From the NCBI GenBank assembly GCA_963703285.1, contig OY969807.1, forward strand, positions 96,001 through 160,000: 64,000 nt of DNA. Direction: 5' to 3'. Numbering within the stretch: the stretch's first letter is position 1; the number at the start of each line of letters is the position of its first letter. The notes beneath the pieces are model-generated. The model made no database searches, was not told the DNA's origin, and was given only the letters and a program-made list of their open reading frames with translations. Below, piece after piece: positions 1-64,000 of this stretch. Source of the DNA: an uncultured Nitrososphaerota archaeon (GTDB lineage: Archaea; Thermoproteota; Nitrososphaeria; Nitrososphaerales; Gagatemarchaeaceae). The position numbers and the translations under genes are program-made.

Positions 1-140
1 TAGGCCAGCAGCCTGACTATGTACTCGAGGAGAGGCCTCCTCTTGGTACCTATGGGTATCATGGTCTTCTGGAAGTAGTTGGAGAGCGGCCTCAGCCTTG
101 TCCCTTCCCCGCCGCAGAGGACCGCCGCCTTGGTAACCAT
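1..140 (-). CDS. NDP-sugar pyrophosphorylase / nucleotidyltransferase, N-terminal part (runs off window)
   Basis: Hand translation from ATG at 140: MVTKAAVLCGGEGTRLRPLSNYFQKTMIPIG, matching the GGxGTRLRPL..PK motif. Confidence 0.85.
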   Translation of the reverse strand, partial: MVTKAAVLCGGEGTRLRPLSNYFQKTMIPIGTKRRPLLEYIVRLLA

Positions 141-229
141 GCCCGTTCCCGGGCTGCGCGGAGCCTTCACTTAAACCATCGACGGCCGGCAGGTTCCGCG
201 AAGATTCTTTAATCAACCGTTGAGGGTCG

Positions 230-1195
230 GTGCCAAGGCGCAGCGAGCCATTGAAGATGAAAGCGACTGTCGTGCTCTTCTTCGTCGTCTCGCTGGCTCT
301 CGCGCTCCTCCTCCCGGACGTCGGCTTCGCCCTCCCCTTCGTCTTCGGCTTGGCGTTCGGCCTGTACGGGGTGGCCGCGAGCCGCTCCCGGCGCCTCGAT
401 CCTCTCAACGACGCGCCGAACGCCCTCCGAGTCTTCCTGGGATCCTTGGGAGGGTACCTGGTGACCATCGACCGCGTCTTCATCTTCCCCTCCCTGGGAA
501 TCCTCCTGCTGTTTGGCGGCTTGTTCCTCAACGACGAGTTTCAGAGGCGGGCGATCTTCTCCCTGAGGAAGGGTCGCAGGGGGGGCTCCATCGCGCTGCT
601 CGGGATCGACGGCTCGGGCAAGTCCACCCACTCGGCAGTCACGAGCGGCTGGCTCGAGGGGCGGGGATACAGGGTAAAGTTGATGCCCTTCCACAGGTAC
701 CTGTTCGTAGAGAGGCTCTCCTCCCTCTCTTCCTCCGTCAGGGGGGCCCCAGCCGCCCGCAGGAGGAACCCCCTCAGGCCGGTCGTCTCTCTGGTGGACA
801 ACCTCCTCCTCCAGCTATCGTCGTCCATCGGCTCGAGGTTGGAGGGAACGATCGTGATCTATGACCGCTTCATCTGGAGCACCTACATCAAGTACGAGGC
901 GCTGGGCTACCCGGTGAAGCCGCTCTCGTTCCTGTACCTGCTCCCCCGTCCTTACTTCGCGATAGTCCTCGACGTGCCCATCGAGAGGTCGCTGAAGGTG
1001 ATCGACGAGCGAGACTCACACATCCGCTATCCCGGACGCGTGCTCGAGCGCGAGAGGGAGCGCTACCTTGGCATCGCCGAGAAGAACGGCTACCCAGTCA
1101 TCGACTCGACAGCGCCCTTCGACGACGTGCAATCGAAGATCGAGGGCCGCCTGTCGAAACTCTTCCCGAGCGCGGCTGGAGCGGAGCCGAATTGA
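230..1195 (+). CDS. Thymidylate-kinase-like P-loop protein with N-terminal membrane domain
   Basis: Hydrophobic N-terminal ~100 aa; GIDGSGKST P-loop; IYDRF motif; start could be 251 or 257. Confidence 0.7.
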   Translation: MPRRSEPLKMKATVVLFFVVSLALALLLPDVGFALPFVFGLAFGLYGVAASRSRRLDPLNDAPNALRVFLGSLGGYLVTIDRVFIFPSLGILLLFGGLFLNDEFQRRAIFSLRKGRRGGSIALLGIDGSGKSTHSAVTSGWLEGRGYRVKLMPFHRYLFVERLSSLSSSVRGAPAARRRNPLRPVVSLVDNLLLQLSSSIGSRLEGTIVIYDRFIWSTYIKYEALGYPVKPLSFLYLLPRPYFAIVLDVPIERSLKVIDERDSHIRYPGRVLERERERYLGIAEKNGYPVIDSTAPFDDVQSKIEGRLSKLFPSAAGAEPN

Positions 1196-2415
1196 CCGAC
1201 CAGCGCACCTACGCCGCGTCTACCATCGAGGACAGCCTCGGCCTCCTAGAGGGCTCGCTCAAGCCGAAGGGGCTCCCCGAGGGCCTCGTGGACTCGATCT
1301 CGTCGGCGGTCCGCGGCCGTCCTCCCAAGGAGACCGAGGGGCCCAGCATCGAGAAGCAGGTGATCGCGCTCCTCGCCGACGCCAGGGCGTCCGCCCTGGC
1401 AAAGGACGGCTTCTTCGTGCGCAAGGCCAGGTGGCCGCGCGCAGCTCCCTTCGCCGTCTGCCTCACCCACGACGTGGACAACATCTCCCGGCCGAGGGGG
1501 CACCTCTGGAGGACCAGGTCGAGGTTCGGCAGGTGGGACCTCATCAGGGGCTTACTCGGCCTGGCGTCTCTCTACGACAACGTGGACCTCATATCCTCGA
1601 GGGAGGAGTCGCGGGGCTTCCACTCCAGCTTCTACTACCTCTCCTCGAACTACCCGCTGGCGGACGTGCGCCGGGACGCGGGGCGCATACGCGCCTCGGG
1701 CTGGGACGTCGGGCTGCACGGGGACTTCGGCACGCACGATTCGCAGGAGAAGATGCACTCGGCTGTGTTGCAGTTCTCCAGGGGGATGGGTTTCAAACCC
1801 CTTGGACTGAGGGAGCACTACCTGAGGTTTGACTTCGCCAAGTCGTGGAAGATCATGGAGGCCGAGGGCTTCGACTACGACACGACCATCGGGACGACGG
1901 ACCGTCTCGGGTTCAAGCTGGGACTGGCAACCCCGTTCCACCCTCCCGACGACTCTTGGTCCGAGATGAACCTGCTCGAGCTCCCGCTCGTTCTCATGGA
2001 CACCACGCTCTGGGGGTACCTCAAGAGGTCCGAGGAGGATGGCTACGCCGACGCGATGATGATGATGAAGAGGGTCGAGGAGGTCGAGGGGCTCTTCACC
2101 CTCCTGTGGCACCAGGAAGCGGTGAGGATGAAGGGAGGAAGGATGTACTGGCGGCTCCTGGACGAGTTCATGCGCAGGGGATGCTATGTCGGGAGCGGCG
2201 CCGAGGTCGCGGGGTGGTGGCGCGAGAGGTCTCTTCCGCTCCTGAAGGAAGGCAAGGCGATCAGGTTCTCCGGGGAACCTCCGAGCGAACTCGTCCTGAG
2301 GCTGAACGTCGCAGAGGGGCGCACCCCGAGGGTCTCGTCGGGCACGCTCACGCGCAGCGGGGAGGAGATATTAGTGAGGCCGCAGGGCGCGAACTTCAGG
2401 CTCGAGGTGACCTAG
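1192..2415 (+). CDS. Polysaccharide deacetylase family protein
   Basis: LTHDVD, VGLHG, REHYLRF, YDTT and LLWH motifs; TTGA overlap with upstream gene. Confidence 0.8.
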   Translation: MTDQRTYAASTIEDSLGLLEGSLKPKGLPEGLVDSISSAVRGRPPKETEGPSIEKQVIALLADARASALAKDGFFVRKARWPRAAPFAVCLTHDVDNISRPRGHLWRTRSRFGRWDLIRGLLGLASLYDNVDLISSREESRGFHSSFYYLSSNYPLADVRRDAGRIRASGWDVGLHGDFGTHDSQEKMHSAVLQFSRGMGFKPLGLREHYLRFDFAKSWKIMEAEGFDYDTTIGTTDRLGFKLGLATPFHPPDDSWSEMNLLELPLVLMDTTLWGYLKRSEEDGYADAMMMMKRVEEVEGLFTLLWHQEAVRMKGGRMYWRLLDEFMRRGCYVGSGAEVAGWWRERSLPLLKEGKAIRFSGEPPSELVLRLNVAEGRTPRVSSGTLTRSGEEILVRPQGANFRLEVT

Positions 2416-2427
2416 ACGGCAGAACGC

Positions 2428-3522
2428 GTGCTCGTGACCGGTTCGGGAGGTTTGGCTGGCGTGAACTTTGTCAGAGCGCTCAGGGCCTCCAGCAGGAAGT
2501 ATTACATCGTCGGGGCCGACTTCAGCAGCTATCACATAGTCTACCCCGACGTCGACGCCCGGTACCTAACCCCGAGGCACACGGACCCGTCTTTCGTCCC
2601 CACGGTCGCTTCGCTCGTGAAAGCCGAGAAGGTCGATTTCCTTCACCCCCAACCCTCCAGCGAGGCATTCGTGATTGCCTCGAACAGGAAGAGGATCGGC
2701 TGCCGCGTCTTCCTCCCGGACAGGAGGGTGATGGCCCTGGGACAGGACAAGCTCCTCTCGCAGCAGGCGCTGGCCAGAAAGAAGGTTCCCGTCCCGAAGA
2801 CGAGGACTGTCGAATCGATCGGCGAGGTGAAAGAGGCCTTCTCGGAGCTCTCCCTCGACCTCTCCCCGGAACCGGGTTCGCCGCTGTGGGTCAGGGCGAG
2901 GCACGGAGCGGGCGGGAAGCTGAGCCTCCTCTGCAACGGCTACCGAGAGGCTCAGCACTGGATGGGCCTCTGGGTCCTGAGGGGGAACCCCATCAGCGAG
3001 TTCATAATTCAGGAGTATCTCCCGGGGAGGAACATCGCCTGGGACAGCATCTGGTCCGACGGCTCGCTCGTCACATCCTACGCTAGGGAGAGGCTCGAGT
3101 ATCCCTTCAAGCACATCTCACCCTCCGGTATAACCGGGACGCCCTCCGTAGCGAGGATCGTCAAGGACGATAGGGTGAACGCCGTGGGTCAGGCTGGGGT
3201 CAGGGCGATTGACCCCCATCCGCATGGCGCATACTCGGTGGACGTGAAGGAGTCTTCGACCGGCGAGGTCTGCGTCACCGAGGTCGACGCTGGGAAGTTC
3301 CACTCCACGATGCCGCTTTGGGGGTACATCGCGGTGAAGCACCTCGGGCTGCCCTGGTACGCGAACCTCGCGGACCTTTACCTGAGGCTGGGGATGGGCG
3401 AGAAGGTTCCCTCCTCCATCCCGCGCACCGACCTCATCCCCGAGGGCAACTACCTGCTGAGGGACATGGACGTCGGGGCGTTTCTCTGGCGCGAGGACGG
3501 CTTCAAGGAGAAGGTGCTTTGA
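2428..3522 (+). CDS. ATP-grasp protein (CarB-like, glycan-cluster type)
   Basis: VLVTGSGG N-terminus, DKLLSQQAL, IIQEYLPG, TEVDAGKF; possible ACG start at 2416. Confidence 0.75.
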   Translation: MLVTGSGGLAGVNFVRALRASSRKYYIVGADFSSYHIVYPDVDARYLTPRHTDPSFVPTVASLVKAEKVDFLHPQPSSEAFVIASNRKRIGCRVFLPDRRVMALGQDKLLSQQALARKKVPVPKTRTVESIGEVKEAFSELSLDLSPEPGSPLWVRARHGAGGKLSLLCNGYREAQHWMGLWVLRGNPISEFIIQEYLPGRNIAWDSIWSDGSLVTSYARERLEYPFKHISPSGITGTPSVARIVKDDRVNAVGQAGVRAIDPHPHGAYSVDVKESSTGEVCVTEVDAGKFHSTMPLWGYIAVKHLGLPWYANLADLYLRLGMGEKVPSSIPRTDLIPEGNYLLRDMDVGAFLWREDGFKEKVL

Positions 3523-4112
3523 CCGCGGCGCCGCTTGCCTACGTTTTCGACTTCGACGGGACCCTCGGCGAGATACCCGTGGACTGGGACGGGGTGAGGG
3601 AGGGCCTGAGGAGGGTCACGGCCAACTCCTCAGAGTTCAGGCCCGTCTTCCCGACGCTGGGTGGCGTGATTGCAAAGAACCCGAAGCTCGCCGCCCCTGC
3701 GTTCAAGGTCATAGACGAGTTCGAGGCCGCGGCGGCGCCTTCCGCCCGCCTGTACGAAGGGAGCGTCGACCTGCTCTCCAGGCTCGCGGAGACCACCAAG
3801 GTCTCACTGGTCACGATGCAGGGGAGGAGGGCGTGCTCCCAGGTGCTGGACCGTTTCGGCCTCAAGCAGTTCTTCATCGAGTGCTTCACCAGGGAGGACT
3901 CCCTGGACAGGGCCGAACAGATAGGGCTGGCTCTGACCGCGATGAAGGCCCAAAGGCAGACGAGCATGTTCATCGGCGACCGACTCAACGACCTCAGAGC
4001 CGCGAGGACAGTCGGGGTCCCCTTCACCCTCATCCGCACGCATGGGACGGACCCCGAGGACGACGTCCCGATCTACCACAGCCTGGCAGAGTTCTCGGCT
4101 GCAATCCTCTAG
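3519..4112 (+). CDS. HAD-superfamily hydrolase
   Basis: FDFDGTL motif I, IGDRLND motif IV; TTG start overlapping upstream TGA. Confidence 0.85.
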   Translation: MTAAPLAYVFDFDGTLGEIPVDWDGVREGLRRVTANSSEFRPVFPTLGGVIAKNPKLAAPAFKVIDEFEAAAAPSARLYEGSVDLLSRLAETTKVSLVTMQGRRACSQVLDRFGLKQFFIECFTREDSLDRAEQIGLALTAMKAQRQTSMFIGDRLNDLRAARTVGVPFTLIRTHGTDPEDDVPIYHSLAEFSAAIL

Positions 4113-4912
4113 CCGCCTTCAAGCCTCGCGAGGATGCGGGCGTGAAGGGTACCGTTCGCCCCAGCCACAAGGCTGAACCTCTCCCGGACGTTCATCGCAG
4201 GGTCGAGCGCCGTACCGCTATGATCGCTGAAGACACCCCCCGCCTGCCTGGCTATCAGGTACGCGGCGGCCACATCGACCACCCTCGCCCTTCCCCTGAC
4301 GTCGACGATGCCGTCGAGCCTGCCCTCGGCGAAGAAGCACGTCTCGAGGGCGTTCGCCCCGAAGTGCATCTGCCTCTTTATGGAGGCTATCAGACCGTTG
4401 AGGCTCTTGACCACGGGCAGCGTGGTTCTGGAGATGTCTATGCCCAGGGTGGCGTCCCGCAGCTCGGAGGCGGCGCTCGTCTTGATCTCCGACCCGTTCT
4501 TCGTCGAGTACCCCGCCTTTTCTGAGTAGTACGTGTCTCCGTTGACGAGGTTTCGGACGAGCGCGTAGCTGGCGTCCTCGAGCCTCCTGCCCTCCAGCAC
4601 AGCTATCGACGTGCAGTAGAACGGTATTCCCCGCTCAAAGTTCGAGGAACCATCGATGGGGTCTACCACGACCGTCCATCTCGCTCCCTTCGGACCCGAC
4701 TCCCCGTGCTCCTCGGCGACGAACCTGACGTCGCCCTTCTGCCTCACTGCGTCGACTATCTCGTCCTCGGCCTCCTTGTCGACCCTCATCGTCACGTCCC
4801 CTGAGGCGCCCTCGCCCATACTCTCCGTCCCCTGCTGGGCCGAGACGAGCCTGTCCCTGACGTCTTGGACCCTCTCGGCCGCTTCGCGGAGCACCGATTC
4901 CCACTCTACCAT
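4109..4912 (-). CDS. Inositol monophosphatase / fructose-1,6-bisphosphatase family
   Basis: AEE, VDPIDGSSNF and DVAAAYLIARQAGG motifs. Confidence 0.9.
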   Translation of the reverse strand: MVEWESVLREAAERVQDVRDRLVSAQQGTESMGEGASGDVTMRVDKEAEDEIVDAVRQKGDVRFVAEEHGESGPKGARWTVVVDPIDGSSNFERGIPFYCTSIAVLEGRRLEDASYALVRNLVNGDTYYSEKAGYSTKNGSEIKTSAASELRDATLGIDISRTTLPVVKSLNGLIASIKRQMHFGANALETCFFAEGRLDGIVDVRGRARVVDVAAAYLIARQAGGVFSDHSGTALDPAMNVRERFSLVAGANGTLHARILARLEGG

Positions 4913-4959
4913 CGCTTCGTCGCCCCTACCCTGCCGGAGCCCCCGAATCAGCTTTACGA

Positions 4960-5577
4960 CTAGGGAAGGCTGAGCAGGACTCCGCTCTGGAAGATTGCGA
5001 GGTAGACCAGGTAGATCATGTACCCGACGGCGATGTAGGCGACTGTGGGCACGCCGTACTGCACCTCGACCATGGCGTTCTCGTCCGTCACCTTCTCGAC
5101 GTCATCTCGCGATATGTTCACGTCGTTGACCACCTCCTTCCTCTCCTGCCCCGAGATGACCGCCTTCGGGATCCACCTGGCCTCCTTCTTGAACTGCCGA
5201 ATTGGTATCACCTTGCTCTTCCCCGTCATGCCCGTAGCGAAGAGGTAGCCGATGTGGCAGAGAGCCACCCCCGCTATTGCGAAGAGGACTGGTAGCGGCG
5301 CCAGCGGCGCGGGGTCGGCCACCACGAGGACGAACGCAATGCCGTCGGCCTCGCCGACGAAGCCGTACCAGGCGATCACCAGGGCGATTCCGCCGATGAT
5401 CGCTATCCTGACCAGGAGAATGAGGTCCTCAGACGGCACGAAGTAGAACGCAAGGACGACACCGATGATGGCGGGGATCCACGCGACGTCCGAGACAAGT
5501 CTCTCCCTGATGTCTTGGTAGCCTGCAATCAGGAAGGATACCGCCATGAGTATCTGCAGGAACAAGCTCGCACGCAC
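4960..5577 (-). CDS. Prepilin/prearchaellin peptidase (A24, PibD/FlaK-like)
   Basis: QDIRERLVSD..W and GEAD aspartate motifs; multi-TM; adjacent to pilins; start GTG 5577 or TTG 5565. Confidence 0.75.
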   Translation of the reverse strand: MRASLFLQILMAVSFLIAGYQDIRERLVSDVAWIPAIIGVVLAFYFVPSEDLILLVRIAIIGGIALVIAWYGFVGEADGIAFVLVVADPAPLAPLPVLFAIAGVALCHIGYLFATGMTGKSKVIPIRQFKKEARWIPKAVISGQERKEVVNDVNISRDDVEKVTDENAMVEVQYGVPTVAYIAVGYMIYLVYLAIFQSGVLLSLP

Positions 5578-5617
5578 ACTCTGGCGGGCCTTATAAGCTC
5601 CGCCCGCTTGCTGGTCC

Positions 5618-6124
5618 ATGTCAAACCAGAATTTCGAGTCGCTCGTGAAGGCGCTCGCCTCCATCTGCCCGCTCGGAGGTCTCGCCGACTCGTTACAGGT
5701 AAGGTTCTCGAGGTTGCTCTCCTCCTCCCAGCTCTATCTCTCGCCGTTCCTCTACTCGCGGTTCTCCGTCTCCCTCGTCTTCTACCCGGCCATCGCGGAG
5801 GTCCTCGCGCTCCTCCTCCCGCGCCCCCAGAGCCTCATCATCATCGCCTCCCTCGCGCTCGTCCAGACGATCCCGCTACTGGTCCCCGCAATCTCCATCT
5901 CCTCGATCTCGTTCTTGAGCAGCTTCAACCAGGGCAGAGTGCCCTTCCTGCCCAGTTTCACCGCTGTTTCTGAGAGTTACATACTCCTCTCCATATCGAC
6001 GGTCTCGCTCCTGACGGGCGTGCTCCTCTCGAAGCTCTTCACCCAGACGACCAGGCACGCCATTGCCGTCCCGCTGCTGCTCGCCTCTACGATCGTTTCC
6101 CTACTGATCTTTGGGATCGTGTGA
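5618..6124 (+). CDS. Small multi-TM protein, possible reduced PilC/TadC-like platform
   Basis: Hydrophobic 168 aa ORF inside pilus locus; termini loosely resemble T2SSF proteins. Confidence 0.45.
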   Translation: MSNQNFESLVKALASICPLGGLADSLQVRFSRLLSSSQLYLSPFLYSRFSVSLVFYPAIAEVLALLLPRPQSLIIIASLALVQTIPLLVPAISISSISFLSSFNQGRVPFLPSFTAVSESYILLSISTVSLLTGVLLSKLFTQTTRHAIAVPLLLASTIVSLLIFGIV

Positions 6125-6161
6125 GAGGGGGCGATTAAATATCCCGCCCAGGTATGGGTGC

Positions 6162-6596
6162 ATGAAGACTCGCAACGGCATCAGCCCGTTTCTGGCGACG
6201 ATAATACTCGTCGTGATAACCCTGGCCATCGGCGGACTGCTCTACACACAGTTCAGCAACCTGATCGTGGCCCAGGTCAAGAACCCTTCGATGGACCTAA
6301 CGGACATCAACGTCGCGCCCAACGGCGAGAACATAATCCTCAGCATCAAGAACGACGGAAACGTCCCGATAAATATCACATCCTTCTCAGTCAGCTATGG
6401 ATCAGACCTCAACACGTTCAGGTTCAGCTCCTCGAATGTCACGGTACTCTCGTCTCCCTCCGGCGGGACCGACATTCAGCCCGGAGACATACTCACTGCA
6501 CAGATGTCCACCAACTTCGTGATTCCCAGCTTCAGCACCTTCACGGTGACGGTCGTCGGGGATCAGCTGGCGCGGGCGTTCAACGTGCAGTCATGA
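6162..6596 (+). CDS. Archaeal type IV pilin
   Basis: Class III signal MKTRNG|ISPFLATIILVVITLAIGG; IKNDGN motif. Confidence 0.85.
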   Translation: MKTRNGISPFLATIILVVITLAIGGLLYTQFSNLIVAQVKNPSMDLTDINVAPNGENIILSIKNDGNVPINITSFSVSYGSDLNTFRFSSSNVTVLSSPSGGTDIQPGDILTAQMSTNFVIPSFSTFTVTVVGDQLARAFNVQS

Positions 6597-7213
6597 GGAC
6601 CTCGAAGGCGATAAGCGGATTCGTCGCGACGCTGGTGCTCGTGGCGATCGCGCTGTCGCTCTCCTACGTCGTCTACGAGGGGGTCAGCAAGCTCACCCCT
6701 CCCAAGACGGACGTCTATTCCAACCAGGTCCTGAGCCTCGGCGGCTCCCCCCAGATTGACGAAATCCAGGTCAACGCATCCTCGGAGAGCACGCCACAGG
6801 CGTTCGAGGCCGACTCGGCGGGTTCGGCCTCTGGGATTCTGTACTTCAACGGGTCAGAATACGGGACGACACGCCTGCTCTGCCTCCCGGGCTCCACCAC
6901 GTTCTTCTCTGTCTACACTGCCACGCCCGGCCTGCTCCGGGTTTCAGCCACAGGCGCTGAGTGGATCGACGGGGTGATGACGAGTTCGCTGAGCGTGACG
7001 CCGGGGTGGCACGAGGTGATGTTCACGGACTCGGCCTCCTGCAGCGTGACCGCGCCCGACGGCTCTGGACTCGCATACCCCAACGCCGACGTCAGCTCCA
7101 TCCCCATAATCGGTCCGGTCCCATCGACCAGCTTCACGATGTATCTCCCGACCGATGGCCTCGGCCATTCACTCGTCCTCGTCTTCGATGGAGGCTACGA
7201 CCGGATTGCGTAG
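6593..7213 (+). CDS. Archaeal type IV pilin-like (minor pilin)
   Basis: MRTSKA|ISGFVATLVLVAIAL; ATGA overlap. Confidence 0.8.
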   Translation: MRTSKAISGFVATLVLVAIALSLSYVVYEGVSKLTPPKTDVYSNQVLSLGGSPQIDEIQVNASSESTPQAFEADSAGSASGILYFNGSEYGTTRLLCLPGSTTFFSVYTATPGLLRVSATGAEWIDGVMTSSLSVTPGWHEVMFTDSASCSVTAPDGSGLAYPNADVSSIPIIGPVPSTSFTMYLPTDGLGHSLVLVFDGGYDRIA

Positions 7214-7610
7214 GTCGAAGGGGGTCAGCGAGGTTGTCTCTTCGGTCACGATGCTCGCAATCACGATCGCGGTCCTGGGTGGCGTGGGCGTGATATCCCT
7301 CGGGTCCCTTAGGAGCGCCAACGGCCTCCTGCTTACGGGCTCCCAGAACGCCGCGTCGGCGGAGGGGGTCCTGCTGACGGTCGTTTCGACGCAGGGCAAC
7401 GCTTCCGGCACTTACGTCTGGCTCTTCAACTACGGATGGACGCCCGCGCAGATCACCCAGATCTACTTGAACGGGGGGCAGATCGCTGGTTGGACCTCGA
7501 CATGCAGCCCCCTCCAGCCGAAGGGGATCTGCGACGTCAGGCTGGCTCCCGGCGCCCACGGCTCGGTGACAATTGCGTTTGGAACAAGAACCGTCAGCCT
7601 CACGTTATAG
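7206..7610 (+). CDS. Archaeal type IV pilin-like
   Basis: TTG start, MRRSKG|VSEVVSSVTMLAITI; WLFNYG motif. Confidence 0.8.
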   Translation: MRRSKGVSEVVSSVTMLAITIAVLGGVGVISLGSLRSANGLLLTGSQNAASAEGVLLTVVSTQGNASGTYVWLFNYGWTPAQITQIYLNGGQIAGWTSTCSPLQPKGICDVRLAPGAHGSVTIAFGTRTVSLTL

Positions 7611-9126
7611 GTCTCTGGCCGGCCTGAAGATTCGCAAGACACGCCCGGCCGAGCCGAAGGCAGCCCTCGAGACGATACCGTTCGAGCCTCCGCGCGGCGG
7701 CGCCATGACCGAGAACTATCTGGTCGACTACGAGATACGCACCGCCGACTCCATCTCCTACAGGGCGAGCTACACCGTGTACATCTACGAGGCGGAGGGC
7801 AGGGGACTCTACCTTGTGAAGGAGCCGTACCTCTCGCCGGAGCTGAGCGCGGCGGTCGCGAAGGCGATAAACTCCCTGACATCCTGGCTCGCGCCCTCTC
7901 CGATAATCTCGGTCGACCCCCTCGGATACCTCTTCGCCGAGATAAGGAGAGCGGGGTTCCTCAGCTCGCGCGTGACCGAGGAGGACCTGCAGGCGGCGAC
8001 CCACTACCTGATGAGGGACATCCTCGGCTACTCGACCATCGACCCACTAATTCGCGACGGAGCGATCGAGGACATCTCCTGCGAGGGCGCTGGGAGGCCA
8101 GTGAAGGTCTGGCACAGGAAGTTCAACTCGCACGGCTGGCTCGAGACGAACATCGCTTTCGCACAGCCTGAGAAGCTCGACGCCGTGGTCTCGAGGCTGG
8201 TCCACAGGTCCAACAGGTCCTTGTCCGTCTCCTCCCCAATCGTCGACTGCGTCCTCCCGGAGGGTTACAGGCTGGCCGCGACATGGGGCAAGGAGGTCAC
8301 CAGCCTGGGCAGCAGCTTCAGCATCCGCAAGCTCCGCGCCGTCCCGTACACGGTCTCCGAATTGATCCGGGCCGGGACCCTCGATTCGAAGGTCGCGGCG
8401 TACCTGTGGATGCTGATGGAGATGAAGGGGTTCGTCATCGTGGCGGGGGTTACCGCCTCGGGGAAGACAACCCTGCTCAACGCCCTGGGGACCGTCATCA
8501 ATCCCAACTGGAAGGTCCTGTCCATCGAGGACACAAGGGAGATCAGCCTGCCCCAGTCGGGATGGAAGCCCCTCCACACGAAGCACACACAGACCCCCGG
8601 GTCGGACGTCTCGCTCTTCGACCTCGTCAAGCTCAGCCTGAGGGAGAGGCCCGACTACGTGATCCTCGGCGAATCCAGGGGGGAGGAGGTTCAGGTTCTC
8701 TTCCAGGCCGCGGCCTCCGGGTCTGGCTGCCTGACCACGTTCCACGCCCAGAACACGGAGGGCCTGGTCGCGAGGCTCACGCAGCCTCCCCTCTCGGTCG
8801 CAGCCTCGTCCCTCGACCTGATAGACGCGGTCGTCTTCATGGTCCGGGACGCGAAGGGCGCGAGGTACGTCCACCGAGTCGTGGAGCCGGGAAGAGAGTG
8901 GAACGAGGTTTTCACCCGCGCAGGGGAGGCGTGGGAGGGGTCGGCCGAGACGTCAACGAAGCTCGAACGCAGGGCCGCGGCCTACGGATTATCGTCCAGG
9001 AGGGTCTCATCTGACCTCGAGAGGAGGTCGAGGTTTCTGGAGGAGGTCGTCGGCAAGGGCGTGGCGGAGTACGGGGCGCTCTCACGCGAGCTCGCCCGAT
9101 TCTACAGCTCCGACCTGACCTTCTGA
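7573..9126 (+). CDS. Type II/IV secretion ATPase (PilB/ArlI/VirB11-like)
   Basis: IEDISC, GVTASGKTT Walker A, SIEDTRE, RERPDYVILGESRG; true start uncertain (possibly ATG 7705). Confidence 0.9.
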   Translation: MRLEQEPSASRYRSLAGLKIRKTRPAEPKAALETIPFEPPRGGAMTENYLVDYEIRTADSISYRASYTVYIYEAEGRGLYLVKEPYLSPELSAAVAKAINSLTSWLAPSPIISVDPLGYLFAEIRRAGFLSSRVTEEDLQAATHYLMRDILGYSTIDPLIRDGAIEDISCEGAGRPVKVWHRKFNSHGWLETNIAFAQPEKLDAVVSRLVHRSNRSLSVSSPIVDCVLPEGYRLAATWGKEVTSLGSSFSIRKLRAVPYTVSELIRAGTLDSKVAAYLWMLMEMKGFVIVAGVTASGKTTLLNALGTVINPNWKVLSIEDTREISLPQSGWKPLHTKHTQTPGSDVSLFDLVKLSLRERPDYVILGESRGEEVQVLFQAAASGSGCLTTFHAQNTEGLVARLTQPPLSVAASSLDLIDAVVFMVRDAKGARYVHRVVEPGREWNEVFTRAGEAWEGSAETSTKLERRAAAYGLSSRRVSSDLERRSRFLEEVVGKGVAEYGALSRELARFYSSDLTF

Positions 9127-10755
9127 GCGCCGTATATCTTCCTGACCTTCTCGATCGTGTCGATCTGGCCCGCGTCCTTGTCGTCCCGGATCCTCTTGAT
9201 CCTCGGGAACCGGAGGGCGAATCCGCTGTCGTGCCTGTCGCTCCTCTGGATGCTGTCGAACGCGACCTCGATCACCAGTTCGGGCTTCACCCGCCTGAAG
9301 TAACCATCGTCCTCGGTGGTGAGCCTCTCGATCCTTCCCATCATCTCTTCGATCTCTTTGTCGGTCAGGCCCGAGTACGCCTTCCCGATTACTCTGAGCT
9401 GGTCGCCGTCCCTGACGGCGAATGTGTAGTCGGAGATTACACCCGCGCGCTTGCCGTGACCCATCTCGGCCCCCACGATCACGACGTCCAGCGTGTCGAG
9501 CTCCTCCTTCAGCTTGACCCAGTACTTCCCGCGCTTCCCGGGGGTGTAGGGGCTCTCCGGGTCCTTGAGAACCAGCCCCTCGTAACCCAGGGACCTGGCC
9601 CTCCTGAAGAGGGTCTGGATCTCGGTCTGCTCTGGATACCAGCCGCATCTCAGCCATCCGGAAGGTCGTCCCCTCGACGACCCGGGAGAGAGCCTCCCTC
9701 CTGAGCCGAAGGGGCTTCCTGAAGAGGTCGTCGCCGTCCAAGAGGAGGATGTCGAAGCAGAAGAAGACCACAGGCGCCTTGTCCATCGCCTCTTCGAAAT
9801 TCTCTATCCTCCTCAGCCGCCTCTGAAGCAGCTGAAAGGAGAGGGGCCTGCCGTCCCTGAAAGGGACTATCTCTCCGTCGATGAGCACATCGTGGCCGAT
9901 CTTCCCGGCCCCCTCGACGAGCTCCGGGAAGCTCTGTGTTATCTCCTCGAGCCTCCTCGAATACGCCCTGACCTCCCGTCCCTTCTTGTGAAGCTGGGCC
10001 CTCACCCCGTCGTACTTGTACTCGGCGTAGACCTCCTTCCCGAAGTAGGACGCTATCTCCTCGGGTGTCTGCATCGGCTCGGCGAGCATGAAGTTGGTCG
10101 GGCGCATCAGCTGTAACCTGATCCCGCTGACGTCCCCCGACCTGGCCCGGCGCGCGAGCATCCCGATGTCCCCGATGAGCAGATGGGCCTCCCTCAATTC
10201 TCCGCGGTCGATGTCGTAGGCGCGTGCGATCGCCTCCTCTACCAGTCCGTCGACCAGCCCTATCCTCATCTCCTTCGTAAGAATCTTGATCAGATACTTC
10301 GCCTCGGTCCCGTCCGATCTCAAGAGGAGCGACTTGAGGTGCGCCTTCTTGAGACCTGTCGAGCCCTTCCCCTTCGCCTGGGTCATGGCCTCGAAGGTCT
10401 CGGCCACATCCTCGAGGGTCAGTTCCTCCTGGAAGAGTGTCGTCTCGCTCCTCTTCGCCAGCACCTCCTGGACTACCTTGCCGAGGTCCCCGTGTCTGAG
10501 GTAGACGCGGCTCAGCTCCCTCGGAGAGAGGCCCGTCAGCTCCTCCACGGCATCGGTTATGGTCGAGTACCCTATGTGTGTCTCGTCCACGCTGCCCTTC
10601 ACGGAGGCCCTTCCCGTCGCGAACCGGGCCGCACGTTCTGCGTCATCGGCGTCGAGCTTGCGGAGGTACTCCGAAAGGATCCTCACCTTCTCGTTCTTCC
10701 CCGGCGACGCGCTGACTTGGTCGAGGGTGGAAGCGAACTCCGAGAAGCTGCCCAT
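9102..10755 (-). CDS. lig: ATP-dependent DNA ligase, apparent +1 frameshift near 9624
   Basis: EYKYDGVR active site; after shift EGLVLK, YTPGKRG..WVKLK, FALRFPRI. Confidence 0.93.
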
Positions 10756-10762
10756 GTCCCGA

Positions 10763-11260
10763 TCAGAGGGGTATTGCCATCGTGTACGCAGACTCGCCGT
10801 CTTTGTAGTACCCGTGGAGCGTGCTGCCTATCTTGAAGCCGAGCTTCTCGTACAGGTCGATCGCTCCCCTGTTCGTGGTCCGCACCTCCAGATAGCACTC
10901 CTTCCCCGAGCCCTTGCGAACCTCTTCCAGGGCCGACTTGATCAGCTCGGTCCCTATGCCCTTCCCCCTCCACTCCTCGAGGACCGCTACCGAGATTATG
11001 TGGCCCTTCTTTGCAAGCCCGAATCGCCTGGTCATCGAGAGGCCGTACTCGAGCCTGCACATTATGTACCCGACGACCTTCCCGCCCTGGTCCGCCAGGA
11101 GAAAGGTGTTGGGGAAGTCCTTCAGTATGTCGTAGTAGAAGTAGTCAGAGTAGTGCTCCGGCAGGGTGAGCGTGTTGACGTTGATGACGCTCGGGATATC
11201 CTCTGGGCCACAGTGCCTGATGGAGTAGTCCCCTGCTTTGCTCGTGGCCGACTCTTGCAT
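10763..11260 (-). CDS. rimI: N-terminal acetyltransferase (Ard1/RimI GNAT)
   Basis: LPEHY, GHIISVAV, RGKGIG, YLEVRTTN, YYKDGE. Confidence 0.9.
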   Translation of the reverse strand: MQESATSKAGDYSIRHCGPEDIPSVINVNTLTLPEHYSDYFYYDILKDFPNTFLLADQGGKVVGYIMCRLEYGLSMTRRFGLAKKGHIISVAVLEEWRGKGIGTELIKSALEEVRKGSGKECYLEVRTTNRGAIDLYEKLGFKIGSTLHGYYKDGESAYTMAIPL

Positions 11261-11374
11261 TCTCTGATGTTCGTGCCGTCAACAAGAGACTAATAAATTT
11301 CTGGTTCCAGCGACCCGTCAGAAGCACGACGCCCCAGTCACCCGTCCTTCGTGCCGGTGGGCTAGACAGGGGAT

Positions 11375-12541
11375 CTAAGGAGCCTTCTTGCCGTCGATAA
11401 TCTTGAGCTGCTCCGCCAGGTTAGCGATCTGAGCGTCCAGGTCGAAGACCCAATCCTTGGTCTTATCATTGTAGACTCCTGGATCCGGAGCAAAGACAGC
11501 GGCCTTGCTGGTGTCTATCATGAAGTACTCGGACCTCTTCGCCACGGGCGCCAAGACTTCCCTGAGGTAGGTCATCGTCTCGACCATCTGCTCCAGCGGT
11601 ACCCCCATCTCCGCGAGGTAGTCGGGCCCTGCCCCCTCGCACCACAGGAACGGGAGGAGGTTCATCCTTTCGCTCAGCGTGGACTGTTCTTCGGGGGTCA
11701 CTCCGTGGACGTAGACGTGCATGAACGCGAACTTGTGATGGGGGGCGAGCGGTTCGCCCCGTTCCCGGTCGACGTGGGTCTTCATCCAGTTGACCCTGTA
11801 CCACTCGATCAGACGCGCGTCTTCAATGTGCCGGGCGTGCCGGTAGGCTGTCTTGCTGCTGACACCGAGATCCTTGGCGATGTCCTTTATCGACATGGAT
11901 GCGTCCATGAGGAAGTAGCGCAGGACCGAGAGGTCGGCCGCGTCGAATCTCTGCCTGGGGGTCTCTCGCCGGGCCTCGGGGCCGTCGCCAGAGGAGAGCT
12001 GCGACCAATCGAATTCCCACCTGCCCTTCTTGAAATCGAAGAGGTCCGCGCGCATGGGCTGGTATCTCCGCCAGGAGAATCGGAGGGTCGTGTGCACCTT
12101 GGTGACGAAGCCCGCCTCCTGCATTCCCTTCAGGAGTCCGGGGAACTCTTCATAGTGCTCCTCGGGCAGGTTGAAGTCAAGAATGTACTTGCCGTCGGGG
12201 AGCGTCCTGTAGATACTGTGAAGGAACCAATGACCGCTCATGTTGCCGCTCAGCTGGACAGTGTTCTCTCCGTGTTCCTCCGCTATGTCGACCACGGCTG
12301 CGATCTCCCTCAAACCCAGGGCTCCCCTGCTGGGACGGGCTTGGACCACGTACCCTTTCTTCTCGATGGTTGACCTGAAGTTGTAGCTCACGCTCTCCTT
12401 CGGAAGCTTCAGCCTTCTGGCTACCTCCGCCATGTTCGGTCCGACCTCTTCCAGTTCCCTCACGATGGACGCGATTCGGGATCGCCTCGTCTGAGGTCGA
12501 GCTGGAATCAGGGTCGGTTCGGTTGAGATTCCTTTCTTCAA
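11375..12541 (-). CDS. Tandem winged-HTH (Lrp/AsnC-like duplicated) regulator
   Basis: Two HTH segments: NMAEVARRLKLP and SIKDIAKDLGVSSKTAYRH. Confidence 0.6.
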   Translation of the reverse strand: MKKGISTEPTLIPARPQTRRSRIASIVRELEEVGPNMAEVARRLKLPKESVSYNFRSTIEKKGYVVQARPSRGALGLREIAAVVDIAEEHGENTVQLSGNMSGHWFLHSIYRTLPDGKYILDFNLPEEHYEEFPGLLKGMQEAGFVTKVHTTLRFSWRRYQPMRADLFDFKKGRWEFDWSQLSSGDGPEARRETPRQRFDAADLSVLRYFLMDASMSIKDIAKDLGVSSKTAYRHARHIEDARLIEWYRVNWMKTHVDRERGEPLAPHHKFAFMHVYVHGVTPEEQSTLSERMNLLPFLWCEGAGPDYLAEMGVPLEQMVETMTYLREVLAPVAKRSEYFMIDTSKAAVFAPDPGVYNDKTKDWVFDLDAQIANLAEQLKIIDGKKAP

Positions 12542-12678
12542 GCCCCGGGTGGGAGCAACCCGCTAGTGGCTTATAATCGTAGGCAGTGACAGGCATTCCA
12601 GCACCGGTCCCGGCGAAAGAGCGCGCTACTCCTGCACCCAAGACTTAAAGCGTGTACAGTGAACCGCCCTCGAGGTAC

Positions 12679-13815
12679 TTGTCGGAGGACTCCGGGGTCG
12701 AGGTGATCGTCCGCTCCCTCTTCACTGTCAAGGACGTCTTCGACAGGGGCGAGGGCTCGAAGGAGTTCAGCGTCGTCTATGACGACAAGAGCAAGCACGC
12801 CTTCAGGGAGCTGTACGCGAAGGTGAAGCCGCTCGGGTTCACGCCGAGGCTCTTCGGGACGAAGGACGACGCGTCCTTGACGTTGACCAAGGGGGAAAGT
12901 GCGCCATCGCTCGCCCCCAGAACCCCGATATTCCTCCTCCTCCTCTCGATCCTCGCGATCATCGTCGGCGGGTGGCTTCTGGGTGACATCTACTCCCGGG
13001 TCGAGGGGGGAAACGCGGTGCTGATTGGAAGCGGCTTCGTGGTGGGTGTTGCCATTGTCTTGGTCTCCAAGGGCCTCGTCCAGCGGTTCGTCGTCAGGCG
13101 GAGGGGAGGGGGCTCGACCATTCAGTACTACCTCCCCAACATACCGTTCTTCATTGCCCTCCCGGTCCTCTACTACCTGCCGACCTTCGGAGCGGTCACC
13201 TTCGTGCGCTCTCCCACGGTCGACAAGGACACGCTCTTCGACTGCTACTTCTTCGCCCCTCTGGTCGGGGTGCTCGTGGCGCTAGCCGTGGCGTTCGCCG
13301 GCGCCGCGTCTGCGATAACGCTGACGAGCACCCAATACTCGTCCATCTTCACGGCGGGGAACCTCGCGACCCTCAACACGAACCCTTCCCTCCTCCAGTC
13401 GGGGGCCATCTCCCTCGCAAGCTACCTCGGCCTTTCGCCCAAGATCCCTCCCGGCGGGGTCAGCATCTTCTCGCCGCTGGAGGTCGCCGCTTGGATAGCT
13501 TTCCTCCTTTCGTTCTTCAGCCTGCTCCCCGCCGCGCTCTTCGATGGGGGGAGGATGGCGACGCTGGCCCTCGGGGTCAGGGGGAGCCGCATCACGACCA
13601 TGGTCACCGGATTCCTGCTGGTCGCGGTCGACGTCCCCAACTACTGGGTGATCTTCCTGATGATATTCCTGCTCGCCGCGGTGCAGCCGACCAACGAGAC
13701 GCTCGACTCGCTCTCCCCCATCTCCCGCTCAAAGAAGCTGCTCTTCGTGGCGATGGTGCTCCTCGTCCTCCTCTGTGCACCCGTACCCCAGAACTTCCTT
13801 ACCTACCCGATCTAG
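12679..13815 (+). CDS. Site-2 protease (M50)-like membrane protein lacking catalytic HExxH
   Basis: PTFGAV, FAPLVG and LLPAALFDGG match the M50 layout; HExxH position reads SKGLVQ; start TTG 12679 or GTG 12652. Confidence 0.65.
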   Translation: MSEDSGVEVIVRSLFTVKDVFDRGEGSKEFSVVYDDKSKHAFRELYAKVKPLGFTPRLFGTKDDASLTLTKGESAPSLAPRTPIFLLLLSILAIIVGGWLLGDIYSRVEGGNAVLIGSGFVVGVAIVLVSKGLVQRFVVRRRGGGSTIQYYLPNIPFFIALPVLYYLPTFGAVTFVRSPTVDKDTLFDCYFFAPLVGVLVALAVAFAGAASAITLTSTQYSSIFTAGNLATLNTNPSLLQSGAISLASYLGLSPKIPPGGVSIFSPLEVAAWIAFLLSFFSLLPAALFDGGRMATLALGVRGSRITTMVTGFLLVAVDVPNYWVIFLMIFLLAAVQPTNETLDSLSPISRSKKLLFVAMVLLVLLCAPVPQNFLTYPI

Positions 13816-14897
13816 CCCAGGAGGGCTTCGGGCGCGCGGGTGAAGACGTGAACCTTCGCGTTGCGCCCGGCTGAAGCGAGGACCTTCTGGACCGCGTCCG
13901 CCGAGTTCTTCGCCGTCCTGAACCTGAACCTCCCACTGGCATAGAGCTCGGGGAGCGACGAGAGCAGCGTGACAGAGTAGTTGTCCCTCAGCGAGTCGAG
14001 GTACCCCAACTCTTCCAGCCCATCCGCATAGTACCCCCTTCGCAGGGCTGTCTCGCTCAGCCTCCCGGTCGCCTGCATCTGGAGGGCTTCTGAGCCGATG
14101 CCCTCCCTCGCCTCACCCACGAGGAGGATCTCGCCTCCCTTCCTCACGGCCTTGGTCGCGCCGAGGCAGAGCCTGAGCATGTGCGAGAGCGTGTCGTCGA
14201 AGCCGAGCCCTCCCGTTCCCACGACCAGCCCCTTTGCAGCGCTGACTTGGTGCTCGGCGAAGTGGACCTTTGCCTGCTCTGCGCCCCCCTCGACCAGCGA
14301 GAACGGCTCCCCTCCCCTCGTGACTATCGTCGCGAAGCCGGCCGCGGTCACCTTGTCGACCAACGAGACCATCACCGAATGGGCCTGCGTCTCCCGGAAG
14401 AACCCGGGTTCGTCGCTCCCCCTTCCGAGATAGGCCACCCTCCTTGCGCCGCCCAGCGCTGAGAGGCCGAGGGACACCCTCGCGTCTAGGTATCCGAACA
14501 GCGGATCGGGCTCGCCGGTCGCCAGCGCGAAGCCCGTGCCGCCCTCGACCTCCGCGGAATGGGTGACCTCCCCTCCCGGAGAGTCCGGCGGTGGCGAAAG
14601 CTTCAGCACCCGTCCCTTCAGCTCGGGCACCCCCTCCTCCAGCCCCTTCGGCGAACGAGTGTAGACCTTCGGGGGGTTCTCCTGAGGGAGCTTGGGGACC
14701 ACCGCCCTGAGGAGCTTGTAGGTCGCGGGCTTTCCGTCGCAGACGAAGAGCCTCTCCCTCCCTCTCAGCCTCTCGGCTAGCATCTGACCGAGCTCCTCCG
14801 AGTGGTTCTCGGGCAAAGGGTCGACGAGCTCTCCGAGGTTCTCCGCCTGCAGCGTCAGCAGCGACTCTACGCCTCCGTAAGGGAGCCAGATCTCCAA
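13812..14897 (-). CDS. LarA/DUF2088-like protein, degenerate
   Basis: IWLPYG start, PDPLFGY, GTGGLGFD, VRKGGEILLVGEAREGIG. Confidence 0.55.
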   Translation of the reverse strand: MEIWLPYGGVESLLTLQAENLGELVDPLPENHSEELGQMLAERLRGRERLFVCDGKPATYKLLRAVVPKLPQENPPKVYTRSPKGLEEGVPELKGRVLKLSPPPDSPGGEVTHSAEVEGGTGFALATGEPDPLFGYLDARVSLGLSALGGARRVAYLGRGSDEPGFFRETQAHSVMVSLVDKVTAAGFATIVTRGGEPFSLVEGGAEQAKVHFAEHQVSAAKGLVVGTGGLGFDDTLSHMLRLCLGATKAVRKGGEILLVGEAREGIGSEALQMQATGRLSETALRRGYYADGLEELGYLDSLRDNYSVTLLSSLPELYASGRFRFRTAKNSADAVQKVLASAGRNAKVHVFTRAPEALLG

Positions 14898-15007
14898 GAG
14901 CTGTTCCTGCCCCCGCCCTCGCATTCCGCCACTATCAAGCTTTCCGCGAAGCCCGCGCCAGCGTCATTCTCGATACACATTTCTACTGGCCGCCAGGTCG
15001 CGGGGCC

Positions 15008-15634
15008 ATGAGCTGGAAGGGGAGGAAGGCGATGGTCGATGAGCTGGCAATGGTCCTCGTCAAGGTGAGGGCCCTGCAGGTCGGGACCTTCACTCTCGCT
15101 AGCGGGAAGCTCAGCTCCTACTACGTCGACCTGAGGACGGTCCCCAGCTTCCCGGGCGCGTACCGTTACGTCGTAGACTGCTACGTCTCGCTCATCAAGA
15201 ACGAGGTAGGTCTGGACAAGTTCGACGCGATCGCAGGAATACCCACCGCAGGGCTCGCGTTCTCTTCCCCAGTCGCCCTGGAGCTGAAGAAGCCGATGAT
15301 ATACGTCCGGAAGGACGAGAAGGATCACGGACAAATGAAGAAGATCGAGGGAGCCATCAAGCCGGGCTGGAAGGTGCTGGTGATGGACGACCTCATCACG
15401 ACGGGTCACTCGCTCCTTTCAGGGATCGACGCGATTCGGGGAGAAGGAGGGGAAGTCGGGCAGGTCGCGGTGCTGATAGACCGTCAGGAGGGAGGGAGGC
15501 AGAACCTCAAGAAGGCGGGGGTGGCCCTGAGCGCCCTCACGGACATCTCCGAGCTGGCTCGGACGCTACACGCCAAGGACGAGATCTCCGATGAGGAGAT
15601 GCGGGCGATTAAGAGCCAGGTCGCGGGAAGCTAA
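15008..15634 (+). CDS. pyrE: Orotate phosphoribosyltransferase
   Basis: FTLASGKLSSYYVD, YVRKDEKDHG, VMDDLITTG. Confidence 0.95.
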   Translation: MSWKGRKAMVDELAMVLVKVRALQVGTFTLASGKLSSYYVDLRTVPSFPGAYRYVVDCYVSLIKNEVGLDKFDAIAGIPTAGLAFSSPVALELKKPMIYVRKDEKDHGQMKKIEGAIKPGWKVLVMDDLITTGHSLLSGIDAIRGEGGEVGQVAVLIDRQEGGRQNLKKAGVALSALTDISELARTLHAKDEISDEEMRAIKSQVAGS

Positions 15635-15642
15635 CAAATGAT

Positions 15643-16915
15643 TATCCGAGAGGATTCACCCTCCATACCCTGAACGTAACTTCACCTGCGACGCGTGGTG
15701 CTTAAAGGCGATTCTGGACTAAAGAGCAGGAGGTAAGCGGTTCTCGATTACCTACAAACTTCGAGTCTACCCGACGAAGACTCAGTACAGAATCATGTCG
15801 GAAACAATCGAGACTTGCAGGAGGTTGCACAACGAGTTACTAGAGGACAGAATTGAGCATGGAACAAATTGCTTCGCTCAGAAAAGAGCTCTCACCGCCT
15901 CCCGAAGGGGTAACAAATTCCTAAGCGCAGTCAATGCCCAAGTGCTACAAAACGTAGCCTTTAGGCTTGATAATGCGTTTGAGCGGTTTTTCGCTGGTCT
16001 CTCCCGTGCACCGAGATTTAAGCGAAGGGGCAGGTACAATTCTTTCACTTATCCCCAACTTGGTGGTTTCAGGATTGTTAGTGGAAAGCTTCGGCTTTCC
16101 AGAATAGGCTTACTCACAGCAAAACTGACCCGTCCAATAGAAGGGATTCAGAAGACGTGCACGATCGTTAGAGACATAGACCGCTGGTATGCCTGCATAA
16201 CCTCAGAGGAGGAACCGTCTGGACAGGTCGTAATGGAATCGGAGCGACCTCCAGTCGGGGTTGATTTAGGAATTCCAAACATTGTCACTCTCAGCAACGG
16301 CAAGACTGTAGAGAACCCGAGATTCCTCAATTCTTCAACATCTCGCCTCAAACGTCTTCAGCGAGAATTATCGAGGAAAAAGAAGGGTTCTAACAACCAA
16401 GAGAGGGCACGAACGTTGCTTGCTAAAGCTTGGCGCAAAGTCAGGAACTCGCGATTGGACTTCTTACACAAAGTCTCAGCAGAACTTGCTGAGGACTACT
16501 CAACCATAGTTTTCGAAGATCTTCGCATTACGAACATGACCAAGAACCGCAATCTAGCATCGGCAATAATGGATGCGTCATGGGGAGAGCTACGTCAGTT
16601 GACTGCCTACAAGGCAGAACGACGTGGCGGACGAGTAATCCTCGTCAACCCCAGTAGGACATCGCAGAAATGCTCGAGATGCGGCGAGATAGTCAAGAAG
16701 GAACTCTCTGAACGAGTACACGACTGTCCGAACTGCGGTTTGGTCATAAACAGGGATGTCAACGCGGCAAGGAACGTACTCAGAGCGGGCCTGGAACGGG
16801 CCTGTGTGGAGGAACAGCCTCTACTTGTCCAACGCAGGGGATCAAGCATGTTCGTTCCCGTGAAACAAGAAGTTCAAGACGCGAAGCACAACGGCTTCAG
16901 CCTTGGGTAGTTCAA
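15643..16915 (+). mobile_element. IS200/IS605-family TnpB-only (IS1341-like) element
   Basis: Lower-GC block; right-end hairpin CAACGGCTTCAGCCTTG then GGTAGTTCAA; TGAT just left of the putative left end; no tnpA; left boundary approximate. Confidence 0.75.
15747..16910 (+). CDS. tnpB: RNA-guided endonuclease TnpB
   Basis: TYKLRVYPT N-terminal motif upstream of first ATG (15795); GVDLG, VFEDL, CSRC/CPNC, NRDVNAARN intact. Confidence 0.93.
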   Translation: MTYKLRVYPTKTQYRIMSETIETCRRLHNELLEDRIEHGTNCFAQKRALTASRRGNKFLSAVNAQVLQNVAFRLDNAFERFFAGLSRAPRFKRRGRYNSFTYPQLGGFRIVSGKLRLSRIGLLTAKLTRPIEGIQKTCTIVRDIDRWYACITSEEEPSGQVVMESERPPVGVDLGIPNIVTLSNGKTVENPRFLNSSTSRLKRLQRELSRKKKGSNNQERARTLLAKAWRKVRNSRLDFLHKVSAELAEDYSTIVFEDLRITNMTKNRNLASAIMDASWGELRQLTAYKAERRGGRVILVNPSRTSQKCSRCGEIVKKELSERVHDCPNCGLVINRDVNAARNVLRAGLERACVEEQPLLVQRRGSSMFVPVKQEVQDAKHNGFSLG

Positions 16916-17469
16916 TAGACCATCAGCTGCTTCTCTTCGAGGAGGACGTGCAGGTTGTTCACGGCCCTGTAGACCTCGCTCTCCCTCTTCGCCCCGGTGC
17001 AGACTAGCTTCCCGGACGCGAAGAGCAGTATCACAGTCTTGGGGTCGGCCATCCTGTGGATGAGGCCGGGGAACTGCTCGGGCTCGTACATCGACTTCGG
17101 GAGCTGCCTCGCGGCTTCCTCTAGGTGCACCTTCCCCCCCAGGTTGGCGGAGGCGACGATGTTCTGTATCTCTATTTCAGCCTCGTTCTTGATGGGGATG
17201 CTGCCCTTCTTCAGGCGCCTGACTACCTCCTGGACCGCTTTCCTCGCCTGCTCCTCGGACTTGGCTCCGGTGCAGACCATCTTGCCCGAGCTGAAAATCA
17301 GCGTCGCCGTCTTGGGGGTCTTCAGCCTGAAGACCAGTCCAGGGAACTGGTCAGGGTGGTACTCCACGTCGACGAAGTTCTTGGTTATCTGGTTAAGGTC
17401 GACCGTCTGGTTTATGGAGGCCGAAGCGACTACGTTCTCAATGCTGACTATCGCCTTTGTTTGGGGCAT
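16912..17469 (-). CDS. tbp: TATA-box binding protein
   Basis: Two repeats of NVVASA / YxPxQFPGL / LIFSSGKMVCTGAK. Confidence 0.98.
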   Translation of the reverse strand: MPQTKAIVSIENVVASASINQTVDLNQITKNFVDVEYHPDQFPGLVFRLKTPKTATLIFSSGKMVCTGAKSEEQARKAVQEVVRRLKKGSIPIKNEAEIEIQNIVASANLGGKVHLEEAARQLPKSMYEPEQFPGLIHRMADPKTVILLFASGKLVCTGAKRESEVYRAVNNLHVLLEEKQLMVY

Positions 17470-17508
17470 TGTTGGGCGGTCAGAATCCGTCGAGTATATA
17501 AAGGGTAT

Positions 17509-18063
17509 TTAAGGGGCCGCGGCTTTTTCATCTCCCTCCCTTCCTTTCTCACCGCTCCCGCTGTAAAGCTCCACCAGGAAGATCAGCAAGATGATAGCTG
17601 CGACGAGGGCGTAGTTGTAGGGAGGCGGGAATGCCTCGGAGATCCTTCCGAGGAACGGTATTGAGACAACGACGAGTCCCTTGAGGCACTGGGGGGTGAC
17701 CGGAGGCCAGCTGTCCGGCTCGTCGGGGCGGGGGTTCGTGAACCTGTTGTCACCCTGGGTGATCAGCCCCTCGCTGGTGATGTTCACTACCCTGTGCACG
17801 ATCACCTCGGCCTCGCACCCTCCTCCCGCGATCGGGGGCGAGTAGATGATCACGTCCCCGATGTGGATGCTGTTGTACGGGACGGCCTCTGCCAACACGA
17901 GGTCGCCCACCTCGAGCGTGGGCCTCATGCTAGGTGTCGGATATACGTCGTACACCTGGACGCCCCCCAGCCGGCTGTCGATGAGGAACGCGGCCCCCAC
18001 GACGAGGACAAGGACCACGACCGCGTATGTGGCCGCTCGGCTCGCTTTGGAGGAGGCGCTCAA
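17509..18063 (-). CDS. Signal peptidase I (S26, archaeal/SipW type)
   Basis: SMRPTLEVGD, IVHRV, TQGDN; TTG start inferred from TATA at 18094. Confidence 0.85.
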   Translation of the reverse strand: MSASSKASRAATYAVVVLVLVVGAAFLIDSRLGGVQVYDVYPTPSMRPTLEVGDLVLAEAVPYNSIHIGDVIIYSPPIAGGGCEAEVIVHRVVNITSEGLITQGDNRFTNPRPDEPDSWPPVTPQCLKGLVVVSIPFLGRISEAFPPPYNYALVAAIILLIFLVELYSGSGEKGREGDEKAAAP

Positions 18064-18128
18064 GAGATACGCCGCAGCCGGTCCCCCCTTAGGTTTTAAA
18101 GTAGCGCTCAGGGGAGAGCGCGCTTCCA

Positions 18129-18449
18129 ATGAAGGCATACGATCTTGCTAGAATCACTGTTATCAATGCGGTGGTTCTGGTCCTGATTTGGGCCGTCTAC
18201 CAGGACTTCCAGGGACGCCTTGCCTACTTCCAGAAGCTAGGCTTCACGCCCTCCACGACCTACTACCCCTTCTTCTACATCACCTCCGCCGTCAACGGCT
18301 CGACCCAAATCCAAGGTCTCCTGACCTTAGACTGGATACAGGTTCTCGCTGTGGTCCTCGCGGTCATCGACGCGCTGTTCGTTGTGGGTCTCCTCAGGAA
18401 CAGGAAGGCGACCAAGGCGACCGATGGGACGAACGGTCCGAATCTCTAA
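18129..18449 (+). CDS. Small two-TM hypothetical protein
   Basis: Two hydrophobic segments; TATA ~29 nt upstream. Confidence 0.65.
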   Translation: MKAYDLARITVINAVVLVLIWAVYQDFQGRLAYFQKLGFTPSTTYYPFFYITSAVNGSTQIQGLLTLDWIQVLAVVLAVIDALFVVGLLRNRKATKATDGTNGPNL

Positions 18450-18475
18450 ATACGGTTGGTCATCGTCTGCGCGCA

Positions 18476-18658
18476 TTGCGGCACTCTGTCAAGGTCCTCC
18501 TGGCGGCCGTCTCCATGCTCTTCGGGTCCATCGCCCTCGACCTCGCCGGGTCGTACCTCCAGAACCTCGTGATTCTCGTGATTTCCTTCGCCCTGGGAAT
18601 AGCGGGGGCGCTCGTGGCAATCCGCGGCCTTGTCGAGTTCCTAGGTGATCGTTACTAG
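18476..18658 (+). CDS. Small two-TM hypothetical protein
   Basis: TTG start, MRHSVKVLLAAVSMLFG...; CTAAATA ~25 nt upstream. Confidence 0.55.
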   Translation: MRHSVKVLLAAVSMLFGSIALDLAGSYLQNLVILVISFALGIAGALVAIRGLVEFLGDRY

Positions 18659-19692
18659 TTGAGCCAGCAAGCGGCGTAGTGGTTCGGCGCCGCCTCCTTG
18701 AGCGGCGGTTCCTTCTCCTTGCAGATGGGCATCGCGAAGGGGCACCTGGGGTTGAACTTGCACCCGGACGGGTGGGAGGTCGACTGCGCCAGCTCTCCGA
18801 CGATGTTGATCTTCTTGATCTGTGTCTTCATGGAGGGGTCAATCACGGGCGAGGCCTGGAGCATGGCCTTGGTGTAGGGGTGCAGCGGCGTGTCCACGAG
18901 GTCGCTGGCTAGGCCCAGCTCGACCACCTTCCCCAGGTACATCACAGCTATGTTGCTCGCCACGACCTTGGCGACCGCCATGTCGTGGGTGATGAACAGG
19001 AAGGCGACACCGTGCTCCTTCGACTCCCGCTCGATTATGTTGAGGATGTCTCCCTTCAGGGAGGCGTCGAGCATCGAGACTGGCTCGTCCGCCACGACGA
19101 CCTCCGGATCGAAGAGCAGGACCCTCGCTATCCCTATCCTCTGCCTCTGGCCGCCGGAGAGCTGGAAAAGGTAGTTGCTTACGACCTCGTCCGGAAGGCC
19201 GACCCGCTTCATCACATCGGATATCTTGTTGTGTATCTCGGTACTGTCGCGTATCCCCTGGGACTGGAGGGGAAGACGGAGCGCGTCGTAGACCCTCATG
19301 TTTGGGTCGATTGACGAGAACGGATCCTGGAAGACGATCTGGAGATGCTTGCGGAGGCGCTTCCACTCTCGCCCCCTCGCGTTCCCGACGTCCTTCTCGG
19401 CCCCGTCGACCATGATCTTGACCGTTCCGCTGGACGGCCTCACCAGGCCTATCACTGCGCGGCCGAGGGTCGTCTTCCCTGAGCCGCTTTCGCCCACGAG
19501 GCCCAGTATCTCCCCCTTCGTCAGCTCGAAGGATACCCCATCGACAGCTTTCACGACGGTCGTCTTCTCCAAGAGCCTCTTCTTGATGAAGTGGACCTCG
19601 AGGTCCTTCACCCTCAGTATCGTATCTGCGGCTTCCCCGTCTCCGTCGCCCTCAGTATAGCCAGCAGGCAACCTCTTCTCCTCCTTCCGCAC
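18655..19692 (-). CDS. Oligopeptide/dipeptide ABC transporter ATPase (OppF-like)
   Basis: GESGSGKT, LSGGQRQR, ADEP, GCKFNPRCP; start uncertain. Confidence 0.92.
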   Translation of the reverse strand: MRKEEKRLPAGYTEGDGDGEAADTILRVKDLEVHFIKKRLLEKTTVVKAVDGVSFELTKGEILGLVGESGSGKTTLGRAVIGLVRPSSGTVKIMVDGAEKDVGNARGREWKRLRKHLQIVFQDPFSSIDPNMRVYDALRLPLQSQGIRDSTEIHNKISDVMKRVGLPDEVVSNYLFQLSGGQRQRIGIARVLLFDPEVVVADEPVSMLDASLKGDILNIIERESKEHGVAFLFITHDMAVAKVVASNIAVMYLGKVVELGLASDLVDTPLHPYTKAMLQASPVIDPSMKTQIKKINIVGELAQSTSHPSGCKFNPRCPFAMPICKEKEPPLKEAAPNHYAACWLN

Positions 19693-20596
19693 CCCTGAGC
19701 TCCGGTCTCTCGGCCCTGCAGACGTCCATGACGAACGGGCACCTTGGGCTGAAACTGCACATCTCCGCGGGGTTGGCCAAATCTGGCATGAACCCCGGAA
19801 TCCCCCTTATCTGCTTGGTGTGGAGCGTAGGAGTCGAGGCGAGGAGCCCCTGCGTGTACGGGTGCTTTGGCTTTCCGAAGAGGGCCTCGGACGGCCCATC
19901 CTCGACGATTCTCCCGGCGTACATGATGTAGAGCCTGTCTACGGCCTCCGAGAGCAGCGCGAGGTCGTGGGTTATCAGCAGGATGGAGATGCCCATCTCG
20001 TTCCTCAGCCTCTTCAGGAGGTTGACGATTGTCGCCTGGGTGATGACGTCGAGGGCCGTGGTCGGCTCGTCGGCTACGAGAAACTTGGGATTGAGGGCGA
20101 GGGCCATGGCGATGAAAGCCCTCTGCTTCTGACCCCCCGAGAGCTCGTGCGGATAGCGGTGCGCGATGCTCTCGTCGAGGTCGACCATCTCCAGCAGCTT
20201 CCGCACGGTGAGCTCGCTGCCCTCCTGCCCGTGTATCTTCATGACCTCCTGGATCTGGTTCCCTATGGTGAAGACGGGCGTGAACCCGTTCATGGAACCC
20301 TGAAAGACCATCGCCATCTTGGACCACCTGTATTGCTTCCTGAAATCCTCCGCGGAGAGGCCGAGGATGTCAGTCCCCTCGAACCTGACCTCTCCCCCCG
20401 CTATCCTCCCGGGCCTGCCGATCAGGCGCAGCATGCCGAGCGCGAGCGTGCTCTTCCCCGAGCCGCTCTCCCCAGCGAGCCCGACGATCTCCCCACGGTC
20501 GATGCGCAGGTCGACGTCCTCGTTCGCTCTCACCTCGCCCCGGGGGGTCGAAAAGTAGACCTTGAGGCCCTTCGCTTCCACCAGCGGCTGCGTCAT
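19652..20596 (-). CDS. Oligopeptide/dipeptide ABC transporter ATPase (OppD-like)
   Basis: GESGSGKS, YPHELSGGQKQR, ADEPTTALD. Confidence 0.92.
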   Translation of the reverse strand: MTQPLVEAKGLKVYFSTPRGEVRANEDVDLRIDRGEIVGLAGESGSGKSTLALGMLRLIGRPGRIAGGEVRFEGTDILGLSAEDFRKQYRWSKMAMVFQGSMNGFTPVFTIGNQIQEVMKIHGQEGSELTVRKLLEMVDLDESIAHRYPHELSGGQKQRAFIAMALALNPKFLVADEPTTALDVITQATIVNLLKRLRNEMGISILLITHDLALLSEAVDRLYIMYAGRIVEDGPSEALFGKPKHPYTQGLLASTPTLHTKQIRGIPGFMPDLANPAEMCSFSPRCPFVMDVCRAERPELRGAEGGEEVACWLY

Positions 20597-21969
20597 TTCG
20601 CGTTGACCCTCGGCGCGACTATCCTGTCGAGGGCGAACCCCACCAGGACGAAGGGGACGGACGCCACGAATATCATTATGCCCGGGAAGAGCACCCACCA
20701 CCACCAGCCGTGTACCGAGGCATCGAACGTGATCGCATCGTTCAGTAACCCGCCCCAGGTTATGATGTTCCCCTGCTCTATGCCCAGGAAAGCGAGCGTC
20801 TCGGCCAGGATGATCACGCCCGGCACGGAGAGGGCCGTGTATGCTATCGTGACCGGGGTGAGCCTCGGGAGGATGTGGGTAAAGAAGGACCTTGTGGACG
20901 AGATCCCCATTGCCCTGTCGGCTTCGACGTAGGTCTGGGACCGGATTGAGAGCGTAACCGACCTGGCTAGGATCGCGTAGAAGGGCCATGTTAGGAATGC
21001 GATGATGAGAGACTCGTTGAGGACGGTGAGAGGCTTCCCTGAGGAGACGGTGATGGCGACGAGGAATGCGAGGGCCGGCAGAGCCAGGATGACCAGCGCC
21101 CCCCATTGCATGAACTGGTCCTTCCAGCCACCCATGAAACCCGAGAGCCCGCCATAGATGATGCCTCCGAAGACGGAGGCTATCGAGGCTATTATCCCGA
21201 TCTCGAGCGCCCAGGGCAACCCCGCCAGGATGCCCAGGCTGATGGGCCTTCCATCGATGTCCGTCCCCATTGAACCGTAGGAGTCGCCCACGAGGGACAA
21301 CGTCGACTTCGATGATATCAGCTGGGGGCCTCCGGCTATCAACTGGACCGTCACGCTGTACGTTCCCTTCTCGACCGGGTTGGAAAGTAGCTGGGGGCCG
21401 GCCTTGTTGAAGAGCCCGGCGAGCTCTTGGCTCGGCGTTACTGTGCTGATCAGCTTTCCGGTCTGACTCTGGAGGTAGGGAAGCATGCTCTGCTCGATTG
21501 ATGAGGTCGTGAGGTCGTAGAACTGCCCAGAGGTGGGGTAGGTGACCGTGATGGGTATCGAAGACCCGTCGGGCTTTGTCCAGTTGATGGAGACCTCGTA
21601 GGCCGTGCCGTTGAAGATAGGGACGACCGCGAAGTCGCTGGGCGAGACCGCGTGGTTCCAGGCCAGGGTTGCGGTCGCGGTGTACGTGTATATCCCGCCC
21701 GACACCTGCTGAGTCCAGTCAGCCAGAGAGACCGTCGCGCTCGTGGGCGCGTCCTGGCCGAGAAGGTTCACCCAGGAGGGTGGCGCCGAGATCGGATTCC
21801 CCTGCCACGCAGTGGGGTTGTCCCATTTGTAAACCTCTGACGAGGGAATCGCCACCAAGACGTAGACTGAGGTCCCGATGAGGATGATGAGGACGATCAG
21901 CCCGAAGACCCCGGACTTGGATTTCAAGAAATCGCGGTCATAGGTCTTCAGCTGGTTTGGAGCCGACAT
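20593..21969 (-). CDS. Peptide ABC transporter permease (OppC-like)
   Basis: GTDIDGR, YVEADRAMG, WWWVLFPG. Confidence 0.9.
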   Translation of the reverse strand: MSAPNQLKTYDRDFLKSKSGVFGLIVLIILIGTSVYVLVAIPSSEVYKWDNPTAWQGNPISAPPSWVNLLGQDAPTSATVSLADWTQQVSGGIYTYTATATLAWNHAVSPSDFAVVPIFNGTAYEVSINWTKPDGSSIPITVTYPTSGQFYDLTTSSIEQSMLPYLQSQTGKLISTVTPSQELAGLFNKAGPQLLSNPVEKGTYSVTVQLIAGGPQLISSKSTLSLVGDSYGSMGTDIDGRPISLGILAGLPWALEIGIIASIASVFGGIIYGGLSGFMGGWKDQFMQWGALVILALPALAFLVAITVSSGKPLTVLNESLIIAFLTWPFYAILARSVTLSIRSQTYVEADRAMGISSTRSFFTHILPRLTPVTIAYTALSVPGVIILAETLAFLGIEQGNIITWGGLLNDAITFDASVHGWWWWVLFPGIMIFVASVPFVLVGFALDRIVAPRVNAK

Positions 21970-21972
21970 CCT

Positions 21973-23025
21973 TTACTCGCCCGTCTTTATCCTCGGGTCG
22001 AGAAGGCCGTAGGTCAGCTCCCCGATGTAGAGTCCTAGGAAGAGTATCAAGGTCAGGATGAAGGTGGAGCCCACAATGACGGGAAGGTCGTTTTGATTTA
22101 TGGCGATGAAGGTCAAATAGCCGAGACCCGGCCACCTGAAGACTACTTCTGTCGTTATCCCTCCCCCGAAGGAGCCTGCCACGGCCAGGATCGACTGGGT
22201 CGCGATGCTGGGCGAAGCCGCCCTCAACACGTGCCTGAAGAGCACCCTGTTCTCTGTCATCCCCCTCGCCCTAGCTGTCGTAACGAAGTCCTCTCCCATG
22301 GTGGATACCGCTAAGCTCCTCGTCACATAGGCGAAGCCGCCGACGTTGACGATGAAGAAGGCTAGGAGGGGCAGGGTCAGGTGCGCTAGGAGGTCTGCGA
22401 AGTGCGGGAGGATCGCAGCGGGCGGCGGAACGGACGAAATCCCGCCCGAGGGGAGGACGTTAAGCGAGTACGCGAAATAGGCTATCAGGATGAATCCTAT
22501 CCACCAGGTCGGGAGGCTGGAGTGGATAACGGCGATTATCGGGATGGACCTGTCGAACTTCCCGCCGGCCGACCTCGCCGCCAGGAGTCCGAGCATTGCA
22601 CCCACAGCGACCACGATGAGAGTCCCCGTCGTGAAGAGGAGGATCGTGTTCGGCAGGTAGGCGACGATTATGCTCAAGACCTGTTTGGAGCCATCCGGAG
22701 CCTGAAGGAAGTAGGCCGAACCAAGGTGGAACTCGAACAGATTGACCATCTGCAATGCGAACTTGACGGGAAACGGCTGGTTGAACCCGAAGGCGGATAG
22801 GTAGGTCGCTTTGTACGTCGCGACTGCCGTTGTAATCGCGGTGAGGCTAAGCCCCGAGTGCGACTTTATCAGATTGCGCTGGAACTCGCTCGCCGCTTCG
22901 TCCGCAGTAGCCTCGATGACCTTCTGCATCGTTGGATAGATTCCAACATAGAGTATGGATACGGCTCCGAACAGCGCGAGTACATAGGACACGGTTTTCG
23001 TCAGGACAAAACGGGCGTATCCCAT
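21973..23025 (-). CDS. Peptide ABC transporter permease (OppB-like)
   Basis: DFVTTARARG, EVVFRWPGLG, YGLLDPRI. Confidence 0.9.
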   Translation of the reverse strand: MGYARFVLTKTVSYVLALFGAVSILYVGIYPTMQKVIEATADEAASEFQRNLIKSHSGLSLTAITTAVATYKATYLSAFGFNQPFPVKFALQMVNLFEFHLGSAYFLQAPDGSKQVLSIIVAYLPNTILLFTTGTLIVVAVGAMLGLLAARSAGGKFDRSIPIIAVIHSSLPTWWIGFILIAYFAYSLNVLPSGGISSVPPPAAILPHFADLLAHLTLPLLAFFIVNVGGFAYVTRSLAVSTMGEDFVTTARARGMTENRVLFRHVLRAASPSIATQSILAVAGSFGGGITTEVVFRWPGLGYLTFIAINQNDLPVIVGSTFILTLILFLGLYIGELTYGLLDPRIKTGE

Positions 23026-23389
23026 TGTCGGACAATGCCGTGGAGCCTCCTATTAACATTAGCATTCGACGGAATCTGGATTCTGGCGACAGTTCCGGCT
23101 CCTCATGGGTCGACTTGTCCCCTTCGTTCCGCTGAGATTCCATCACTCGTCCCTCCCCGCTTTCACAGTGCGGGAAGAAGCGTTGCCAGATGAGGAAACG
23201 CGAGTCCTCCGAGCTCCGACCGGTTGAAGCGTTTGCTGCGAATCCGGATCCCGACTAGCTCCGCCTGCGCGTTTTGCATTGACTGATGTGGCGAAGCTTC
23301 CTGAAGTTGTCCTTCGGAGCGTTCCGCGGGGCGCGGGAGCATCGCGAGCAAGTGTTATATACGGCAGGCTCCCCTTAAGCGGCTTAAGA

Positions 23390-26104
23390 ATGGTAAGCAT
23401 TCTCAAGAACAAAAAGGCGCTCTTGGTTCTCGTAGTTATGCCGTTGTTGGCGATATCATCGCTCGTGGCGGTTCCGCTTGCACAGGGGTCGACGATCACC
23501 ATACCATCGTCCCCGTCGCTCAATAGCATCACGCTCACTTCCTATAACGGTGCAGACTCATCAGGGGTCTCTGACCTTGTGGCTGGGAAGATCCAGGCGT
23601 ACGACTTTGCGGTCACGCCCACCGAGGCGTCAACCGTGCCGTCCACCTTCGACCAGTACAAGGCCCCTGCTTCTTGGTACGGGCTTGAGATTAACCCGAC
23701 CAACACAGCTCAGGGCTACAACCCGTTCCAGCTCCAGGCTGTGAGGTTCGCGCTCAACTACCTCGTCAACAGGAACTACTTCGTAGGAACGTTGCTCGGA
23801 GGCGAGGGGATTCCGACCGTCTCGGTCTTCGGCGGCGAGCCAGACCAACTGATTACGTCCTCGGCGACCGCGCCCTACGCAGGCATCACCTACTCGGTCA
23901 GCACGGCCAACTCCTCGATCTACACTGCGCTGATAGGCGCAGGAGCGACGTTCAAGGACACCTCGACTCCGCAGTGGTACTACAAGGGACAGGCCATAAC
24001 CATCAGCATCTTCGACAGGACGGATGACCCGATCAGGCACACCTTCGACGGCCAACTCGCGTCCGAGCTCAAGTCGATAGGATTCGCCGTCACAGTCATC
24101 CCCGGAACCCTCCAGACAGCCGACACGATAGTCTACGGCACGGACCCGGCGAACGCTACCTGGGACATCTATCCCGCAAGCTACGGTGATGTGTACAGCT
24201 ACTATGACGAAGGCTTCGCAGAGCTCTACGCTCCGATAGCGGGCGCCATCCCGGCCAGCAGCGCACAGGGCCTCGCCTTTGGCACGTATAACGACACAGC
24301 GAAGGAGCAGCCGTCCACGGTCGCGCTTCTGAACACAGCGGACACCCAGGCTCTCAACTTCTTCACGACCAACTTCACGAGCATCACTCAGAGGGACGCA
24401 GACCTCAACACTCTGACGGGGGCGGGGGTGCAAGCCGCAGTCGTGATAGGCATTGCGACATCGCTCGCGCCCTACGACGCATCGCCCTCGCTGCAGGGAG
24501 TCACAGCCAACTTCGTCGACGACCCGATCGACAACGCTCTCTCCTTCCTCACCATGAACACCGCCTCTGGGACGGCCGACATTGGCGTCCGTTACCTGGC
24601 CGAGTCCTCGTTGAACCCGGTGGGCGGATATTCAGACACCTACAGTGTCACCTGGTCCGAAGCGACTTCCTTCCCTCCGGTCTTCTATGAGCCGTCGACT
24701 GGCTACCCGTACACAGTCGGTTGGAGCTTCAATGTGAAGGGCGACAACCCGACTCCGACGATATCGGTCCCGACGAGCGCGGTAGTGATGAACGCCACCC
24801 AAGACAAGTTCGTCAACGTTGCCTCGGGGACGACCGCCAAGACCGCGGTGATAGCCAACTTCGCCCCGATGCTTCAGCAATCCTGGGCGGACGGCCAGCC
24901 TCTGACGCTGGCAGACATCCTCTACCAGTACATCCTTGCCGGTGAGGTCACCCAGAACCCGAACAGCCCTGTGTATGACGGCTACTCGGCTGCGGTCTAC
25001 GGTCCATCCTGGCAGACCGTGGTGGGCCTGCAGATCATCAACGCGACCTCGGTGGAGGTCTACTCGACCTTCTATTATCCAGACACGTACTACGCGGGCA
25101 TCAACGCCGCGGGCGCGCTCTTCGCGTTCACCCCGACCACCGGCGCTCAGGGAATGCTCCCATGGCAGGTCTACGCTGGCATGGCCAGCCTGGTCGCCAA
25201 CGGAAAGGACGTCTGGTCCAGTTCGACGTCTGTCGCAAAGGGCCTGCCGTGGCTCTCTCTGGTCAACCCGACCGACGTCTCCAACCTCAACTCGGCGGTC
25301 ACCAGCTACGCCTCCCAGTCGTACATCCCGCCGGAGTTCGCCTCGCTCCAGACTCTCACCGGAGTCAGCCTCGTGACGGCGACCACAGCGAAAGCAGGAT
25401 TCACCGCGGCCTCGACATTCATAGGGAAGTACGGAAACGGGATAATCGGCAACGGCCCGTTCATCCTAACCGACTACTCCTCTTCCACCTCTCCGGCCTT
25501 CGCTACGCTGACGAAGAACCCGGCCTTCACGTGGGGCAACCAGATGTCTGCGCAGCTAGCACAGGCACCAGTCTTCCTCACCGCAGAGGCGCAGATTCCG
25601 CCGATTGTCTCACCGGGGCAGTCGATCACCGTGACGGCAGTGCAGACGGCCGAAGGCACGGGAGCGACATCGCCCGCCGCAGGCGTCAACGTGACCCTAC
25701 AGATGGTAACGAACGGTGCAGTGGCATACCAGGGTAGCTTCACGACGAGTTCGGCTGGGACAGTCTCAGTGACAATCCCCTCCACCCTCGCCACAGGATC
25801 GTACACCCTCTCCATATACACCGCATCGGCCGGGTCCACGCTGTACAACCCGCTGGTCGAGACGGTGCAGCTAAGTCCAATCACCACCACGACGACCTCT
25901 TCGTCTCCGACCACATCGTCTCAGACGACCACGTCCACGTCCACTACAACGACCACATCCTCTACCACGACGACTACGTCGCTCTCGCCGACCGTGGTGG
26001 GTGTCATCACCCTGGTGGCCCTCGTCGCAACGGCCAGCATCGCAATCGGAACCAGCCGCAGGCGGAGCAACGCAGGAAGATCACAGCCGTCGTCTCTCCT
26101 CTGA
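23390..26104 (+). CDS. Peptide ABC transporter substrate-binding protein with S/T linker and C-terminal anchor
   Basis: Signal peptide, VRFALNYLVNR, WADGQPLTLADILY, GNGPF, poly-Thr/Ser, TM tail. Confidence 0.88.
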   Translation: MVSILKNKKALLVLVVMPLLAISSLVAVPLAQGSTITIPSSPSLNSITLTSYNGADSSGVSDLVAGKIQAYDFAVTPTEASTVPSTFDQYKAPASWYGLEINPTNTAQGYNPFQLQAVRFALNYLVNRNYFVGTLLGGEGIPTVSVFGGEPDQLITSSATAPYAGITYSVSTANSSIYTALIGAGATFKDTSTPQWYYKGQAITISIFDRTDDPIRHTFDGQLASELKSIGFAVTVIPGTLQTADTIVYGTDPANATWDIYPASYGDVYSYYDEGFAELYAPIAGAIPASSAQGLAFGTYNDTAKEQPSTVALLNTADTQALNFFTTNFTSITQRDADLNTLTGAGVQAAVVIGIATSLAPYDASPSLQGVTANFVDDPIDNALSFLTMNTASGTADIGVRYLAESSLNPVGGYSDTYSVTWSEATSFPPVFYEPSTGYPYTVGWSFNVKGDNPTPTISVPTSAVVMNATQDKFVNVASGTTAKTAVIANFAPMLQQSWADGQPLTLADILYQYILAGEVTQNPNSPVYDGYSAAVYGPSWQTVVGLQIINATSVEVYSTFYYPDTYYAGINAAGALFAFTPTTGAQGMLPWQVYAGMASLVANGKDVWSSSTSVAKGLPWLSLVNPTDVSNLNSAVTSYASQSYIPPEFASLQTLTGVSLVTATTAKAGFTAASTFIGKYGNGIIGNGPFILTDYSSSTSPAFATLTKNPAFTWGNQMSAQLAQAPVFLTAEAQIPPIVSPGQSITVTAVQTAEGTGATSPAAGVNVTLQMVTNGAVAYQGSFTTSSAGTVSVTIPSTLATGSYTLSIYTASAGSTLYNPLVETVQLSPITTTTTSSSPTTSSQTTTSTSTTTTTSSTTTTTSLSPTVVGVITLVALVATASIAIGTSRRRSNAGRSQPSSLL

Positions 26105-26122
26105 GAGTCGACCCATCGTCCA

Positions 26123-26146
26123 GCGGGAGGCTACTCTGCCTCCCGT
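26123..26146. terminator. GC-rich hairpin downstream of the substrate-binding protein gene
   Basis: GCGGGAGGC-TACTCT-GCCTCCCGT stem-loop; function inferred. Confidence 0.35.
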
Positions 26147-26251
26147 CATTTCATCCTCCATCTAGCGATGACTCTGTCGCTACTACGAGTCCGCTTTCTC
26201 CGTTTTCTAAGGTAGGTCCTAAAATAGGCGGCCGACTTCATCCATCGCAGG

Positions 26252-26866
26252 GTGCCCTGGTTGAACCTCTCCGGACCACTACCGACGGTAGAGACTCCCT
26301 TCGAAATCCTCTCAAAGAAGATGCGGGGGGACGGGGCCGCCTTCGAGGCGCTCCGCGAGCTATCATCACAGTTCCGGATGAGCCTCCAGTCGGGACTCAC
26401 CGGACCCGTACCGGACCAGGTGCTCTCGGCCATTGCCCTGATCAACTTCGGGATGACCCCTGAATCCGTAAGCTCCCTCCTTACCTGGCGGGAGTTCGAG
26501 GGGTTCTGCGCAGGCGTCTTGAGGGCCTACGGATACGGGGTCTCTACGAACATAGTCCTCACCAAGCCCCGCAGGCAGATCGACGTCTTCGCCCAGGCGT
26601 CCACCCTCGCCCTCTGCGTCGACTGCAAGCACTGGGGCAGAACGTTCTCTCCTTCCTCACTCGAGAGGATCGCCAGGGAGCAGATAGAGCGAGCCTCGCT
26701 CTACAAGGAGAAGCGGTCTGTCAAGACGCCAATCCTGCCAATGGTCCTGACCCTCCTCGACGGTCCAGCGAGGGAAACCCTCGGGGTCCCCATCGTCCCG
26801 GTCTTCGCGATGGGGGATTTCCTCGCCTCCGTGAGCCGCTTCGAGTCCGGGCTCGTCATGGTCTGA
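26252..26866 (+). CDS. PD-(D/E)XK restriction-endonuclease-like (Mrr-like) protein
   Basis: WREFEGF, QIDVFA, VDCKHW. Confidence 0.75.
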   Translation: MPWLNLSGPLPTVETPFEILSKKMRGDGAAFEALRELSSQFRMSLQSGLTGPVPDQVLSAIALINFGMTPESVSSLLTWREFEGFCAGVLRAYGYGVSTNIVLTKPRRQIDVFAQASTLALCVDCKHWGRTFSPSSLERIAREQIERASLYKEKRSVKTPILPMVLTLLDGPARETLGVPIVPVFAMGDFLASVSRFESGLVMV

Positions 26867-26986
26867 GTGTGCGCCCCTCCTGCTGCGGCGCCGACAATCC
26901 CGGAGCGCTGGCGCCCGCGATCGACCAACCCCTAGGAGGACCGACCCCAACCAATGCTTTATAGTTCGTGACGGGTTGGCTGGGCT

Positions 26987-27052
26987 GGGGGCTGTGATGA
27001 ATCAGAGTTACGAGAACCTAAGCGTGACGAGAAGGCATTTGTCTGAGCCTCC
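26987..27052 (+). ncRNA. Box C/D methylation guide sRNA
   Basis: C GTGATGA 26994-27000, C' GTGACGA 27024-30, D CTGA 27043-46, terminal stem GGGGGC/GCCTCC, TATA CTTTATAG 26957; guides complementary to conserved 23S motifs. Confidence 0.85.
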
Positions 27053-27137
27053 ATCCAACAGACGGCAGCTCGCCCGGATGCGAACCATGCTGCCGGTCAC
27101 CGCCTAGTTTTAAGGCGGGGCCCCCGAGTCGAGCCTC

Positions 27138-27740
27138 ATGAGGGTCCACCCCAACAAGAGGGGAATCAGGGTTCTCGGCATCGCCGAGAGCTTCCGGAAG
27201 GGCGACTCTCGCTCGGTACTCGGCGGCGTGGTGATGAGGTCGGACCTCGTCATAGACGGGATCTCACTCGGCGAGACGACTGTGGGGGGCGACGATGCGA
27301 CGGCCTCGATAGCGGAGCTGTATCGTCGGCTCAAGAGGCAGGACGTGAACGTCTTGATGCTCTCGGGCTGCGTGATAAGCCACTACAACATAGTGGACCT
27401 CGACTTGCTCGCGAAGAAAGTTGGTCGACCCTTGATCTGCCTGACCTACCGGGAATCGTCGGGCATCGAGGACGCCATAACCCGCGAGTTCGGGGCGGCC
27501 ACAGAGAAGCTAGCTCTCTACAGGAAGCTCGGCGAGCGCGTCAGGATGGTGCTCCATACGGGCCACCCCGTCTATGCTCGTCTCGCTTCCATCTCGCGGC
27601 CGGACGCTCTGCGCGTCATAGAATCTTTCGCCCTCCAGGGCGGAATCCCGGAGCCGGTCAGGGTCGCCAAGCTGCTCGCCCACGCCAGGCGCTCCTCGGG
27701 TCAGCCGGGCGTGCGTATGTCGGCGACGAGCTCCAGGTAG
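27138..27740 (+). CDS. DUF99 family (endonuclease V-like) protein
   Basis: LGIAESF, GGDDAT, YNIVD, IPEPVRVAKLLA. Confidence 0.85.
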   Translation: MRVHPNKRGIRVLGIAESFRKGDSRSVLGGVVMRSDLVIDGISLGETTVGGDDATASIAELYRRLKRQDVNVLMLSGCVISHYNIVDLDLLAKKVGRPLICLTYRESSGIEDAITREFGAATEKLALYRKLGERVRMVLHTGHPVYARLASISRPDALRVIESFALQGGIPEPVRVAKLLAHARRSSGQPGVRMSATSSR

Positions 27741-28528
27741 TGGGGTCCTATCTCTCTGACCCTCCTGCTCGTCCAGCCGTATCCCTCCCCGAGCAACCCT
27801 CGCAGCTCCGTCTGCAGATTGGACGTCGCCTCTGCGACGTCGGCGCCCGAGACGTGCCTGTAGTAGTGTATCCAGCACCCCTTCTTCGCGAGCCGTTGTG
27901 CGACCGCTAGGAACCGGTTCGACTGGGACGGGTGCGGCATGAGTATCCTGTCAAACTTCGTGTCCAGGAGTCCGGGGAGCTCTGCCGCGTCCACGTTCGA
28001 CATGCGCATCCTCGCGACCACCTTGTTGAGCCTGTTGTTCTCGAGGTGCAGTCCGTACGCGGCCCCGTTGAGCTCGTTGCTGTAGACCTCCGCCACCTTC
28101 CTCTTCGCGATGGTGATCGAGAACGGACCTACTCCTGCGAACATGTTCAGCACAGTCTCCCCGTCTTCGACGAGGTCCGCTATCCTCGCCCTCTCGGTCG
28201 AGAGCCGGGGTGAGAAGTAGCACGTCTCGACATCGACCATGAGCCTTAGACCGTTCTCTCTGTGGAGGGTCAGCGTCCTCTCCTCCCCCGCCAGGTGCCT
28301 GAGCCTCCTGAGCCTGAAATCTCCCTCCAGTCCCCCCTCTTGATCGTACACGGCCTTGACGCTCTTCATCGTTGCCAGAATGGCCCGACCGACCGCAGGG
28401 CCAGCCTTCTTGTCTCCAGGCAGCTTCACGATGGCGATGTCACCGATCACGTCTATCCCGGTCTCCAGCGCACCCTGCTGCTCCGGCGGTAGGACGTCCT
28501 TCAGCGAGTCTCTGAGCAGCCTGACCAA
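27701..28528 (-). CDS. Trm5/TYW2-like SAM-dependent tRNA methyltransferase
   Basis: DVIGDIA, YFSPRLSTER, NMFAGVGPF, DRILMP. Confidence 0.88.
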   Translation of the reverse strand: MVRLLRDSLKDVLPPEQQGALETGIDVIGDIAIVKLPGDKKAGPAVGRAILATMKSVKAVYDQEGGLEGDFRLRRLRHLAGEERTLTLHRENGLRLMVDVETCYFSPRLSTERARIADLVEDGETVLNMFAGVGPFSITIAKRKVAEVYSNELNGAAYGLHLENNRLNKVVARMRMSNVDAAELPGLLDTKFDRILMPHPSQSNRFLAVAQRLAKKGCWIHYYRHVSGADVAEATSNLQTELRGLLGEGYGWTSRRVREIGPHYLELVADIRTPG

Positions 28529-28542
28529 ACGGGCCCCACCCG

Positions 28543-30354
28543 CTACTCCTCCTGCGTCTCCGCCGGAGCGAACTTGGTCACGTAGTAGTATTGGCCCCTT
28601 TCCTTCTGTTCCCTGTCGACCTTGCTGTCGGGCTTGTTGACCCGGGGCCTGCCGCTGTTGATGTCCCTGCGGTAGGTGAGACCGACCTCGTGCAGGAAGA
28701 TGTTCATGCCCTCCTCCTTCCCCATCGGGGCCGTGGCTCTCCCCTCGACCGCGGGCGTTCCGGTGAAAACCAGTATCTTGTCCGAGACCAGGTCGAGGAG
28801 CTGGATGTCATGGTCGATTACCATCGCGCTCTTACCCACCGCCTTGACCAGCCTGCTGATCGCCTTTGCGATCACGAAGCGGTCCTCAACGTCGACGAAC
28901 GCCGATGGCTCGTCGAGGGCATAGAGGTCTGCGTCCTGGGCGAAGGTCGTGACGATGGCCACCTTCTGGAGCTCGCCTCCGCTGAGCTCAGACATGTTCC
29001 TTGCGAGCAGCTTCTCGATCCTGAGCGGGACCGCCAGGTTCGCCTGAAGGTTGGGCTCGTCGAACCCCTTGCCGACCTTCTCTGTGAAGAAGTCCTGAAC
29101 CGTCCCAGAGTAGTCGGACCTCAGGTACTGTGGCTTGTAAGCGATCTTGGCACCCAGGTTGATGCTACCGCTGTCCGGCTTCTCCTCCCCGGCGAGCGTC
29201 CGCAGGAAGGTCGTCTTGCCGAGAGCGTTCGCGCCTATGATGCCGAGCACTACGCCCCTCGTGAGCTCGCCCCCGTGGGCCTGGAGCCGGAAACCGGGGA
29301 AGGTCTTCGTGATGTCAGTGTAGCTGGCCACGACCTCTTCGGACTGCTGGCTTTCCATCGAGGTGGCCGTCTCGAAGGTGATTGCTCTGTCCCTGAACCG
29401 GATGTTCTCCTGGGGCAGCATCCCCTCGAGGAGAGAGTTTATCCCCGTCCGCGACGGGTAGAGCGAAGACACCACACCGTAGGCGCCTGGCTCACCGTAG
29501 ATTATCTGGACGTAGTCGCTCGCGTAGTCCAGGAAGGTGATGTCGTGCTCCACCAGGACGACGTACTTTCCCTTCGCCGCTATCGACCTTATCAGCCTCG
29601 ACACGGCGAGTCTCTGATAGATGTCGTTGAAGGAAGAGGGCTCATCGAAGAGGTAGATGTCGGCGTCCTTCAAGGAGGCAACAGCGACGGCCAACCGCTG
29701 GAGCTCACCTCCGCTGAGTTCGGGCACGTTCTTCTCCAGGGCCTCCCTGAGGGCGAGCTCCCTGACGACGTCGTCCATCGCCCCCGTCTCGTCGACCTTC
29801 TCGAGCAGCGACTTGGCGTCCTTCTTCCAGATCTCGGGGAGCTTGTAGACGGCCTGGGGCTTGAGCGAGACCCTGATCTCTCCCTGTTCTATCCTCTTGA
29901 AGTGCTCCTTCATCTCCCTCCCGCTCAGGTACGCTAGGAACTTGTCCCACGATGGCTCCCTGTCGTACTCCCCCAGGTTCGGGATCAGCTGACCCGAGAG
30001 TATCTGGAGGGCCGTCGACTTGCCCACCCCGTTCCTGCCCACGAGGCCGACGACCTGCCCCTTCCGCGGGGTCGGTAGACGATACAGCCTGAACGAGTTG
30101 ATGCCGTACTGGTGGATCTTGTCCTGCTTGAGCTCCTCGCCGAGGTTGAGGATCGTTATCGCGTCAAAGGGGCAGACCTTGACGCATATCCCGCAGCCTA
30201 TGCAGAGCGACTCGGAGATTACGGCGAGCTTCTCTTCACCGAGGACGATGCACTGCTCGCCGTTGATGTTCACGGGGCAGTCTCTGATGCACTCTAGGCC
30301 ACACTTGTCTGAATGACACAAGTCAGAATCAAGTACCGCAACCCGGTGAACCAA
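28543..30354 (-). CDS. rli: Ribosome recycling ATPase ABCE1/RLI
   Basis: Two FeS Cys clusters (CIGCGICVKVCP), two ABC cassettes with LSGGELQ, GRPRVNK. Confidence 0.97.
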   Translation of the reverse strand: MVHRVAVLDSDLCHSDKCGLECIRDCPVNINGEQCIVLGEEKLAVISESLCIGCGICVKVCPFDAITILNLGEELKQDKIHQYGINSFRLYRLPTPRKGQVVGLVGRNGVGKSTALQILSGQLIPNLGEYDREPSWDKFLAYLSGREMKEHFKRIEQGEIRVSLKPQAVYKLPEIWKKDAKSLLEKVDETGAMDDVVRELALREALEKNVPELSGGELQRLAVAVASLKDADIYLFDEPSSFNDIYQRLAVSRLIRSIAAKGKYVVLVEHDITFLDYASDYVQIIYGEPGAYGVVSSLYPSRTGINSLLEGMLPQENIRFRDRAITFETATSMESQQSEEVVASYTDITKTFPGFRLQAHGGELTRGVVLGIIGANALGKTTFLRTLAGEEKPDSGSINLGAKIAYKPQYLRSDYSGTVQDFFTEKVGKGFDEPNLQANLAVPLRIEKLLARNMSELSGGELQKVAIVTTFAQDADLYALDEPSAFVDVEDRFVIAKAISRLVKAVGKSAMVIDHDIQLLDLVSDKILVFTGTPAVEGRATAPMGKEEGMNIFLHEVGLTYRRDINSGRPRVNKPDSKVDREQKERGQYYYVTKFAPAETQEE

Positions 30355-30370
30355 GGGTGCCCACCACCAG

Positions 30371-30934
30371 TCAGTCGTTTCTTAGCTTTTTGGCAATCGG
30401 ACAGAACGCGCAGATTTGAGGGTCGCCCGCGAGGCCGAGGCCGTCGTAGCTGTACTTCCTCCTCGCCTCCCCCCAGATGACATCCTCGCTCCTCTCCCCG
30501 TTGAGGTGCATCGACTCATGCTCTTCGATGATTGGCCTGAGCCTGCAGCCTGAGCAGTACTCCTTCAGAAAGGCGATGCGGCACCGAGTGGAGTTGTAGA
30601 TCATTATCACCGCCGTGCCGCCGGTCAGCCAGGCCATGACGAGGTCGCCCGCGGGCCCTATAGACGCCGAGAGCATGAACCCCATCGTGCCCGTCACCCC
30701 GAGGAGCGAGAGGCCGAGGACCCTCCCTTCTATACCGCTCGGATAGGAGAAGCCTATCGCCCTCTTCGGTATTGAAGAGAAGAAGAGCGGGGGGAACGCC
30801 ATCTTCACCAGGGTCGAGAGGACGACGAACCTGACCTCAGGGTCCGCCATGGGAGCCGACGGAGCGCGCCAAGACACCAGGCTCTTCGCCAACCCTAAGC
30901 ACCGGACCTCATCGAGTCTCGACTTGAGAGGCAT
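30371..30934 (-). CDS. Hypothetical membrane protein with HExxH and two CxxC motifs
   Basis: CSGC, HESMH, CAFC; hydrophobic hairpin. Confidence 0.6.
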   Translation of the reverse strand: MPLKSRLDEVRCLGLAKSLVSWRAPSAPMADPEVRFVVLSTLVKMAFPPLFFSSIPKRAIGFSYPSGIEGRVLGLSLLGVTGTMGFMLSASIGPAGDLVMAWLTGGTAVIMIYNSTRCRIAFLKEYCSGCRLRPIIEEHESMHLNGERSEDVIWGEARRKYSYDGLGLAGDPQICAFCPIAKKLRND

Positions 30935-31271
30935 TAGACGAGCGCCCTATTTATCCTTGATTCCCCTTCTCTTGATTGTTTTGCTCTAGATATCCAACCA
31001 TCAACCTTTATCACGCTGACTTTGGGGCACCACTGGCGGGACTGACAGCCGATGACGCCGTCGGAGCGCGTGAATTGGAGCGGAGGGTCATGATTCTCTA
31101 TAGATTAGGGAACGATTTCGGAAATTTCCCAAATATCGACCATTGGGCGGCTAACGGCATGGGGTTTGAAGGATCCGATGACCTAGGGGTCGGGAGCACA
31201 GGAGTGCTTCAGCCCCGGCGCCGTGTCGAGTACCACGCCCTCAAAGCGTCTCCGGAATCGATGGGTGACGC

Positions 31272-32612
31272 ATGATGGACCGGTCAAGGCGAATCTTGCT
31301 ACCCGCGACGGTGGTCCTTCTGGCTTCTCTCCTGGTGATGTCTGGGCTTGCAGCCTCCAGGTCCGGGCAAATCGAGACGGCGACCCACGCGATTACGCCT
31401 GGCGAGACCGTCCACATGGGAGGCTCGCCGAGTGCTGCATCGCTCTCCGCAGAGCTCCAGAGGCACCCTCCGGTCCCAACGAACTATGACGAGCAGCTGG
31501 GGATAACCTTCACCCAGAATTTCAATTCATTGGAGTACAACGTGACGGCGGTCGAGCAGGTTGACCCGACCTTGGACACCGGCCCTGGTTACCTTCTCAG
31601 CGGAGTCTCCAGCGTCGGTTACTGGTTCCAGGTCGGCCTCTCCTATAACTGGTCTCCAGGAGACATGCCGGGGACGGGGTTCGCCATGAGCTACGAGGTC
31701 TTCAACTCCCAGGGCAACTCCATCTTCCCCGCCAACGGCGGCGGGGGTCTCACGTCATACTCGGGCACCATCAATCCCGGAGACAATGTGACCATCCAGC
31801 TGTACTTCTCCGCCGGATTCGTCGTCATGGCAGCGCACGACGTTAACACCGGCGCATCTGCAACGGAGGAGTACCCGGCAGGCGGCGCTACATACTTTCT
31901 CGGCCTCAACAGCGATGCAAACGCCGAGGGCTTCTTCACTGGCCTGATGACGGAGTGGTACCACGGCGAGCCCTACTACTCTAACCCGGCGGAGGTAATT
32001 TACTCTGCAAACACTTCGGTCTCATCCGCCTATCTGTGGATGGACGAGTTCAACGCTAACAACGGGCAAGTCGTCTTCACCAGCAACGCGACAGCTGTCA
32101 CCACCTTCACCGCGAACCCCACGCAGCTCCAGCTGTTCTCGTACGAGAGCATCACCGAGTACAGCGATGCGTTCGAGTTCGTCACCGGCCCTCTCTCGGG
32201 TTCGACTACGACCTCATCCTCGTCAACGACCTCGAGCTCCGTGACAACGTCCATCGAGACTGTGACGGTAGGCCCGACCCAGACTGTCACGACCACCGTT
32301 CCAGTGACGGTCACCCAGACGGCAACGGCGACCGCGACGACCACAGTCACGCAGCCAGTGACTGCGACCGTGACCGTCATGCCCCCGACCGTCACTGTGA
32401 CCACGACCTCCGTCCCTGCGCCGAGCGTCTCCACCACCACGCAGACCGCGACCCAGACAGTAACAGCGCCTGCTTCGACCGTCGTCCCGACTTGGGCCTA
32501 CGCGCTAATGGGGGTCCTCCTGTTGGCCGGGATAACGGCGGGCTACCTGATCAGGAGGCCTGCGTCGAGCCCGCGCGAGGTCCAGCCGCCAGACAGCCCG
32601 AGCGGCCTCTGA
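31272..32612 (+). CDS. Secreted, membrane-anchored beta-rich protein with Thr-rich stalk
   Basis: Signal peptide, WFQVGL and LMTEW segments, TVT repeats, C-terminal TM. Confidence 0.7.
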   Translation: MMDRSRRILLPATVVLLASLLVMSGLAASRSGQIETATHAITPGETVHMGGSPSAASLSAELQRHPPVPTNYDEQLGITFTQNFNSLEYNVTAVEQVDPTLDTGPGYLLSGVSSVGYWFQVGLSYNWSPGDMPGTGFAMSYEVFNSQGNSIFPANGGGGLTSYSGTINPGDNVTIQLYFSAGFVVMAAHDVNTGASATEEYPAGGATYFLGLNSDANAEGFFTGLMTEWYHGEPYYSNPAEVIYSANTSVSSAYLWMDEFNANNGQVVFTSNATAVTTFTANPTQLQLFSYESITEYSDAFEFVTGPLSGSTTTSSSSTTSSSVTTSIETVTVGPTQTVTTTVPVTVTQTATATATTTVTQPVTATVTVMPPTVTVTTTSVPAPSVSTTTQTATQTVTAPASTVVPTWAYALMGVLLLAGITAGYLIRRPASSPREVQPPDSPSGL

Positions 32613-32624
32613 TTCGGCTGGAGG

Positions 32625-33488
32625 TCAGCCTTTGGGAGGTTGCTCCGAGCCGGCGGAGCTCGAGTACGCCTCGCCTATCCTCTTCTCCAGCCTCGCCCCG
32701 AACGACCGGACCCGCGCCGCGACGGTCGGGGTCAGGTCGAGAGACAGCGGTGATATGGAGATCGCGTTCTCCTTGTGCACGGCATAGACGTCGGAGTTCT
32801 TCTTGAAAGTCGGAAGCCTTGAGCCCCAGACCCAGTAGTAGGGCCTTCCCCTTGGGTCCTTCCTCTGCAGTACGTAGTCCCTGTACTTCCTCACTTCGAT
32901 CGACGTCAGCTTCACCTTGGTCCCCACGACCGTCTTCCATGGAAAGTTCACGTTCAGTATGTTCACCCCTTGGGGCAGCCCGTTGGTGAGCACCTCCCGC
33001 GCTATCTCAGCCGCGACCTTCGCGGGCAGGTCGAACCGGCTGTCCTTCTGCCCGTGGCTGAACAGCCGGTTTCCCGGCACCTCCATGGAGAACGCGACGG
33101 CGGGGATTCCGAGGAGCGACGCTTCCATGGCGGCCGCCACCGTCCCCGACGCCAGTATGTCCTGAATCGTGAGGTTTTCCCCTATGTTTATGCCGGAGAC
33201 GACCATGTCGGGCCTCCGAGGCAGCATCTTGTTAACGCCAACCATCACGGAATCGGCGGGGCTGCCCGAGACAGCGTAGCAGGGCCTCCCGTGAACGAGC
33301 ACCTTCTCGACGCGCAGGGGCCTGTGGAACGTGAGGCTCATGCCGGCCGCGCTCTGCTGGCCCTCTGGGGCGATGACGGAGACGTGGGCGAACTGCGCGA
33401 TAGCGTCCGTGAGCGCAACTATCCCGGGGCTGAAGACTCCGTCGTCGTTGGTGACCATCACCAGGTGCGAGCTTCTCCTCGTGCTCAT
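32625..33488 (-). CDS. surE: 5'/3'-nucleotidase SurE
   Basis: VTNDDG, GSPADSV, SGINIGEN, SGTVAAA. Confidence 0.95.
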   Translation of the reverse strand: MSTRRSSHLVMVTNDDGVFSPGIVALTDAIAQFAHVSVIAPEGQQSAAGMSLTFHRPLRVEKVLVHGRPCYAVSGSPADSVMVGVNKMLPRRPDMVVSGINIGENLTIQDILASGTVAAAMEASLLGIPAVAFSMEVPGNRLFSHGQKDSRFDLPAKVAAEIAREVLTNGLPQGVNILNVNFPWKTVVGTKVKLTSIEVRKYRDYVLQRKDPRGRPYYWVWGSRLPTFKKNSDVYAVHKENAISISPLSLDLTPTVAARVRSFGARLEKRIGEAYSSSAGSEQPPKG

Positions 33489-34087
33489 CCCTCCTTCAGC
33501 CGCATTGCCACCCCGTTAATAGCCTCGTCCGGGTTACGACAACCGTAGTGCTCCCTCAGAATCCTTCTCACCTTCTCGGGCCTGTCGTCTCCGAATGAAA
33601 GGTACGTTATCTGCTTCTCTTCAGTGGTGATGTCCAGCCCCTCGATAATCCGGGATATCCTCGACTCGTCCTCGGTGACCTCCTCTGTCGTCCTCCTCAT
33701 CCTCTCAGCGAGCTCTTCGGCCCTCCGTCTCATCAGGATTACGTCCTGGGCCAGCCTATCGAGCTCGGCGCTTGGGTCGTCGACTCTCGCTGGTTCTGTC
33801 GCAATCTCCCTCCCGAGGACCGCGACCGTCATGTCGCCCTCGGAGTAGTCTGCCACCCTCCGAGAGTCGATGTAGTAGAGCTTCCTCGACCTGAGGTACC
33901 TCCCTGAGGAGAGGTTCTTCGTCCTGAGTATGCCCAACCTCGAAAGTATCTTGAGGTGCTTGAGGACTCCCTGGACCGACATCCCGGTCGTCTCTGCAAG
34001 CTCCCCGAGGGTTCTCGGCCTCGACGAAAGCAGACTAGCTATGGTCAATCTCGCCCTCGAGCTGACAATCTCTTCTATCGCCGTCAT
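33485..34087 (-). CDS. ArsR-like wHTH plus coiled-coil regulator, probable heat-shock repressor (HSR1/Phr-like)
   Basis: TLGELAETTGMSVQGVLKHLKIL HTH, RKLYYI; divergent from hsp20-cdc48. Confidence 0.7.
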   Translation of the reverse strand: MTAIEEIVSSRARLTIASLLSSRPRTLGELAETTGMSVQGVLKHLKILSRLGILRTKNLSSGRYLRSRKLYYIDSRRVADYSEGDMTVAVLGREIATEPARVDDPSAELDRLAQDVILMRRRAEELAERMRRTTEEVTEDESRISRIIEGLDITTEEKQITYLSFGDDRPEKVRRILREHYGCRNPDEAINGVAMRLKEG

Positions 34088-34110
34088 TGTGCTTGGTGCT
34101 GCGGCAGAAA

Positions 34111-34155
34111 TATTTAAAAGGATTTAACCATAGGCTAATTAACCAGTGGTTAATT
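34111..34155. promoter_or_regulatory. TATA box plus tandem palindromic operator
   Basis: TATTTAAA 34111-18; TTAACC-ATA-GGCTAA 34124-38; AATTAACCA-G-TGGTTAATT 34137-55. Confidence 0.75.
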
Positions 34156-34664
34156 TGTCAGAGGAGAAGAGAACCAACCTTCGGGACATGTTGGACGAGA
34201 TAGACCATTACTTTGAAGAGTTCGAGAGGTCCGTTGAAGACGCGGTGAAATCGAGCGTCAACATGGGCCAGAAGGCCTTCTCGAAGCCGGTCGTGACTGG
34301 GATGGCGATGGGCTTCGGGCCCGAGGGTAAGCCCAGGATTCAGTTCTTCGGTGACAACCTCGTGGGCCCCGACGGCTACAGGGCGCCGATATACGAGCAG
34401 GTCCTCGACCAGGCGGAGGGAAATCTGCGACTGCTTGTGGAACTGCCGGGTGTCGAGAAGGAGGACGTCCAGCTCTCCGCAATCGAGGACAAGGTGACGG
34501 TCGAGGCGGCCAGGGGAGACCGGAAGTACAGGACCGAGGTGGCGCTGCAGCGGGACATCGATCCCGAGTCGGGCACTGCGTCCTACAAGAACGGTCTGCT
34601 CGAAGTGGCCTTCAAATTGAGGGACAACACTAATAAGGGATACAGGAGAGTCAACGTTGTCTGA
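34146..34664 (+). CDS. hsp20: Small heat shock protein Hsp20
   Basis: [29 protein letters not shown]; start may be TTG 34155. Confidence 0.9.
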
Positions 34665-36847
34665 AAGTGACAAAGGCGTGAGCCAACAACAGGTCCAGCT
34701 AAAGGTACTCGAGGCCTACACCCGAGACGTGGGACGGGGCGTGGCTAGGATCGATTACGATGCGATGGACGCCCTCGACGCTTCCACCGGTGACGTCATA
34801 GAGATTCGCGGCAAGAGGAGGACCGTCGCCAAGTGCCTTCCCCTCTACCCCTCCGACGAGGGCCGGGGCATAGTCCGCATAGACGGGCTCATCAGGAACA
34901 ACGCCGGGGTCGCGATTGGCGACATGGTAACCGTGAAGAAGGTGAAGGCTCCGCCCGCCGAGAAGGTGGTCGTGGCGCCCCTGGAGGCGGTCCCGCCAAT
35001 CGATGAGAGGTACCTCGCAGACGCTCTGGAGAGCGTGCCGGTCACCAAGGGCGACAACGTCATGATTCCATACTTCGGCGGCAGGCTGACGTTCCAGGTC
35101 GTAGGACTGAGCCCGGCGGCAGAGGCAGCGCTCATCACGCAGAGGACCGTCTTCGTGATATCGGAGAAGGGTGAGGCTCTGAGGGGAGTTCCCCAGGTCA
35201 CCTACGAGGACATCGGCGGCCTGAAGGACGAGATACAGAAGGTCAGGGAGATGATCGAACTCCCCCTGAGGCACCCGGAGATCTTCGAGAAGCTCGGTGT
35301 CGAGGCGCCCAAGGGAGTCCTTCTGTACGGGCCCCCGGGAACGGGGAAGACCCTCCTGGCCAAGGCCGTCGCGACAGAGTCAAACGCGCACTTCATCCCG
35401 ATCTCGGGACCCGAGATCATGAGCAAGTTCTACGGAGAGTCGGAGGCGAGGCTCAGGGAGATCTTCAAGGAGGCGAAGGAGAAGGCCCCCACCATCATAT
35501 TCATCGACGAGATCGACTCGATAGCGCCCAAGAGGGAAGAGGTGACCGGAGAGGTCGAGCGAAGGGTCGTGAGCCAGCTCCTGTCCCTGATGGACGGGCT
35601 GGAGGCTAGAGGGAAGGTAATCGTCATCGCGGCCACGAACCGGCCCAACGCCATCGACCCGGCCCTCAGGAGGCCCGGAAGGTTCGACAGGGAGATAGAG
35701 ATCAAGGTGCCAGACAAGAAGGGCCGCTACGAGATACTCCAGATACACACCCGCCACATGCCCCTTACCCAGGACGTGGACCTGGAGAGGCTCGCGGCCG
35801 TCACCCACGGCTTCGTCGGAGCTGATGCGGAGTACCTGTGCAAGGAGGCCGCCATGAAGACGCTGAGGAGGATGCTCCCCGTGCTCAAGCTCGGAGAAGA
35901 GAGGCTGAGCCCGGAGGTCCTTGACAAGCTCATCGTCACAATGAACGACTTCGAGGAGGCGCTGAAGGACGTCATGCCCTCCGCCATGCGCGAGGTCTAT
36001 CTGGAGACGCCGGACGTCAAGTGGTCCGAGATAGGAGGACTGGAAGACGTGAAGAAGGAGCTCCAGGAGGCCGTGGAGTGGCCGCTGAAGTTCCAGGACC
36101 TCTACAAGGTCATCGGGTACAACATGCCCAAGGGAGTCCTGCTGCACGGTCCGTCCGGTACGGGCAAGACGATGCTCGCCAAGGCGGTCGCGACCGAGAG
36201 CGAGGCGAACTTCATCAGCATACGCGGCCCCGAACTACTCAGCAAGTGGGTCGGCGAGTCCGAGCGCGGAGTCCGTGAGGTCTTCCGCAGGGCGCGCCAG
36301 GCGTCTCCTTGCGTCATCTTCTTTGACGAGATCGACGCGCTCAGCGCCGACCAGGGGGCTGGGCGGCGACAGCATGGTCACCGAGAGGGTCGTGAGCCAG
36401 CTCCTGACCGAGCTCGACGGCATCCAAGCTCTCAACGGCGTCGTCGTGCTGGCTGCCACAAACAGGATAGACATGGTGGACCCCGCGCTCGTGCGGCCGG
36501 GAAGGTTCGACAAGATCATCTCGATCCCGCTACCCAACAAGGAGGCGAGGCTCCAGATACTCAGCCTGGCCCTTGAAGGCAAGCAGAAGGACAGGGACGT
36601 CGACGCCGACACGCTCGTCGAGATGACCGAGGGCTTCAGCGGAGCCGACCTGGCATCCCTGGTCAACACGGCCGTCTCGATGGTCCTGCAGGAGTACGTC
36701 GCGAAGTATCCGAAGATAGAGGACGCCAAGGCGCACATCAAGGAGGCAATCGTCACGATGGACCACTTCAAGGCGTCCGCGAAGAAGGTCCGCATGTCCA
36801 GAGAGTCAAAGCCGATGGAGAAGGTCGCGGTGCCCTACTACCGCTGA
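34657..36847 (+). CDS. cdc48: CDC48/VCP AAA+ ATPase, apparent +1 frameshift near 36343
   Basis: GPPGTGKT and GPSGTGKT Walker A motifs, RPGRFD in both domains; D2 continues in the 36275..36847 frame. Confidence 0.95.
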
Positions 36848-36896
36848 AGAGGGCGCCCGAACCCCTTTAATCGGCCGCGAAGCCACCCGATTACGC

Positions 36897-38552
36897 TTGT
36901 CTCAGCAGTTCAAGGTAATCGGCAGAGGCACGTGGCTCGACCGCGTAGCCAACGAGACCATAGAGCGAGACAAGCGTCTGGGCAGGGACCTTTCGCTCAT
37001 CAGGGTGGAGAGCGGCCTTGGCGCGTCCGGTCTCCCGCACATAGGGAGCGTCGGCGACGCGATAAGGTCCTATGGAGTGAAGATGGCCCTCGAGGGCCTA
37101 GGCTACAGGTCCGAGCTCATCGCCTTCTCTGACGACCTCGACGGTTTCCGCAAGGTCCCGGCGGGGTTCCCGGAATGGCTCAACGACTACATCGCCCATC
37201 CAGTGACCAGGGTTCCCGACCCCTTCGGGTGCCACAAGTCGTTCGGAGAACACGTGGGTTCCCTGCTCAAAGCCTCACTCGACGAGCTGGGGATCAGCTA
37301 CACCTTCATGAGCGGTGCGGAGGCCTACAAGAGCGGGCTTCTCAACGACCAGATCAGGACGATACTGGAGAACGCTGAGGTCATCGGGGAGAAGATCAAG
37401 GAGCTCACCGGCCAGGACAAGTATCAGTCAGTCTTCCCATACACGCCCATCTGCAAGAACTGCGGGAGGCTCTACACCACGAAGGTGACCAGCTACGACC
37501 CCGAGAGGGGGACCATCCACTACAGGTGCGAGAGCGCCAAGATCAGGGACAAGGTAGTCGTGGGATGCGGCTACGAGGGGGACAGAGCGATATCTGAGGG
37601 CGAGGGCAAGCTCGCATGGAAGAGCGAATTCGCGGCCCGATGGGTCGCGCTCGACATAAGGTTCGAGGCCTACGGGAAAGACATAGCAGACTCGGTCAAG
37701 GTGAACGACTGGATCTGCGAGAACATCCTCAAGCACCCCCCGCCCTACCACGTAGCCTACGAGCTCTTCCAGGACAAGTCCGGGCGGAAGATTGCCAAGT
37801 CGGTGGGCAACGTGCTGACGCCACAGGACTGGCTCCAATACGCCTCCGCCGCCAGCCTGAGGCTCCTCATGTTCAAACGGATAGTCGGCGCCAGGAACAT
37901 CTCGATAGCGGACATACCGACCTACATGGACGAGTTCGACGACCTCGAGGCGTTCTACTTCGCAAATAAGAGGGACCCCAACGCGATGAAGGACGCAAAG
38001 CAGCGCGGGCTATACGAGTACACCGTCCTCACGAAGGTACCCGAGAGGCCCGACGTCCACGTGCCATACAGACAGGTGGCTGAGCTCGCTGCCGTGGCAC
38101 CCGACACGGCGGTCGTTGAGTTCGTGGCAAAGCGCCTGATAGCGAACGGTGCTGTGAAGGAGCGGTCGCCTGGACTCGCGACCAGGATAGGGTGGGCTGC
38201 GAGGTGGGCGAGGGCCATGCAGCTCGCGACGATAGGACCCCAGGTCGATTCTGCCGAGGCTTCCCCCTTCAAGCGCACGTCGGCGGCTGGAGGGCTGCAG
38301 ATTGACCCTCAGACGCAGGCTGCACTCAAGAGCTTCGCCGACGCCCTTGACAGCTGCACTACCCCAGACGAAGTGCAAGCCGCGGCCTTCGAGGCTGTGA
38401 GGAAGGCCGACGGAACCACCGCCAATTTCTTCTCTGCGGTTTATCGCATCCTGATCGGCTCAGAGAAGGGTCCCAGGCTGGGCCCCTACGTCGTCGACGC
38501 GGGTGTCAAGGCCGTCCAGGAAAGGATCAAGGCCGCGCTGGGATCCGCCTAA
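36897..38552 (+). CDS. lysS: Lysine--tRNA ligase, class I
   Basis: ASGLPHIG, DPFGCH, KIAKSVGN, GPRLG. Confidence 0.95.
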   Translation: MSQQFKVIGRGTWLDRVANETIERDKRLGRDLSLIRVESGLGASGLPHIGSVGDAIRSYGVKMALEGLGYRSELIAFSDDLDGFRKVPAGFPEWLNDYIAHPVTRVPDPFGCHKSFGEHVGSLLKASLDELGISYTFMSGAEAYKSGLLNDQIRTILENAEVIGEKIKELTGQDKYQSVFPYTPICKNCGRLYTTKVTSYDPERGTIHYRCESAKIRDKVVVGCGYEGDRAISEGEGKLAWKSEFAARWVALDIRFEAYGKDIADSVKVNDWICENILKHPPPYHVAYELFQDKSGRKIAKSVGNVLTPQDWLQYASAASLRLLMFKRIVGARNISIADIPTYMDEFDDLEAFYFANKRDPNAMKDAKQRGLYEYTVLTKVPERPDVHVPYRQVAELAAVAPDTAVVEFVAKRLIANGAVKERSPGLATRIGWAARWARAMQLATIGPQVDSAEASPFKRTSAAGGLQIDPQTQAALKSFADALDSCTTPDEVQAAAFEAVRKADGTTANFFSAVYRILIGSEKGPRLGPYVVDAGVKAVQERIKAALGSA

Positions 38553-38586
38553 GGGTTAATAGCCGAAGGGTCTTGGCGCGGTGCGA

Positions 38587-38677
38587 GGGCCCGTAGCCTA
38601 GTACGGATCAGGGCATCAGCCTGCGACTTCAAGAGGTAGAAAGCTGAGGGTCGAGGGTTCAAATCCCTCCGGGCCCG
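38587..38677 (+). tRNA. tRNA-Arg(GCG) with 15-nt intron at 37/38 (38627-38641)
   Basis: GGGCCCG/CGGGCCC acceptor, TCAGC/GCTGA anticodon stem, GGTTCAAATCC T-loop, BHB helix CTGC/GTAG with GAC and AAA bulges; no encoded CCA. Confidence 0.93.
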
Positions 38678-38714
38678 CTCATTCATCAACCTAGTCTGGT
38701 CAGACCCCGTGTCT

Positions 38715-39068
38715 TCATCCGAACAGGTAATCTTGGGAAGCTGAATCTACTTCCCGCTTGCTCTCGAGGGGGGAGCCACTCCCAACGTTGAACACGTTCG
38801 CTCCCGCCTGTCCACCATGGAGCCCTATGACATCCTCGATTCTCTCCCAGACGCCTTCCTTCCTCCACTCCTTCAACCTCCTGTTTGCGGTAGAATCGTC
38901 TCCGTACTCCTTGGGGAGGTAGTTCCAGGGTATCCTGGCCTCCAGCACAAACAGAATGGCGTTGATCGTACGCCTGTCGTCAGCTCTTGGTCTGCCATCC
39001 TTGGAGGTGCCGGGAAGGAGGTTCCTGACCTTCTTCCACTGGTCGTCGGTTAGGTCCGAGAAGGCCAT
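38715..39068 (-). pseudogene. IS5-family transposase N-terminal fragment (DUF4096-like)
   Basis: DLTDDQW, GRPRADDR, INAILFVL, WNYLP, WRKEGVW; no DDE domain follows. Confidence 0.75.
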
Positions 39069-39311
39069 GAACAGCAGATGAGGTGGCTCGTCTCAAAGAT
39101 GAGAAAGTGAAAAGAAATTGATAAGATGATGGAGTTTTGAGATAAAATTCAATTTCTTTATATGTCCTCCCGAATCTGCCTTTTCCGGTTGTCGGTCTTT
39201 GAGAAACACCACTGCGGGTGACCCGGGGAAGGGGAGGACCAACAAAGCGGCGAACCTATTCGGGTGTTTTCTTATAACTCAGAAAAAACCAAATCCATAG
39301 GCGAAGAAATT

Positions 39312-39827
39312 ATGGGAAAGATGATAAAATTACCCCTAATGAATAGGAGCATAAGGCTGGTCTATTTGATTCTATTCTCGCTGATACTCGTCGGGTCCGT
39401 GGGCGCCTACGCCGCCTCCGTGACTATTAACACGACCAACAACGCTGGCTATCAGGGCAACTACGTCGTCGACAACGGGTACTTCCTCGCGTCGGCGGTA
39501 ACCTATGACGTGGTTCAGGGAGCTCAGAGCGCCTCGACGGCGCCGTTGAGCTGGACCGCAAGCGGCCAGACTGCCTACGTGAACGCCCTCGTGGCTGGCG
39601 ACTGGGAGATTCAATGGACGATGACGCTCCAGACCGGGGCAACGGCCTCCCACACTTACACGATAACCTTCGCGACGACCGCTGCGACTGGGGTGGCCAG
39701 CACCCTGTACACCTTCGAGTTCACGACTCCCGCGACGATCACCAACGGCTGGACCATGACGATACTCTACGATACGGGCCAGGTCACTTGGACGGCTCCT
39801 TCTGCGACCCAGGTCTCAATCGTATAG
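39312..39827 (+). CDS. Secreted beta-rich protein, paralog 1 (candidate fibre subunit)
   Basis: Signal ...LILVGSVGAYA|ASVTIN; closely similar to next gene. Confidence 0.75.
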   Translation: MGKMIKLPLMNRSIRLVYLILFSLILVGSVGAYAASVTINTTNNAGYQGNYVVDNGYFLASAVTYDVVQGAQSASTAPLSWTASGQTAYVNALVAGDWEIQWTMTLQTGATASHTYTITFATTAATGVASTLYTFEFTTPATITNGWTMTILYDTGQVTWTAPSATQVSIV

Positions 39828-39846
39828 GGATGGATTGGTGGGAAGA

Positions 39847-40359
39847 ATGAGCGATCACTTCGTCAGGTTGCCGCTGGTCAACCGGAGCATAAGGCTGGTC
39901 TACCTGCTCCTCTTCTCGATAATACTCATCGGTTCCGTCGGCGCTTACGCCGCATCCGTCACAATAAACCCAAGCATCAACGCAGGGTACCAAGGTGAGT
40001 ACGTCGTCGATAACGGATACTACCTCGCCTCCGCCATAAGCTACAACGTCGTCGAGGCTGCGCAAGCAGCGTCGGCCTCCGGGTTGGCTTGGTCAAACGG
40101 TGGCACTATGTATGTGAATGCCCTCGTGGCTGGCGACTGGGAAGTAGCCTGGACGATAACCATCGAGGGCGGCTTAACCAGCCACGCGTACACAATCACT
40201 GTGACAAGCACCTCCGCTGCTGGCACGACGAGCACAGTGTACACTTTCATCTTCACGAGCCCGGCCACCATAACCACCGGGCAGACGATGACCGTCCTCT
40301 GGGACACGAGCGCGATTACGTGGACGGCCCCCGCGGCCATTCAAGTCACGGTCGCTTAG
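39847..40359 (+). CDS. Secreted beta-rich protein, paralog 2
   Basis: Shares NRSIRLVYL, GSVGAYAASVTIN, AGYQG.YVVDNGY, YVNALVAGDWE and WTAP with paralog 1. Confidence 0.75.
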   Translation: MSDHFVRLPLVNRSIRLVYLLLFSIILIGSVGAYAASVTINPSINAGYQGEYVVDNGYYLASAISYNVVEAAQAASASGLAWSNGGTMYVNALVAGDWEVAWTITIEGGLTSHAYTITVTSTSAAGTTSTVYTFIFTSPATITTGQTMTVLWDTSAITWTAPAAIQVTVA

Positions 40360-40379
40360 CGGGTGGGCTGAAGAGGAAC

Positions 40380-42266
40380 TTGGGGCGACTGCGAGTCAGG
40401 CACCTGCTCCCTCTCGGGATTGTTGCGGCCCTCATAGTCACGCTGAGCGCCACCAACGTGACGATTCTGAAGACGAGCGCGGCCGATGACGGAGGCGTCT
40501 TCCTCAGGCCGTACTACGAAAACCTCAACGCACCCGTGACCGGCTGTGCATCACCGTGCCTGGCAGTGGACACTCAGGGCACCGAGCCAGCAGCGGCAGG
40601 CGGCACACTCTCCCTAGATAGCCACGGGATTGGCGGCAACAACCCATCTCCCTCCACCGTAAGCGTCTCGACTACTGACACCAACGACGTAATCGTGGTC
40701 ATGGTGATGTGCAACCCGGGGGTTACAGCCATGTCAATAAGCGGCGGCGGTTTGGTCTGGAACACCCGTCTCGGGGTGAAGACTATCGGTTCGAGAACTG
40801 GTGCAGAGTTTTGGGCATTCTCTGCTGCCGCGATCTCGACTCCTGTCACGGTCTCGATAACCTACACAAGCGGCAGCGCTTGCAATCCAGCATACTTGGC
40901 TATCAATGGAGCCAACACGAACAGCCCCTTCGATTCCAACGGCGCCCTGCCCGCGGTGGCCAACGCCAACACTCCAGCAACGTGTACGGTGAGCACCTCG
41001 AACGCGGACGATATGCTCTTCGGATACATGATGCAGGGAGGCGCTCCCACGTCATACGGAGTACCGACGGGGTGGATAGGACCCTTGAACACATTTCCTG
41101 ACGCCGCGCACTGGGATGCCTACGACATCGCCAGTTCGACGGTCTCGTCTCAATCCGAGACCTGGACCGCCCCAAACACCAGCTCTCCCAACATCTCCGG
41201 CTTCTGCGACGCAGTCCGGGGCGAGAACTCGTTCACGCTCGCCGCTGGGTCGAGCATGTACCTCTGGTCGCCGCAGTTCTCATCTGCGACCTCAATCCCA
41301 GCAGGAAGCCTCTCCTTGCAGGTCTTCGCCGACGCTCCTGCACCGGCTCTCGACGGCAGCGCGACGGGGACCTGGACGTCTGGCTCGACCTTCACCATCC
41401 CGTCCTTGACCACGACGAAGACAAACGACGTGGTTGTCCTCTCCATCGACACTTACTCCTCGGGCTCGTCGGTGACCGTCTCGTCGATCACCGACTCCCT
41501 GGGGAAGATAGCGTGGCAGGGGTCGGCCCGCAGCTCCTTCATCGCCTGCTCCGGGGTCAACGAGATAACCGTCGCCGAATGGTACGGGATTGCCGCAACC
41601 GCGGTCTCTTCGGATACGGTGTCTGTCCACCTCGCCTCAGCCCCCACCGGGGCATCGGGGATAGCGTTTGGTGTCTCAGGAGCCGACACGACCACGCCAT
41701 TCGACTCGTCTTCGGGCCTACCCAAGACGGCGACCGCGTGCTCAGGCACCGCGGCCGACCCGACTGTCTCCGCAGTGTCGACTTTGGCAGACAACGACTT
41801 CGTCTTCTCGCTCTTCGGAGGCTACACCTCGACGACGGAGACGGCCGGGAGCATTGGTGTGTGGGCGGCCTCCTCCGGGAGCCCTGTGACTGGGACGGGG
41901 TACTCCAACGCAGTGCAATACGCTAAGGTGCCCAACTCTCAGGCCTCGGACTCGTGCACTTTCGGGACGGCCACGACCTACTGGGGCGTCCTCTGCGACG
42001 CTCTCGTGCCGGCGAGGCAGTCGATAGGCGTCTCGTACTACACGACCAACTCGGCGGGCGCGGTCCAATCCACGATGGCTAGCGACTCGGCAGCAACCCT
42101 CACCTCGCTCTACCAGCCGGCATCGATCTCCTCCTCCGCGGGAGCCGTACCTGCGTCCGGATACGTCGAGGTCGTGATCACCGCACCATCGACGGCCGCG
42201 TTGACCATCATCTGGGGAGCCCCCAAGCCAACCCTGTTCGAGGTAAGCTACACCTACAGAGCGTGA
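40380..42266 (+). CDS. Large secreted protein with two internal ~200 aa repeats
   Basis: N-terminal hydrophobic helix; duplicated TNDV(I/V)V...PFDS..LP...CDA units; start uncertain. Confidence 0.7.
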   Translation: MGRLRVRHLLPLGIVAALIVTLSATNVTILKTSAADDGGVFLRPYYENLNAPVTGCASPCLAVDTQGTEPAAAGGTLSLDSHGIGGNNPSPSTVSVSTTDTNDVIVVMVMCNPGVTAMSISGGGLVWNTRLGVKTIGSRTGAEFWAFSAAAISTPVTVSITYTSGSACNPAYLAINGANTNSPFDSNGALPAVANANTPATCTVSTSNADDMLFGYMMQGGAPTSYGVPTGWIGPLNTFPDAAHWDAYDIASSTVSSQSETWTAPNTSSPNISGFCDAVRGENSFTLAAGSSMYLWSPQFSSATSIPAGSLSLQVFADAPAPALDGSATGTWTSGSTFTIPSLTTTKTNDVVVLSIDTYSSGSSVTVSSITDSLGKIAWQGSARSSFIACSGVNEITVAEWYGIAATAVSSDTVSVHLASAPTGASGIAFGVSGADTTTPFDSSSGLPKTATACSGTAADPTVSAVSTLADNDFVFSLFGGYTSTTETAGSIGVWAASSGSPVTGTGYSNAVQYAKVPNSQASDSCTFGTATTYWGVLCDALVPARQSIGVSYYTTNSAGAVQSTMASDSAATLTSLYQPASISSSAGAVPASGYVEVVITAPSTAALTIIWGAPKPTLFEVSYTYRA

Positions 42267-42270
42267 GAAG

Positions 42271-43116
42271 ATGTCCACAACCAGAAACCGGTTCAAGCTC
42301 TCCACGGGGCGCATCGGGCTCATCGTTGGCTTCTCGGTCCTGGTCTTCTTGCTGAGCCTCCCCCTCGTCGCGGGGACCAAGACGTACCCTGTGGCCGTCG
42401 TCCAGGGGAACAGCATGTATCCCAAGCTCCAGAACGGCGAGCTCGTCTTCTTCGAAGCCCAGCACGGACCCATCCAGAATGGCACGATTATAGTCTTCGT
42501 CCAGAGCGGCACCGGCGTCCCCGGCCTCGACGCCTTCCTCAAGCCCATCGTGATTCACAGGGTCGTATCGGTGGGCCAGGAGCCGAACGGTATGGCCGAT
42601 TATCAGACGAAGGGAGACAACAACCTAGCAAACGACCCGTTTGTCACCGATGCCAACCAGGTCCTAGGCGTGCCTGCCATCGAGATCCCCTACCTCGGTC
42701 TCCCTATACTCTTCCTCCAGACGCCCTACGGGCTCGTCGCGGCCACGGCACTCCTCTGCCTGTTCTTCCTCTCAGGAGTTGACACAAGACTGGACAAGGA
42801 GGAGGAGAGGAAACGCCTCGTGGCGGTCTTCGCAAGATACTCGCTCAACGGAAGGATCTCGCCGTCCCAGTTCGAGAGGCTGAAACTGGCCGTGGAGTAT
42901 TACGAGGACATCCCCGTCGACCTTCTGAGCGATCCCACGATGCTATCGGTGGTCGACTGGCTGAAGGAGAGGGGGCTCGAGACCGGATGGAAGGAGGAGC
43001 AAGTGCCTTGCCCCACGTGCGGCGCTTCGGCGTTCAGGATTGTCAGCGGGTCCAAGTTCTTCCTCATCTGTCCGTCGTGCAGCGAATGGAGACCGCCACC
43101 CAGACAGAACGCGTGA
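42271..43116 (+). CDS. Signal peptidase I (SipW-like) with C-terminal Zn-ribbon
   Basis: GNSMYP, VIHRV, TKGDNN..D; CPTC and CPSC at C-terminus. Confidence 0.85.
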   Translation: MSTTRNRFKLSTGRIGLIVGFSVLVFLLSLPLVAGTKTYPVAVVQGNSMYPKLQNGELVFFEAQHGPIQNGTIIVFVQSGTGVPGLDAFLKPIVIHRVVSVGQEPNGMADYQTKGDNNLANDPFVTDANQVLGVPAIEIPYLGLPILFLQTPYGLVAATALLCLFFLSGVDTRLDKEEERKRLVAVFARYSLNGRISPSQFERLKLAVEYYEDIPVDLLSDPTMLSVVDWLKERGLETGWKEEQVPCPTCGASAFRIVSGSKFFLICPSCSEWRPPPRQNA

Positions 43117-43151
43117 CGAGTTTTGCACCCATCACGATTGCGGCCGCCGGC

Positions 43152-43535
43152 CTACTTCCTGAAGAGCTCTATCCAGTTGCCGTCCGGGTCCTCCAGGTAG
43201 GCTTGCCACCCTTCAGTGCTCTCAGGGGTGACTTCGGTCCCTTTTGCTCCCTTTGACAAGAGCTCCGAGTAGGCCGTTGAGACGTCCTCGACCAGGAATC
43301 CGATGTGGTCGAGCCCCTCGCCCGGTGAGTAGGGTGTGGCGAACCTAGAGCCCACATGGTACCAGTTCAGCTCGAGCTGTTGTCCGCTCGCAGGGTCCCG
43401 CAGCACGATCCAGCGGCCCCTTCCGTGCTCCGTCATGTCCCCCCTCATGACCTCCTGCAGCCCGAGTGCGGTGGTGTAGAACTTGAGCGAGGCCTCGAGG
43501 TCGGTCACTCTTATCCCGAAGTACTCCATCTTCAT
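43152..43535 (-). CDS. VOC/glyoxalase family protein
   Basis: VTDLEASLKFY, LELNW, DHIGF, DPDGNWIEL. Confidence 0.9.
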   Translation of the reverse strand: MKMEYFGIRVTDLEASLKFYTTALGLQEVMRGDMTEHGRGRWIVLRDPASGQQLELNWYHVGSRFATPYSPGEGLDHIGFLVEDVSTAYSELLSKGAKGTEVTPESTEGWQAYLEDPDGNWIELFRK

Positions 43536-43565
43536 GCTCGGGATCTCTGCGGCCTTTGAGATAAG

Positions 43566-43928
43566 CTATGCCACGCCCCGGGTCCGCCTCAGGTAAAGAG
43601 GAACCAACACCACCAGGCAGACCTGCATCGCAGACCCCGCCGCGAATATGAAGAACGCGCCGACCTGACCGCTTTCAGCGAACGCGTAGTGCTCAGGCTG
43701 GGGCAGGGAGACGGCGAGGACGATGAGCGCTAGCGTGGCGACGGCGAAGTATCCGCTTCTGTGCCCGAGCACGACGGCTAGGGCAGCCGCAGCGTAGGCG
43801 ACCTCTCCGACCGCTATGCCTGCGAGCAGCCACGAAGGGACGAGCGCGCTCGCGGCATAGACGAACAGAAGCCCCAGCGCCACCGACGCGTAGACCAGCG
43901 AGTCTATCGCCCTCTTCAGACCGCCCAT
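43566..43928 (-). CDS. Hypothetical four-TM protein
   Basis: Hydrophobic ORF filling the gap between neighbours. Confidence 0.6.
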   Translation of the reverse strand: MGGLKRAIDSLVYASVALGLLFVYAASALVPSWLLAGIAVGEVAYAAAALAVVLGHRSGYFAVATLALIVLAVSLPQPEHYAFAESGQVGAFFIFAAGSAMQVCLVVLVPLYLRRTRGVA

Positions 43929-44006
43929 CCCGTCCCCGAGCCTATGGCCGGGATTAGCATGATAAATACCAGGCATCGATTTCTAAGCTTCGGAGACGGT
44001 CGGCGC

Positions 44007-44291
44007 ATGAGCTCGGGTCGCAAAACCATCAAGATCGTCGTGAAGGGTCGGGTCCAGGGCGTGTCTTTCAGGGCCTCTCTCCACGAGAGGGCGGTGCGTC
44101 TTAGGGTGGACGGCTGGGTCCGCAACAGACCAGACGGGTCCGTAGAAGCCCTCCTCCAGGGTGATGTTGAGAGCGTCAGGAGGGTGGTCGAGTGGGCCAG
44201 GGTAGGTCCCCCGATGGCGGAGGTCTCCGCTGTCGCCGAGGAGGCGCTCGAGCAATACCCGCACCAGATCGGTTTTCGGGTCATTGCTTAA
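44007..44291 (+). CDS. acyP: Acylphosphatase
   Basis: GRVQGVSFR, GWVRN..DGSVE, GPP.A. Confidence 0.92.
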   Translation: MSSGRKTIKIVVKGRVQGVSFRASLHERAVRLRVDGWVRNRPDGSVEALLQGDVESVRRVVEWARVGPPMAEVSAVAEEALEQYPHQIGFRVIA

Positions 44292-44332
44292 CCCTGAAAG
44301 GATAAAATCTGCTGTCGCGAGGCCACCCGAAC

Positions 44333-45343
44333 GTGAAGAAGGTCGCTCTGATCGAGGGTGACGGCACTGGGCCCGAACTCGTCGAGGCGATGATGATCGT
44401 CCTGAAAGCAAGCGGCGCCGACGCGGAGTTCATTCGCTGCGAGGCGGGCGCGGAGTGGTGGGGGAGGAACAAGGGGCCGAGCTTCGTCCCCGACGAAACC
44501 TGGAAGGTCCTGGAGGAGGCCGACTGCTGCTTCAAGGGGCCGACGACCACGCTCTCCATCCCGGGCACGCCGAGGTCTGTTGCGATCAGCATCCGCCAGA
44601 GGTTCAATCTCTACGCGAACGTCAGGCCGATCAAGACGTTCCCGGGGCACCCCGGCCCCCTCGGCCCGGTCGACTTCGTCTGCGTCCGAGAAGGGACGGA
44701 GGGACTCTACTCCGGTATCGAATACAAGCTGAACGAGGACGTGGCGGCCGCGGTCAGGGTCATCAGCCGCGACAAGTCGACGAAGGTCGCTCGCTTCGCG
44801 TTCGAGGAGTCGAGGAGGAGGGGCTGGACGAAGCTCGCCGCCATAAACAAGGCAAACATCCTGAAGGTCACCGATGGCCTCTTCCTGGAATCGGTGCACG
44901 AGGTCGGCAAGGCCTACCCGGAGGTCGCGATTGAAGACCTCTTCATCGACAACTTCTCCCAGCAGCTCATCAAGAACCCGCAGAGGTTCGATCAGACAGT
45001 CGTCGTGGGCACGAACCTCTTCATGGACATAGTCTCCGAGGAGGCCGCCGGCCTAGTGGGGTCCATCGCGCTGATCTACTCGGCGAACATAGGAGACCAC
45101 TACGCGATGTTCGAGCCCGCACACGGGAGCGCCCCGAAGTACAAGGGGCTCAACAAAGTCAACCCATCGGCGACGATTCTCTCGGCCGCCTGGATGCTCG
45201 AATACCTGGGGCAGGGCAGCGCGGGGAAGGCGATTGTGGAGGCGACTACCAAGGTCCTCGCTGAACGGGAGCACGTCACCTATGACCTCGGGGGGACCGC
45301 GGGGACGAGGGAGATGGCGCAGGCGATTGCCGCGCACCTTTGA
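44333..45343 (+). CDS. Isocitrate/isopropylmalate dehydrogenase family
   Basis: GDGTGPE, YANVRP, REGTEGLY, KANI, FEPAHGSAP, TYDLGG. Confidence 0.92.
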   Translation: MKKVALIEGDGTGPELVEAMMIVLKASGADAEFIRCEAGAEWWGRNKGPSFVPDETWKVLEEADCCFKGPTTTLSIPGTPRSVAISIRQRFNLYANVRPIKTFPGHPGPLGPVDFVCVREGTEGLYSGIEYKLNEDVAAAVRVISRDKSTKVARFAFEESRRRGWTKLAAINKANILKVTDGLFLESVHEVGKAYPEVAIEDLFIDNFSQQLIKNPQRFDQTVVVGTNLFMDIVSEEAAGLVGSIALIYSANIGDHYAMFEPAHGSAPKYKGLNKVNPSATILSAAWMLEYLGQGSAGKAIVEATTKVLAEREHVTYDLGGTAGTREMAQAIAAHL

Positions 45344-45676
45344 GCTGGGTTCTGTTAAGTTGATGGGCCGTCCTTCGGACTCTGGGCGCTGTAAACCTTC
45401 GGGCCACGACTGGTGTTCTGAATGACGATTAGGTCTGTGGGTGAATGGAATTCTGCGTGTGGCTAGCAAGGCGCCTACGCCCAAGCCGACGGGTATCAGC
45501 CATATCGCATTCATCCACGCTACTTGTCCGCACGCTGTGCTACATATTCCCTGACACGGTGGAAGTGGTGTCAATGTGCCGCAGTAGACCTGTATCCCAG
45601 CCACTGCCAGGATTAGTTCTATTGCAGCAAATGGTGCAAATCCGACCAGAAAGTTCTGAACGGTGACGTGGTTCAT
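45053..45676 (-). CDS. Cargo ORF: two-TM protein with Cys-rich loop, reads out through the TIR
   Basis: TM-CGTLTPLPPCQGICSTACG-TM in first ~75 aa; GRPINLTEP is the TIR; remainder is antisense to the dehydrogenase gene. Confidence 0.5.
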   Translation of the reverse strand: MNHVTVQNFLVGFAPFAAIELILAVAGIQVYCGTLTPLPPCQGICSTACGQVAWMNAIWLIPVGLGVGALLATRRIPFTHRPNRHSEHQSWPEGLQRPESEGRPINLTEPSSKVRGNRLRHLPRPRGPPEVIGDVLPFSEDLGSRLHNRLPRAALPQVFEHPGGRENRRRWVDFVEPLVLRGAPVCGLEHRVVVSYVRRVDQRDGPH

Positions 45677-45848
45677 CTTGCTTCAGTGTCCTGAGTTGAC
45701 TGGAAGGATATAGACGTGCTGTCACGAACGCGTCTTGAAGAATCAGCCTCATGGCCCGTCAACTTAACAAAGCCCATGAAAGCGACTTATGGCCCGACCC
45801 TTAACAGGCCCAAAATCCTCAGGTGTGGCCCATCAAGTTAACAGAGCC
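45348..45848. mobile_element. Non-autonomous TIR element with cargo ORF
   Basis: 22-bp TIRs GGTTCTGTTAAGTTGATGGGCC / GGCCCATCAAGTTAACAGAGCC (20/22); TGAGCTG(G) directly repeated on both flanks; lower GC. Confidence 0.85.
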
Positions 45849-45891
45849 TGAGCTGGGAACGCTTATCTAACTGGAGACGACCGGTGACTTC

Positions 45892-46524
45892 ATGTCTCTT
45901 CTGGTCAAGATAGACGCCGAGATCGAGAAACAGAGCCTGCTCAAGCACCCGTTCTACAGGATGTGGTCCGAGGGCAAACTGACTCGGGAGAGCCTCGCCG
46001 GCTACTCCATGGAGTACTTCCAGCTGGTCAAGGTCGTCCCGAGGCTCGTCTCGAACGTGGCCTCCCTGGCCGGACCGTCCCGCGCCGGCCCCATGATGGA
46101 GAACATGGAGGAAGAGCTCACGCACATCGAACCGTGGGTGAGGTTCGCAGGTTCACTGGGAGTGACCAGGCGCAGGCTCGACGGGTATCGCGGCGCTCCC
46201 GCGACCCTCAGATCTGTCCGGGCGCTGGAAGGGTTGACCTCCTCGGCATTCGAGGAAGGGGCCGCAGCGATGTACGCCTACGAGAAGCAGCTCCCCGAGA
46301 TAAGCCGCTCCAAGATAGAAGGGCTGAGGAAGTTCTACGGAATGGAGGGTGGTGACGCGACGAGATACTTCGAGCTCCACGAAGAGGCCGACGTAAGGCA
46401 CGCCGCGGTCTGGAGAGCGTTCATAGCGAGGCCAAAGTCCGAGGACAGGGTCATGAAGGCTGTGGATGATTCCCTGGGTGCGCAGAACGCGCTCCTAGAC
46501 TCTGTCATGGCAAACCACTGCTGA
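45892..46524 (+). CDS. CADD/CT610-like (TenA/PqqC fold) putative pABA synthase
   Basis: LLKHPFY..WSEG.L, EEELTH, YAYEKQLPEISRSKIEGL, YFELHEEADVRH; next to folate genes. Confidence 0.8.
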   Translation: MSLLVKIDAEIEKQSLLKHPFYRMWSEGKLTRESLAGYSMEYFQLVKVVPRLVSNVASLAGPSRAGPMMENMEEELTHIEPWVRFAGSLGVTRRRLDGYRGAPATLRSVRALEGLTSSAFEEGAAAMYAYEKQLPEISRSKIEGLRKFYGMEGGDATRYFELHEEADVRHAAVWRAFIARPKSEDRVMKAVDDSLGAQNALLDSVMANHC

Positions 46525-46593
46525 ATTCTTGGCTTGCCGACATCCAGGAGCCAACCTTAAGGCTGAGTCGTCCGGAGCTCGTCCGCGTCCTCG

Positions 46594-46962
46594 ATGACCG
46601 ACAGGATCTTCGTAGACAACGTCCGTGTCAGTTGCCAGGTGGGCATTACTCCCGAGGAGAGACGCCAGTCGCAGGACGTCATCGTCGACGTGAGCCTGTT
46701 CCTGAGCCTCGCACGCGCGGGAGGGAGCGACGACGTGGACGACACGGTAAACTACAAGGATGTCATGGATCGCGTCACCTCGGTCGTCTCTGGAGGGGAG
46801 TTCACCCTGCTCGAGACCGTCGCCGACGGCGTGGCCCGGGCGGTCTTGGAGGCGTTTCCAGTCGAGAGGGTCGTAGTCAGGGTCCGCAAGGCGAAGTACT
46901 CCCTCGAGCCATCCATCGGCGTCGAGATCGACCGGAGCAGAGAGACGTGGTCGAGTCGATAG
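46594..46962 (+). CDS. folB: Dihydroneopterin aldolase
   Basis: GITPEER...Q, DDVDDTVNY, LLETVA, VRK. Confidence 0.9.
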   Translation: MTDRIFVDNVRVSCQVGITPEERRQSQDVIVDVSLFLSLARAGGSDDVDDTVNYKDVMDRVTSVVSGGEFTLLETVADGVARAVLEAFPVERVVVRVRKAKYSLEPSIGVEIDRSRETWSSR

Positions 46963-47468
46963 TGGCGCTCGGCTCGAACCTGGGGGACAGGGTGGGCAAC
47001 CTCAGGCGCGCCATCGAAGCGGTCGGCAAACTCGGGGAGGTCACTAGCGTCTCCCCGGTGTACGAGACGGAGCCGATGTATCGAGAGGACCAGGGCTGGT
47101 TCCTGAACTGCGTCATCTCGGTCGAGACGGCCCTCGGCCCCAGGGCTCTGCTGGACGCCCTCGAGGCCATAGAAGCGGAGATGGGGAGAAAGCGCGACTC
47201 GAGGTACGGCCCGCGCGTCGTGGACCTGGATATCCTCTTCTACGACGGCGCGGTTGTCTCTGAGCCTGGGCTGGAGATACCTCATCCGAAGATCTCTGAG
47301 AGACCGTTCGTCCTGGCCCCTCTGAAGGAGATACGTCCCGGATTCACCGACCCGGTCACTGGGAAGACCGTATCGCAGATGGCCGACTCTCTGAAGAGTG
47401 GAAAGAAGGTGGTCAGGAGGCCGGACCTGCTCTCGGACCTTGTCTCGTCAGCGCCTCGGCGACCCTGA
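46947..47468 (+). CDS. folK: 6-hydroxymethyl-7,8-dihydropterin pyrophosphokinase
   Basis: ALGSNLGDR, YETEP, FLN, GPRVVDLDIL, IPHP..ERPFVL; GTG start. Confidence 0.93.
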   Translation: MVESIVALGSNLGDRVGNLRRAIEAVGKLGEVTSVSPVYETEPMYREDQGWFLNCVISVETALGPRALLDALEAIEAEMGRKRDSRYGPRVVDLDILFYDGAVVSEPGLEIPHPKISERPFVLAPLKEIRPGFTDPVTGKTVSQMADSLKSGKKVVRRPDLLSDLVSSAPRRP

Positions 47469-48303
47469 CCGCCTGAGCCGTCTCCTTCACGTCGTGTGTC
47501 CTTATCATGTCGGCCCCGTTCGCGACAGCGATCGCCGTGGCCGCGATCGACCCGGTGAGCCTCTCTCCCGGGTCGTCGAGCTTCAGGATTCTTCCGAGGA
47601 ACGACTTCCGGGAGAGACCGACGCACAGCGGCCTCCCCAGCGACCTCAGCTCCTGCAGGTCCGCGAGGACGGCAGCGTCCCACCGGTGCCAGGGCATCAG
47701 CGCCTGAGGCGAGTACGCCCTCCCGGCGCCCTCCTCCCTGAAGAACCCTATACCCGGGTCCAGGACTATCCTTTCTTCCTGGATGCCGGCCCCCTCGGCG
47801 ATTGCGAGCGTCCTCTGCAACGCCTCGCGAACCTGGACGATGGGTCGAGCCCGCGAGCTCTGCGAGGAGTGGGCCATCGCAAGGAGCGAGGCTCCGTGGT
47901 CCTTCACTACCGTCGCCATCTCTCCGTCGTTCTTGAGCCCCGAGACGTCGTTGACGGCGCACGCGCCTGCCTTGAGCGCCAGCTCGGCCACCGATGCGCG
48001 CAGGGTGTCGACCGAGATGACCACGTCAAGGCCCTCGAGAGCGCGCAGCGCCGCCGCTATCCTCTCCTTCTCCACCTCCTCGCTCACCTCGCTCTTGAGG
48101 TAGGGGGCGGTGGACATCGCACCGACGTCAATAATGTCCGCGCCGCTCTCGACGGCTCTCCTCACGGTCGCCACCATCGCCCGGGAGGTCGTGACGACAG
48201 AGCCCTTGTAGAACGACTCGGGGCTGACGTTCACGGCCGCCATGATCCGGACCGGAAAGCCGGGCCCGACCTGCAGGGGACCGAGTCTGGCGGTCTTCCT
48301 CAA
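47413..48303 (-). CDS. folP: Dihydropteroate synthase
   Basis: NVSPESF, DVGAMSTAP, SVDT, LDPGIGF, GLSRKSF, IRTHDV. Confidence 0.93.
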   Translation of the reverse strand: MRKTARLGPLQVGPGFPVRIMAAVNVSPESFYKGSVVTTSRAMVATVRRAVESGADIIDVGAMSTAPYLKSEVSEEVEKERIAAALRALEGLDVVISVDTLRASVAELALKAGACAVNDVSGLKNDGEMATVVKDHGASLLAMAHSSQSSRARPIVQVREALQRTLAIAEGAGIQEERIVLDPGIGFFREEGAGRAYSPQALMPWHRWDAAVLADLQELRSLGRPLCVGLSRKSFLGRILKLDDPGERLTGSIAATAIAVANGADMIRTHDVKETAQAVRVAEALTRQGPRAGPAS

Positions 48304-48389
48304 GGAATTCGGCTCTTGCTTCAGCCGGTGTAAATCTATCGGTCACCGGCCCGACTCGTTATCCTTTTTAGCGCCCCCCGGGTCTCCAA

Positions 48390-48950
48390 ATGGCGATGGC
48401 GACCAGCGAGGAACAGCTGAAGAAGGCTGCCGACCTGAAGCTCTGGATAGAGTCGAGGATATCCGAACTCCAGGAGGAGGTCGAGAGGCTGAGGGAGGCG
48501 CAGACTATGGTCGATTCGGTCCTGAGGGCGTCGAGCTTCCGGCCCGCGTCCGAGGTCCTCGCGCGGCCGAAGGAGGAGACGGGTCAGATACCCGAGATGC
48601 GGGAGCTGCGCAGGGACAAGGGCGGCGAGACGATAGCGGTCGCCAAGATCACGAAGGAGAGGCTTGTCGTCGAACCTGTGGCGGAGGTCTCCCTGAAGTC
48701 GGAGACGCCTCCCTTCAAGTCGTTCCTCCTGGGGAAGATTCTCGCGGGGATGAAGGCGAAGGACGAAGCTCTAGTCTCGAGCGGGAAGCTCGAGAAGGGA
48801 AGGGAGATGAGGTTCAGCGTCGCCGAGAGGTCCGGCAAAATAGGCGTGCTGACCATCGAGAACTATAGGGAAGGCGAGCGGCTGAACGAGATTCTGAACA
48901 CGGTGTCCTGGACCTTCTCTAGAATGCTCGAGAAGGTCCCTACTTCATGA
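48390..48950 (+). CDS. Hypothetical protein with N-terminal coiled coil
   Basis: Clean ORF, heptad N-terminus, TATA-like CCTTTTTA upstream. Confidence 0.7.
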   Translation: MAMATSEEQLKKAADLKLWIESRISELQEEVERLREAQTMVDSVLRASSFRPASEVLARPKEETGQIPEMRELRRDKGGETIAVAKITKERLVVEPVAEVSLKSETPPFKSFLLGKILAGMKAKDEALVSSGKLEKGREMRFSVAERSGKIGVLTIENYREGERLNEILNTVSWTFSRMLEKVPTS

Positions 48951-49446
48951 CGGTGACGCTTCTCACTTCGCTAAGCTTGTTGAGCTCGTCCAGTACGTCG
49001 CCCGGCACCTGGCCCTCCACCACCAGCGTGAGCTTGGCGCCGGGGACCATGTCGGGGTCCTCCGCGAGCGCCTGGCGGACGATGACCCCATGCCTTGCCA
49101 GGGCCGCGGCGGCGGCAGCGAGGACGCCCGCAGCCCTGGGATCTGCGTCGATGACGATTGCCGAGTAGCCCAGCCTGGAGGCGACCGGGACGAGGCTGGA
49201 GCCGACGGGCGCTATCCTGGAGAACACCGAATACAGGAACTCGTCCCCCCTTATCTGCTCCGCAGTCTGCTTGACGACGCGCCTGTCCGCCCCCAGGTCC
49301 CTCGCGAGCGCCGAGTAGTCGACCTCCAGGCCGCCGACGAAGAGCCGGCTGTCGTCGGAGACCCTGACGCCGTACTCGAGCATCTTCCGCGCCACGCCGA
49401 GCCTGACCTTCTGACCCTCGAACTGCTCCCTTACCCTTGACCACAA
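48940..49446 (-). CDS. ACT-domain regulator of amino acid metabolism (COG2150-like)
   Basis: ALARDLGADRRVV HTH, IVRQALAEDP. Confidence 0.8.
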   Translation of the reverse strand: MWSRVREQFEGQKVRLGVARKMLEYGVRVSDDSRLFVGGLEVDYSALARDLGADRRVVKQTAEQIRGDEFLYSVFSRIAPVGSSLVPVASRLGYSAIVIDADPRAAGVLAAAAAALARHGVIVRQALAEDPDMVPGAKLTLVVEGQVPGDVLDELNKLSEVRSVTVMK

Positions 49447-49471
49447 GGTCGCTTCCTCTCTCCGCGCTGAG

Positions 49472-50812
49472 TCAGGGCGCCGAGCCGTAGGCCCTCGTTA
49501 TCTTGACCCCGTCGACGAGTATCCAGGGGCAGAGGGTCGGCGTGTCGACCTCCCACCACTCTATCCACTCCCTCTCCTTGGAGAGCAGCTTGACGGACGA
49601 GAAGATTCTCTCGAGCGTGTCGCTCATCCTGAGCCCGCTCAGCGGCTTGGTCACCCTGCCATTCTCGACGAGGTAGGTGCCGTCCCTCGGCACGGTGGAG
49701 AACTCCCCCGTCCTGTAGTTGGTGAACCTGGTGTACCAGTTGCTCGTAAGGATCACTCCCCTCTTCATCTCCTTCACCATCTCGTCATAGCGCGAGTCCC
49801 CCGCGCCCACCTCGAGGTTCCAGGGGTTCGGCTCAATCCAGCCTGCGTTTCCTGTGCTCTCCGTCTTGAAGGTCTTCGCGGTGGTGAGGTTGTGCAGGTA
49901 GCTCGCGAGAACTCCCCGCTCGATTATCTTGGTGGTCTGGGTGGGCGTCCCCTCGTCGTCGAAGTTCCTGCCCCCTAGGCCCCCCTTGACCCTCCCGTGG
50001 TCGGTCAGGTCGAAGTTCCCGGTGGCGACCTTCTTCCCCATCTTGCCGACGAGGTAGGACGTCCCCGCCTCGACTGCGAAAGCTGACGCGAAGCCGCCCA
50101 TGAGCGATATCAGGTTCGCGGCGACCGTCGGACTCATGAGCACCTGGTAGGTCCCCTCTTCGGGCTTCTTCGAGTTGAGCATGCGTCTTGCGTCGCTACC
50201 GGCCCTCCTTCCCGCCTCGGCCGGCTTGAACCCCTTGAGGTCGGAGGAGCAGGACAGCCCGTGGCCGCTGGCGTTCCTCTCAGTGAAGGCCCTGACGTTC
50301 AGTAGGATGCTGGAGGTGGTGTCGTGTCCCTCGGTCCCGTTCGAAGACAGAATGTGCGTGCTGACCAGCGACGCCTCGAGCGCTCCCGCGCTCCTGCGCC
50401 CGCCCGCCTCGTGGACGGACGCGATCGCCTCCCGGGCGTAGTCGGAGACCTCCTTCTCGGCCTCCCCGAGCCTCCTGTCGAACGTGCCAGGCCGCGTGAA
50501 CTTCGAGGGCGAGCCGGGAAGAGGAGCGTAGACGGCCCCTCGGGAGAGGTTCATCATCGTCTTGTAGAGGCGCTCGACGAACGCCCCGAGGCTCGCGCCT
50601 TCGGTGTTCGAGGACCCCCCGACTATCCTCCTTCCTCCCTTTGCGAGGTACACGGACACCTCGCTCTCCTCGGCCCTCTTCGCCACCGAGAGGGAGTCGT
50701 TCGCGAACCTCACCATCTGCACCCTTCCGACCGAAGAGAGGAGGACGGCCTCGTCGACTCCGAGGTTCCTCGCAGCCTTCAGGCCGAGTTCGTTTAGCTC
50801 GCCGGGCTTCAA
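49472..50812 (-). CDS. pmbA: TldD/PmbA family protein (PmbA-like)
   Basis: VRFAND, FDDEG.PT, STGNAG, WYTRF; no HExxH. Confidence 0.85.
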   Translation of the reverse strand: MKPGELNELGLKAARNLGVDEAVLLSSVGRVQMVRFANDSLSVAKRAEESEVSVYLAKGGRRIVGGSSNTEGASLGAFVERLYKTMMNLSRGAVYAPLPGSPSKFTRPGTFDRRLGEAEKEVSDYAREAIASVHEAGGRRSAGALEASLVSTHILSSNGTEGHDTTSSILLNVRAFTERNASGHGLSCSSDLKGFKPAEAGRRAGSDARRMLNSKKPEEGTYQVLMSPTVAANLISLMGGFASAFAVEAGTSYLVGKMGKKVATGNFDLTDHGRVKGGLGGRNFDDEGTPTQTTKIIERGVLASYLHNLTTAKTFKTESTGNAGWIEPNPWNLEVGAGDSRYDEMVKEMKRGVILTSNWYTRFTNYRTGEFSTVPRDGTYLVENGRVTKPLSGLRMSDTLERIFSSVKLLSKEREWIEWWEVDTPTLCPWILVDGVKITRAYGSAP

Positions 50813-50816
50813 CTTC

Positions 50817-52254
50817 TCACCTCACCCCGATCCTCACGCCGCCCAGCAGTGTGTCCGGGCCGCCGGTCCAGACGGGCGCTCCCTGCATCGGGTCACCCTT
50901 CCCGCAGACGGCCGCCTCGAACTCGAGCTTCCTCCCCCTCGCCTTGACGCTCCCCCAGAGGGCGGGTGTCGTTATCTCGAGGACCGGCGCCTTCACCATC
51001 TCCCCGAGGACCCCGTTCCGGATTCGGTAGGCCTCCAGGCCGACGTACCTCTGGTTGAGCCTCTTGTCGTCGATGTTCCACTCGGTGAACGATTTGAAGT
51101 AGATTCCGTTCTTCACCATCCGGACGAGCTCCTCCGTCGTGTGGTCCCCGGGCTCGACGAAGGTGTTCGACATCCTGATGATGGGCTCCCTGTTGAACCC
51201 CACGGCCCTCGCGGCTCCGTTGTTCCTCTCGCCCAGCTCAGCGGATGTGCTCCTGTTCTGCAGGAACTCGCCGATCTTCCCGTCCACGATCAGCCGCCTC
51301 TTGGTCGCCTTCACCCCCTCGTCGTCCACCGGGCAGTACCCGTTGGAGTGGAGCAGGGTCGGGTCGTCGCTGACGTTTGCCTCCTTGCTCCCAATCCTGT
51401 AGCCTAAGCTGCTCTTCTTCAGGTAGGACTCTCCCGCTTGGGCGCCCTCCCTCCCAAGGATACGGTCCGCCTCCTGCGGGTGCCCCACCGATTCGTGGGC
51501 CGCAATCCCCGAGAGCTCCGGGCTGAGTATCACGTCCATCTTTCCGGGCTCCATCTTCGTCGCCTTGGCGATCACCTCCCTCAGTATCTTGGCCTCCTCC
51601 TCGACCCTCGAGACGAGGTCGAGCCTCTTCACCACCTCGAGCCCTCCAGTCTCTCCCTGCTGGAAGAGCCTCTGTGCCACGTCACCGCCGGAGATGGCCG
51701 TGAGGATTCCGAAGAAGTAGAATCCTTGGGACCCTGCTCTCGGTCTCTGCCCCGTCGCTGTTGACGTAGTACTTCTCGTCAACCTCGGAGCCCGCCACCA
51801 GCATCCTGTTTGGAATCTTCGCTCCCTTCCCTCCTTCGACCCTCTTGTCTATCTCGATGAGGATGGACTTTAGCCAGGCCGCGTCGGCCCCTTCTATGCT
51901 CTCCTTCTCGGGCGCGCTGAACCTTCCCCTTACAGGCTTCGAGTCGTCGAGCTTGACCTTCTTCTTCACCAGCACTTGCGAGGCCTTGGCCATCTTCACG
52001 GTCTTGGCAGTCAGCGACCTCACCGACGACTTCTCCATGATGTTGGTGGAGCTGAAGGCGAGCGCGCCGCGGCAGAGCACACGGATGCCCATCCCGTAGC
52101 CGTCGCCCATCATGGAGGGCTGGGGCTCTCCGTTCTTCAGCATGAAACCCAATCCCACGGAGCTCTGAACCCGGGCCTCCGCGTAGTCTGCGCCCAGCCT
52201 CTGCGCCTCGCTGAGGGAGAGACGGGCAAGTTCACTGGCGTTCTCCTTGTTCAT
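50817..52254 (-). CDS. tldD: TldD metalloprotease, apparent +1 frameshift near 51722
   Basis: HESVGHPQEAD, DDEG, IRMSNT, CGKGDP; N- and C-parts in different frames. Confidence 0.88.
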
Positions 52255-52403
52255 TCTGCCCTTCTTTCTGGAGGGAAGTTATTTCTGTCTTTGTCTTGGG
52301 GCCTTCGTGTTCGACGGGATGAGAAGAGGCCGGAGATTCGAAGCTATTCGGCCACGGTCCCCGTCTCTTCCGCCTTCGATGCTATCCAGATGATGTCGGG
52401 AGT

Positions 52404-52937
52404 TCAGACATCGTGGCACTGCAGCGTGTCGATTATCTCTTGCATAGTCTGCTTCTGGATTGCGGCGTTCGCGTCGGTGGCGGTCGCGTAGATGACGAAG
52501 AACCTGTTGGTCCTTTCGCAGTGGAGGTGGACCGAAGTCACGTCCTGCATCTGGCCCTTGCCGAACAGGCCCCTGCGGGGGACCTCGATCTTGACGTGGT
52601 TGTAGAGCGCATCGTGCCCGTCCACGGTGATGTCCTTGCTCTCGACCGTAGTCATCTTGCCCTGCACGCTCTTCTTCACCTTGTCGAGGCTGAACTTCGC
52701 GTGGTCCTGTATGGTGGGCGCCTTCTTGACAACCTTCTCCAGGTCGCCCCAGGAGACGAAGACGTTCGCCTTCTCGGGAGACTTGACCGCGACGTCCCCG
52801 TCCGCTCTCTTGAACTTGGGATTGAACTCGAGCCTTGCGGTCTTCGGAAATTTGAAGGAGAAGCCATAGATTGTCAGCGTATCCTCCTCCACGGGCGCCT
52901 GACCCAGCGGGAGGTCCGAATTCTCCGAGCTTTCCAT
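52404..52937 (-). CDS. Hypothetical protein
   Basis: Clean ORF with genome-typical codon use; TATA-like site near 52960. Confidence 0.65.
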   Translation of the reverse strand: MESSENSDLPLGQAPVEEDTLTIYGFSFKFPKTARLEFNPKFKRADGDVAVKSPEKANVFVSWGDLEKVVKKAPTIQDHAKFSLDKVKKSVQGKMTTVESKDITVDGHDALYNHVKIEVPRRGLFGKGQMQDVTSVHLHCERTNRFFVIYATATDANAAIQKQTMQEIIDTLQCHDV

Positions 52938-53019
52938 TGCCACTCCCAGGAAGGAGCGAGATAAAAGAGTGCGTGGTCGGGACCTTGGGAAACGCTTAAG
53001 TCGGTCCGGGAAGGCGACG

Positions 53020-53148
53020 ATGCTAGCGATGTCTCCTCTGCCTCTCGATATGGGTTCCGGAACCCTTCAGGCGCTCGCCATACTGGCCGTCGCGCTCGGC
53101 ATCGCCGGCATAGCGATCCTGTTACTCTTCGCCAAAGACAAGATCTAG
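53020..53148 (+). CDS. 42 aa single-TM microprotein
   Basis: MLAMSPLPLDMGSGTLQALAILAVALGIAGIAILLLFAKDKI; CTTAAG ~20 nt upstream; not in ORF track. Confidence 0.55.
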   Translation: MLAMSPLPLDMGSGTLQALAILAVALGIAGIAILLLFAKDKI

Positions 53149-53159
53149 GTGAGGCGCGG

Positions 53160-53828
53160 TTGGTTAGGGGCCTGATCTTCGACGTCGATGGAACGCTGGT
53201 CACCCTCACGGTCGACAGGGAGAAGCTCCTGTCCGCGACGACCGTCACCCTCCAGAGGATGGGTTTCGACACCTCTTTCGTCGAGGGGGACAATCTCACG
53301 ACGCAGGATATCATCGAGACAGCCAGGCAGCAGGTCGAGGAGGGGAAGGTGAAGACCACCTTCGAGTCGTTTAGGACCTCGCTCAATGCCACGCTCGATT
53401 CCGTCGAGATGGACTGGAACGCGCGCGCCGTCCCGATAGCGGGTACGGCCGACGTCTTGAAGAGGCTGAAGGCTGCGAACGTGAAGCTGGCGACGTTGAC
53501 GAACAGCGGGAGGGTGCCGTCGGACTGGCTCCTGAGGAAGCACGACCTCCACGGGCTCTTCGATTTCACGCTCACGAGGGACGACGTCCCGGCGTTGAAG
53601 CCCAGGCCGGACGGGATAGTCAAGGCGATGGCGATGATGGGGCTCCCGAGGGAGGAGGTGATCTATGTTGGTGACAGCATCATAGACGTCCGCGCCGCAA
53701 GGGCGGCTGGAATAAAGGTGGCTTCCGTCACGACGGGAAGGTACACCTACGAGAAGCTTCGGGGTGAGGGGACGGACTACATCATGGGCTCCCTCTCGGA
53801 GCTCCTCGACATGGTCGGGTCGGGCTAG
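53160..53828 (+). CDS. HAD hydrolase (phosphoglycolate-phosphatase-like)
   Basis: FDVDGTL, LTN, KPRPD, VGDSIID; AGGTGA SD upstream. Confidence 0.88.
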   Translation: MVRGLIFDVDGTLVTLTVDREKLLSATTVTLQRMGFDTSFVEGDNLTTQDIIETARQQVEEGKVKTTFESFRTSLNATLDSVEMDWNARAVPIAGTADVLKRLKAANVKLATLTNSGRVPSDWLLRKHDLHGLFDFTLTRDDVPALKPRPDGIVKAMAMMGLPREEVIYVGDSIIDVRAARAAGIKVASVTTGRYTYEKLRGEGTDYIMGSLSELLDMVGSG

Positions 53829-56329
53829 ACGCGCTCTGTCCTCGAGATGGCGCTCCTCAGCTCCCTCGCCTCGGCCCTCAGCTTCTCGACATCCTCCCTC
53901 AGGCCTTCCAGCGCCCTCCTGCCTTCGCCCGAGGCAAGTTCTTCGAGGACCTCGACCGCCCTCCTCCGGTTGCGGTTGTCGACGTCCTCATCGGCCACGC
54001 GCCTCAGAGTCTCCGTGAACCTACCGTCCGACAGGTCCGCCACGACCTCGAGGACCTGGTTCCTGGCGACGAAGCTCTTGTCCTTGAGCGCGATCTCCTT
54101 GAGGAGGTCGACGTCCTCCGGTTCCAGCGAACCCAGCCTTCCGAATCCCTTCAGGGACCCTATCCTCACGCGTTCGGGGTTGCCGTAGGCGACGTGCCCC
54201 CTGATTATCTCTCTCGCTTCCCGGCTCTTGACGTATCCGAGGGCCTCGAGCGAGGCCTCGGCCAGCCCGTCCTCGGGCGACTCCAGCTTCATCGCCTCCA
54301 CTAGGTTCCCCACCGCGTCCCCTCCGCCCAGCTTGCCTATCGATAGGGCGGCCTCGGACTGGTTGTACGGGCTCTCGTCCCCCAGGAGCGCCACCTTCAG
54401 CCTCTGGCCGACCCGCTCGTCTCCCCTAAACTCCGCCATGGCTGCCAAGGCTGCCCGCCTCACCTTCCTGTGCTTCACGCCTGCGAGGTCCAACACCGCC
54501 TCTAGAGCCTCGGGGCCGCCGATCTTCCCGATTGACCTTATGGCCTCGGCCCTCACGGACCAGAACTGCTCGGATGAAGCAGCGGCCTTGAGCAACGCCA
54601 CCGTCTCCGCGCTCCTGAACGTGGCTAGCTCCTCGGCGGCGCTCCTCCTGCTCAGCGCGTCGGCGCTCGAAGAGAGCTGCTCCCGCAGAAGCGCGAAGCT
54701 CTTGACGAACTTCACCTTCTTGAGGAGCCATCCTTCCGGATCGAACTCCACGATCCCGGGTGGGGAGTCTAGCTCGAACTGGAAGCTCTCGCTCTGGGAC
54801 CTCAGCTTAACCCTCTTCGAGAGCCTCCCCTTGGCCGTGTAGAATACCAGGTCCACCGGAAGCTCGAAGACGGGCGTGAGTTCGTCCGTCTGCTGGACCT
54901 GCTTCACAGTGACCAGCGCGATCCTCCTGGCGTCGTCCCATGAGTAATCGACCTCGAACTCTGGGTAGCCTCCCCTGTAGAACGACTGCTCGAAGTAGCG
55001 GGAGAGCGAGACCCCGCTGAACTCCTCCATCACCCTGCGGTAGTCGTCTGTCTCGGCGTTCCCCAGCGCGTACCTCCTGAGGTACTCCTGTGTGCCCCCG
55101 AAGAACAGCTCATCGCCGAGGATTCCCCTGAGCTGGTGCAGCATCCAGGCCCCCTTCTCGTAGGTGCAGGAGTCGAAGAGGTCGTCAGCGTACAGGTAGT
55201 CGTCCTCGACGATCCGCCTCCTGTACCTGCGCTCGTCTTCTTCGAAGAACGTCTGGGCCTTGTAGAGCATGTCCTGGCCGAACGCCTCTCGCCCCCTGCT
55301 CCTCTCGCAGTACAGGGCATCCATGTAGCTCGCGAATCCCTCGTTGAGCCAGGCGTGGGGCCAGTGCCTCATCGTGACGAGGTCGCCGAACCACATATGC
55401 GCCAACTCGTGGGCGACGAGGCCGACGTGGTCCCTGTCGGGCCTCGAGTACCTCGTGGCGTAGTCCTCCTCGGACCTCTCGTCGGGGAACCTGCTGTCGG
55501 TGAGGGTGGTGGCGGTGATGTTCTCCATCCCTCCGTATATGAAATCGTGGACGGCGACCTGGGCGTACTTCTCGTAGGGGTAGTCGATCCCGGTGATCTC
55601 TTCGAAGTCCTTCACCATCTTGGGGGTCTGGCCGAAGTACCTCAAAGCGTCCTTCTTCTTCCCTTCCGGGACGTAGTACTGGATGGGTACGCGGGCTCCC
55701 GTGTCGTCGATCCTGACGAACTTCCCCACGACGAAGGAGTTGAGATAGGTAGAGTGTGGAGCGCTCTCGTGCCAGTGGTAGGTGGTCCATCCCTGGTCAG
55801 TCTCCTCTGAGATCAGTCTCCCATTCGAGATGACCTCGAAGCCTTCCGGAACGGTGATGACCATCTCCGACTGGGACCTGTCGTTGGGATGGTTGTAGCA
55901 AGGGTACCAGTATCTGGCGGCCTCGGACTCGCTCTGCGTCCAGACCTGCACCGGCTTGTCCGGATACTTCTCGTCCGGGTGGATGAAGTACACCCCGCGT
56001 CTCGGAGCGGCAGAATACTCGACGACTACTAGGTGGGAGATGACGTTCAGGGGCCCGCTGGCCCTCACCGCCAGCCTCCGGCCGTCGTAGTCAAAGCTCG
56101 TCGCCAGCCCGTCCAACTGGACGCCCGAGACCTGCATCTCCGACGCGTCAAGATTGAGGACCGCCAGGTCTCTTCTCAACGGAGTAACCATGAGAGTGCA
56201 TCGGCCCCGGATCGTCCTCTTCTCGGGATCGACTGTGAGTTCGACCTTGATGTGGTCCGTCCGGTACTCCCGATCTGGAAGGAAGTGCCTGTGCGAGCCC
56301 GGAACGTGGAAGGATTTCCTGGCGTTCAT
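53825..56329 (-). CDS. M1 aminopeptidase with C-terminal HEAT repeats
   Basis: GGMEN, HELAHMWFG...WLNEGFA, YEKGA. Confidence 0.93.
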   Translation of the reverse strand: MNARKSFHVPGSHRHFLPDREYRTDHIKVELTVDPEKRTIRGRCTLMVTPLRRDLAVLNLDASEMQVSGVQLDGLATSFDYDGRRLAVRASGPLNVISHLVVVEYSAAPRRGVYFIHPDEKYPDKPVQVWTQSESEAARYWYPCYNHPNDRSQSEMVITVPEGFEVISNGRLISEETDQGWTTYHWHESAPHSTYLNSFVVGKFVRIDDTGARVPIQYYVPEGKKKDALRYFGQTPKMVKDFEEITGIDYPYEKYAQVAVHDFIYGGMENITATTLTDSRFPDERSEEDYATRYSRPDRDHVGLVAHELAHMWFGDLVTMRHWPHAWLNEGFASYMDALYCERSRGREAFGQDMLYKAQTFFEEDERRYRRRIVEDDYLYADDLFDSCTYEKGAWMLHQLRGILGDELFFGGTQEYLRRYALGNAETDDYRRVMEEFSGVSLSRYFEQSFYRGGYPEFEVDYSWDDARRIALVTVKQVQQTDELTPVFELPVDLVFYTAKGRLSKRVKLRSQSESFQFELDSPPGIVEFDPEGWLLKKVKFVKSFALLREQLSSSADALSRRSAAEELATFRSAETVALLKAAASSEQFWSVRAEAIRSIGKIGGPEALEAVLDLAGVKHRKVRRAALAAMAEFRGDERVGQRLKVALLGDESPYNQSEAALSIGKLGGGDAVGNLVEAMKLESPEDGLAEASLEALGYVKSREAREIIRGHVAYGNPERVRIGSLKGFGRLGSLEPEDVDLLKEIALKDKSFVARNQVLEVVADLSDGRFTETLRRVADEDVDNRNRRRAVEVLEELASGEGRRALEGLREDVEKLRAEARELRSAISRTERV

Positions 56330-56369
56330 GTCCCTGGCCAGATTCTCCCCCCTGAAAACAATTTTCCTT

Positions 56370-57428
56370 CTATCTCCAGCCGTCCCTCACGCCCTTGGAG
56401 TAGACCTTCCAGTACGGGTCGAGCTTCGGCGGGACGTAGCTCTGATTCCGACCCCGCCAAGCGACCCGAAGCCTCGGGCCACTCCCGCCGACCACCCCTA
56501 CGCCGAACGACTCTATCCCGCTGCCGGCCAGCGCCTTCATCAACTCGGGCGAGCGATCGGGCCTGCAGGCGACGAGGAGAGTCCCCTCGCTTATCGTCGT
56601 GAGCGGGTCGATCCCGAAAGCCTCGCAGACCGACCGACTCTCGCGCGTCACGTGGATCCTATCGCGCTCGATCTGCAGCGTCCTGCCGCTCGAGGACGCG
56701 AGCTCATAGAGGCCCCCCAGGACGCCCCCCTCGGTAGCGTCGTGCATCGCGGTCACCCCCGACCCCCTAATGCCGACCGAGGACGCCGTCAGGGAGTCCT
56801 CCAGCGTGGAACACCTGCGGATGTACCCTGCGGCCCTCCTGGCGGCCTTGGTCCCCACACGGGTCTCTGTCGTCTCCGGGAAGGCGAGCGCCAGTACCGC
56901 CGTGGCTTCGATGGCGGCTCCCTTGGTCATGACCACCACATCGCCCTCCTGAATCATCCGGGGAGTGACGTACTCGTCCTCCCCGGCTGTCGCCATCATC
57001 ATGCCTCCCCCGACGACCGTGTAGTCCGAACCCGGATACCTGCCCGAGTGGCCACCGATGATGGCTATTCCCAACCTCCTGCACTCGCTGCCGACCGCCT
57101 CCACATACCTCTCGAGGTCGTCGGCCGCCAACGAGGGAGGCAGGTTGTAGTCCAGGACCGCGAACTGCGGACCGACCGCGCTCGTCGCTAGGTCAGAGGC
57201 GAGGGCGTGGACCGATAACCAGGCAGAATCCTCCATCCCTATGGCCGGGATCATCGAGAGCGGGTCAGATGTGACGACCATAACCCTCCGCGACCCCAGG
57301 GATAGGACCGCGTTGTCGAGCCCCATACCCGGGCCGACCAGGACAGCCGGGTTCTTCGCCCCCGTGTTCTTGAGAATGACCCGCCTCAGGAAATCCCGGT
57401 CCACCTTCCCAAGGCCTCCCTTCGCCAA
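56370..57428 (-). CDS. AIR synthase/HypE-related protein
   Basis: GPGMGLD, TSDP, IGGHSG, AMHDATEGG, ISEGTL. Confidence 0.85.
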   Translation of the reverse strand: MAKGGLGKVDRDFLRRVILKNTGAKNPAVLVGPGMGLDNAVLSLGSRRVMVVTSDPLSMIPAIGMEDSAWLSVHALASDLATSAVGPQFAVLDYNLPPSLAADDLERYVEAVGSECRRLGIAIIGGHSGRYPGSDYTVVGGGMMMATAGEDEYVTPRMIQEGDVVVMTKGAAIEATAVLALAFPETTETRVGTKAARRAAGYIRRCSTLEDSLTASSVGIRGSGVTAMHDATEGGVLGGLYELASSSGRTLQIERDRIHVTRESRSVCEAFGIDPLTTISEGTLLVACRPDRSPELMKALAGSGIESFGVGVVGGSGPRLRVAWRGRNQSYVPPKLDPYWKVYSKGVRDGWR

Positions 57429-57454
57429 GGCGTATCGGTGCCCGCATTCTCTTC

Positions 57455-58810
57455 GGTTCTGTTAAGTCTTCGGGTAATGCCCGAGGCTGTTAAACATCGG
57501 GCGATGACCGCCACTCAACTTGCTGGCATCGACTCTGAGGATTACCGTCCGCGTCGGGTTCCCCCTCATTGTTTCACTTGCCAGCCCTTTCTCCCTGGCC
57601 ACAAAATCAGCTTGTTGCGAGCGGCCTTGTGGCTTTGGACGGGAACTCGCGAACCTCGCAAGTCCCCTCTTGGATAGATTGAGGGCCGCGTTAACGTCCC
57701 TGTCCATCCATGTCTTACAGGTCTGACAACACAGCATCCTCTGATGCGCGACATCACCCTTCACAGGGCTGTGAGTCCTCTCCCCACACGCCGAGCACTC
57801 CGAGGAGGAGCCGTAGGTATCAGACTTGGTAAGCGGAATCTTGGTCAATCCTTTCCATGCGGCCTTGTATTCGAGCATCTGCTTGACCTTCCAGTGCGGC
57901 CACGAGTCAATCGGAATCGATAGTCCTCGCCCTGACCATTCCTTCTCCGATACATCTTCCTGATGCCGGTGAGGTCTTCGAGAGCGAGCGCCGCGCCATT
58001 TCTTGAGGCTGTATCAACGATGAAGTTCGTAGTCGCGTGGAGCATCTGATCTGTCCTGTTGTAACATCGCTTCCAGTATTTCCGAGAAAGTTGCCTCCTG
58101 ATTCTAACATCGTTCCTCTTGAACGACCCGACGATCTCTCTCGTCGTCTGCCGAATCTTCACGGCCTTCGTCATGTCCACCTGAATCACGCTATCCTTGT
58201 CTCCAAATGTGAGGTTCTTCTCATTCCTATCCACGCCATACACCGTCTTGACCGGCGCGGGTTCGACCTCCTCTGAGTAGCAGAACGAGAGATTGTCTGG
58301 TGTTATCGTGAGACTCCTCGTCTTTTTCCCTTCGAGAGTTTCAATCACGTGAGGATTGAGTTGGACATCGAAGTATCTGTCTCGCGCCAGAGGTAAGAAC
58401 AGCCTGCCCTTCATTGTAACAAAGAACCCTGAGATTATGCAAACTTTCTCCTTCAAAGGCTTCAGATGCTTCGTCTCAGCCTCCCGCTTCTCAGATTTTT
58501 TCCTGCTCGCCACGACCTCACATGCTCGTCCTATCGCCGCTGTCTTGTAGCACGAAGGCAGCTTCACATCCTTGAGTGTCCGATAGAACTCTTTCATCCC
58601 CTTCCTGTTATCTATCCCGTGCTCCTGAGCGTAGTTGACAGCGTTGTAGGTCAGAGTCAGGCACTCGCCGAGGAGGCCTCGTAGTTCTTCCCCATCAATT
58701 GACAGAGAGACAGACTTTGTAGCTCGCAATGACTAATCATACGACTATGGGATATAACCGCCACCCGGGGGGTTAACAGGCGAACTCATCACCAAGGACT
58801 TAACTGAAGC
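57455..58810. mobile_element. TIR-bounded, TSD-flanked element carrying tnpB
   Basis: GGTTCTGTTAAGTC 57455-68 vs GACTTAACTGAAGC 58797-810 (12/14); TTCTCTTC at 57447-54 and 58811-18. Confidence 0.85.
57462..58729 (-). pseudogene. tnpB: TnpB-family nuclease with 1-nt deletion near 57907 (decay or sequencing error)
   Basis: YGVDRN, LALEDL, (N)SWPHW, EYKA, CSAC/CQTC, MDRDVNAALN across two frames. Confidence 0.88.
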
Positions 58811-58856
58811 TTCTCTTCTTGAGCTTTTATACCTGCACCCGACCCCGCGTGCAGTT

Positions 58857-60092
58857 TTGCCTACGAGGATCGTAGTCCATTACGGCGAGATAGGGACCAA
58901 GGGGGCGAACAGACAGGTCTTCGAGGCAAGCCTTCGCAGAAACATCATCTCCGCCTTGCGCCCCGTCTCGCAGCCGAAGGTGAGGCTCGTCGAGAACCGC
59001 TTCTTCGTCGAGGTGGAGGAGGACGAGGCACCCGAGGCCAAGAGATTGCTCGCCAGAATCTTCGGCGTCGCCTGGTTCGCCCAGGTGCAGAGCGCCCCGC
59101 TGGAATACGCCGCAATAAGGGAGACCGCCGTCCGGGCTCTGTCCGGGAGCCAGAGCGGGACCACCTTCAGAGTCAGCGTCAGGAGGCCGAACAAGTCCTT
59201 CGAGATGAAGTCTCAGGAGCTGGCCGGGAAGCTCGGGGAGGACTTGATCGAGAAGCTCGGGATGAAGGTCGACCTCTCATTTCCCGACACGACGGTCTTC
59301 GTGGACGTAATCTCAAGGGAGGCGCTCGTGTACCGCGAGCGCCTCAAGGGACCAGGAGGGTTGCCGGTCGGCGTCAGCGGCTCGGTCATGCACCTCCTCT
59401 CCGGGGGGATTGACTCCCCGGTCGCGGCCTGGCTGATGATGAAGCGAGGATGCGCCCCCGTCTACCTGCACTTCTACGTGGCACCGAGTGTGGAACCCAT
59501 CCTAGAGAGCAAGATAGGGCGACTCGTCCGCATCCTCTCCCAGTACGGGGGCGGCTCACAACTCATCCTCATACCCTTCGCCCCCTACCAGCTCGCCACC
59601 ACCGAACTCCCTCCCGAGTTCGAGCCCACGGTCTTCCGGCGGTTCATGAGGATGGTTGCGGAGACCCTTGCCAGGAGCCTCGACCTCCCCGCCCTCTCCA
59701 CGGGCGACAACCTGGCGCAGGTAGCGTCCCAGACGCTTCAGAACATCGCTTGCATAGACAGTGGCAGCTCCATGCCCACCTTCAGGCCACTACTGGGATA
59801 CGACAAGGACGAGATAGTCAGGCTGGCGAGACAGATTGGCACCTACGAGGTCTCCATCGAGGACTACAGGGACTGCTGCTCAATCGTCTCGAGGCACCCC
59901 AAGACGAGGATGAAGATTGCAGACGTCGACGAAGCGTCAAGACGGCTGGACTTCCAAGGGCTCGCTGACCGCTCCGTCGCCATGGGTCACATAGCCTCGT
60001 TCCCGGAGGGCGCAGTTGACCTTAGGCCCCTTGGCGAGGTACTTGCGAAGACCCGACGAGAGGGCGAGCTCGGTCTCCAGCGTGCCCACTAG
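58857..60092 (+). CDS. thiI: tRNA 4-thiouridine synthase ThiI
   Basis: HYGEIGTKG.NR, THUMP domain, LLSGGIDSPVA, QVASQT, DCC. Confidence 0.93.
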   Translation: MPTRIVVHYGEIGTKGANRQVFEASLRRNIISALRPVSQPKVRLVENRFFVEVEEDEAPEAKRLLARIFGVAWFAQVQSAPLEYAAIRETAVRALSGSQSGTTFRVSVRRPNKSFEMKSQELAGKLGEDLIEKLGMKVDLSFPDTTVFVDVISREALVYRERLKGPGGLPVGVSGSVMHLLSGGIDSPVAAWLMMKRGCAPVYLHFYVAPSVEPILESKIGRLVRILSQYGGGSQLILIPFAPYQLATTELPPEFEPTVFRRFMRMVAETLARSLDLPALSTGDNLAQVASQTLQNIACIDSGSSMPTFRPLLGYDKDEIVRLARQIGTYEVSIEDYRDCCSIVSRHPKTRMKIADVDEASRRLDFQGLADRSVAMGHIASFPEGAVDLRPLGEVLAKTRREGELGLQRAH

Positions 60093-61294
60093 GTGGGGCT
60101 GCTGACCTGGAATTCCGTGACCCTCACCACCCAGAAGTTCGTCGAGGGGAAGGTCTGGGATATCCTCACGCCCTCGCTGGTGCCCGTCACCGGGGCGGTC
60201 ATGTACGTCTTGCCGTCGATCGCTACCGTGACCTGACTGCCGGAGACGGTTATCTGGAAGAGGTGCCAGACGAACGGGGACAGGCCGGTGCTCACCTCGT
60301 TCAGCCGACCCTCCTTCGTCCCGTTGGCGTAGCGCGCAAGCTCCAGCGTCCCGTCGGTGTGAAGCAGGACGTAGTAGAAGTTCTTCGAGTTCTGGTAGTC
60401 GAATATGATCCACTGGACCTCGTATGGGTGTGACCCTGCTACGATGGTCTGCATCCCGACGGTCAGCGTGTAGTCCGGCTGGCTGACGCTCTGGGCCAGG
60501 TCCACCCTCGTGACAGCCGGGATTCCGATTATGATCAGGACAACGAGGGCTATCGCCACGACCTCCCGCCTCCTCACGGAGAGGGGGGCGTGGAAGCTCT
60601 TGACCAGGGAAACGGGCCACATTATGAAGAGCCCAAGTACGACTCCGATGATCAGGGGTATGGGGATGGCCAGACCCGCGACGATCAGCGGGAAGTCGAC
60701 CTCCTGAGAGAAGAGCAGAGAGCCGAGCACTATCAGGAGGAACGAGAGGATGTTCACGACTCTCACCGTGCCGGCCGTCCCCAGCTTGGATGCAGTGGTC
60801 CTCCACGCGCCCTGGTTCCTGAGGCCGACCAAGAGCTCCCCCGAGACGCCGAACAGGAAGACCACGACTAGGCCGGCCCCGCTCGCCAGGCTGAACGCGC
60901 CCATGTATCCGAGCCAGAAGAGTAACGCGTACCTGGAACCGTGGAAGATTATGTCGAGGGGGGACTTCTCCCGCGCCTTCAGGAGCCTGGGGTAGTTGAC
61001 ATAGAGGAGCATCACGATTACCCCAAGCAGAATCTCGGCGGGCGGCAGCAGGAGGAGGATGACCAGCGAGAGGACCGCTAGAGGAACCGCGGCCCACCGC
61101 AGATGAGTAAAGAACCTCTCGTTCTCGCCCGCGAAGAGAGCGAACGCCTTGGAGCTGATGGCGAAAGAGACTACGAGGAGAGCGGGGAACCTGGTTGGCT
61201 GGAGCAGCACCCCGAAGAGGACCGCTATGACTACGTGTGCGAAGGACGTCAGCACGAAGTAGACGTCCTCCCTCGCGTCCGGCCTTTGCAACAA
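60089..61294 (-). CDS. UbiA-like multi-TM domain fused to C-terminal beta-sandwich
   Basis: PRLLK..PLDIIFHG, RTTASKLG; tail with NFYYV, WHLFQITVSG..V.IDG. Confidence 0.55.
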   Translation of the reverse strand: MLQRPDAREDVYFVLTSFAHVVIAVLFGVLLQPTRFPALLVVSFAISSKAFALFAGENERFFTHLRWAAVPLAVLSLVILLLLPPAEILLGVIVMLLYVNYPRLLKAREKSPLDIIFHGSRYALLFWLGYMGAFSLASGAGLVVVFLFGVSGELLVGLRNQGAWRTTASKLGTAGTVRVVNILSFLLIVLGSLLFSQEVDFPLIVAGLAIPIPLIIGVVLGLFIMWPVSLVKSFHAPLSVRRREVVAIALVVLIIIGIPAVTRVDLAQSVSQPDYTLTVGMQTIVAGSHPYEVQWIIFDYQNSKNFYYVLLHTDGTLELARYANGTKEGRLNEVSTGLSPFVWHLFQITVSGSQVTVAIDGKTYMTAPVTGTSEGVRISQTFPSTNFWVVRVTEFQVSSPT

Positions 61295-61317
61295 TCAGGG
61301 GCCGCTGGAGAGGCCGA

Positions 61318-61483
61318 TTAAAGTTTCCAGTATCCCGTTCCGCACGCGACCTCGAGGACGTCCATGCCCGCAAGGTTCTCCTGTAGGGCGCTCGAGATCC
61401 TGTCCAGCTCGGCCCTTCGCCGGGGTTCGTCCCATAAGTAGACCTCCTCGTGCTCGAAGGCCTTCTTTGTAGTAGTCTTCCAC
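61318..61483 (-). pseudogene. Class I SAM methyltransferase N-terminal remnant
   Basis: With one frameshift reads VEDYY..AFEHEEVY...LAGMDVLEVACGTGYW then stop. Confidence 0.65.
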
Positions 61484-61745
61484 GAAGGGGAAGATGAACC
61501 GGCCTGACTTCAAGCCTGCAAGGCGCCAGTCTTCTCAGGCCCCTGGAGCCTCTGCCGTCTCCGTTCGGGTTCGAGTCCCTCGTCCCCCTCGAGGGCTCAT
61601 TGAACAATTGAGCCACATACCACCAAAGACCGAGTGCTAACAAGACTACAGCCATTCGGTTATCGATTGACACCCATTCAGGGGGTCAGGAATTGGAGCC
61701 GCAGATTCATGAATGAGAGCCGCACGAACTCGTCGCGCGCGCCTG

Positions 61746-62960
61746 CTACGGAAGTCCCTCTGCTTCTTCGATGACCTTTACCCGCCGGAAGAAGATCCAG
61801 AACATGAAGATCGACACCGAATAGAAGATGGACGCTATGTAGAACGGAAGGCCGAGCATCCCGGCGTTCATCATCGCGCTGCCGACCACCGTGCTGAGCG
61901 AATTGGGGAGCCTCGACAGCGCAGCACTGATTCCTGCGGCGGCCCCCCTCTCGTCCCTGTCCACGAGCCCCATGATCAGCGATGTCCCCAGGGGGCTTGA
62001 CACGTTCATCATGAACGTCCTGAGTATGTAGATCCCTCCGGCGATCTCGAAGGTCGGGGAGAGCGGAACGGCGAGCATGAACACCATCGAGAGGCCCTGG
62101 GTGAGCACAATGGACTTCACGAGCCCGAACCTGCGGGCCAGGTTGGGCGCGCCAAGGGCGAAGGCAGCTAGGAGGAACCCAGAGATGCCGAGGACGGGCC
62201 CGCTGTAGGTATCGGGCACGCTGTAACGAAGGGTGAACCACTGCGTCATGAGCGGGACGAAGAGGCCGGCGCCGGTGGCGATGAGGACCGAGGTGACCAG
62301 GTACTTCACGAGGACACCCCGCGACCTTCTGGGCATGAACTCCCTGATGCCCTTCGACTTCGCCGAGGTCCTGGACTCGCTGATTCTGAACAGGAGCGGA
62401 GTGATGGCGACACTGAGCCCCGCTAGGATGAGATACAGCACCACGTGGGCCTGGGCAATGTCTAGCCCGAAAAGCTCGAAGACCAGCACCAATGGGATAG
62501 CGAATCCACTGAGCCCCCAGGCGATGTTCGAGAGAAAGAACGAAAGTGAAAACGCTGTCGTCCTGTTGGACTCCCCGGCCTTCTCTGCCAGCAATGCTGT
62601 CCCTGCCGCGGCGAAGGCCGCCTCGGTGCTGCCTTCAACCGCCGCGGCGAGAATCAGGACGATGGTGTTCGACGTCAGGGCGAACGCCGCCAGCATAACG
62701 CCGGCGAGCAGGTTGCCGACCACGATGAACTTCCTCCTTCCGTATCTGTCCGCCAGTATGCCGAATGGAAGGCTCGCGGCGACCATGCTGACCCCCATGA
62801 CCGTGATCACCGTTCCGGTGAAGACGATCGACAGCCCCTTCACAGTCGTAAGGAAGTAGGAAAGGTCGGTGTAGAGGAAGCCAAGTGCGAATCCTGGGAC
62901 GAAGCTCAGCACAATCAGTAGCTTGGCCTCCCGGGGGATCGACCTGTACTGCCTGAACAT
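61746..62960 (-). CDS. MFS transporter
   Basis: GILADRYGRRK motif A, ~12 TM. Confidence 0.92.
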   Translation of the reverse strand: MFRQYRSIPREAKLLIVLSFVPGFALGFLYTDLSYFLTTVKGLSIVFTGTVITVMGVSMVAASLPFGILADRYGRRKFIVVGNLLAGVMLAAFALTSNTIVLILAAAVEGSTEAAFAAAGTALLAEKAGESNRTTAFSLSFFLSNIAWGLSGFAIPLVLVFELFGLDIAQAHVVLYLILAGLSVAITPLLFRISESRTSAKSKGIREFMPRRSRGVLVKYLVTSVLIATGAGLFVPLMTQWFTLRYSVPDTYSGPVLGISGFLLAAFALGAPNLARRFGLVKSIVLTQGLSMVFMLAVPLSPTFEIAGGIYILRTFMMNVSSPLGTSLIMGLVDRDERGAAAGISAALSRLPNSLSTVVGSAMMNAGMLGLPFYIASIFYSVSIFMFWIFFRRVKVIEEAEGLP

Positions 62961-63425
62961 GGGGTCTGCGGGGCGAGGGCCTCGACACCTCGTATAAACG
63001 AGAAACGCGAAGAGGTAGTGATGCCTCTTCTCAGGCGCTGGATGCCTACAGTAGTCCTTCCTTTCTCAGCGCGCGCTCCGGTTTTGTGAGCCTATCTGGT
63101 CTGATTGACATTCACTCCAGCGTCGTCGCGACAAATTCCTCAGTCATTGTCGAGTACCAGTCCGTCGCCAATGATTCAAAGGAAGGGCGAGCCTAGGAAA
63201 AGACCATGAACAGCCGTCGTGTGCCGCAGGTCGGCTTGGTGGCCGGGAAGAGATGAATGAAGTTCAGCGGGGACTATTGGATGAGCTGACAGCGGCGGCG
63301 GAAGCATCTGTCAGACTGAGACTACTGATGGTCTTCCAATAATCCTGCTGTCAGAATGCGCACAAGTGTCTTGTCGCGCGCACAAGCGGACATGTATAAA
63401 TAGGGTCATAAGCCCCGTGCGGCCG

Positions 63426-64000
63426 ATGAAGGTCAAGGTAACGCTCGATCCCGAGGAGCTGCCGAAGAGCTGGTATAACATCCAGCACGACCTGCCGGAA
63501 CCTCTGCCCCCGCCGCTCGACCCCGGGACGTTGAAGCCCATGTCGCCGGAGCCGCTCCTGCGCCTGTTCGCCAAGGAGTGCATCATGCAGGAGGTCTCCA
63601 CCGACGAGTACATCCCCATACCCGAGGGCGTCAGGGAAGCCTACATCCGCCTCGGGCGTCCCACTCCCCTCTATCGTGCCACCCGGCTCGAGGCAGCACT
63701 GAAGACACCCGCCAAGATCTTCTACAAGAGGGAGGACCTCAACCCTGCGGGCAGTCACAAGCCGAACACCGCCCTGGCGCAGGCATACTACCACTCGAAG
63801 GAGGGCACCGAGCGCCTGACCACCGAGACCGGCGCCGGGCAGTGGGGCAGCGCCCTGGCGATGGCGTGCGCACTCTTCGATATCCAGTGCACCGTCTACA
63901 TGACCAGAAGCGCCTTCGTCCAGAAGCCCTACCGCAAGACCCTCATGGAGGTGTACGGGGCGAACGTCTTCGCCTCGCCGAGCAACGCCACCAAGGTGGG
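63426..64000 (+). CDS. trpB2: TrpB2-type tryptophan synthase beta (partial, runs off window)
   Basis: [36 protein letters not shown]; GTATAAATA at 63394. Confidence 0.92.

Follow-up and report, generated by a model that had tools for sequence, protein, structure and literature searches.

A probable gene-carrying cassette with IS6-like ends and no transposase of its own in an uncultured soil archaeon

A 501-bp unit occupies positions 45348-45848 of the 64,000-nucleotide stretch of archaeal DNA analysed here (the window). In all probability this unit is a non-autonomous mobile insertion cassette (MIC), a gene-carrying MITE, and belongs to an archaeal IS6-like lineage in which the autonomous members have a DDE_Tnp_IS240 transposase with a zinc finger and, in some cases, an added SWIM domain. 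It is thus mobile DNA of an ordinary kind, here in an archaeal version that has been little documented. MICs have IS-type ends and a target duplication surrounding one or more passenger genes unrelated to transposition, and they lack a transposase. The unit has such ends and such a duplication, its only ORF of note encodes a protein with two transmembrane (TM) segments, no transposase is encoded within it, and other cargo was found between the same ends in two congeners (G003 and G002). Elements with this end architecture, in the same genome and in congeners, carry either a transposase of the above type or unrelated cargo.

Ends of the unit and its insertion site

A sequence-only reading of the window had described 22-bp terminal inverted repeats (TIRs) agreeing at 20/22 positions and flanked on both sides by TGAGCTG. 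Both descriptions were accurate: the repeats differ only at positions 3 and 12, and TGAGCTG is present at 45341-45347 and 45849-45855. A duplication of 8 bp would require that a G in the G-run was shared or lost. The features of the unit's ends are as follows.

45341..45347, no strand: left target-site duplication (TSD), TGAGCTG; a single copy of this stretch is present in relatives (empty-site alignment; X5 and X19 contigs)
45348..45369, plus strand: left TIR (outer site), GGTTCTGTTAAGTTGATGGGCC
45384..45405, plus strand: left inner (subterminal) site, GGGCGCTGTAAACCTTCGGGCC; repeats the outer-site motif in direct orientation, about 37 nt inside the end, and is column-conserved in 12/12 aligned ends
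45753..45774, minus strand: extra outer-type repeat, GGCTTTGTTAAGTTGACGGGCC on the minus strand; 19/22 against the left TIR (24 nt, 88%)
45791..45811, minus strand: right inner (subterminal) site, GGGCCTGTTAAGGGTCGGGCC on the minus strand
45827..45848, minus strand: right TIR (outer site), GGCTCTGTTAACTTGATGGGCC on the minus strand
45849..45855, no strand: right TSD, TGAGCTG

Homology between the two termini extends past the 22-bp TIRs to about 60 nt at 77%, and an inner CTGT(T/A)AA site lies about 37-40 nt in at both ends of the unit. The additional repeat at 45753..45774 may be an older or alternative right end. A third candidate site at the left end (45412-45448) was dropped as lying partly within conserved coding sequence. 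The outermost 13 nt, GGTTCTGTTAAGT, had been said to be shared with a tnpB element, and they do recur without mismatch at 57455, the end of that element. With up to 2 mismatches allowed, GGTTCTGTTAAGT matches 5 times in the window against 0.49 expected, and 0/100 shuffles gave 5 matches.

The insertion point is a spacer of about 45 bp between a dehydrogenase-like gene and a CADD-like gene, where TGAGCTG(G) was duplicated. The TGA stop codon of the upstream isocitrate/isopropylmalate-dehydrogenase-like gene (44333-45343) is at 45341-45343, inside the left TGAGCTG. When this interval was compared in relatives, as had been proposed, it proved to be empty and did not hold the ORF without its repeats. 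Matches to the two flanks lie 41-119 nt apart on 10 contigs (10/22 congeners searched) and 606 nt apart on one more contig (G017:C3), and alignment of the junctions from G001 and G010 gave an empty site. In a DNA contig of a related organism (run X5), 45343 and 45890 are separated by 38 other letters. A contig from X19, the one RNA library that shared words, has the same empty junction as X5 and comes from a relative without the element. Both filled junctions are present in sample X2 at 100% identity. X3 covers the CADD side only.

A blastn search of the unit against its own genome found no copies besides its own ends, making it single-copy, and a DNA search of 40 other genomes found no second insertion, the sole match being the end of the G003 cassette. 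Current mobility of the unit is therefore unproven.

Elements with the same ends in the genome and in congeners

The sequence-only reading had inferred a family of elements with common ends and different cargo, and had suggested a genome-wide search for the ends. Other copies do exist. The same genome contains 4 complete tnpB elements, a 311-bp gutted tnpB remnant and 3 DDE_Tnp_IS240 transposase elements with passenger genes, all with GGTTCTG ends, and together with the congener cassettes described below they bear out the inferred family. What had escaped that reading is that the ends are of IS6 type and that the genome has transposase genes for them. One sister element is in the window itself.

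57455..58810, minus strand: sister element of 1356 bp with a frameshifted tnpB, IS6-like ends and a perfect 8-bp duplication, TTCTCTTC

When GGTTCTG ends flanked by the same 8 bp on both sides were sought, 5 pairs were returned, compared with 0 in an offset control; one of the 5 (918579-926358) was dropped with a TIR match of 14/22. Looser TIR and TSD settings gave 24 pairs, 17 of which were dropped as chance level (offset controls gave 8-16 pairs), and yielded 7 elements with convincing TIRs and a TSD of at least 7/8. Duplications of sister elements are 8/8 in six cases (153455, 340637, 630371, 1229977, 1251536 and 1357534) and 7/8 in another (981581). The four complete tnpB elements have symmetrical ends, with duplications of 8/8 in three and 7/8 in one, and all three DDE_Tnp_IS240 loci lie inside elements with such ends, two of them with a perfect 8-bp TSD.

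The three transposases score above the cut-off of the Pfam model DDE_Tnp_IS240 (56.4, 77.8 and 53.6 bits against 27), and the NCBIfam model transpos_IS6 is the top match for each, with scores of 125.0, 102.5 and 102.8 against a cut-off of 125, so that one is exactly on the cut-off and two are below it. Membership of the IS1595 family, which likewise has 8-bp repeats and an N-terminal zinc finger, was considered and rejected: only the zinc-binding domain model shared by IS1 and IS1595 matches, the catalytic region has IS6 as its top match, and no IS1595 transposase model matched the genome's transposases at E<=0.01. The closest transposase element in the genome matches the unit's repeat only over the outer 13/22 nt, and for this reason cross-mobilisation by it is not assured. 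A 16-nt exact match to the repeat inside the transposase gene of L005 (E = 0.91) was taken as chance.

Among nine tnpB loci in the genome, four are IS6-like cassettes and two more have one such end. The presence of tnpB, which normally belongs to IS200/IS605 or IS607 elements, raises a different origin for the unit, namely that it is a TnpA-mobilised derivative of IS200/IS605 type, a PATE-like relic of tnpB elements and not a derivative of a DDE transposon. Its first 13 nt are, after all, common to a tnpB element, and the repeats contain TTAAC, given as a known IS605 target motif in the accessible text of PMC13565253. We nevertheless consider this origin extremely unlikely. IS200/IS605 elements are described in the accessible portions of PMC13565253 and PMC3119063 as having neither terminal inverted repeats nor target duplications, whereas symmetrical ends and duplications are present both in the unit and in all four complete tnpB elements. 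In addition, the same ends bound IS6-type transposase genes, and a search for Y1_Tnp gave 0 matches in the genome (the control was positive in 6/14 genomes), which indicates that it has no Y1 TnpA. Just outside their duplications, the four tnpB elements have 4 nt that are AT-rich but unlike one another and so give no basis for a TAM. Entry of tnpB into an IS6-type MITE by an IS605-type insertion at TTAAC was also rejected, since each end module is complete and the two are symmetrical.

For a unit of IS6-like descent, the nearest cognate transposase would be that of a 2333-bp autonomous IS in congener G017, which is flanked by a TSD, TCCGGCGA, of 8/8. The ends of this IS align closely with those of the unit, with 3 mismatches to a degenerate 22-mer consensus, and its transposase is 65% identical to the closest one in the unit's genome (that of a 4626-bp element, genome positions 1251536-1256161); an IS of the G017 type is absent from the unit's genome. 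The passenger of the G017 IS, a 95-aa protein with two TM segments, was examined as a possible relative of the unit's cargo and set aside as not detectably related (hhalign probability 3.9%). Two other congeners contain cassettes with the same ends and different genes: a 471-bp cassette in G003 carries an unknown ORF of 100-111 aa with its own stop (TSD 8/8), and a 627-bp cassette in G002 carries a VOC/PhnB-like gene with its own stop (TSD 7/8). The outer GGYTCTGNTAAS site and the inner CTGTTAA site are common to 12/12 aligned ends, and the inner-site columns CTGTNAA...TC.GGG are conserved in the same number. A strict pattern, CTGTTAAS-N22-34-CTGTTAAS, matched 3 times across the genus and 3 times in the control and was therefore uninformative.

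The cargo gene and its missing stop

The cargo had been described as a two-TM ORF with a four-Cys loop, oriented towards the same end as tnpB. Our analysis agrees on each point. The ORF as read runs on the minus strand from 45676 to 45053 (207 aa), with hydrophobic segments at about residues 9-30 and 52-73 and cysteines at positions 32, 41, 45 and 49, and it points to the GGTTCTGTTAAGT end, the orientation that tnpB also has within its element. An AlphaFold model of the cargo has helices at residues 3-26 and 53-74 (mean pLDDT 75.6). The segment can be divided as follows.

45053..45430, minus strand: non-conserved ORF tail of about 125 codons, through the left end module and TIR and then antisense into the dehydrogenase gene
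45430..45740, minus strand: apparently captured cargo segment, 311 bp, with the putative promoter region and the first ~82 codons of a small membrane-protein gene
45431..45676, minus strand: conserved cargo core of 82 codons; helix, four-Cys loop, helix, then RRIPFTH
45706..45713, minus strand: TATA-like box, CTATATCC on the minus strand; invariant in 4/4 aligned loci, with the ATG 30-37 nt downstream

The cargo segment is 87.1% identical to metagenome loci L014/L015 and 83.5% identical, over 273 bp, to L016. The invariant columns upstream of the cargo in the 4 aligned loci are CTATATCC.TCCA, and we infer that this box acts as a promoter. Five homologues of the cargo were found at 76-85% identity, and a search of 1.84 billion representatives gave 9 matches at E<=1e-3. 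The dN/dS ratio of 0.23-0.34 reflects history between lineages. Judged by its sequence, the cargo is a real, conserved and predicted two-helix membrane protein of about 85 aa that is under purifying selection across lineages; its Cys loop is probably extracytoplasmic, given the positive charge after helix 2. GC3 is 52% in the cargo, a foreign value beside the 81-88% of the flanking host genes. Neither Pfam nor NCBIfam has a family for it, its top score in the ESM Atlas was 0.88, under the evidence level of that resource and with all matches unnamed, and a scan of genome contigs with the cargo profile gave 50 pattern matches, of which 0 were confirmed.

The ORF as read has no in-frame stop inside the unit, as had been claimed, and its frame passes out through the TIR as ...GRPINLTEP... 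and continues for 98 codons antisense in the dehydrogenase gene. The sequence-only reading had generalised from this that the C-terminus of the cargo depends on the insertion site, and in its strong form the proposal is that the family is built so that cargo ORFs without stops of their own acquire a C-terminus from the repeat or from the insertion site, with a tail that differs for each insertion. As a property of the family this did not hold up, and we regard it as very improbable. All 5/5 close cargo homologues have their own stop, 5-18 codons past the conserved core, and the cassettes of G002 and G003 stop well inside the element. Homology to the free gene breaks off sharply at 45430, exactly the start of the left end module, so the native 3' end was cut off at capture, and the ORF tail at 45053..45430 is probably not native to the protein. 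On the other side, besides the read-out of the unit's cargo, the tnpB ORF of L003 stops in its own target duplication and those of the other 3 complete tnpB elements stop within the repeat, at positions 8-10, so that 0 ORF-bearing non-autonomous elements in the genome have a stop upstream of the end module. Long stop-free run-on frames are, however, expected by chance in a genome of 60% GC, and the tnpB tails overlap a probable guide-RNA region, where sequence is constrained for other reasons. We read the read-outs of the unit's cargo and of the L003 tnpB as by-products and not as a design of the family.

We propose that the cassette arose when two end modules, one of 82 and one of 108 bp, came to enclose 311 bp of foreign DNA comprising the promoter and the first ~80 codons of a gene for a conserved small two-helix membrane protein. 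Capture would have removed the short, variable C-terminal tail of this gene together with its stop, with the result that the frame now runs out through the repeat; such read-out would be incidental to the capture and has no look of design about it. A transposase acting in trans would bind each end at its outer and inner sites, and insertion would proceed by a staggered 8-bp cut. By analogy, if the process is like that of bacterial IS6/IS26, it would involve copy-in followed by resolution of a cointegrate.

Having lost its native stop, the gene may be dead in this copy. The unit would then be a mobile member of the same family and effectively a plain MITE with a truncated gene fragment, shuttling nothing functional. 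This is a real possibility, although we lean against it. The native 3' end and stop are absent, about 125 extra codons have been added (98 of them antisense through a host gene), the unit is single-copy, and dN/dS is silent on this particular copy. Against this, the start codon, the 78-codon conserved core and the invariant upstream box are all intact, and the sister cassettes of G002 and G003 contain intact genes. The C-terminal tails of the wider cargo family also vary widely in length and sequence, which suggests that a foreign tail may be tolerated.

Wider meaning and comparison with known systems

Read as a gene-carrying IS6-like cassette, the unit offers a clean, dated example of a foreign gene and its putative promoter packaged between IS ends and placed between two genes of an uncultured soil archaeon, and the example is backed by relatives in which the site is empty and by two samples in which it is filled. 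The IS6-like elements also gain non-autonomous members with cargo, where the review of the IS6 family (PMC7986276) lists no more than two MITEs, both without ORFs, and a single IS that has a passenger gene. Annotation is affected in two places: four of the nine tnpB loci in this genome become IS6-like cassettes and not IS200/IS605 elements, and the 207-aa ORF becomes a conserved core of about 80 aa with an accidental tail. The cargo family itself, a conserved small membrane protein borne on mobile DNA with fewer than 10 representatives in 1.84 billion, is a candidate for functional study.

A broader and, in our view, unlikely generalisation is that one IS6-like end design of outer and inner sites serves as a general cassette platform for single genes of any kind in this genus of soil archaea, with the RNA-guided nuclease TnpB as its commonest cargo in a TnpA-less genome and with some tails set by the landing site. 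On such a platform the cassettes would be so tightly packed that cargo frames run into or through the repeat, and landing-site-set tails would therefore arise in some insertions (the unit and the L003 tnpB). Were it active and general, such a platform would give archaea a counterpart of MIC or integron-like gene shuttling. TnpB would then have a third means of carriage besides Y1 and serine recombinases, namely a copy-in DDE transposase acting in trans, which would leave TnpB no empty donor site to cut.

Eight-bp repeats, GG tips and cTGTt are given as marks of the IS6 family (PMC7986276). We took the GG tips, cTGTt and a G at position 7 as the end criterion, following the accessible text of PMC7986276 and PMC6807381, and all three are present in GGTTCTGTTAAG... 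and GGCTCTGTTAAC..., as they are in IS6/IS26 (Varani et al. 2021, PMC7986276; Harmer and Hall 2019, PMC6807381). The 8-bp duplications of the unit's sister elements are likewise those of IS6/IS26, especially of the archaeal and long zinc-finger clades, and the autonomous relatives encode, as there, a DDE_Tnp_IS240 transposase with an N-terminal zinc finger. The unit differs from IS6/IS26 in having no transposase and in its exact duplication of 7 bp, compared with the 8 bp of IS6, reaching 8 only with a lost G. The bacterial 'caaa' motif of the TIR is absent, positions 9-13 of the unit's repeats being TAAGT/TAACT (TTAAG/TTAAC where bacteria have 'caaa'), and the ends are bipartite (outer plus inner site) and about 60 nt long instead of 14-20 nt. 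Some autonomous relatives of the unit further add a SWIM domain and passenger genes. Archaeal TIRs are described as longer and only loosely akin to the bacterial consensus (PMC6807381), and the place of archaeal members in the IS6 family proper is disputed (PMC7986276, PMC6807381). ISfinder has a single IS6 member with a passenger gene, ISDsp3.

Like MITEBth2 and MITEHarch3, the IS6-family MITEs (PMC6807381) of 227 and 336 bp (PMC7986276), the unit is short, has no transposase, has IS6-type repeats and depends on a transposase in trans. Its IS-related TIRs and target duplication are also those of a MITE. Those two elements, however, are IS ends with no intervening ORF in the wording of PMC7986276, whereas the unit holds a putative promoter and a conserved coding segment. 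The MIC class is listed, with the reference to Chen et al. 1999, in PMC6542083.

Branches of TnpB that are associated with DDE transposases and symmetrical ends have IS630, ISL2 and IS1031 as partners, usually co-encoded (Altae-Tran et al. 2023, PMC10691335; OMEGA review 2026, PMC13565253). The sister tnpB elements resemble them in that tnpB is bounded by symmetrical inverted repeats and duplications and not by IS605-type ends. IS6 is not named among the partners in the passages of PMC10691335 and PMC13565253 consulted. Here, in contrast to those branches, tnpB stands alone within the repeats, with the gene for the IS6-like transposase located elsewhere; no tnpB is present in the unit itself.

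MIC231 of Bacillus cereus, from the work of Chen et al. 1999, reportedly has the ends of IS231 (IS4 family) and is said to have been mobilised in trans experimentally. It would differ from the unit in its IS231 ends and bacterial host, compared with IS6-like ends in an archaeon, and in its experimental trans-mobilisation, for which the evidence in the unit is circumstantial (the empty site and the related transposases). The unit and MIC231 are alike in having inverted repeats and a duplication around an unrelated passenger, in having no transposase, and in that several cargoes are carried on the same ends.

An insertion between two host genes

The 501-bp unit is an insertion between the dehydrogenase-like and CADD-like genes. 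It spanned window positions 45348-45848 and was bounded by 22-nt terminal inverted repeats (TIRs) identical at 20 of 22 positions, in agreement with the sequence-only reading, which had also placed TGAGCTG on both flanks; the two copies lay immediately outside the unit ends (45341-45347 and 45849-45855). The isocitrate/isopropylmalate-dehydrogenase-like gene upstream ends in the first three bases of this duplication, which serve as its stop codon. Homology between the two termini extended over ~60 nt at 77%, longer than the 22 nt originally noted, and each end contained an inner CTGT(T/A)AA site 37-40 nt inward. The GC content of the unit was 52.7%, compared to 60.6% for the genome.

Comparison of the dehydrogenase-CADD spacer in relatives, proposed earlier as a check, revealed an empty site in which the cargo, a small two-helix membrane-protein ORF, was not kept. 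When the 1.8-kb region was searched against 22 congeners, the flanks lay 41-119 nt apart, by match boundaries, on one contig each in 10 genomes (G001, G002, G004, G006, G010, G011, G012, G015, G016 and contig C1 of G017); the flank genes of G005 and G007 were rearranged or at greater distance. The unit interior was absent from all congeners with matched flanks in this search. In G001 and G010 the aligned junction sequence is ...CTCTGAC(T/-)T... AACACTTATGTAA, compared to ...TTTGAGCTGGGAACGCTTATCTAA reconstructed for the window. Among public sequencing runs, a contig of X5 (a related organism) linked 45343 and 45890 through 38 letters of different sequence. This empty junction was also present on a contig of X19 (an RNA library), and X2 (another sample from the source study) contained both filled junctions at 100% identity.

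The cassette pushes the CADD-like and dehydrogenase genes apart (window 45856-45891); in G001 and G010 the dehydrogenase gene is only 41-42 nt upstream of its CADD-like neighbour. If this pair is co-transcribed, the cassette, with its gene pointing the opposite way, may have altered expression of the CADD-like gene. On another G017 contig (C3; L026 2140-2740) the dehydrogenase/CADD-like spacer was 606 nt long and held an unrelated ORF of ~140 aa, so a different insertion has struck the same spacer.

A family with IS6-like ends

The first 13 nt of the unit were repeated without mismatch at one end of a nearby tnpB element (57455), as had been noticed from the sequence. With ≤2 mismatches this 13-mer gave five matches in the window against 0.49 expected, a count reached in 0 of 100 shuffles. 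A genome-wide TIR search, as previously proposed, found further copies of the ends at tnpB elements, a remnant and transposase-bearing elements. Scanning for inverted GGTTCTG-type ends with identical 8-bp flanks returned five pairs against none in an offset control; a looser scan returned 24 against 8-16 in four offset controls, and the seven with convincing repeats were retained: four tnpB elements of 1236-1363 bp (genome 153455, 340637, 630371 and 981581), the 311-bp remnant, and the elements of 4626 and 2785 bp.

Features with related ends in the unit and the source genome
Window 45753-45774: extra outer-type copy in the right end of the unit, 19/22 match to the left end
Window 57455-58810: tnpB element, symmetrical IS6-like ends, 8-bp target duplication
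Genome 340637-341872 (L001): tnpB element, symmetrical IS6-like ends, 8-bp target duplication
Genome 630371-631727 (L002): tnpB element, symmetrical IS6-like ends, 8-bp target duplication
Genome 981581-982943 (L003): tnpB element, symmetrical IS6-like ends, 8-bp target duplication
Genome 1229977-1230287 (L004): 311 bp, GGYTCTG ends, perfect 8-bp duplication TAGACCGA
Genome 1251536-1256161 (L005): 4626 bp; passengers, an 804-aa N6_Mtase/HSDR_N fusion and a 103-aa ORF
Genome 1357534-1360318 (L006): 2785 bp; passengers, four ORFs including a DUF5678 and an Asp_protease_2 protein
Genome ~317994-321282 (L010): ~3.3 kb; passengers, a PaREP1 protein and a coiled-coil ORF

At one end L004 looks like the conserved 3' part of the tnpB elements, probably their guide-RNA region, which makes it a gutted tnpB cassette. 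L005, L006 and L010, the last with a second right-end copy 152 nt farther out, each carry passengers and encode a DDE_Tnp_IS240 transposase with an N-terminal zinc finger, joined in two of the three by a SWIM-like segment. The best NCBIfam match of all three transposases was the IS6 family model, with the cut-off reached by only one. Nine TnpB loci were present in the genome, four with both repeats and the 8-bp duplication, two with one end and three with none; no Y1 TnpA was found in it.

Twelve aligned ends, from the unit, its tnpB neighbour, the 4626-bp IS and three congener elements, had one common design: GGYTCTGNTAAS at the outer site and, 31-43 nt inward, CTGTTAA at the inner one. GG tips, cTGTt and 8-bp repeats are given as marks of the IS6 family in PMC7986276. 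We call the lineage "IS6-like" because Harmer and Hall (PMC6807381) would keep archaeal and long zinc-finger members outside IS6/IS26 proper.

The 22-mer of the unit, at ≤3 mismatches, occurred at 12 sites in 6 of 23 genus genomes, with no control matches. In G017 these ends bound an autonomous 2333-bp IS, the one with the ends nearest to those of the unit; its 8-bp duplication (TCCGGCGA) is perfect, and its transposase shares 65% identity with the one encoded by the 4626-bp element. A 95-aa two-helix membrane-protein passenger lies beside the end of this IS (L041 579-866); similarity between this passenger and the unit's cargo was undetectable (hhalign probability 3.9%). G003 carried a 471-bp cassette (duplication GGGGAGGC, 8/8) with an unrelated 100-111-aa ORF, G002 a 627-bp cassette (duplication 7/8, ~60-nt near-perfect repeats) with a VOC/PhnB-like gene, both ORFs having their own stop, and G014 a tnpB element bounded by similar ends. 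These elements bear out the suggested family with common ends and differing cargo, a combination that defines mobile insertion cassettes, a class listed in PMC6542083.

The cargo gene and its reading frame

The cargo ORF is, or once was, a genuine gene. It starts at 45676 on the minus strand and has two hydrophobic segments and four loop cysteines, as noted from the sequence; an AlphaFold model placed helices at residues 3-26 and 53-74 (mean pLDDT 75.6). Five homologues of 86-121 aa shared 76-85% identity, and searching 1.84 billion representatives with a profile returned nine proteins with E≤1e-3, of which four reached ≤1e-10. The matched proteins (~80-170 aa) had the same helix-loop-helix layout, with only two of the four cysteines invariant and variable C-terminal tails. 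Searches of Pfam, NCBIfam and the ESM Atlas attached no family, name or function. DNA homology to metagenome loci covered 45430-45740 (311 bp, 87% to L014 and L015; 83.5% over 273 bp to L016). Measured against three metagenome loci, dN/dS was 0.23-0.34 across 78 codons, albeit from small counts. The homologous stretch contained an invariant CTATATCC box 30-37 nt 5' of the cargo ATG, a putative promoter. GC3 was 52%, compared to 81-88% for the adjoining host genes.

GGTTCTG repeats were absent around the gene in the metagenome loci. A degenerate group II intron lay 3' of it in two of three, the third contig stopping before that point. In L015 (~720-2447) and L016 (~1050-2562), from peat/permafrost metagenomes, the intron was directly 3' (Rfam RF00029, broken RVT_1/RVT_N frames), and short inverted ACTGTAGTGAA motifs flanked the gene. 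An ArdC-N-like ORF lay beyond the intron of L015, a context that suggests a plasmid or integrated element.

As the sequence-only reading had it, no stop closes the cargo frame within the unit. The frame continues to 45053 and happens to cross the repeat as AAC TTA ACA GAA CCC, where another frame would meet TAA. A C-terminus set by the insertion site is not supported as a family trait, since all five close homologues (stopping 5-18 codons past a conserved ...RRIPFTH) and the G002 and G003 cassettes have their own stops. Homology to the cargo relatives ends at 45430, 44 nt before the L015 stop; this edge coincides exactly with the start of the 82-bp left end module, so the native tail and stop were lost at capture. 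The tnpB frames likewise extend to the very end of their elements, with the stop at repeat positions 8-10 in three of four and in the duplication in L003. We read the run-on frame as a side effect of how tightly the elements are packed in GC-rich DNA; the 207-aa form is a prediction from sequence.

Mobilization and relation to known systems

The anatomy of the unit, its insertion, its family and the presence of related transposases are direct findings. As to movement, a transposase supplied in trans would bind both sites, outer and inner, at each end of the unit and integrate it with an 8-bp stagger, possibly via cointegrates by analogy with IS26 (PMC7986276). The in-genome transposase element matches the unit in just the outermost 13 of 22 nt, and the unit may therefore now be stranded.

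The unit, without a transposase, was ruled out as an IS, and derivation from IS200/IS605 was rejected. The earlier interpretation is supported for a mobile family with shared ends and varied cargo, and not supported for the site-dependent C-terminus. Two MITEs without ORFs and a single IS carrying a passenger gene appear in the IS6 family review (PMC7986276). PMC13565253 and PMC10691335, which name DDE partners of TnpB, do not list IS6 as one. We found neither IS6-like cargo cassettes nor tnpB between IS6-like ends described in literature including these two papers and PMC13343696, the supplements of which may hold cases of either. The observation itself is confirmed: the unit works like a mobile insertion cassette or MITE, and its ends are IS6-like.

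What the first reader, a model, noticed from the sequence alone, without database searches (positions are those of the whole stretch)
57447..58818. TnpB nuclease carried in a TIR transposon with an 8-bp target-site duplication
Seen: tnpB (all three RuvC acidic motifs and the Zn finger, one frameshift) lies between inverted ends GGTTCTGTTAAGTC and GACTTAACTGAAGC. TTCTCTTC is exactly duplicated outside both ends. The tnpB stop TAA (57462-64) is inside the TIR and there is no transposase gene. Known: prokaryotic TnpB normally travels with Y1 (IS200/605) or serine (IS607) transposases, which have no TIRs or TSDs. GGTTCTGTT ends with 8-bp duplications typify IS6-family DDE elements (IS257/IS1216); IS1595 elements also make 8-bp duplications. 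Inference: TnpB has been captured by a non-autonomous DDE-mobilised vehicle, a prokaryotic parallel to Fanzor capture by eukaryotic TIR transposons.
Basis: partly seen in the sequence, partly recalled or inferred. Interest (0 to 1): 0.9.

Follow-up and report, generated by a model that had tools for sequence, protein, structure and literature searches.

The report
TnpB riding an IS6-like transposon
A 1.36-kb mobile element in a soil archaeon carries a (here broken) RNA-guided nuclease gene, tnpB, between the inverted ends and 8-bp target duplications of an IS6-like DDE transposon instead of the usual IS605/IS607 ends.

Summary
Window 57455-58810 is a 1,356-bp element with imperfect terminal inverted repeats starting GGTTCTGT. 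It is flanked by an exact 8-bp duplication, TTCTCTTC. Its only gene is tnpB, broken by a 1-nt deletion.

The architecture recurs. Five more copies lie in this genome. Among 72 distinct elements from Nitrososphaerota and neighbouring archaeal MAGs, 34 still show 8-bp duplications.

The same genome holds autonomous IS6-like (DDE_Tnp_IS240) transposons. They have near-identical ends (17 of 19 bases), 8-bp duplications and the same target signature, an insertion about 6 bp upstream of a TATA-like box. The genome has no Y1 transposase.

A covarying omega-RNA-like structure ends exactly at the transposon tip, and its last helix is built from the inverted repeat. So tnpB is integrated into the IS6-like element, not nested as an IS605 inside an unrelated MITE.

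Its novelty is lower than assumed. DDE-associated, TIR-flanked prokaryotic TnpBs and trans-mobilised solo TnpBs were reported in 2023, naming IS630, ISL2 and IS1031. An IS6-like partner, the fusion of inverted repeat and omega-RNA, and targeting of promoter edges appear undescribed in the texts I could read.

The parts
57447..57454 (.). Target-site duplication, copy beside the right end (RE, tnpB 3' side): TTCTCTTC
   Evidence: read directly; unique TSD+TIR solution; whole-genome scan.
57455..57473 (-). Right-end terminal inverted repeat (GGTTCTGTTAAGTC...). The tnpB stop codon TAA at 57462-57464 lies inside it.
   Evidence: It matches the IRR of autonomous element X at 17 of the first 19 bases. 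Homology to all other copies starts exactly at 57455.
57455..57598 (-). Omega-RNA-like structured RNA region. It overlaps the tnpB 3' end and stops at the transposon tip. Its last helix uses the GTTRAC of the inverted repeat.
   Evidence: Covariance model R1 matches G000:C1:153455-153598 at E 2.7e-25. This sequence was in the model's training set, but copies D, E and F were not and still score 5e-17 to 2e-12. Covariation.
57462..57878 (-). tnpB, C-terminal piece (138 aa): Zn finger, RuvC-III DRDVN, C-terminal tail translated from the RNA region
   Evidence: (PF07282, 9.4e-15).
57906..57910 (-). Place of the 1-nt deletion that breaks tnpB, after ...DYRFRL
   Evidence: alignment with intact copy B; table 4 (the related copy has a T 'put in behind 57906').
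57845..58729 (-). tnpB, N-terminal piece (294 aa; TTG start at 58729): RuvC-I (GVDRNEKN) and RuvC-II (ALEDL)
58730..58791 (-). Left-end untranslated region. It has a TATA-like box (minus-strand TTATAT, about 58751-58758) roughly 23-28 nt upstream of the tnpB start, and a subterminal second CTGTTAAC copy.
   Evidence: All six own-genome copies have a TATA-like box at the same place. The promoter function is inferred.
58792..58810 (-). Left-end terminal inverted repeat (...GACTTAACTGAAGC on the + strand)
58811..58818 (.). Target-site duplication, copy beside the left end: TTCTCTTC
58824..58832 (+). TATA-like box of the divergent host gene thiI (start TTG 58857), 5-6 nt beyond the duplication. 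This is the family's target signature.

Best explanation
Window 57455-58810 is a non-autonomous member of an archaeal IS6-like (IS240-type DDE) transposon family in which the transposase gene is replaced by a TnpB/omega-RNA module.

Shown:
- The element has TIRs starting GGTTCTGT and makes 8-bp target duplications.
- The same architecture recurs in diverged copies in this genome and in many Nitrososphaerota and neighbouring archaeal MAGs.
- tnpB reads into the right inverted repeat.
- A covarying RNA structure ends at the transposon tip, with its last helix made from the repeat.
- Insertions sit about 6 bp upstream of a TATA-like box, usually with tnpB pointing away from it.

Inferred:
- Transposition is catalysed in trans by IS6-like transposases of elements such as X (G000:C1:1251536-1256161), which share ends, duplication length and target signature.
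- The RNA is transcribed across the right end. Its guide is then the duplicated 8 bp plus the flank.
- TnpB-RNA cuts an unoccupied allele (adjacent motif + target 8 bp + flank). Recombination with an occupied chromosome copy then copies the element in.
- IS6/IS26 relatives move by copy-in and do not excise. For such a transposon this would act as a drive that fixes new insertions, not as repair after excision.

The window copy itself is a relic, because tnpB is frameshifted. A ~94%-alike copy at another site in another species shows that the lineage moved recently.
For: Structure: TSD 8/8 and TIR 12/14 at the window copy.

Recurrence in the genome:
- Copy B has TSD AGGTGCTG (8/8) and copy C 7/8.
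- Copies D and E (32-38% protein identity) have exact 8-bp TSDs.
- The whole-genome scan gives 7 pairs: A, B, C, E, X, Y and a 311-bp MITE.

Recurrence elsewhere:
- The right-end motif is found in 63 of 80 loci.
- 23 elements have an exact 8-bp TSD, against 8 exact hits for 376 displaced control 8-mers.
- 34 of 72 distinct elements have a TSD (8/8, or 7/8 with IR >=9/14).
- Contigs of runs X3 and X5 give a further copy. It stops matching exactly at 57455 and has ATGATTCT on both sides.

Transposase:
- X and Y are DDE_Tnp_IS240. The genome has three such genes, no Y1_Tnp, and one resolvase, which sits beside an unrelated tnpB.
- X's IRR and the window's right end agree at 17 of 19 bases.
- 10 of 14 X-like loci in relatives have such ends plus exact 8-bp TSDs.
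- The bacterial IS6/IS26 consensus is GGTTCTGTTGCAAA with 8-bp TSDs (PMC6807381, passages).

Shared target signature:
- An AT-rich 7-mer lies 5-7 nt from the TSD in 24 of 34 TnpB elements (22 on the LE side, 3 on the RE side, 1 on both) and 8 of 12 autonomous elements. The rate at random genome positions is 2.3%.
- The position matrix peaks at -13..-7 only on the LE side.

RNA: 23 pairs, 94.5% of cells paired against 80.1% in shuffles, and 111 double-change cells against 39 (0 of 500 shuffles reach it). Slid controls give 24-46% paired.

TnpB looks active in other copies: D, E and DRD are invariant in five intact proteins, and it matches solved TnpB/Cas12f chains.

Insertion status: the flanking genes are adjacent in relatives, with 19-32 bp between aligned blocks in 6 genomes.

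Mobility: a 94%-identical copy lies in a genome whose flanking genes are only 72-75% identical.

Co-occurrence: 17 of 41 genomes have both genes, 4 TnpB only, 6 transposase only, 14 neither. Kin are not independent.
Against: - No element was found with the IS6-like transposase and tnpB in cis. The one near-neighbour (L066/L118) is two separate elements.
- Two genomes rich in these tnpB copies gave no IS6-like transposase at E<=1e-10: G021 (13 matches, 69% complete) and G014 (80% complete).
- Left-end repeats are often degenerate, as low as 2-5 of 14 matches.
- Only 34 of 72 distinct elements keep a recognisable TSD, and 17 of 80 loci failed the strict right-end motif. At least two of these still end ...CCAGAACC.
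- Copies within this genome are only 72-75% identical, so there is no sign of a recent burst here.
- No occupied/empty polymorphism was seen and no RNA run was available, so transcription, guide and TAM are inferred.
- No archaeal IS6-like element has been tested experimentally (PMC6807381). Copy-in transposition is therefore an extrapolation.
- The orientation bias relative to the TATA-like box is clear for TnpB elements (22 vs 3). It cannot be distinguished from that of autonomous elements (5 vs 3; Fisher p 0.09).
Confidence: 0.85

Rival explanations
1. An ordinary IS200/IS605 (IS1341-type) solo-tnpB element, moved by a Y1 TnpA, lies nested inside or beside an unrelated MITE whose ends supply the TIR and TSD.
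For: Solo tnpB genes are routinely filed under IS200/IS605 (PMC6563490 and PMC13565253, passages). A short Pfam match is the only family call for the protein.
Against: The tnpB ORF and the covarying RNA run to the last bases of the inverted repeat, so there is no room for separate IS605 ends. The block conserved between copies starts exactly at the TIR tip. The right-end motif follows tnpB down to ~38% protein identity. The genome has no Y1_Tnp hit, while the control genomes do.
Confidence: 0.03
2. The element is a TIR/TSD transposon as described, but it is mobilised by a DDE transposase other than the IS6-like X/Y type (for example another family that makes 8-bp duplications), or it is no longer mobile anywhere.
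For: No cis association was found. G021 and G014 have many copies but no detected IS6-like transposase. Left ends are degenerate. Only three transposase families were searched in the genome.
Against: X's ends match at 17 of 19 bases. Duplication length is the same. The same TATA-N6 target signature is seen in 8 of 12 autonomous and 24 of 34 TnpB elements. A 94%-alike copy at a new site in another species argues for recent mobility.
Confidence: 0.08
3. TnpB here has no role in the transposon's spread. It is a passenger or a domesticated or regulatory protein, and the conserved 3' RNA-like region reflects only protein coding and transposase binding sites.
For: The window copy is frameshifted. 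The C-terminal tail of TnpB is translated from the RNA region. A non-excising transposon has no obvious need for restorative homing (argument of the review PMC13565253).
Against: The compensatory double changes (111 cells, 13 of 23 pairs) are not explained by coding or by a protein binding site. Two tnpB-less MITEs keep the RNA module, and the one with defined ends also keeps both ends. The catalytic residues are invariant in five intact copies.
Confidence: 0.15
4. The TIR and TSD at the window copy are chance similarities.
For: Other exact 8-mers and 8-nt inverted pairs recur inside the 1.4-kb region.
Against: The scans gave one solution per copy. The whole-genome scan gave 7 of 7 real elements. 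Exact TSDs were found in 23 elements against 8 of 376 control 8-mers.
Confidence: 0.01

Closest known systems
DDE-transposase-associated TnpB branches (DDE-1 to DDE-6) of Altae-Tran et al. 2023, PNAS (PMC10691335; passages read)
   Same: A prokaryotic TnpB lies inside a transposon with symmetrical inverted terminal repeats. The tnpB 3' end is within 250 bp of a transposon end. Solo tnpB copies with the same ends as transposase-bearing elements are taken as mobilised in trans.
   Different: The partner named in that main text is IS630. The review PMC13565253 lists ISL2, IS630 and IS1031. Neither IS6, IS26 nor IS240 occurs in the PNAS main text. Here no cis transposase-tnpB element was found: tnpB occupies the transposase's place. 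The supplements that list the branches were closed, so I cannot exclude that this clade is one of them.
IS6/IS26 family and the archaeal 'IS6-like' ISs (Harmer & Hall 2019, PMC6807381; abstract and passages)
   Same: Ends start GG with G at position 7. The first nine bases, GGTTCTGTT, equal the bacterial consensus GGTTCTGTTGCAAA. Duplications are 8 bp. The partner transposases hit Pfam DDE_Tnp_IS240. Archaeal TIRs are longer (>=18 bp), as here.
   Different: The element has no transposase of its own. It carries tnpB and a guide-RNA module. It shows a marked target preference next to TATA-like boxes, which I did not see in the passages I read of that paper. Cointegrate formation is untested for any archaeal member.
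IS200/IS605 family, IS1341 group (solo tnpB)
   Same: A single tnpB gene with an omega-RNA-like region at its 3' end that reaches the element's right end. The protein has the DRDXN RuvC-III motif of 'typical' TnpBs.
   Different: IS200/IS605 elements have no TIRs and make no TSDs, and they insert 3' of a fixed TAM (PMC13565253). This element has both TIRs and 8-bp TSDs, and its genome has no Y1 transposase.
Fanzor (eukaryotic TnpB homologues) in TIR/TSD DNA transposons (Bao & Jurka 2013, PMC3627910, listing and abstract only; review PMC13565253)
   Same: A TnpB-type nuclease is carried as cargo of DDE transposons that make TSDs.
   Different: Prokaryotic host, a compact TnpB of 390-425 aa, and no cis transposase. 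Homology to Fanzor was not examined here.
MITEs and transporter ISs (non-autonomous or cargo-carrying IS derivatives)
   Same: Ends and TSD match an autonomous family and mobilisation is presumably in trans. Tiny derivatives coexist: a 311-bp element and a ~500-bp element.
   Different: The cargo is an RNA-guided nuclease whose guide RNA shares sequence with the transposase-binding end.

Membership tests
IS200/IS605 (IS1341 group) | No terminal inverted repeats and no target-site duplication | tested here: not met
   TIR 12/14 and TSD 8/8 at the window copy. TSDs are present in 34 of 72 distinct elements. Family definition from PMC13565253.
IS200/IS605 (IS1341 group) | Mobilised by a Y1 HUH TnpA present in the genome or in related elements | tested here: not met
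   PF01797 gives 0 hits in the 96%-complete single-contig genome, while control genomes ring. TnpA was not searched for in the other genomes.
IS200/IS605 (IS1341 group) | Fixed TAM/target tetra- or pentanucleotide directly 5' of the left end | tested here: inconclusive
   The bases directly 5' of the left end are the variable TSD. Upstream of it there is T at -2 in 24 of 32 elements and a TATA-like block at -13..-7. Whether any of this is a TAM is unknown.
TnpB (RuvC-type RNA-guided nuclease) | RuvC-I D, RuvC-II E, RuvC-III D (DRDXN) and a Zn finger | tested here: met
   Invariant D167, E251, D343-R-D345, C335 and C338 in five intact copies. Pfam PF07282. Hits to solved TnpB/Cas12f chains. The window copy has the motifs but is frameshifted.
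TnpB (RuvC-type RNA-guided nuclease) | Structured guide RNA (omega-RNA) encoded at the 3' end and reaching the element boundary | tested here: met
   Covariation in 13 of 23 pairs, 0 of 500 shuffles as high. Model R1 finds all six tnpB copies and two tnpB-less loci in the genome. Expression and guide use are not testable here.
IS6/IS26 family (or archaeal IS6-like group) | TIRs beginning GG with G at position 7 | tested here: met
   Right ends are GGTTCTG... in A-F, X and Y. Left ends are more degenerate (GCTTCAG, GACTCTG, GGCACTG). Consensus from PMC6807381.
IS6/IS26 family (or archaeal IS6-like group) | 8-bp target-site duplication | tested here: met
IS6/IS26 family (or archaeal IS6-like group) | Encodes a DDE transposase of the IS240/IS26 type | tested here: not met
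   There is no transposase ORF in the element. Such transposases are encoded elsewhere in the genome. The element is therefore at most a non-autonomous derivative.
IS6/IS26 family (or archaeal IS6-like group) | Copy-in transposition through cointegrates | not testable with these tools
   No experimental data exist for archaeal members (PMC6807381).
DDE-associated TnpB branches (PMC10691335) | Inverted terminal repeats around tnpB, with the tnpB 3' end within 250 bp of an end | tested here: met
DDE-associated TnpB branches (PMC10691335) | A DDE transposase gene next to tnpB within the same ends, in at least some members | tested here: not met
   None was found among 80 loci with 1.5-kb flanks plus the earlier loci. 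The one neighbour is a separate element. Only a sample of 489 relatives was seen.
DDE-associated TnpB branches (PMC10691335) | Placement of the protein in one of the published DDE-1..6 branches | not tested
   Branch membership is given only in supplements, which were closed.

The most novel reading that the evidence does not exclude
A whole clade of archaeal TnpB/omega-RNA modules has replaced the transposase inside an IS6-like DDE transposon. The transposase-binding inverted repeat doubles as the last helix of the guide RNA. The transposon family is aimed at the upstream edge of archaeal promoters, about 6 bp before the TATA box. The T-rich bases between TATA box and insertion point then serve as TnpB's TAM. 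In that case the transposase's target choice and the nuclease's TAM coincide, as in IS605, and TnpB acts as a gene drive that fixes new insertions of a non-excising, copy-in transposon among chromosome copies. This would explain why 22 of 34 TnpB elements have the box on the left-end side and only 3 on the right-end side.
Probability: 0.25. Interest if true: 0.85.

Novelty: new variant of a known kind. Interest (0 to 1): 0.6.

Why it matters
TnpB is thought to persist because it restores IS605/IS607 elements after scarless excision. A stable, phylum-wide partnership with a DDE transposon whose bacterial relatives never excise would test that explanation. It would show that the guide-RNA module can be rebuilt around a foreign transposon end.

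It also gives a prokaryotic counterpart to Fanzor capture by eukaryotic TIR transposons, involving a transposase family not named in the published main texts I could read.

Two practical points follow. The family offers compact (390-425 aa) archaeal TnpBs with a well-defined RNA scaffold of roughly 120-145 nt. And the TATA-proximal insertion signature, if it is enzyme-driven, would be a rare case of promoter-targeted transposition in archaea.

Tried and rejected
- Rfam scan of 57300-58950: no meaningful match (one miRNA hit at E 0.87).
- Search for a cis transposase + tnpB element: tblastn of X and Y against all loci held gave only L066. A wider fetch (L118) showed it to be two separate elements.
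- Third IS6-like transposase Z (G000:C1:319441-320607): no matching ends found nearby.
- Sequencing runs: no RNA holder was listed. Laying X1, X2, X3 and X5 gave no joints, so no empty allele was seen. X1 and X2 hold short identical pieces, including the occupied right junction.
- Exact single-copy TTCTCTTC empty site: not found. The relatives are other species (flanks 70-76% identical) with diverged spacers.
- Literature: five searches, plus passages of PMC10691335, PMC13565253, PMC6807381 and PMC6563490, gave no description of tnpB in IS6-type ends or of TATA-proximal targeting by archaeal IS6-like elements. Supplements were closed, so the DDE branches of PMC10691335 could not be checked. 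Papers outside the held library were not searched.
- Orientation difference between TnpB and autonomous elements: not significant (Fisher p 0.09).
- Not attempted: structure prediction, complex prediction, large protein-database searches, a TnpB tree.
Full report
**1. The observation**

One search shows TTCTCTTC at 57447-57454 and at 58811-58818. Directly inside these lie GGTTCTGTTAAGTC (57455-57468) and GACTTAACTGAAGC (58797-58810), which are 12 of 14 complementary. The repeat finder ranks this terminal pair as the best inverted repeat of the region (17 nt, 82%).

Between the ends, on the minus strand, tnpB is split into 57845-58729 (294 aa) and 57462-57878 (138 aa). The second piece matches Pfam Cas12f1-like_TNB at 9.4e-15. 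The break is a 1-nt deletion near 57906-57910. A ~94%-alike copy in coded runs X3 and X5 has one extra T there. The stop TAA (57462-57464) lies in the repeat. No transposase ORF is inside the element.

The flanks are an AIR-synthase-related gene (56370-57428, minus) and thiI (58857-60092, plus).

**2. More than chance**

Eight-base repeats alone are common in the region. Position and recurrence are what count.

- A scan for TSD >=7/8 abutting IR >=10/14 gave exactly one solution at each of the three close copies (A = window, B, C) and none at six other tnpB loci.
- By eye, the distant copies D and E (38% and 32% protein identity) have exact 8-bp duplications, and F has a decayed one. All six copies end ...GTTGACAGAACC or a near variant.
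- An unbiased whole-genome search paired end motifs (up to 4 mismatches each) with matching 8-bp flanks. It returned 7 pairs, all real: A, B, C, E, two transposase-bearing elements X and Y, and a 311-bp MITE.

**3. The transposase**

X (G000:C1:1251536-1256161, 4,626 bp, TSD CGACAGCG) encodes a 406-aa protein that hits DDE_Tnp_IS240 at 4.7e-15, plus an N6-methylase-type restriction-modification protein. Y (1357534-1360318, 2,785 bp, TSD CCCCGAAG) encodes a 291-aa DDE_Tnp_IS240 protein (1.1e-21) plus four small ORFs.

X's right repeat and the window element's right end agree at 17 of the first 19 bases. The transposase ORF of X ends inside the repeat in the same frame as tnpB does.

The genome has three IS240-type genes and no Y1 transposase. 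It has one serine recombinase, which sits beside an unrelated tnpB.

In relatives, 10 of 14 X-like transposase loci are bounded by such ends and exact 8-bp duplications.

Harmer & Hall (PMC6807381; passages) give GGTTCTGTTGCAAA and 8 bp for bacterial IS6/IS26. They describe archaeal 'IS6' elements as distant relatives with longer TIRs and no experimental data.

**4. Spread**

The search for related loci found 489 relatives and kept 80. Their record titles are Nitrososphaerota/Thaumarchaeota MAGs, some titled Bathyarchaeota, and one titled Methanomethylicota.

- The right-end motif was present in 63 of the 80 loci.
- Exact 8-bp duplications at the expected place were found in 23 elements, against 8 exact hits for 376 displaced control 8-mers.
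- With 7/8 plus IR >=9/14 also allowed, 34 of 72 distinct elements have a duplication.
- Among 28 loci from the genus, 24 had the motif and 15 a duplication at 59-91 nt before the tnpB start.

**5. Insertion status and mobility**

None of the relatives searched has the element at this site. In 6 same-genus genomes the two flanking genes are matched 19-32 bp apart. Their spacers read ...TTCTTGAGCTTTTATACC once. The exact 8-mer is not preserved, because these are other species (flanks 70-76% identical).

A copy 94% identical to the window's element lies in a genome whose flanking genes are only 72-75% identical to the window's. Contigs of X3 and X5 hold such a copy. It stops matching exactly at 57455 and has ATGATTCT on both sides. 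So the lineage moved recently and probably between species.

**6. Not a nested IS605**

I aligned the last 170 nt before the right end from 39 elements. RNAalifold gives 23 pairs in 5 helices, 13 of them with compensatory changes.

Counted with controls:

| Measure | Observed | Control |
|---|---|---|
| Cells paired | 94.5% | 80.1% in shuffles; 24-46% when partners are slid |
| Double-change cells | 111 | 39 in shuffles |
| Shuffles reaching the observed value | 0 of 500 | |

The last helix pairs an upstream GTTGAC(TC) with the (GA)GTTRAC of the inverted repeat. Only ...AGAACC remains before the flank.

A covariance model built from 38 of these sequences finds all six tnpB copies in the genome. 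Three of them were not in the training set (E 5e-17 to 2e-12). It also finds two tnpB-less loci. One is the 311-bp MITE with its own duplication.

The nuclease module and the DDE-type end are therefore one integrated unit.

**7. TnpB**

Five intact proteins (390-425 aa) keep D167, E251, D343-R-D345 and two Zn-finger cysteines. The DRDXN motif is that of 'typical' TnpBs (PMC10691335). phmmer finds solved TnpB/Cas12f chains, with an alignment spanning RuvC-I to RuvC-III.

**8. Target signature (new here)**

Upstream of the left-end duplication, the position matrix shows a TATTTAA-like block at -13..-7 (A/T in 22-27 of 32) and T at -2 (24 of 32). The mirrored right-end flank is flat.

| Elements | AT-rich 7-mer 5-7 nt from the duplication |
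|---|---|
| TnpB elements (n = 34) | left side 22, right side 3, both sides 1 |
| Autonomous elements (n = 12) | one side 5, other side 3 |
| Random genome positions | 2.3% |

At A, B, C, X and Y a divergent ORF starts 31-44 nt beyond the duplication. The block is therefore most simply the TATA box of a neighbouring gene, and insertion is at the upstream edge of its promoter.

The shared signature is further evidence that one machinery moves both kinds of element.

**9. Mechanism**

Shown: anatomy, recurrence, duplications, RNA covariation, target signature.

Inferred:
- Trans-mobilisation by X-type transposase.
- Read-through of the RNA into duplication plus flank, which then serves as guide.
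- Cleavage of unoccupied alleles, followed by recombinational copying.

The last step rests on what is known for IS605/IS607 TnpB (review PMC13565253; Karvelis 2021 and the plasmid gene-drive preprint PMC11870625, seen only as listings). IS26-type elements move by copy-in and do not excise. The role here would therefore be a drive rather than a repair. I give that step about 40%.

**10. Against**

- No cis transposase-tnpB element was found.
- G021 and G014 have many copies but no detected IS6-like transposase, in incomplete genomes.
- Left ends are degenerate.
- Within-genome copies are only 72-75% identical.
- There are no RNA data.

**11. Novelty**

PMC10691335 (passages) reports DDE-associated TnpB branches with inverted terminal repeats and solo TnpBs with the same ends mobilised in trans. 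It names IS630. The review adds ISL2 and IS1031. IS6, IS26 and IS240 do not occur in the PNAS main text. No held paper found or 65 describes this arrangement. Supplements were closed.

I therefore rate it a new variant of a known kind, with an undescribed partner family, an IR/omega-RNA fusion and a promoter-edge target signature.

Noticed in passing
window 45348-45848 (G000:C1:141348-141848): A ~500-bp MITE-like element. Its 22-nt inverted ends (GG[T/C]TCTGTTAA[G/C]TTGATGGGCC) resemble the ends of the L042/L043-type TnpB elements. It has a 7-8-bp duplication (TGAGCTG[G]) and a TATA-like box 6 nt beyond one side.
   Followed up: partly
G000:C1:1229977-1230287 (L122) and G000:C1:1322813-1322924 (L126): Two tnpB-less loci that keep the omega-RNA-like module (R1 E 3.5e-17 and 7.2e-11). 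The first is a 311-bp element with both ends, an internal TATA-like box and an exact 8-bp duplication, TAGACCGA. They could supply extra guides to TnpB in trans.
   Followed up: partly
window 15795-16910 (+): A second, unrelated tnpB (371 aa, ~26% identical, classical ...SRTSQKCSRCG... finger). It ends one base before the stop of a convergent 185-aa ORF at 16912-17469 that looks like a TATA-binding protein by eye (not run through Pfam). No IS6-type ends were seen by the scans.
   Followed up: no
G000:C1:684737-686262: A serine recombinase (Resolvase, 6.6e-12) sits next to another distant tnpB copy, which looks like an IS607-type element. A near-identical solo tnpB lies at 634756-635499.
   Followed up: no
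G000:C1:1251536-1256161 (L033) and 1357534-1360318 (L034): The autonomous IS6-like elements carry passengers. X has an 804-aa N6-methylase/HSDR_N-type restriction-modification protein. Y has four small ORFs, including a DUF5678 protein and an aspartyl-protease-like protein. X-like elements in relatives are 1,983-4,260 bp long, so cargo seems common.
   Followed up: partly
window 58824-58832 and the left-side flanks of 34 TnpB and 12 autonomous elements: The family inserts about 6 bp upstream of TATA-like boxes of neighbouring genes. TnpB elements are strongly oriented with tnpB pointing away (22 vs 3). Whether the transposase reads the DNA motif, reads the TBP/TFB complex, or selection does the sorting is open.
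   Followed up: partly
both ends of copies A, B, C (e.g. window 57486-57493 and 58771-58778): Each end carries a second, subterminal CTGTTAAC-like copy about 31 bp inside the terminal one. The TIRs are therefore bipartite and about 48 bp long.
   Followed up: no
G000:C1:319441-320607: A third IS240-type transposase gene (30-35% identical to X and Y) for which no matching ends were found. It may lie in a larger integrated element.
   Followed up: partly
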